Assembly (NCBI GenBank): GCA_018238625.1
Contig: JABCSY010000066.1
Span: 1-22,771 of the forward strand
Length of the DNA stretch: 22,771 nt
From: Promethearchaeota archaeon
GTDB taxonomy: Archaea > Asgardarchaeota > Lokiarchaeia > Sigyniarchaeales > SOKP01
Reading direction: 5' to 3'
The notes under the pieces were generated by a model that made no database searches, had not been told where the DNA came from, and saw only the letters and a list, made by a program, of their open reading frames with translations. Position 1 is the first letter of the stretch. Each line of letters starts with the position of its first letter. Shown one piece after another: positions 1 to 22,771 of this stretch. The translations under genes and the position numbers were made by a program.

Positions 1-160
1 GATACTCTCTACACTTATCGCATTTGACATCTTTTTCGAGTAATTCACATGCTTTACAAAATTCATCGTCGTTTATTAGATTTCCAACGAATTTTTGCGC
101 TAACATTACAGTATCTGGATCTGGTCCGTAAAAAATCCCAATTTTATAGTGTTTTTCCAT
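1..160 (-). CDS. DUF166-like protein, N-terminal part (runs off the window start)
   Basis: Not in the ORF track. ATG at 160-158 reads MEKHYKIGIFYGPDPDTVMLAQKFVGNLINDDEFCKACELLEKDVKCDKCREY. The GNLIN...FCxxC...CxxCR pattern resembles DUF166 proteins with an N-terminal Cys cluster. Confidence 0.65.
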   Translation of the reverse strand, partial: MEKHYKIGIFYGPDPDTVMLAQKFVGNLINDDEFCKACELLEKDVKCDKCREY

Positions 161-334
161 ATATCATCAAGGAATAAATTTAATCTAGACTTTAATTTAT
201 TATGATGATATTTCATAAATCATTTAATTTTTGCCTTGAACATCTTCGCTTATTATTCTAATTTTAATAAAAATTTAATACAAATAACAGCGTTCCAGGT
301 TATTTTTAATTTTCCTTCTTAGAAGTGATTAAAA

Positions 335-600
335 TTTATATCCGATCGTATTTCTGTTGCCATCCATACTTAACTCTGGATAATAGCCATAACCCTACGG
401 CTTCTATCCCGTCAACTTCAAGAGCATTCGGGAATGCTTTCTTTAAACATTCGCGGTTACATTTACTCTACTTAACTGCTTCTCTCGGCACGAGAATCTC
501 TATTTGCCCCCCTAACTATGATAATCCGGAGTTCTTGAGGGATAACATTGAGCGGAAGTGAGCGTGGAGTCGCACCACATTCTTTGTGTGTCATCGAGGT
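335..600 (-). ncRNA. Structured non-coding RNA with a T-loop hairpin; cobalamin-riboswitch-like scaffold, family unassigned
   Basis: GC-enriched island in an AT-rich intergenic region, with a TATA-like TTTTTATAA on the minus strand at ~622-630. Stems: UGUGG-UGCGACU-CCACG (579-563); UAUCCCUCAA/UUGA(C)GGGAUA (544-535 with 415-405); UCUCG/CGAGA (495-483); AGCAUU/AAUGCU (438-423); AGCCGUA/UAUGGCU (402-385); UAUCCA/UGGAUG (382-361). Several G-U pairs work only on the minus strand. Confidence 0.65.
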
Positions 601-724
601 TTGTAAATATAATAGAAAATATTATAAAAAACAATATAAATAAGTAGAGAGTAAGAATTTATTATTTATCAACATTCTATAAATCAGAATATATTAATCA
701 CCGTTTTATTTTCGTTTTATCAAG

Positions 725-1561
725 ATGGAGCTTTTAAAAATTAGAAAAGAACTCATTACCGATCTTAGAGAAGATTTCCCTGAACTGGTTGATAAATTTA
801 ATCATTTTGTCATATCTCCCTTAGAAAGCAAGCAAAATACCGTTATCAGCTTAGCTTTTAACAAGGAATCGGAAAGACTACCCAAAGAAATGATAGTTAA
901 AATATTTAAAACTAAAAATGCCGATAACGAATATAATACTTTAAAACGATTGAAAAAACAAAAGCTATTAATCCCCGATATAATATTTTATAAAAAACCT
1001 TATTTGTTCCTCGAAAAAGCGGAAGGGGTTAATTTATGCGATTACATTAACGATAAGTTGGTTGATGTTGCTGATTTAAACGAGTTAGACGCTGATGTTA
1101 AAAAAGATATTGCCATTTGTGTTGAGAAATTAGCAGATTGGTTTACTCAATTACATACAAACAATACGATTGGAAAGAACGAGCTTTCAGAAATTATAGT
1201 TCTAAATAAAGGCGACACTCGTTTAAGAGATTTCGTATATAATCCTTCAAATAACGAATTGTATGGTATGGATTTCGAAGAGTCTTACGAAGGAAATCAC
1301 ATTGACGACATTGCATGGGTTTGTTGCTCTTTACTTGATACAAATCCCGGAATCTTTGAAATGGATAATCCTAAATCAAAAATTAATCTATTAAACCTCT
1401 TTTTAAAAAGTTATTACCGGAAAAACCCTACATTTCATTTTAATTTCAAATATTTCACAGAGAAACTTATTGAGAATCTAAATATTGTAATGAGAAGAAG
1501 GCATATAAATTTAAATCTCGACAAGGAAAACTTCATAAAGAATATCTCAAAAGAAATGTAA
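725..1561 (+). CDS. Protein kinase-like fold protein (APH/choline kinase/RIO-like phosphotransferase)
   Basis: IVKIF (beta3 Lys), NEYNTL (helix C Glu), LFLEKAEG hinge, catalytic loop KGDTRLRD, metal-binding GMDFE. Confidence 0.75.
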   Translation: MELLKIRKELITDLREDFPELVDKFNHFVISPLESKQNTVISLAFNKESERLPKEMIVKIFKTKNADNEYNTLKRLKKQKLLIPDIIFYKKPYLFLEKAEGVNLCDYINDKLVDVADLNELDADVKKDIAICVEKLADWFTQLHTNNTIGKNELSEIIVLNKGDTRLRDFVYNPSNNELYGMDFEESYEGNHIDDIAWVCCSLLDTNPGIFEMDNPKSKINLLNLFLKSYYRKNPTFHFNFKYFTEKLIENLNIVMRRRHINLNLDKENFIKNISKEM

Positions 1562-1649
1562 TTTTTCAATTTAATTATAGAAAGTATTGAAAAATACAAA
1601 TTTAATAATGCACCCACTATAAATAAATTATAATTTTATTTTAAAACAT

Positions 1650-2420
1650 ATGGGAGAATTTAGTATGAGTGAGGTACCAATATTAGATGCTAAAACATCA
1701 CTAAAAAAAATGGCAAGTATAATCGTTGATATAAGCGGGCTCAACAGCGATTATATACCGAAATTAAGAATGCAACCCGAAAGCATTCTTGAAGAGTTAG
1801 AAAAATACGAAGATGAAAAGAATAACCTAATGAAAACTATCGAATCAAATAACGAAGAAATTAATTCCTTCAAGAATCAGATTTCTCAGAGTCAACGAGA
1901 TATAGCAAAAAATGAAGAAGATAACGTTGAATTAACTAAAAAACGCCAAGAATTATTACAAAAAATTCAAGAAAAACAAAATGAGTTGAATGAGACGCGT
2001 AAGACCATTAAATTGAAACAAGAAGAATTAGCAAGTCGGGATCAGCGTCAAAAAGAACTTGAAGATAGATTGTTTACTTTACATAAAGACATTGAAAAAT
2101 TTGAAGAAAAATTAAAAGCACTAGAAGCTGAGCTTGAAAATACTTTTATAAAGAAGGAAAAGTTCGTTCAATCGTACGAAAATAGAGTAGCCGCCATGAA
2201 AATTTTAATTAATAAGAAATACATAAACTCTTCATTATTTCAGTTTATCAAAGCCTTACAATTTGGAAGTGCTTTGTATTTAAAAAATATATTGCTTGCG
2301 ATTGATATGAGAGAAGACCAAGCCAAAAGAATTATAGTAAAAATGCTTGAAGATAACGGACCAATTGAATATAATCCAACGGATGGAACGATAACCCTAA
2401 AAGAAGAGGTTGATTTCTAA
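1650..2420 (+). CDS. Long coiled-coil protein with a C-terminal winged-helix-like domain
   Basis: About 150 aa of E/K/Q/L heptads, then LFQFIKAL...AKRIIVKMLEDNGPIEYNPTDGTITL. The real start may be ATG 1665, after GGAGA. Confidence 0.75.
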   Translation: MGEFSMSEVPILDAKTSLKKMASIIVDISGLNSDYIPKLRMQPESILEELEKYEDEKNNLMKTIESNNEEINSFKNQISQSQRDIAKNEEDNVELTKKRQELLQKIQEKQNELNETRKTIKLKQEELASRDQRQKELEDRLFTLHKDIEKFEEKLKALEAELENTFIKKEKFVQSYENRVAAMKILINKKYINSSLFQFIKALQFGSALYLKNILLAIDMREDQAKRIIVKMLEDNGPIEYNPTDGTITLKEEVDF

Positions 2421-3157
2421 TGAGTTCAAATTTAAAAGATATTATTGGATCAATTGAACAACTTGAAAAATATTTTGACGAATATCAGCAAACCTTTCAA
2501 AAAAATAGTGAAAATATCATTCAAAATTTAAGCTCAACATGGAAATTGATGAAATTAGAGCACGACGATCTCCAAAAAATAGAAAATAATATTGAAATTC
2601 AAAAGAATGAATTAACTGGATTAAAAATTAAATCTGATGATTTAAATAAAAAAATTGAAAGCTTAAAATCTACAAAGGACGATTCATTGACAAAAGTTTC
2701 GGAATTAAAAGGCACTTTAGAGAGAATTAACGACGATCTCAAGGCACCTAAAGTTGAGCTTGAAAACTTATTATCGAAGTTAAATACCATAAACGAAAAA
2801 ATCGCTTCAAAAGAGTTAGAAATGTCACAGTTAGACCAGAAAAAGATCGATAACGAAAACCAGGAAAATCAACTAAAAACAACGTATTCAGAACAAAAAA
2901 TGGAAGATTTAAATAAAAAACTAACTCATTTAAAAAGGGATAACTACTTTACATCGTTTTTAATAGAAAATTCTAAAGAAGAAATTCCTGAAGTAGATAT
3001 AATTGCCACTATTATGACTCAAGGTAGCTGTAATCTTGATGAGCTGAAAAAACTGCTTGACGTCCCTCCAATTATGGCTGTTAGAACTATTAAACAACTT
3101 GCAGTTAAAGGCATAATCAAATTAGACGAAGATACTAACATTATAACGATGCCATAA
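2420..3157 (+). CDS. Long coiled-coil protein with a C-terminal winged helix-turn-helix
   Basis: TAATG overlap with the upstream gene. Heptad-rich N-terminus. C-terminus GSCNLDELKKLLDVPPIMAVRTIKQLAVKGIIKLDEDTNIITM is a typical wHTH. Confidence 0.8.
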   Translation: MSSNLKDIIGSIEQLEKYFDEYQQTFQKNSENIIQNLSSTWKLMKLEHDDLQKIENNIEIQKNELTGLKIKSDDLNKKIESLKSTKDDSLTKVSELKGTLERINDDLKAPKVELENLLSKLNTINEKIASKELEMSQLDQKKIDNENQENQLKTTYSEQKMEDLNKKLTHLKRDNYFTSFLIENSKEEIPEVDIIATIMTQGSCNLDELKKLLDVPPIMAVRTIKQLAVKGIIKLDEDTNIITMP

Positions 3158-3178
3158 CTACCATTTACTTTCTTACAC

Positions 3179-3198
3179 TTTTTTGTTTTTTTTATTTT
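3179..3198 (+). terminator. Oligo-T tract, archaeal-type terminator
   Basis: TTTTTTGTTTTTTTTATTTT about 20 nt after the stop at 3157. Confidence 0.45.
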
Positions 3199-3407
3199 TA
3201 CAAAATTTGCACTTTTTCTAAAATATTCCAAATTTAAATTATCTTCTTTAATCACTTTTTATTATTTTTTTTACTTTTTGATAGAATTATAAATAGTAAA
3301 GGTGAGCGATCTCTCTATCGATATTACCCCGAAAACCCAACGTTTAAAACTAAAAAAAAATGAGTTATAATATAAATTTTTAAAGAAAATAATAGAATGA
3401 ATTTAAG

Positions 3408-4589
3408 ATGGAAAATAAAGACATAATTATTGGAATCCTCTTAATTGCTAGCGTAGGTTTAGCGGGTGGATTAGGTTTTGTGTTAATTACATCACCACCA
3501 ACCCCTACTGAGGATCCAACAAATCTATTTGGTTTACCCGAAGATTGGAGCACCGCACCTAATGCGTCGTATTTTATGCTATATAACCAAACAGGAGCGT
3601 CCCTTACGGTGACTTTAAAAGATATTTTGGACGGTGTAGCTCTAGCTTACGAGGAACAAAACGCAGGTGGTTCTGAAATCAACGAGTACAAAAAGGTAAT
3701 ATATCCTTACACATTTCTTGAGCCAAGTTCTGGTTTATATGTTACTGGCGTGGATATTTTGGACATATTAGAGGCGTACGATACTAATTTTGGATGGGAT
3801 TTAAAATTCACATCCAATTTTGGGCATGAGTTAGACATAACAACTGGTGATATTGTTACTAAAATGTATGAAGGTGATGAAGAATCTGTTATCATTGTAA
3901 TTGCTGCAAATAAGAAATGGTTAGGAGAATCCTCCTTAGGAAAACAGTGGGGGAATTTCTCAATCGTAGGAGAACAAATGAGTTCGTCTATATACGACCT
4001 TCAAAAAATTGATGTTTTAAGCAATTGGACGGTTGAAATTGTTGTTAATGGAACAGTTGAATATGTTATTGATCCGATGAACATGACTTATAACGGATAT
4101 GACGATGTTTATCATTACGATCGGGACGATTGGTGGAGTTTCAATAGACATTATTGGGGTCGTAATATTTCAGAAATTATCTCACATACTTCTGCTGCGG
4201 GGTTAAATTATACTATGAGAGCATGGTCCGTTGATGGTTATGCAAGCCCTCGACCTTTCGGAGGTAAGAAAGAAGTGCAATATAATAACACTGAAATTGA
4301 ATTCGGTATTATTCCCCCAAGAGAGAGCTGGGATTTAATAAACGATACTGAAGTACCAATGCCTTTAACCGATTTATTAATGAGTTTAGTCTATGCTGAC
4401 CAAGAATTTGGAGAGACCGGACAAGGGATTACAGATCCGATATGGCCATATAGAAAAATGTGTGGCTACGGTAGGGGTCCATTTTATTTGCTTGTTCCAG
4501 GAAGACCTAGAGATGTCTATCTTTCTCACGTAAATAGAATCGAAATAACATCTTACACCGGGCCTATACCATCAGGATTTATATTTTAA
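3408..4589 (+). CDS. Membrane-anchored extracellular protein with two degenerate molybdopterin-binding (sulfite oxidase/MsrP-like) domains
   Basis: N-terminal TM and a PT-rich linker. Two similar units: TGVDILDILE...IVIAANKKWL...GNFSIVG...IYDLQKIDV and WGRNISEII...SVDGY...SLVYADQE...GPFYLLVPG...LSHVNRIEI. Many NxS/T sequons. Confidence 0.6.
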   Translation: MENKDIIIGILLIASVGLAGGLGFVLITSPPTPTEDPTNLFGLPEDWSTAPNASYFMLYNQTGASLTVTLKDILDGVALAYEEQNAGGSEINEYKKVIYPYTFLEPSSGLYVTGVDILDILEAYDTNFGWDLKFTSNFGHELDITTGDIVTKMYEGDEESVIIVIAANKKWLGESSLGKQWGNFSIVGEQMSSSIYDLQKIDVLSNWTVEIVVNGTVEYVIDPMNMTYNGYDDVYHYDRDDWWSFNRHYWGRNISEIISHTSAAGLNYTMRAWSVDGYASPRPFGGKKEVQYNNTEIEFGIIPPRESWDLINDTEVPMPLTDLLMSLVYADQEFGETGQGITDPIWPYRKMCGYGRGPFYLLVPGRPRDVYLSHVNRIEITSYTGPIPSGFIF

Positions 4590-4651
4590 TTAACTTTACA
4601 TTTTTTTTTATTTATATTAATATTATATTAATTCTAAAAAAAGTTGGAAAA

Positions 4652-5545
4652 ATGAAGTTTATTCATATTAGGACTATTGCAATTGGTTTAATTTTAGCAC
4701 AATTATTTTTATTCTTATCTTTCCCTCTTGCTTTAAGTTGGCCTGGATGGGGGGATTGTACAGATTATCATAAAGTGACGAACTTAACACCATTATATAA
4801 TAATGATGTGGGAATATCTCTGGATGGTATAGCATCAGAAAGCATCTGGACTGATCCAACTAATGACAATGGAACGCTTTCAGTACCTTTGGCTGGAGAG
4901 ATTGGAACTCCCGGATTTTATATTGTTATTCTCAATTTAACTTTTGTTATGGACGATCAATATTTATATATTCTATGCCAATGGAAAGATAATTCTACGA
5001 AACCAGATTTAGGAGGAAATTATTATGATGGGCTCTATTTCTGTTGGAATATAAACGTTCCTAATTTTTCTGCATATTTTAATGATGGAATGGTAACTGC
5101 TGAAATGGGTGGAGGTGATGTTGACTGTTGGGAATGGACTTGTTTAGAAGGTTCACCCCCAAACGGTTCGTCTTATTTTTGTAGAGATACGTGCTTTGGT
5201 ACAACAGGTTGGTACGATCCAAGTCTCGAAATTAAAGACGTTCAAATAGGGTATACTTACAGAGCAAACGATTCATATACTTTAGAGCTTAGAAGGAAAT
5301 TAGTAACAAACGATGATTATGACGTTCAATTTAATGAGAATAAGCTATATAAATTCAATCTTGGTATCATGAACGATGGATGCCATGAAGACCACGCAGT
5401 TTCTTGGACGTTTGCCTTAGATTTAAGAAAGGACGAAGTGCCTTCTATTATTTCAAACTACAATATTCCTATGCTTTTAATTATTAGTTCGATAGCAATA
5501 TTTTTAATTTTATTAAAAAAAAAATCAATCTTTACAAAAAGCTAA
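4652..5545 (+). CDS. Secreted DOMON-like/ethylbenzene-dehydrogenase-gamma-type heme-binding domain protein with a Loki-CTERM-like anchor
   Basis: Signal peptide; LDG...ESIW; YLYILCQWKD; DVDCWEW; YTLELRRKL...YDVQF; GIMND..H..H. C-terminal ISNYN followed by a TM helix and KKK. Confidence 0.65.
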   Translation: MKFIHIRTIAIGLILAQLFLFLSFPLALSWPGWGDCTDYHKVTNLTPLYNNDVGISLDGIASESIWTDPTNDNGTLSVPLAGEIGTPGFYIVILNLTFVMDDQYLYILCQWKDNSTKPDLGGNYYDGLYFCWNINVPNFSAYFNDGMVTAEMGGGDVDCWEWTCLEGSPPNGSSYFCRDTCFGTTGWYDPSLEIKDVQIGYTYRANDSYTLELRRKLVTNDDYDVQFNENKLYKFNLGIMNDGCHEDHAVSWTFALDLRKDEVPSIISNYNIPMLLIISSIAIFLILLKKKSIFTKS

Positions 5546-5546
5546 G

Positions 5547-6110
5547 ATGGAAAAGCGTAATTTCAATATATTGGTTGCTTCAATAATCATATGTATGTCC
5601 GTTTTTTGGTTGTCTGCATATAGTTTTGTTATTTTAGATATTGATCCATTCCACAACATTAAAAATATTTTTGGGGGGGATGATACAGTTGTTATTACGA
5701 TTAAAGGGAATGTCGTTGAGGAGTTTGAACTAACGCTATCTGAGCTTAAGTCTGATAAATACACCCAAGTAAAAGATGAAACATTTCACCTTATTAATGC
5801 TATTGGGAGAGAATTTGACACAGTTTATTCAGGCGCATCTTTATGGAGCATTTTAGAGGTTGAAAATCTTTTAGGAGTCGGCGCATCAACTTTCCTCTTT
5901 ATTGGTGCAGATGGATATTACGCCGAAACTCCATTATCGCTAGCTTTAGCCGAAAATAACACTGAAAAAGTGCTTTTAGCGTATGAAAAAAATGGAGAAC
6001 CTCTTTTTTTTGAAGGACCTGTCATGTCCGCGATTGACTATTCAGTTATACCCGATGAAATTACTACTCACTTCACGATAAAGTATTTAAAAACGATTTT
6101 AATTGAATAG
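5547..6110 (+). CDS. Membrane-anchored molybdopterin-binding-domain protein (Oxidored_molyb-like) lacking the Mo-ligating Cys
   Basis: ITIKGNV...LTLSELK; YSGASLWSIL; GADGY; VLLAYEKNGEPL..EGP; IKYLKTI. FHLIN stands where enzymes have xHCV. Confidence 0.8.
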   Translation: MEKRNFNILVASIIICMSVFWLSAYSFVILDIDPFHNIKNIFGGDDTVVITIKGNVVEEFELTLSELKSDKYTQVKDETFHLINAIGREFDTVYSGASLWSILEVENLLGVGASTFLFIGADGYYAETPLSLALAENNTEKVLLAYEKNGEPLFFEGPVMSAIDYSVIPDEITTHFTIKYLKTILIE

Positions 6111-6124
6111 GAGTTTAGTAGAAG

Positions 6125-6778
6125 ATGATGCCGAATAATAATAAAATTAATGTTAAGGATACAGAAGAATCGTTGGAGAAAATTGGTGGTCAAGATAAAT
6201 ATAAAACTACGGGATTTGGACAGCTTGATTCTAAAAAGTTAACCCTTCTTGATTTGTTATACTCAACTATAATAGGTGTTTTAGGTGGAATAATATCTAG
6301 CCTCATTCCTTTTTCACTATTAATAAAAGTCTGGTATCCTTTAACGGGTGGTACCCAGTTGGTTAGTGGACACCATGTGATATGGGCATCGATCGTTTAT
6401 GGGTTGACTCGAAAAAAAAAAACTATTCTCTTGACAATGATTTCAAAAGGATTAATCGAGTTTTTGTTAGGAGATCCATGGGGTTTAATTATTTTATTCG
6501 TCAATTTCATGGAAGGTATTTGCCTAGTGGGGGGATTCTTTCTTATGGAAAAGATTGGAGAAGGAGAGACGAAACTTGGATGGGGTATTGCTGGTGGATT
6601 TGGTAATTTCTTTCAAGCTCCCTTTTTCTGGATAGTAAATATGCGCTGGCATTTACACTGGACTCTTTGGGTTTTAGCCTTTATGTTTGCTTATATTTCG
6701 GGTATTCTTATAGTTGGATTGTTAGGTAGATCAGTTAAAAATTATTTAATTAATGCGGGAGTTCCCACAACTTTTTAA
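6125..6778 (+). CDS. ECF transporter S component (YkoE-like)
   Basis: About 6 TM helices; LTLLDLLYSTIIGVLGG, TRKK, GLIEFLLGDPWG, EG motifs; directly upstream of the ECF ATPase and T genes. Confidence 0.8.
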   Translation: MMPNNNKINVKDTEESLEKIGGQDKYKTTGFGQLDSKKLTLLDLLYSTIIGVLGGIISSLIPFSLLIKVWYPLTGGTQLVSGHHVIWASIVYGLTRKKKTILLTMISKGLIEFLLGDPWGLIILFVNFMEGICLVGGFFLMEKIGEGETKLGWGIAGGFGNFFQAPFFWIVNMRWHLHWTLWVLAFMFAYISGILIVGLLGRSVKNYLINAGVPTTF

Positions 6779-8591
6779 AAAGAGAGTGATTTCAATATCC
6801 TCAAACCCTAATAACGCTTTGTGTTTCAAGAATTTCTCATTTATTTATGGAAACGATAAAAATCTCCGGCCGGCGATTTCAGATGTAAGTTTTGATCTTA
6901 AAGAAGGAGAAATTTTAATTTTAGCAGGTCCAAGCGGAAGTGGAAAATCAACTCTTTCTTATGCGATGAGCGGCCTAATCCCTTGGAGATTAAAAGGATT
7001 TATGAAAGGAAGAGCTGAGATCTTTGGAAAAAGCGCTTGGGATTATGAATTCAAAGATTTATGCAAAATTGTAGGTTTAGTTAAACAAAATCCTCTTGAT
7101 CAAATGGTAACTTTTACAGTACGAGACGAAATTGCTTTTGGACTCGAGAATTTACAATATCCTAAGAACGAGGTTGAGGAAAGGATTGACGAAATTTCTA
7201 AATTGATGGGAATAGATCATTTATTAGATCGAGAAATTGAACAATTGAGTGGTGGTCAGAAGCAGCTTACTATTTTGTCTTCTTTTTTGGTTATGAAACC
7301 GAAAATTTTAATTTTAGACGAACCAATAGCTTTTCTAGATCAACAATCTGAAAGCTTGTTGTTAGATAGATTACACAAATTAACAAACTCAAAAGAATAT
7401 AAACTTGCTTTAATAATAATCGAACATAGATTGTCTCGAGTGGCTAATGTCGCTGACAAAATCATCGTTCTGAACGATAATGGAAGTATTGCCCTAAAAG
7501 GAAAGACTTCAGATATTTTAAGCGATCATTTCGACGATTTAAAGGCATGCAATGTCAGAGTTCCTTGGGTAATTAATGTGTTTAACAATTTTAAAAAAAT
7601 TCATAAAAATCCTCACCAGTTTGATAATATTACGAATTTTCAAAGCTGTTTAAAATTCATTGATGAACTTAACAAAGATAATTTGAAAAAATTACGTCAG
7701 ATAATCATAGAAAATGAAATCAAACCAACTACGCTAAAAAGATTTGAGGAATACGAGCAAATAATTAAATTTGGAGAGCTTTACGTAGAATCTTTAAAGG
7801 ATAAAGAATTTGGTGTGAGAAAAGCCAATAAACAACATTCAAATGCGATAATTGAAACGAGGAATTTAGAATTTGAATATCCAGATAGTAAAATTAAAGC
7901 TATTAAAAACCTATCAATAACAATACAAAAAGGAGATTTTGTTGGTCTAATCGGTCCAAATGGGTCCGGTAAAACGACGCTACTGTATTTATTGGCTAAT
8001 TTATATGAACCCACATCTGGAGAAATATTATTTAACAACCATAATCTAAAAGACATTGATCCATACACTCACGCACGAAATATTGGATTTATTTTCCAAA
8101 ATCCAGAAAATATGATTTTCAAACCTACAATTAAAGAAGAATTGCTTTACGGTCCTAGAAATTTTGGTATATTAGAAGATATTTCAGAAAATTATCTTTC
8201 AAAATTGATAAATCTAATTGGAAACGAGAGTTTAACAAAAAATCCTTTCAAATTAAGTTGGGGCCAAAAGCGAAGGTTAAATTTGGGCTCCGTTTTTATT
8301 TACAATCCTGAAATTATCTTATTAGATGAGCCATTTATCGGACAAGATCAAAAAACCATTGAGGCGCTCATTGAAACCTTATTTATTGAAAACAAACGTG
8401 GAAAAACCATAATAATATCTTCTCACGATTATCATTTGCTATTAAAATACACTAAAAGGATTATTGAACTAAATAAGGATGGAACTTTAAGGGACTACGA
8501 TGAAAATAGTAATTACTTTAAAAAACATAAAAACTTAGGTCCCATCATCTTATTAGATAAAATAAATGATAGGCTAAACGGGATAGAGTAA
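6753..8591 (+). CDS. ECF transporter fused double ATPase (EcfA-A')
   Basis: Two ABC domains: GPSGSGKS/QNP/LSGGQKQ/LDEP/IEH and GPNGSGKT/FQNPE/LSWGQKRR/LDEP/SSHD. The in-frame GTG at 6786 is a likelier start. Confidence 0.92.
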   Translation: MREFPQLFKKRVISISSNPNNALCFKNFSFIYGNDKNLRPAISDVSFDLKEGEILILAGPSGSGKSTLSYAMSGLIPWRLKGFMKGRAEIFGKSAWDYEFKDLCKIVGLVKQNPLDQMVTFTVRDEIAFGLENLQYPKNEVEERIDEISKLMGIDHLLDREIEQLSGGQKQLTILSSFLVMKPKILILDEPIAFLDQQSESLLLDRLHKLTNSKEYKLALIIIEHRLSRVANVADKIIVLNDNGSIALKGKTSDILSDHFDDLKACNVRVPWVINVFNNFKKIHKNPHQFDNITNFQSCLKFIDELNKDNLKKLRQIIIENEIKPTTLKRFEEYEQIIKFGELYVESLKDKEFGVRKANKQHSNAIIETRNLEFEYPDSKIKAIKNLSITIQKGDFVGLIGPNGSGKTTLLYLLANLYEPTSGEILFNNHNLKDIDPYTHARNIGFIFQNPENMIFKPTIKEELLYGPRNFGILEDISENYLSKLINLIGNESLTKNPFKLSWGQKRRLNLGSVFIYNPEIILLDEPFIGQDQKTIEALIETLFIENKRGKTIIISSHDYHLLLKYTKRIIELNKDGTLRDYDENSNYFKKHKNLGPIILLDKINDRLNGIE

Positions 8592-8593
8592 AA

Positions 8594-9478
8594 ATGGGTA
8601 CTAAAAATAAAGCTTTGGACCATAAGAAATTTATATTCGCTTATTTCCCCGGCAAATCTTTAATGCATAGGCTAAATCCAATATCAAAAATAATTTTTCT
8701 GGTTCTACTTACGATCCTTACTTTTACAATTAATAGCGTAATTTTCTTAGCTTCTATATCGTTTTTTTTAATTGTTTTAGCGCTAACGAGCGGAATAACT
8801 TTGAAAAACTTAGTTAAGAAATTAAAATTTATTATATTTATTCTTATTTTCAGCGTGGTCTTAAACATTTTTTTTAACGCAATTCCGAGCGACCAAGATG
8901 TAGTGCTATTTTACTTGTTTAACTTGTCTTTTTTACCAATTAGGAGATTAGCTTTATATTTTGCGCTAAGGGCATTATTTATTGTATTAACCTTGTATAC
9001 TTCTGCGATTATTTTCACAAGTACAACATCCATGAAAGATTTTGTTTATTCGCTAATAAGACTAAAAATACCCTACTCATATTGTTTTTCTTTTATGGTT
9101 GGTATTAGGTACATTCCTTCAATTGAAGACGAAGCCAAAACTATCGCCTTAGCTCAAAGAGCTCGCGGTTTAGGCTTGGAAAAAATTAGTTCGATAAAAA
9201 AAGCGTATAATTTAATTTTTGAGAGACTTGTAACGACATTGGTTTCAATTTTAAGAAAAACCCATACAACATCGATTTCAATGGAAAGTCGCTGTTTTGG
9301 TTTGTACAAAAAAAGAACTAATTTAATAAAAATAAGTTTTAAAGCAAAAGACATCATTTTTATCCTTCTTTGTATAGGGGTTTTTATTACAATTATTTTA
9401 TATTTATTAAAATTGCTTCCACTCCCTCCAATTCCTTCCTTATATAATATTTTTACTAACAATCTAATGATGTTATAA
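8594..9478 (+). CDS. ecfT: ECF transporter transmembrane T component (CbiQ/EcfT family)
   Basis: SLMHRLNPISK, TTS..D, GIRYIP, AQRARG and SMESRCF (the two conserved x-R-x motifs). Confidence 0.92.
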   Translation: MGTKNKALDHKKFIFAYFPGKSLMHRLNPISKIIFLVLLTILTFTINSVIFLASISFFLIVLALTSGITLKNLVKKLKFIIFILIFSVVLNIFFNAIPSDQDVVLFYLFNLSFLPIRRLALYFALRALFIVLTLYTSAIIFTSTTSMKDFVYSLIRLKIPYSYCFSFMVGIRYIPSIEDEAKTIALAQRARGLGLEKISSIKKAYNLIFERLVTTLVSILRKTHTTSISMESRCFGLYKKRTNLIKISFKAKDIIFILLCIGVFITIILYLLKLLPLPPIPSLYNIFTNNLMML

Positions 9479-9589
9479 AAAGATATTTTTATATCACATA
9501 AATTTTAAGTATAAAGATTCCATTTATTTTTATAACTTTTTTGAATAAGGATTAATAATAAATATAAGATTTTTTAAGAGATAATTAAC

Positions 9590-10252
9590 ATGCGTCCTCA
9601 ACAAAATTCATACAAAATAATTTTACTTATTTCTATTGGATTAATAGTTGCTTTAGCATTGTTGTTAAATGATTCTATGATTCTTATTTTCCCTCTTTTT
9701 CTACTAATTTGGATGTTTTTCCCCAATCATGTTGAAGAAGCAGATTGGTCAAAGAATAAATCATTTATTTTTTATTTAATAATTGGCACAATCGTGGGTT
9801 TAATTACTGAGTTATTTGCAATCTTAAATAATTTGTCAAAACCTCCAGAAGAACGAATATTATTTCATCCAGATCCCGCTATTAATATTGTTTTAGCAAT
9901 TTTTTATTACTTTCCTATATTTTTTTTTGCTGCAATTATCCTCCATAAATATAAAATGACGGAAATAAATGTATTTTTAATTGGAGGTATATACGGAATC
10001 TGTACAGAGCAAATGTTTCAAATCTTATTATCTTTTAATCTGATTCTATGGTTTTATGTCTTTCTTGTATATGGTTCATTTATAACAATACCTTATACTA
10101 TTTTTAAGAATAGACTTAATAACTTCGATCTAAAAGAAATTAATAAATTAAAATCAATGATTATACTTTTTATTGCGCTTCTTTTGGGTTTTATTGGGGC
10201 TTTTTTACTAATGGGAATTGCTTGGATACTTCTTGGTTTACCTCTAGTTTGA
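9590..10252 (+). CDS. Polytopic membrane protein of unknown function
   Basis: About 7 hydrophobic segments; intramembrane GLITE and GGIYGICTEQ motifs. Confidence 0.75.
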   Translation: MRPQQNSYKIILLISIGLIVALALLLNDSMILIFPLFLLIWMFFPNHVEEADWSKNKSFIFYLIIGTIVGLITELFAILNNLSKPPEERILFHPDPAINIVLAIFYYFPIFFFAAIILHKYKMTEINVFLIGGIYGICTEQMFQILLSFNLILWFYVFLVYGSFITIPYTIFKNRLNNFDLKEINKLKSMIILFIALLLGFIGAFLLMGIAWILLGLPLV

Positions 10253-10293
10253 TAAAAAAAATAAAGAAATTAATTATTTCAATTATTTATGCT

Positions 10294-10462
10294 TTAAAAC
10301 TTAGTTTTTTTAAACCCTAACTTAATAAGCAGTATTTGAAATCTTAATTTTAACGATTTCCAATGTTCATTCCTCATTTTTAATCCTATTCTAATTTTGT
10401 TCTTCTTTTCCCAATTGTCAACAAAAAACAGATATACTGCCGAAATTATCATTAGAAAAGGA
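10294..10462 (-). pseudogene. Orphan 3' fragment paralogous to the C-terminus of the 11392-13431 hydrolase
   Basis: Reads PFLMIISAVYLFFVDNWEKKNKIRIGLKMRNEHWKSL...KF* versus PFLMIISAISLLFVGNWERKNKIRLGLKKAK in the intact gene. An in-frame TAA lies just upstream. Confidence 0.8.
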
Positions 10463-11542
10463 TGAGTACTATTTTAAAGCATCTTTATTTAGTATATTTT
10501 TTACATAAGCTTATTTTTTAGAATTAATGCGTAATTTGGTTATTTAATAAACTTAGATATTAAATCTTTATATCCTGGGTATTTATTTCTTTCAATTGTA
10601 TACTTTCTTACCGAATTATCCCATCTAATACTTTTAAGTATCGCTTGAGTTAAGAAATTTGGATTAGTTATATAAGTTCCACCTATTACATCGATTCCAC
10701 GTTTAAATAAAGGATCTGGTAGAAAACTAGTTGTTGGTCCTATAACTGATACTTTTTCAACATTAGTACAATAATCCAATACCTCATCTAAAGTTTCATT
10801 TAAAACTGTAGTACCTGTAATCAAAATTTTATTGCAATCCTTTAATTTAGATGAATCTAATGTTACTAACCAATTTTTTGCTTTCTGTATTAGTACTTCT
10901 TTTTTTTCTATAATGATTAGTTTAGATCCAATTTTTTCAATTAATCTAACTAAAGGTGGAAAAAAACCCACCATGCCAATGACATCAGACCTTTTAATAT
11001 TTAATAGACCAAGGGAATCAGATGTAAAATCGAATGAGAAATTTGCTTTATTAAAAATAAATTGACTAATGGCATTAATACATCCTAAAGCTAATGATTT
11101 TTCAAATAGATCATTTGATCCAAACAATTTAGCTATAGATATTAGATCTGAACCATTAAATTTTGTTAAATCCTCATTCTTGAACCTATTTTTAGTTATT
11201 GGGTTCAAATTAATATACACTAAACCAATTGTGTTATCTTCTAAAATTATAACAGAAAAGTTAGATTTCTTTAAGCCTTCATTGCTTTGGGGCGTGATAA
11301 TTTCCTTTATTAAAGGTAAATCAACTTTTTTTGAAATTTTATCAGCTATTTTTATAAAATCAGAAGAGATTGACATTATTAATTAAAATAGTTAGCTCTT
11401 AAATTTTTTTTTTAATTTCATCAAAATATCTTTTAAATTTAGTTTTCTTTTAGCTTTTTTTAATCCTAATCTAATTTTATTTTTTCTTTCCCAATTGCCA
11501 ACAAAAAGCAGAGATATTGCAGAAATTATCATAAGAAAAGGA
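10381..11542. repeat. Degenerate direct repeat: 10381-10462 and 11461-11542
   Basis: Manual ungapped alignment gives 71/82 identical bases, offset 1080 bp. Confidence 0.9.
10540..11376 (-). CDS. DUF364 family protein (Rossmann-like, putative metal-chelation domain)
   Basis: SLALGCINAISQ, IGMVGFFPPL, LITGTTVLNETLD, VIGPTTSFLPDPLFKRGIDVIGG. Confidence 0.85.
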   Translation of the reverse strand: MSISSDFIKIADKISKKVDLPLIKEIITPQSNEGLKKSNFSVIILEDNTIGLVYINLNPITKNRFKNEDLTKFNGSDLISIAKLFGSNDLFEKSLALGCINAISQFIFNKANFSFDFTSDSLGLLNIKRSDVIGMVGFFPPLVRLIEKIGSKLIIIEKKEVLIQKAKNWLVTLDSSKLKDCNKILITGTTVLNETLDEVLDYCTNVEKVSVIGPTTSFLPDPLFKRGIDVIGGTYITNPNFLTQAILKSIRWDNSVRKYTIERNKYPGYKDLISKFIK

Positions 11543-13431
11543 CCAACTCCGGGATATATTAATCCAAAATTGGATATTAACTTTGAAGGGTCTAGCACAC
11601 CAGAAAGAATTGGTATTATGCAAATAAAAATTAAACCAATAGTCGGATATATTAATTTAAGTATAGCGGAAGTCATTGGGCTAATGAAGTTTAAATTCGA
11701 GTTAATTATTGCTGAAGTAAAAAAGATAATCGTTAATAGAGGGGCTATTTCGCCAAAAAATACTTCCCAAGTGTATAAATTGTTAAAAAAATATATGTGC
11801 GAAAGAGTAACCCCTCCGCTTTCGTATACTATCCAAGGCATTATAAGAGCAACGTAATAAATCAAATCTAAGATAAATATTAAAACAACTTCAATAAGTA
11901 AACTCCGTTTCGCGTCGAGTTTATCCTCAATGTCTGATTCTGAAATTTTGTCAAACTTTCTCCAAATCGATAACGCAAAAGGAATAACAATAAAAAATGA
12001 AATTATAACTACGAATGGGATGGTGTAATTACTGATCATTACTCCCGCCGAGAAAATATTCGAAGAAAACCATACATCACTCATATTTTTTAAATTTACG
12101 ATGATGTAATAATCTAGGCGTGAATTGACGATCGCAGGATTTAGTTCTCCTTCCCAATTATTTCCACCCGTTTTTTGAAGATTAAACCTTTGCCAAACAA
12201 ATCCAACTATATCTAAATATTTGTAAACGATTTGAACCGAATCGATTTCGACCGTTGAATTTACTCGTAAAGAAATTTTTAAACTATCCCCAAGTAAACC
12301 GTGATTCTTACGATCGCTAGTAATGTTAATTTTTGGCGGAACAGAACCGTTGTTAAGAATATAATCGATGAAAAATTTTGTTGAATTTTCAAATCTTGGA
12401 AAACCGTGATGATCGTTAGGAAAAATCTGAAGAAATTTCTTATCGTGCTGGACAGATTCATAAGTACCTTTTATCGAGCTATAATGAAAGAAATCGTCGT
12501 TTGTTCCTATTTGCCACATGATTGGAGGGAGTTTAGTAGAATTTAAGTAGAAAATTGGATCAAATCTTAAAAGCTGGTTTGTTAAATAAGACCCAGATAT
12601 TTCTTCGACGCTTTTCCCTAGAATCCAAAAAATTAGTTTATCAGGATATAGTAAGTTTTTAGCGATATCTCCAATTGAAATATAAGCTAAAATCCCTGCA
12701 ATTCTTTCCCCTGCAATACTAGCGAGCCACATAGCGTTTAATCCGCCATAAGATTTGCCTGTAACCATTATTTGAGAATTATTAACAAATGTAAGATTTT
12801 CAAGCACTCTTAACCCTTGTATTGCCCCACATAAAGTTAGATAGAAATGTGCTGACTCGTTATAGGTTCCTGTATAAAAAATATTATTCGGTTCTGGTTC
12901 AGCACCTTCAGAATCGCCGTGACCTGGGTGCGCATGGCATAAGACTACAAAACCTTTTTCTAAATATGGAATCGCCAATTCAAACACATCTTTAATTTCT
13001 GCATTTAAACCGTGCATGCATAAACATCCTGGATTAGAACTTTTGATAATTTCTGGATAAAGTATAAAACCTCGTAGTGTTAAGTTCTGTTGCAGTGCTC
13101 CAACCCAATTCGGTGAAGTAAAATTAATATCTTGAGCTTTTAGTTCATATATTTTATTAGAAATGGGGTTAACATGCTTTATGGTACGATTTTCGCCAAA
13201 AACAATGTTTAAAGGTGTGTTATTCACTCTTTCAATTTCAGTTTCCCAAAAATCTAATATATCAAAACTATCACCATTTTCTGATATCGACAAAGACTGG
13301 TCGTAATTTTGTTTTGATGTACTATTTAAATTTGTTATAAAATTCGATGCTAACAAAAATAAAATTACTGTAATAAAAACTAGACTTGTGTTTTTCGTTT
13401 CCTTTCTATTAAACCCAAATTTTGGACGCAT
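11392..13431 (-). CDS. Membrane-anchored alpha/beta hydrolase (esterase/peptidase S9-like or PqaA-like)
   Basis: CMHG oxyanion motif, PGHGDS, nucleophile GKSYGG, GTNDDFF (Asp), PNDHH (His). N-terminal TM, a beta-sandwich segment and several C-terminal TMs. Confidence 0.85.
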   Translation of the reverse strand: MRPKFGFNRKETKNTSLVFITVILFLLASNFITNLNSTSKQNYDQSLSISENGDSFDILDFWETEIERVNNTPLNIVFGENRTIKHVNPISNKIYELKAQDINFTSPNWVGALQQNLTLRGFILYPEIIKSSNPGCLCMHGLNAEIKDVFELAIPYLEKGFVVLCHAHPGHGDSEGAEPEPNNIFYTGTYNESAHFYLTLCGAIQGLRVLENLTFVNNSQIMVTGKSYGGLNAMWLASIAGERIAGILAYISIGDIAKNLLYPDKLIFWILGKSVEEISGSYLTNQLLRFDPIFYLNSTKLPPIMWQIGTNDDFFHYSSIKGTYESVQHDKKFLQIFPNDHHGFPRFENSTKFFIDYILNNGSVPPKINITSDRKNHGLLGDSLKISLRVNSTVEIDSVQIVYKYLDIVGFVWQRFNLQKTGGNNWEGELNPAIVNSRLDYYIIVNLKNMSDVWFSSNIFSAGVMISNYTIPFVVIISFFIVIPFALSIWRKFDKISESDIEDKLDAKRSLLIEVVLIFILDLIYYVALIMPWIVYESGGVTLSHIYFFNNLYTWEVFFGEIAPLLTIIFFTSAIINSNLNFISPMTSAILKLIYPTIGLIFICIIPILSGVLDPSKLISNFGLIYPGVGPFLMIISAISLLFVGNWERKNKIRLGLKKAKRKLNLKDILMKLKKKFKS

Positions 13432-13537
13432 AATTAACTTAAGTTAAAATCCATCGTTAATTAAAAAATTATTATTATTTTTTATAAACTCTATTATCTT
13501 AAGTTTAGTTTTTTAGAAATGAAATATTAATAATATC

Positions 13538-14410
13538 ATGCTAAAAGCTTCTGAGATTGTGAAAGAGATACAAAGTAAATACAAAATCATTGGGAGAACT
13601 GAAGAATTAAAAAAAATTGTGTTAGCACATTCAGTAAGCAAGAATATTTTATTAGAAGGTTCAGTAGGTGTGGGTAAGACCAGGATCGCAAAGGCAATTG
13701 CTTCTTATTACGATATTGGTTTTGCTCGAATAGACTGTTCAGAAGAAACGCTTGCTCATAATTTGGTTGGTTATTGGGACCCACCAATGGTGATTTCAAA
13801 GGGTTATATAGAAGACGCTTACGTTTATGGGCCACTTTCTTCATCGATGCTCAAAGGTGGGTGTCTTTTTATTAACGAAATAAACAGAATGCCTGAAAGC
13901 ACTCAAAACTCTCTTTTAACTGCATTAGACGAAGGTACGATAGAAATACCTAAACTAAAAACAATTAAAGCTCATAAAAAGTTTTTTGTCATTGCCACAC
14001 AAAATCCTGCCGCTCATATAGGCGTGACCGTTATAGGCGAGGCATTGAAAGATAGGTTTATTTGGATAAAATTAGATTTCCAGCCTCCTGAAGAAGAAAT
14101 TCTCATTATTAAACAAGAAGCCAATCTGAGTAATCCTAGTGGCGATAAAATCGCAAAGATTTCACAACAAATAGTTCAAATTTCAAGAAATATTACATCA
14201 ATACGCAGGGGCAGTTCGATAAGAGGCGCAATTGACTTAGCAGATTTAATTTCTAAATCGGAAATTGAAAATAGCTCAAAAAATTGGGTCGATGCGGCAA
14301 TCATGGCTTTGTATAACAAGATTGACCTTGAAGATGGCGTAACCAGTTCTAAAACCGAAATTATTACAGATATTGTGCTATCAGTTTTAAACAAAATGGA
14401 TTTTCAATAG
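13538..14410 (+). CDS. MoxR-family AAA+ ATPase
   Basis: Walker A GSVGVGKT, Walker B variant LFINEINR, IATQNP, ALKDRF (Arg finger), SIRGA (sensor 2). Confidence 0.92.
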   Translation: MLKASEIVKEIQSKYKIIGRTEELKKIVLAHSVSKNILLEGSVGVGKTRIAKAIASYYDIGFARIDCSEETLAHNLVGYWDPPMVISKGYIEDAYVYGPLSSSMLKGGCLFINEINRMPESTQNSLLTALDEGTIEIPKLKTIKAHKKFFVIATQNPAAHIGVTVIGEALKDRFIWIKLDFQPPEEEILIIKQEANLSNPSGDKIAKISQQIVQISRNITSIRRGSSIRGAIDLADLISKSEIENSSKNWVDAAIMALYNKIDLEDGVTSSKTEIITDIVLSVLNKMDFQ

Positions 14411-14447
14411 TCGATGATTTCTCTGCGGAGGATTCCGAGGAGATTGA
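14386..14447 (+). promoter_or_regulatory. Candidate -1 programmed ribosomal frameshift signal (two slippery heptamers plus a 3' hairpin)
   Basis: T_TTA_AAC (14386-14392) and G_GAT_TTT (14398-14404) are both in the correct MoxR phase. A hairpin at 14411-14447 begins 6 nt after the second. Confidence 0.65.
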
Positions 14448-15522
14448 GAGTAAAAGGCTTCATGTTAGACTTACAGAAAGGATTCCCGACGGAGAGATCT
14501 TAAGATTTGAAATAATTCGGAAAAAAAGGAAAAAACCAGATTATTACCAGCATTTGGCAAATACTTTAGACTACAAGCAAATTAAGGAACTGACTTACTT
14601 AGCTATTCAACACAAGAATCTCGAAGCAATGTTAGGCTTACTTAAGTCAAACGTATACGCCGCAACCGACGCTTTGGATTGTGACGAGGGCGTGCAATTC
14701 TTCACAGAAAAAGCAAGAAATTCTGAAGCCTCTATGGCAGAAGTCTACTTCTTTATCAGACGTCCAATTTCAGAAAAATACAAAAAGATTTTTAGAAGGC
14801 TAGCCAGACAGAGCATATTGAAAACTTCGTTAAAAATAACAAGCAAGGGAATTAGAGGAAATTATAAGAAAACTGTCCCTTATTATCATGTTGGTATGCC
14901 AGAGTTTGACTTAGATGAAACTATCCAACACAATCCATTGAATATTTACAAAAAAAGCTTAACTTATAAAGACATCTACGGAATAAGAAGACAACGACAA
15001 AAAAGAAAAATTATTCTGATTCTTGACACAAGTGGAAGCATGTACGGCAAACTTTTGCTTAATGCGGCTCTTACTACTTCCGTTTTAGCCTATAATATGG
15101 AAAAAGAAGAATACGGTATAGTTTTATTCAACTCTACCGCAATGGTTCTAAAAAAGATCGACGAAAAAAAGCCAATTATAACAATAATCGACGAAATTTT
15201 GGATTCTGAAGCCGTTGGTTTTACTAACATCCATATTGGTTTAGAGAAAGGGTTGAAAGAATTAGATAAAATTAAAGAAAGAACAAGAAACAAATTTGGA
15301 ATTTTAATTAGTGATGGTAACTATAATAGAGGGGATAACCCAATCGACTTAGCGAAAAAGTATCCTAAATTACATGTAATAGGGATACCTGCCGAAAATG
15401 ATGCCGCAAGAGGCATCGATACGTGCAGAGAAATTGCTAAAGCGGGACAAGGTAAGTTTTTTGCCGTAAATAATTACAGAGAAATTCCGAGGGCATTAAT
15501 CGAACTATTATCCCAAATTTAA
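14404..15522 (+). CDS. vWA-domain protein (CoxE/ChlD-like); probably the -1 frame extension of the MoxR gene (ORF-track start is TTG 14554)
   Basis: FDLDETI, MIDAS LILDTSGSM, GFTNI, LISDG. The frame is open from 14353 with no ATG/GTG/TTG before 14554 and encodes SIVDDFSAEDSEEIESKRLHVRLTERIPDGEILRFEIIRKKRKKPDYYQH. Confidence 0.85.
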   Translation, partial: SIVDDFSAEDSEEIESKRLHVRLTERIPDGEILRFEIIRKKRKKPDYYQHLANTLDYKQIKELTYLAIQHKNLEAMLGLLKSNVYAATDALDCDEGVQFFTEKARNSEASMAEVYFFIRRPISEKYKKIFRRLARQSILKTSLKITSKGIRGNYKKTVPYYHVGMPEFDLDETIQHNPLNIYKKSLTYKDIYGIRRQRQKRKIILILDTSGSMYGKLLLNAALTTSVLAYNMEKEEYGIVLFNSTAMVLKKIDEKKPIITIIDEILDSEAVGFTNIHIGLEKGLKELDKIKERTRNKFGILISDGNYNRGDNPIDLAKKYPKLHVIGIPAENDAARGIDTCREIAKAGQGKFFAVNNYREIPRALIELLSQI

Positions 15523-15650
15523 CATAAACTTTTAACTTTCTATTAGTCAAAGTGTTTCTCTCTTAGCTAAGAGAAAATTATAATATTTTTTTATCTTAAT
15601 GCTTTTATAAAGGTAACATCATCAAATTTTTATGATAAATTAAGATAGGA

Positions 15651-16193
15651 TTGAATAAAATGGCTTTAACAAACACAAAAAATTTCAATATAATTTCGGG
15701 AATCATTATTATTGCTCTTTCTCTCTTGCTTTTTATTTACTCTGCCGCAGCTGTCGTTTCTATATTAGTAATTTTAGCTGTAATTATGATATTCATAGGA
15801 TTAACCCAAATATTGAATGCTAGATATGACAATCATTTAAAAAGGAGTAATCTTGTTGTAAAGTATTTAATGGCAATTCTCGAATTGTTTATGGGAATAA
15901 TTCTCATCATCAGTTTAATCACTGATCCTATTGGTACTGCGATTTTCAGCATACGGTTGCTTGGATTTGTAATCCTTCTTGTAGGGTTATCGATGTTATA
16001 TGTTGGTTCAATGAATTATGATTATCGCAAAGAATATCGCCATATCCTAATGATATTTGGTTTATTGACTATAATTTTTGGTGTTTTGATCTTAATTATC
16101 CCTACTGTGGTATTTAACCTCGTAGCTATAGTGGTTGCTCTCCCCCTATTATTTACTGGATTAAGTAGATTACTAAAGGGAATTTTAAATTAA
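15651..16193 (+). CDS. DUF308/HdeD-like membrane protein
   Basis: Six TMs arranged as three helix-pair repeats (IISGIIII, IFIGLTQI, IFGLLTIIFGVLILIIP). Likely start is ATG 15660. Confidence 0.75.
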   Translation: MNKMALTNTKNFNIISGIIIIALSLLLFIYSAAAVVSILVILAVIMIFIGLTQILNARYDNHLKRSNLVVKYLMAILELFMGIILIISLITDPIGTAIFSIRLLGFVILLVGLSMLYVGSMNYDYRKEYRHILMIFGLLTIIFGVLILIIPTVVFNLVAIVVALPLLFTGLSRLLKGILN

Positions 16194-16223
16194 TCAGAAA
16201 AAAAGGTAAATGAAGGCGATTTT

Positions 16224-16688
16224 ATGGATAAAGTAATAAGAAACGCTACAGAAAAAGATGTGGATATTATCGTAAAGATGTATTTAGAGGAAGTCGAAAA
16301 CAATCAACAGCGCGCTCAAAAGTTTGCTAAAGATTTAATTTATCGGTATAAAACAAATATTTGCGTAAGCGAAAAAAATGTCCTTGGAACTATTACATGG
16401 GATACTCGGGGTGGTTTGGACGACGGTATTATAGAGTTAGTTGCATTAGGTACACGTTCAGAATTTCAAAGACAAGGCGTAATGAGAGAATTAGTGTTGT
16501 CGATAGAAAATGAAGCAAAAAAATATTTCTCTAAAGCGGGACATAAATTGCGCGTTATTTATCTCTTTATGGAAAAAAGCAACAATACAGGTGAACTATT
16601 CTATAGCCATATGGGATTTAGCAAGGTTTCAGAGATTCCAGCATTCCTTCCCAAAGATGATGCGGTAATGTGGATTAAATATTTTTAA
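16224..16688 (+). CDS. GNAT family N-acetyltransferase
   Basis: IRNATEKD, motif A EFQRQGV, motif B N..GELFYSHMGF. Confidence 0.9.
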   Translation: MDKVIRNATEKDVDIIVKMYLEEVENNQQRAQKFAKDLIYRYKTNICVSEKNVLGTITWDTRGGLDDGIIELVALGTRSEFQRQGVMRELVLSIENEAKKYFSKAGHKLRVIYLFMEKSNNTGELFYSHMGFSKVSEIPAFLPKDDAVMWIKYF

Positions 16689-16732
16689 TATTAATTATTT
16701 TTCATTAAGATATAAAAAAAGATATAAATCTT

Positions 16733-17071
16733 TTAAAGGATTTTTGTTTCTGAAGTAGGAGTAGGCGTTTTAATAACTAAGAATCGAAATATATCGTCAG
16801 ATTCGTTTGCCAATATATGAGCGATTTTAGCAGGACTGAAGATTAATTGATCCTTGTGAATTTCTTTTCTTTCTTTTCCAATCTCAACAATACCGTTGCC
16901 TTCAAGAACGTAGAAAAACGCGTCTACAGGAGTTAAGTGCCTTTTAAGGGCCTCTCCTGGTTTAAGTTCTATATGAACGATTGTTGCGTGCTCAAAATTA
17001 AATAATTTTTTAACTGCTACTTTATGAGGTGTGTCAGCAATTTGAACATCTTTAACATCTATTATATTCAT
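16733..17071 (-). CDS. Cupin domain protein
   Basis: LKPGEALKRHLTPVDAFFYVLEGNG and PAKIAHILAN. Confidence 0.9.
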   Translation of the reverse strand: MNIIDVKDVQIADTPHKVAVKKLFNFEHATIVHIELKPGEALKRHLTPVDAFFYVLEGNGIVEIGKERKEIHKDQLIFSPAKIAHILANESDDIFRFLVIKTPTPTSETKIL

Positions 17072-17285
17072 CTAATTTTCATCTTGACTTTTTATTTTTT
17101 AATTTTTAATAACTAAGCTGTCTAAAATTTGATAAGATATAAGTTTTAAAGCGAACATCTTCGAGATTAGTTTTTCTCCTATACCATGCTTAAACTGCTA
17201 AATACAAGATAAATGCAATTTATGGTCTTCAAATAAAAGTTTATTCTAAAACCAATAAAAAAAAGAAATTTGGGAAGATAAAATC

Positions 17286-17852
17286 TTATTTATTATATTC
17301 AATTGATAGTTGGTTAAATGATTGCGGGGTTCCAATTGTAAATGAAGTGTCTCCAAAGCAATAACATCTTATTACAAAATCATCAAGACCAGTGCTTTTT
17401 ACATATAACGAAGACTCAATTTGATGAAATGGCGAACTGGGATTAGCAGATATCGCGACTCTAGCAAAATAGTGATCAACTGTACTATTTCTATAAAGAT
17501 ACACCCAATATATTGCGTCAGCGTCAAGATCATACAACAGTAAGAGAAGAGTTATTTTATAATAACCCTCTTTTAATAACTTAAAACGCGTATTACTATT
17601 GTCTACGGAGACATAATTAGAATTATTAAACTGATTATTGTTAAATTCAATAAGCCAAGAATCATCAGTTGTGTATGGAGCGTAATCTTTATTCTTTGCA
17701 AGATCATCCCATAATCCCATGAGAGTTAGTCCACTGTCTGTATCTCCAGGAGCACTAAAAACTTCATTCTTGACGAACATATAGCCACTCAATCCTATTG
17801 ATCCAAATGCGATGATCCATAATAGAATTATCGCACCTTTTCTTTCACTCAT
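17286..17852 (-). CDS. Single-pass membrane protein with a C1q/TNF-like beta-sandwich ectodomain
   Basis: N-terminal TM; NTRFKLLKEGYYKITL, VYLYRN and terminal NQLSIEY recall C1q/BclA-type jelly rolls. Confidence 0.55.
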   Translation of the reverse strand: MSERKGAIILLWIIAFGSIGLSGYMFVKNEVFSAPGDTDSGLTLMGLWDDLAKNKDYAPYTTDDSWLIEFNNNQFNNSNYVSVDNSNTRFKLLKEGYYKITLLLLLYDLDADAIYWVYLYRNSTVDHYFARVAISANPSSPFHQIESSLYVKSTGLDDFVIRCYCFGDTSFTIGTPQSFNQLSIEYNK

Positions 17853-17939
17853 GTTTCATTTTACACCTTTTAATTTTAAAGTTATGAATTAGTTATTTTT
17901 AATTGAATTTTTAATATAAAAAAATGTTTAGCATTTGGT

Positions 17940-18581
17940 TCACTTGTTCGATTTAAGATAATTATCAGAAAGTCTTTTAAAAATTCTTCTCAAAGTTTCA
18001 GAAAGAGCAGATTTAGATATATTTAGACTATTAGCAAATTCGGTTAATGAAATTTTTCTTGGAATATCAAAATATCCGTTTTTATAAGCAATATTTAATA
18101 TTTCGTTTTGTCTTTGGGTGAGTAAAGTAGGTTTAAAGCCGTATCCTATACTTCCTATGGATGCTTTTATGCCTTTTTTTTCTAATTCTGTTAAGAAATC
18201 GTCAACTTTAGATCGATTAGTAATAGCTTCTATTCGTATTTTACCTTCTTTTACTAGTATTGGATATAATATTAAAAGCTCAGTTTTTATCAATGTGTTT
18301 AAAATCCATGGATCAACCACTCTAATGTTCATAATTACGAGATCACTTCCTTCAAATAAGATTTGGGAAGAAATCTTAGTTAATTGTTTCTTAAAATCTG
18401 AAATAAATTGTTTAACAGATAGCCCCCTTATTTGGAATAAAGTTATCCCAGCGTTATCTTCTATAAGAAATTTAGATAAGATATAAAAATTTAATTCGGG
18501 ATATTTTTCGTTAAATTTGAATAGCCATTTATCGTGAGGGATGTCTATTTCAAGCCTAATTTGAACGATATCTTGAGGCAT
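17940..18581 (-). CDS. Bat-like (HTH_10) archaeal transcriptional regulator
   Basis: C-terminal LTQRQNEILNIAYKNGYFDIPRKISLTEFANSLNISKSALSETLRR. Confidence 0.92.
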   Translation of the reverse strand: MPQDIVQIRLEIDIPHDKWLFKFNEKYPELNFYILSKFLIEDNAGITLFQIRGLSVKQFISDFKKQLTKISSQILFEGSDLVIMNIRVVDPWILNTLIKTELLILYPILVKEGKIRIEAITNRSKVDDFLTELEKKGIKASIGSIGYGFKPTLLTQRQNEILNIAYKNGYFDIPRKISLTEFANSLNISKSALSETLRRIFKRLSDNYLKSNK

Positions 18582-18610
18582 AATAAAAGAAAATTATCTT
18601 TTTAGAAAAA

Positions 18611-18629
18611 CCTTACCCGTAAAGTAAAA
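18611..18629. promoter_or_regulatory. Palindromic operator, copy 1 (CcTTAC-CC-GTAAAGTAAAA)
   Basis: Shares TTACCCGTAAAG with 19248-19259; 30-48 nt upstream of the regulator start. Confidence 0.6.
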
Positions 18630-18660
18630 AAGTAAAAAAATAAATAAAAAAAAGATTTTT

Positions 18661-19176
18661 TTAAGGTGTTGGTAACGCTGCAAGTACGCTAACATATGAA
18701 CTGAGGAACAGAACCGCTAATCCCGCAAGAATATTCAGCAATAGCGTGAGCATATTGAGTTTTTGCTTCTGTACTGGTGTGAATTTTTTAATTCTATCCA
18801 CACCCTGACTGCGGAACAAACTTAAGAATATCATCAGAAAGTATAACAAATGTTTGATACTCATAAGGGTCGAGTATTCATTTGCAAAGCTTAAAAAGCC
18901 CGTGAATAACCCAGATTGCGCGGCTTTATTAGACATAAGTAACCCGGTAATTATCAATCCAGCCATACTGATGTAGGTTATCAGACTAAGCTTTTTCTTT
19001 ATCATAGCGTTCAATGCTTGAGTTTCTTTAGATTTACCAAGAACTTTCATGACTGCCGGTAAAACGGTAAATGCAAGCGTCAACATACCCCCAATCCACA
19101 AAGCAGTAAATACATTGTGGAGGAAGTTAATCAATATTGGACCAATTATAACTGATATAGGAGCCATAAGGATCAC
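18661..19176 (-). CDS. CopD-like four-TM membrane protein
   Basis: FLHNVFTALWIGG...VLP, LIITGL, LMSIKH. Start may be ATG 19167. Confidence 0.7.
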   Translation of the reverse strand: MILMAPISVIIGPILINFLHNVFTALWIGGMLTLAFTVLPAVMKVLGKSKETQALNAMIKKKLSLITYISMAGLIITGLLMSNKAAQSGLFTGFLSFANEYSTLMSIKHLLYFLMIFLSLFRSQGVDRIKKFTPVQKQKLNMLTLLLNILAGLAVLFLSSYVSVLAALPTP

Positions 19177-19240
19177 ATCTATAGTTTTTTTTTTAATTAA
19201 AATGTATAGTTAATTAATATGTACTAATAAGTAATATAAT

Positions 19241-19264
19241 TTTTACTTTACCCGTAAAGGAAAA
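19241..19264. promoter_or_regulatory. Palindromic operator, copy 2 (TTTTACTTTAC-CC-GTAAAGGAAAA)
   Basis: 11-bp arms with one mismatch, abutting a TATA-like element (~19233-19240) for the minus-strand gene. Confidence 0.65.
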
Positions 19265-19351
19265 CTCTTTAGAAAAACCTTGAGGTTTTTATCCCTATTT
19301 CTAAAAATCTATAAAATAAAGTATCTGGAATTATGAGTTTAATTTAAAACA

Positions 19352-21016
19352 ATGACCATTTCTTATAAAACTGTTCCTTTCAAGAAAGTACCTAAGGTTA
19401 ATGATTATAAATCTTCTACGTATGAAGATACAAATCATAGAATTACTCAAATCTTAGAGAGTTTCTTGAAAGATATTGGAATAACATTAGAAATTTTATC
19501 TTTTCAGACTTTCATTAATGATCTTTGGATCAGTAGAATATCGTTTATTTCTGAAAAGGAGACAATTTTTTCGACATCTGGTAAAGGAAGAGGAATAAAC
19601 GCTAGTATTGCAAGTAGTCTTGGGGAAATGATGGAACGTATCCAAGCAGGATTCTTCTATTTTAAAAACCACAAAAATATAAGCTGTTTTTACTCAAAAA
19701 AAGACATTCCTACGGAGATGATCCTACTGAATGAAAAGTTTAATATAACTATTAGAAAGAATTGTATGTATCTACCAAATATAGAGCTGTATTATGATAG
19801 ATATATACCTATGCAAGAAATGGGATCACGAAAAAAAGTCTTGATTAATTCCCGCTATTTCTGTAGTTCAACTGGTTTTGCTTCAGGTAACACATATGAA
19901 GAAGCGATTCTACAAGCCCTATGTGAAGTGTTTGAAAGAAGCTGTGCATTCCAGACCCTCTCTAATAAGCGAGAATGCCCTACAATACCTTTAAAGGACT
20001 GGGGCGCCCAGTTCCCTAAATATATGCAACAATTAAAGGAAAAGGGAATATCAATCAAGGTTAAGGATTTAAGTCTTGGTAAAGGGTTCCCCGTAGTAGG
20101 AGTTCTATTCCACCATGAATCGTTGAATATGTATGAGTTTGGGGTCGGCTCAGCATCAAATACTAATCAGGCTCTAGAAAGGTGCATTACAGAATACCTT
20201 CAAATAGAACAAAATATTAATCAGAGAGTGAAAGATGTACATGATTACATTGAAAAACACAAACAATTCTATAAAATATTCCCTTCGATAGAGAAGTATC
20301 TTCCTTTTCAAGTTCTAATGGCATTTAATCATTCGTCTCATAACTTCTTTCCAAGTGATGGGTTAACATTTCTTACCCAAAATAATGGGACTTATCAGAA
20401 ATGGGACTACTCTCATAAAAATATGGCAAGCGAGCTTAAAAATATTTTAAAACTATTAGATAAATATCGATATCACGTATATCTAAAAGATTATAATAGG
20501 ATAGGTTTCCCCACTGTCAAAGTAATCATTCCTGAGTTGCATTCTGGTAGAGGTGAACATAATTTCTTTATCTCTAAGGAAATCCGAGATTTTAAAACCA
20601 AATTGATGTCTAATTTAATGATGATAAGACCTTCTGAACTTGATATTCTCTTAGATCCAGATTTCTTAATCTATACTTTTTATAATTCATCAATTTCTCG
20701 CTTCTTTAATTCCATGATAGAAATCCCTAATTGTGATTCTATATGGGAATTCTTTATTGCTCTCTCACAACTCTTAGGGCGTTCTGATATAGCAAAATTG
20801 TATGCTTCCTATTATAACCGAATATCTCCAAGAGAAGTATCTGTCCAATCTAATAAAATTAAAGGAAAACTACTTAAAAGAATACAATTAGTTACTTCTC
20901 ATTGCCCCTCTTGTCCTCAATGTTCTTTAGAAAAATGCGAAATAAAACAATATAAAAACCTCTATTCTAAACTTGTTGATAATAAGATATATCCATTACG
21001 ATGGCTGCACATTTAG
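19352..21016 (+). CDS. YcaO-family protein with a C-terminal extension and Cys cluster
   Basis: SGKG...ASSLGEMMER, SSTGFASGNTYEEAILQALCEVFER, ALERCITE, GFPTVKVIIP; tail HCPSCPQCSLEKC. Confidence 0.9.
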   Translation: MTISYKTVPFKKVPKVNDYKSSTYEDTNHRITQILESFLKDIGITLEILSFQTFINDLWISRISFISEKETIFSTSGKGRGINASIASSLGEMMERIQAGFFYFKNHKNISCFYSKKDIPTEMILLNEKFNITIRKNCMYLPNIELYYDRYIPMQEMGSRKKVLINSRYFCSSTGFASGNTYEEAILQALCEVFERSCAFQTLSNKRECPTIPLKDWGAQFPKYMQQLKEKGISIKVKDLSLGKGFPVVGVLFHHESLNMYEFGVGSASNTNQALERCITEYLQIEQNINQRVKDVHDYIEKHKQFYKIFPSIEKYLPFQVLMAFNHSSHNFFPSDGLTFLTQNNGTYQKWDYSHKNMASELKNILKLLDKYRYHVYLKDYNRIGFPTVKVIIPELHSGRGEHNFFISKEIRDFKTKLMSNLMMIRPSELDILLDPDFLIYTFYNSSISRFFNSMIEIPNCDSIWEFFIALSQLLGRSDIAKLYASYYNRISPREVSVQSNKIKGKLLKRIQLVTSHCPSCPQCSLEKCEIKQYKNLYSKLVDNKIYPLRWLHI

Positions 21017-21128
21017 TACAATAGGAAAGCGTGTTAAAAGATAAGAATTCATGGGAAAAGAAATTTTTAGGTTTTACGATCTCCAGTGTAATAATATTCT
21101 CTTCTGAAAATCTATATTTTAATCCTAA

Positions 21129-21569
21129 TTACCAATATATTACTTTAAATTGTTTGTTTATCTCTTTAATAACACTAAAATGAGCTTTATCTGATGTGAT
21201 TACTGTTATATTTCGTGATATCGCAATCGCACCATTTAGCGCATCTATTATCGGAATTGGTTTTCCATTCACCCTTAATAAATGAAATAAATTACCTAAA
21301 ATTCTTGCATCATCAACTGATAAAGAGAGAATTCGATTTTGATGTTCTAGCTTTTTTACCATCCTAGAAAAGAGTTCTTTTTGAAGTTTTAACTTTTTTG
21401 GATACTTTTTTTTAAAATCTTGGTCGTAAAATCCAACATGTATTTCAGAAAGCGAATAAGTTGTTAGATATATCGGTTGACTCTTCTCCGAAATATATTT
21501 ATATTTGTTAATAAATTCTTCTTTATTTCTCAAAATTCCAATAATAATGTTCGTATCAACTAAATACAT
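21129..21569 (-). CDS. vapC: VapC PIN-domain toxin
   Basis: YLVDTNII, SLSEIHVG, IPIIDAL..AIA, ITSDKAHF. Confidence 0.92.
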   Translation of the reverse strand: MYLVDTNIIIGILRNKEEFINKYKYISEKSQPIYLTTYSLSEIHVGFYDQDFKKKYPKKLKLQKELFSRMVKKLEHQNRILSLSVDDARILGNLFHLLRVNGKPIPIIDALNGAIAISRNITVITSDKAHFSVIKEINKQFKVIYW

Positions 21570-21571
21570 CG

Positions 21572-21820
21572 TTATTCTTCTCTAATAATTTCATTTGTTA
21601 AATGAGATTTACGATGATTTTGAATAATATTTTCAATTTCTACCCAAAGTTCTTCATCTTCACTGAAAATTCCTGAAAATTCTAAAAGAGGATCATTTAA
21701 TACCGGATTTCGCAAATTACAGAGACGAATAATTAAATCGGAATATGATTCGTTTTTCTTTTTTAATTTCTTTAATTGTTTATATGAGTTTTCGTTTAGT
21801 GAAATTGTTTTTTGAGTCAT
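21572..21820 (-). CDS. vapB: VapB antitoxin (archaeal DUF217-like)
   Basis: KTISLNENSYKQLKKLKKKNESYSDLIIRL, LLEFSGIFSE; 2 nt upstream of vapC. Confidence 0.9.
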   Translation of the reverse strand: MTQKTISLNENSYKQLKKLKKKNESYSDLIIRLCNLRNPVLNDPLLEFSGIFSEDEELWVEIENIIQNHRKSHLTNEIIREE

Positions 21821-21845
21821 TATTGATTATATGCAATTTTAATTA

Positions 21846-21863
21846 TAAATAGTTAACTATTTA
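21846..21863. promoter_or_regulatory. Perfect 18-bp palindrome, likely the VapBC autorepression operator
   Basis: TAAATAGTTAACTATTTA overlaps the TATA-like TTTATAA about 25 nt upstream of vapB. Confidence 0.65.
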
Positions 21864-22119
21864 CTACTATTTAATATTACACAAATGACCACATAACCTA
21901 TTTTCTCAAAATACTATTAAATAAATCTATTAAGAGATCAGCCAAGAATTCATCTGAGCCATATCTATTATCAAAAATCACATGTTTATGAACTAAATCA
22001 TCCAGAAATAGTGTTAAAAGCCTAATTTTACCCGATCATACCGAATAGGACAAATTTGTTTACCTTGAGTAGCTATAATAAAAGAATTTATAAAATAAAA
22101 AAAATATTAAAAAAATTAA

Positions 22120-22771
22120 TTATTTAGTATTAGCTATTTCTCTGCCGAATTCTACGCATTTTTCAATACTTTCATCGTCAGGGTTCCACATAGCGCGTAT
22201 ACCGTCGTTAATTACAGAAAAACCGCTCTTTTCTAAATGTTCCTTTATAACCTTTATTGATTCTCCGCTCCATCCATAACAGCCGAATGACGCCGCTTTC
22301 TTGTTTTTAAAACGCATTTCTTTAATCAATTCCAAGATTTCGGCGATACCAGATAGAACTCCTCCACCAATAGTAGGTGAGCCCACAAGAATAATCTTAG
22401 ATTTAAAGATCTCTGTAATTAAATCGTTTTTATCGGTTTTTGCTACATTAAACAATTTAACATTAACTTGCTTATCAATTTCGCGAATTCCTTTTGTAAT
22501 TGCTTCAGCCATTCTTTTTGTTCCATCCCACATTGTACCATATAATATTGTAATTTGGTTTTCTTGGTAATCGTTAGCCCAAGCTAAATATTTTTCTACG
22601 ATTTGGGTTGGATTGTCTCTCCAAATAACGCCATGACTTGTTGCTATAATATCAATAGGGATTTTAAGATCTAAAACTTCCTTGATTTTTTTATCAACAA
22701 ACATACTGAACGGTGTAAGAATATTAGCATAATATTTTAAGCACTCTGCATAAAGTTCATCTTGATCAACA
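22120..22771 (-). CDS. fprA: Flavodiiron protein (FprA/NorV family), C-terminal part; start lies beyond the window
   Basis: The frame is open to the window end (VDQDELYAECLKYYANILTPFSM). IATSHGVIWR; flavodoxin motifs TMWDGT, VGSPT, FGCYGWSGE. Confidence 0.95.
   Translation of the reverse strand, partial: VDQDELYAECLKYYANILTPFSMFVDKKIKEVLDLKIPIDIIATSHGVIWRDNPTQIVEKYLAWANDYQENQITILYGTMWDGTKRMAEAITKGIREIDKQVNVKLFNVAKTDKNDLITEIFKSKIILVGSPTIGGGVLSGIAEILELIKEMRFKNKKAASFGCYGWSGESIKVIKEHLEKSGFSVINDGIRAMWNPDDESIEKCVEFGREIANTK

Follow-up and report, generated by a model that had tools for sequence, protein, structure and literature searches.

A likely -1 frameshift between the MoxR-type ATPase and vWA reading frames of Asgard archaea

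Introduction

The window, i.e. the whole 22,771-nucleotide stretch of contig JABCSY010000066.1 analysed in this study, derives from an Asgard archaeon. It contains a MoxR-type AAA+ ATPase ORF followed by a vWA ORF in a different frame, and raises the question of how the second ORF is translated. The initial annotation had proposed that the locus gives both a free ATPase and, by a -1 shift, a MoxR-linker-vWA fusion some 660 aa long. Comparison of orthologous loci supports this proposal with regard to frame, motif, selection and the lack of a conserved start, and the two ORFs likely represent one gene that is recoded by -1 programmed ribosomal frameshifting.

Organisation of the locus

The 290-aa product of the upstream ORF matched the Pfam models AAA_5 (72.5 bits, cut-off 22) and AAA_3 (71 bits, cut-off 27), and its top NCBIfam match was GvpN with 67.8 bits, which is under the GvpN cut-off. 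Its sequence relatives in PDB were bacterial MoxR (2r44, 54.9 bits), NorQ and CbbQ. The upstream protein is a MoxR-class ATPase with a single AAA+ module of about 300 aa.

The vWA frame, which is -1 in relation to the MoxR ORF, is preceded by a TAA at 14350-14352 and has no further stop between 14353 and the TAA at 15520-15522. As its first ATG, GTG or TTG is the TTG at 14554, the 143 nt of 14411-14553 are without a canonical start. These features, and the acidic run quoted for 14411-14553, had been annotated initially and were confirmed by the ORF and translation checks. The features of the locus are as follows.

13538..14410, plus strand: MoxR-type AAA+ ATPase, 0-frame ORF of 290 aa (ORF list, translation)
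14386..14392, plus strand: heptamer U_UUA_AAC (T_TTA_AAC), in phase, not conserved, probably incidental
14398..14404, plus strand: slippery heptamer G_GAU_UUU in 0-frame phase, conserved, proposed -1 shift site
14404..15522, plus strand: -1-frame part of the putative fusion, 372 codons and stop, with linker, helical region of about 170 aa, and vWA domain
14404..14553, plus strand: -1-frame coding stretch without ATG, GTG or TTG, covering the acidic linker and the first part of the helical domain (translation)
14408-14410, plus strand: 0-frame stop TAG, one codon 3′ of the heptamer
14411..14447, plus strand: imperfect purine/pyrimidine stem-loop, best-kept core 14420-14429 with 14434-14443
14554..14556, plus strand: TTG, earliest canonical start codon of the vWA frame, encoding a conserved Leu inside the protein; not conserved as a start
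15025..15039, plus strand: MIDAS motif D-T-S-G-S of the vWA domain (alignment of 35 orthologues)

The -1 product matched the Pfam models VWA (37.8 bits, cut-off 23.8) and VWA_2 (29.2 bits), both over cut-off. Among the 35 aligned orthologues, the MIDAS residues D208, S210, G211, S212 and D304 were invariant, and T274 was nearly so. Judged from these matches and residues, the downstream part is a vWA protein with an intact MIDAS metal site. Searched against PDB by sequence, the -1 product gave no match, and its profile matched generic vWA domains only; the helical region ahead of the vWA domain had no sequence relative in PDB.

Frame arrangement across the phylum

Orthologous loci with both genes were picked by the analyst, non-randomly, from 256 genomes with matches, and related loci are not independent of each other. 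Of the 109 loci, sampled across the phylum, 96 were in the -1 arrangement, eight were at +1, and five were fused in frame, and thus the -1 overlap annotated in the window is conserved. The -1 loci span 20 family-level groups, and the state was also found in the closed one-contig genomes G032, G038, G171, G033, G055, G107 and G216.

The in-frame homologues that the initial annotation had suggested looking for were present. AAA-linker-vWA orthologues with open frames of 668-732 aa were identified in five out of seven genomes of one genus (L063, L087-L090), and a further in-frame fusion of 644 aa, with AAA_5 and VWA, is the second copy in genome G397 (L092). A word-based protein search for longer relatives (652-2000 aa) of the -1 product returned none, which is weak evidence because the whole-genome search did find in-frame fusions. 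At least five changes between the -1, +1 and in-frame states were counted on the tree. In the +1 loci the site reads UUU_UUU_CGN, and both -1 and +1 relations occur at the T run. A “hungry codon” explanation of the +1 loci was dropped, as CGN is not rare in them. Outside the genus, the window's neighbour genes did not accompany the pair, and no conserved third gene was observed.

A frame break at a homopolymer in a single genome can be an error, and the locus could accordingly be one gene split by an assembly indel, or else include a start-less vWA pseudogene. The chance of either is very close to nil, as the same arrangement is present in 96 independent assemblies, including closed genomes. 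An indel check at the site, also proposed initially, found none in contigs of four runs from separate studies; independent DNA contigs across the site had 0 and 1 differences, and an RNA-library contig covered both genes without a gap. Decay is further contradicted by the invariant MIDAS residues and by a pN/pS of 0.18 in the -1 frame over the 50 codons of 14404..14553, versus 1.03 and 1.36 in the other frames (20 loci, 190 pairs). This value, obtained from the site to the TTG, indicates purifying selection from the shift site onward. The length of the -1 part from site to stop was 354-377 aa in the 74 loci measured. Public gene calls for the vWA protein are in turn 289-367 aa long, with N-termini differing by up to 78 residues. 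Since these records split off the vWA gene, they miss about 50 conserved codons and the putative fusion, and the annotation needs correcting.

The putative slippery site

Two candidate slip sites, U_UUA_AAC and G_GAU_UUU, had been named initially. Both are in 0-frame phase in the window, but only the second was retained in the comparison. Among the first 35 loci U_UUA_AAC occurred solely in L001-L004, L022 having the variant UUUAAAG, and it was not found in 20 further loci of the window's family, resulting in 4 of 40 family loci overall. In several relatives, moreover, the -1 frame is not open ahead of the second heptamer.

Conservation of the second heptamer was far above expectation. An in-phase U_UUN was present among the last four MoxR sense codons in 74 of the 76 -1 loci (8.6 expected), and a strict X_XXY_YYZ heptamer in 40 of them (2.6 expected). 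The two exceptions to U_UUN were L045, with U_UUU_UUC five codons ahead of the stop, and L038, with A_AAC_CCU. The site was G_GAT_TTT in 28 and T_TTT_TTA in eight of the 76 loci. The smallest frame overlaps, of 13 nt, begin exactly at the heptamer. The evidence supports the second heptamer, G_GAU_UUU, and not U_UUA_AAC, as the predicted shift site.

The first base of the heptamer is a third codon position in the 0 frame, where it is synonymous, and is untranslated in the -1 frame. Base 1 was identical to base 2 in 86 of 95 loci (23.0 expected), and within the window's family in 35 of 40 (6.2 expected); by family, loci with the match were in the majority in 18 out of 19. In the GC-rich family f4, Phe is encoded by TTT seven times versus TTC 55 times in the gene bodies, and the site is GAT TTT TTC in all three loci. 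By this comparison, the slippery motif is kept at synonymous positions, beyond what the protein requires.

Tetramers of the type Z_ZZN, U_UUC and U_UUU, are described to drive -1 frameshifting, and in the Escherichia coli data of the same source the efficient tetramers gave only 0.26-5.6% shift even with a strong stimulator (PMC4066793).

The T run could also act on transcription: if RNA polymerase added a U within it, a share of the mRNAs would encode the in-frame fusion. The site is always a T run, extending to T6 or T8 in some lineages, and the occurrence of -1 and +1 states at the run is what insertion and deletion transcripts would lead one to expect. Poly-A/T runs are indeed known slippage sites, but transcriptional realignment is quoted in that source for runs of >7 A or >8 T (PMC3711429), much longer than the T4 of the window and 42 of 75 -1 loci, or the T3 of four. 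The base just ahead of the P-site codon is under selection, which points instead to tRNA re-pairing, and the RNA-library contigs had no indel, though contigs drop rare variants. Transcriptional slippage is therefore considered a highly improbable source of the fusion, and ribosomal frameshifting remains the preferred reading.

Start codons and re-initiation

No start codon of the vWA frame, a feature initially named as possible counter-evidence, was conserved among the orthologues. Measured from the last base of the MoxR stop, the first canonical start lay at -282 to +603 nt (median +67), and was >40 nt downstream in 59 of 76 loci. A canonical start overlapping the stop (TTG, GTG or ATG, as TTGA, GTGA or ATGA) was found in nine loci and was missing in 67 of the 76, while 15 of 75 had a canonical start near the site. 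In the loci with such codons, separate initiation is possible.

These codons bear on translational coupling, by which ribosomes would stop at the end of MoxR and re-initiate nearby at a non-canonical codon of the -1 frame, so that the vWA protein would be made free and not as a fusion. The common overlap of stop and start by 4 nt, seen in the nine loci above, creates just this -1 relation. The position of the 0-frame stop, 0 or 1 codon past the A-site codon of the heptamer in 73 of 75 -1 loci, is predicted by coupling as well, and near-cognate codons (CTG, ATT, ATC, ATA or ACG) were present near the site in 52 of 75 loci, including ATA at 14407-14409 in the window. However, the codon overlapping the stop is variable (ATA, GTA, TTA, CTA, and others), and in eight of the 75 loci, from five families, the stretch between the opening of the -1 frame and the 12th codon after the site contained no start codon, canonical or near-cognate. 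A restart, furthermore, needs neither the in-phase U_UUN nor the match between the first two heptamer bases, both retained well above expectation, and the in-frame fusions show that a single polypeptide is viable. Coupling is for these reasons regarded as an unlikely explanation of the locus in comparison with -1 frameshifting.

The downstream stem-loop

Of the hairpin annotated initially after the heptamer, the outer arms TCGAT (14411-14415) and ATTGA (14443-14447) and the inner pairs were present, but within the window the structure folded no better than shuffled sequence: RNAfold of 14405-14470 gave a stem-loop of -13.1 kcal/mol, and 78 out of 200 dinucleotide shuffles folded as well or better (z -0.17). 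In comparison with 50-nt windows from the same two genes, the stretch was in the 2nd percentile. A stimulatory structure is looked for 5-9 nt downstream of a -1 site; the best-kept core begins 15 nt after the heptamer, and only the invariant outer arm is at 6 nt.

A test of the hairpin for covariation had been suggested by the initial annotation. In the 40 loci of the window's family, 87.2% of cells were paired versus 37-63% in slid controls, with ten compensatory cells in three pairs, but the RNAalifold consensus was weak (-3 kcal/mol, covariation term +0.19), comprising a weak outer stem only with 20 as well as with 40 family loci. Compensatory changes were seen in six of six pairs among 22 hand-picked loci. 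In the 55 -1 loci outside the family, where the alignment is broken by indels, RNAalifold gave no consensus pairs. Perfect stems of 6 bp or more, beginning 3-12 nt past the heptamer, were present in 20 of 75 loci (3.3 expected), which belong to 10 of the 19 families; the window's family and family f2 had none. Rfam returned one chance-level lncRNA match and nothing relevant for 14250-14650, and a scan for bacterial-type promoters and terminators, uninformative in an archaeal host, detected no terminator between the genes.

Proposed expression of the locus

From the anatomy of the locus we infer the following course of translation. Most ribosomes would reach the TAG at 14408-14410 and release the 290-aa ATPase, while a fraction would slip back one base on G_GAU_UUU (14398-14404) and thereafter read the -1 frame. 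The tRNA-Phe would re-pair on U_UUU, and the tRNA-Asp would keep its first-position pair on GGA. The re-pairing from GAU to GGA is imperfect, which counts against slippage. The nearby 0-frame stop and the downstream stem-loop probably lift the slip rate.

The resulting fusion of about 661 aa would consist of the ATPase minus its last residue, the acidic linker, the helical region and the MIDAS-bearing vWA domain. As it would share the AAA+ module with the free protein, it could join the same ring and thereby tether the vWA adaptor, as BchD/ChlD does with BchI/ChlI; this co-assembly, and a cellular role built upon it, are suggested by the architecture. The fusion had initially been taken for a minority product that sets the ratio of adaptor to hexamer, which may be so.

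Comparison with known systems

The precedent cited initially, the chlD genes of Mg/Co-chelatases, is real: termination gives a short AAA+ subunit and a -1 shift a long AAA+-linker-vWA subunit, serving as small and medium subunits (PMC3711429, Antonov et al. 2013; PMC9227772, Kuznetsov et al. 2022), and such frameshifting is reported also in archaea, in Methanococcales. The locus resembles chlD in that one locus would give a short AAA+ and a long AAA+-linker-vWA product, in that the ORFs are annotated as separate genes, and in the fused homologues found elsewhere. Unlike in chlD, the AAA+ family is AAA_5/AAA_3 (MoxR type), the slip site is N_NNU_UUU beside the stop and not A_AAA_AAR or an A run, and +1 and in-frame arrangements occur besides -1. 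Identity as a ChlD/BchD/CobT medium subunit was rejected: the pair scored far under the cut-offs of the curated models TIGR02031 (BchD-ChlD, 18 bits vs 499.55) and TIGR02442 (22.5 bits vs 779.45), and the locus has no CobN/ChlH neighbour, as the only CobN-type gene of the genome immediately follows a 656-aa chlD-type gene on contig C150.

In E. coli dnaX, a -1 shift on a heptamer with a downstream hairpin gives two AAA+ products with identical N-terminal parts, in a set ratio within the complex, as described in PMC3711429. The common N-terminal part, the proposed heptamer shift and the putative downstream hairpin recall the tau/gamma pair. The shift in dnaX leads to the short product, whereas here it would lead to the long one, and dnaX has A_AAA_AAG with an upstream SD-like stimulator in place of the heptamer proposed here.

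MoxR AAA+/vWA partner pairs act together, and NorQ-NorD, CbbQ-CbbO, RavA-ViaA and the GvpN pairs are each described as two separately initiated proteins. The present locus has in common with these a MoxR-class ATPase gene directly upstream of a MIDAS-bearing vWA gene, but its vWA ORF is without a conserved start and would be reached by the frameshift. PADLOC gave weak AAA matches only. G_GAU_UUU is the dianthovirus slippery site and U_UUU_UUA that of HIV-1 gag-pol, and both heptamers occur among the -1 loci; unlike the viral sites, the site here is in a cellular archaeal gene with the stop 0-1 codon past it.

Midasin (Rea1/Mdn1) consists of AAA_5-type modules, a D/E-rich linker and a C-terminal MIDAS domain. 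The order of AAA_5-type module, acidic linker and MIDAS domain in the putative fusion is similar, as an analogy and not as shown ancestry. Midasin was the top PDB match by summed score (135.5 bits over six modules). Special kinship was rejected, as one module is present here versus six, the best single midasin module (44.3 bits) scored lower than bacterial MoxR 2r44, and the vWA profile gave no match to the midasin MIDAS domain at E 0.01.

A broader reading can be offered tentatively, and may well not hold. An ancient, Asgard-wide recoding site would set the number of MIDAS adaptors tethered per MoxR ring, its U run having switched repeatedly among the -1, +1 and in-frame states, so that lineages would use a -1 shift, a +1 shift at UUU_UUU_CGN, or read-through of a fused gene to produce the same AAA-acidic linker-MIDAS protein. 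With its single AAA module, this protein would parallel the architecture of midasin in the archaea most closely related to eukaryotes.

A literature search on frameshifting in MoxR, Asgard or archaeal ATPases returned nothing relevant, and the supplementary cluster lists of the GeneTack/chlD papers might include an AAA/vWA cluster. Cellular programmed frameshifts in archaea are few, a 2016 review mentioning, besides a possible case in Sulfolobus, the chelatase of Methanococcales. The site described here is kept in most of the sampled Asgard families and, if truly used, would be among the broadest archaeal examples; cultured Asgard strains with closed genomes carry it, which makes the prediction directly testable. 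The proposed slip, which very probably takes place, would represent a known type of recoding, that of chlD, so far described for chelatase genes and here put forward for a MoxR-type ATPase of Asgard archaea. If this is true, the logic of a short AAA+ and a long AAA+-vWA protein from one gene extends from chelatases to MoxR-type chaperones.

Two overlapping reading frames and the intervening region

The locus comprises two overlapping ORFs on the forward strand, as follows:

13538..14410, + strand: MoxR-type AAA+ ATPase ORF of 290 aa, stop codon TAG at 14408-14410 (Pfam)
14353 to the stop codon at 15520-15522, + strand: vWA ORF (VWA, 37.8 bits), frame -1 relative to the ATPase

The 290-aa ORF was assigned to the MoxR-type AAA+ ATPases on the basis of its Pfam matches to AAA_5 (72.5 bits) and AAA_3 (71 bits). 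The open vWA frame is preceded by a TAA at 14350-14352, and its earliest ATG, GTG or TTG is the TTG at 14554. The apparent 143-nt gap between the genes (14411-14553), described in the initial annotation as open but start-less in the vWA frame, was indeed open and contained no ATG, GTG or TTG, and the two heptamers U_UUA_AAC (14386-14392) and G_GAU_UUU (14398-14404) were in phase with the ATPase (0) frame as claimed. In public records (P0002-P0121) the vWA protein is named "VWA domain-containing protein" or "Mg-chelatase subunit ChlD" and called at 289-367 aa with many different start points, none of the calls representing the fusion; the call for the window itself, 322 aa, leaves out about 50 conserved N-terminal codons.

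Assembly error was excluded as the cause of the frame relation. Contigs of four public runs had no extra or missing letters, DNA contigs from two other studies crossed the site with 0 and 1 differences, and a 4459-nt contig from an RNA library, derived from a relative (65 differences), covered both genes without a gap, with the reservations that the RNA library may contain DNA and that contigs conceal rare variants.

Frame states among Asgard archaea

The -1-frame protein matched 256 of 400 genomes of the phylum (E ≤1e-30), and close public proteins carry the names Promethearchaeota, Lokiarchaeota, Hermodarchaeota, Thorarchaeota and Hodarchaeota, i.e. Asgard archaea. Loci were hand-chosen from the 256 genomes to span family-level groups and constitute a non-random sample: an initial set of 85, in 84 of which both genes were present (L056 was truncated at a contig end), supplemented with five loci from one genus and 20 from nine other genera within the window's own family. 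The vWA frame was -1 in 96 of the resulting 109 loci, +1 in eight, and continuous with the ATPase in a single ORF in five. The -1 state spans 20 family-level groups, closed one-contig genomes included.

In-frame fused homologues were also found. Five single-ORF loci belong to one genus, where five of seven genomes have open frames of 668-732 aa (one truncated at a contig end) passing through "..F-F-R..", encoded by TTT TTT CGN, and the remaining two are +1 at the same run; in another genome, a divergent second copy is a 644-aa AAA_5+VWA ORF (L092, in addition to the in-frame loci L063 and L087-L090). The TTT TTT CGN run was present in every +1 locus examined in detail. On a tree of 87 loci, calculated from the two domain cores without the junction, the three frame states required at least five changes, and both halves were intact regardless of their frame relation. 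Judged from these sequences, the single AAA-linker-vWA polypeptide is a natural product.

As to the +1 loci themselves (L060, L062, L064, L065, L069, L070, L073 and L086; four other Asgard family groups), their junction, like that of the in-frame loci, always lies at the TTT TTT CGN run, and some of the loci have potential ATG or TTG starts close by as well. The +1 loci may make use of this hotspot by +1 frameshifting or by slippage.

The proposed slippery site

The overlap of the two frames in the -1 loci was 10-295 nt (median 46). Several overlaps were of 13 nt and began exactly at the counterpart of the 14398-14404 heptamer, and therefore the shift must fall between the heptamer and the stop codon. 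Of the 76 -1 loci, 74 carried an in-phase U_UUN among the final four sense codons, where the bodies of these genes would predict 8.6, and 40 carried a strict X_XXY_YYZ heptamer (2.6 expected). The heptamer forms were G_GAU_UUU (28), A_AAU_UUU (15), U_UUU_UUA (8), U_UUU_UUC (7) and rarer ones, the exceptions being L045, with U_UUU_UUC five codons upstream of the stop, and L038, with A_AAC_CCU. Of the two heptamers put forward initially, the second is thus the conserved one; U_UUA_AAC was confined to the four nearest genomes and, as a variant, one further locus, and was absent from the 20 extra loci of the window's family.

The strongest single result concerned base 1 of the heptamer, a third position of a 0-frame codon that precedes everything translated in the -1 frame. 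It was identical to base 2 in 86 of 95 loci (23.0 expected), and for the majority of loci in 18 of 19 families; within the window's family, the match occurred in 35 of 40 loci (6.2 expected), though NNG codons are rare there. This identity is a requirement of tRNA re-pairing after a -1 slip, and of neither protein. The gene bodies of the GC-rich family f4 use TTT for Phe 7 times versus TTC 55 times, and the site is still GAT TTT TTC in all three loci. Transcriptional slippage, which would place the shift in the synthesis of the mRNA, is unlikely on a T4 run.

Downstream RNA structure

The results on RNA structure were mixed. The arms of the hairpin initially proposed downstream of the site are present, but the fold of 14405-14470 (-13.1 kcal/mol) was equalled by 78 of 200 shuffled sequences. 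Ranked against 50-nt segments taken from the two genes themselves, the stretch was at the 2nd percentile, and over 82 loci the median of this measure was 0.106, with 26 loci below 0.05. RNAalifold gave a weak consensus in the window's family, where one stem core was followed:

14420-14429 with 14434-14443, + strand: 9-bp stem core, pairing in 87.2% of cells (40 family loci)

Slid controls paired in 37-63%. The core had only 10 compensatory cells, in three pairs, and its structure was taken from the window itself; it begins 15 nt past the heptamer. The outer arm of the initial annotation begins at 6 nt but falls in columns that are invariant. Among loci from outside the family, 22 picked by eye had a stem about 9 nt past the heptamer with compensatory changes in 6/6 pairs, and the 55 loci outside the family analysed together gave no consensus structure. 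By an unpicked, rule-based search, a perfect stem of ≥6 bp starting 3-12 nt past the site was found in 20 of 75 loci (3.3 expected), representing 10 of 19 families; the same rule found none in the window's family.

Two further sequence elements were observed. The motif CCGAUGA, which codes for x-D-D/E where the acidic linker ends, directly follows the 3′ arm of the stem, about 25-35 nt past the heptamer, in many families outside the window's own (L037-L084), and the window has the same CGAUGA directly 3′ of the stop (14412-14418). RNAalifold also paired the GAUU of the heptamer with AAUC or AGUC 6 nt downstream (14399-14412 in the window), a 4-bp helix which is invariant in the family, shows no covariation, and would need to be opened for the site to be read.

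Start codons, coding constraint and the predicted product

Relative to the end of the MoxR stop, the earliest canonical start of the vWA frame was located at -282 to +603 nt in 76 loci (median +67). In 59 of the 76 it was over 40 nt downstream, and only nine had a TTG, GTG or ATG that overlaps the stop. Eight of 75 loci, representing five families, had neither canonical nor near-cognate starts between the point where the -1 frame opens and 12 codons past the site. Coupled restart, giving two separate proteins and no fusion, is possible, above all at the TTGA/ATGA overlaps, but leaves the selection on the heptamer unexplained. In 20 loci of the genus, pN/pS across the 50 codons between the site and the TTG of the window was 0.18 in the vWA frame versus 1.03 and 1.36 in the other two. 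The site-to-stop product of 354-377 aa (74 loci) consists of a variable acidic linker (first 15-25 residues), a conserved helical region and the vWA domain, in which the MIDAS residues are invariant.

We interpret the locus, from sequence comparison, as undergoing -1 programmed ribosomal frameshifting of the tetramer/heptamer type. The neighbouring stop codon would assist the shift, as would a stem-loop in many lineages. PMC5009743 credits the "shifty stop" idea to Weiss et al. 1987, and we infer such a role at this locus. According to PMC4066793, U_UUC and U_UUU are known -1 tetramers, and efficient tetramers, these two included, gave 0.26-5.6% in E. coli with a strong stimulator; the fusion may for this reason be a minor product. 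The efficiency, and the ring co-assembly and cellular role of the predicted fusion, are likewise inferred.

Other frame irregularities in the same genome

In a second ChlI/ChlD-like gene on contig C82 (L094, ~2410-2440, minus strand), the AAA+ core is broken by a frame-shifting insert of 32 nt, which is found at the same place in three genomes of the genus (also L115 in G006 and L116 in G008) and is absent from intact homologues. The insert, a candidate bulge-helix-bulge intron within a protein-coding gene, folds into a 4-bp helix CCGA/UCGG between small bulges, with an inner 6-bp helix, and cutting in the bulges would take out exactly 32 nt. Two genes were located on contig C150:

L093:4157-6127: chlD-type gene, 656 aa
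L093:6132-9932: CobN-type gene, directly after the chlD-type gene

The linker of this chlD has an A10 run at ORF nt 1151, where the -1 frame is open for 21 codons, a possible slippage site giving a short ChlI-like product.

Comparison with known systems

Full-text literature searches retrieved nothing relevant on frameshifting in MoxR and von Willebrand genes or at slippery sites of archaeal ATPases, and on ribosomal frameshifting in Asgard archaea only a paper on IS982; GeneTack supplementary tables could list a similar cluster. A chelatase subunit was rejected as identity (curated models, 18 versus 499.55 and 22.5 versus 779.45 bits); the only CobN-type gene of the genome is the one on C150 beside its own chlD-type gene, and the neighbours of the pair in the window are not conserved outside the genus. 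In PMC3711429, PMC9227772 and PMC5009743, chlD genes of bacteria and Methanococcales are described to produce short AAA+ and long AAA+-vWA subunits by -1 frameshifting on A runs, and to have fused homologues as well. Yeast midasin was the top solved match to the protein P0001 (135.5 bits over six AAA modules), but a special relationship was rejected, since it tops the PDB list only through the sum of the six, its best module (44.3 bits) scoring below bacterial MoxR (54.9 bits). The layout of midasin, with AAA modules, an acidic linker and a MIDAS domain, mirrors that of the predicted fusion.
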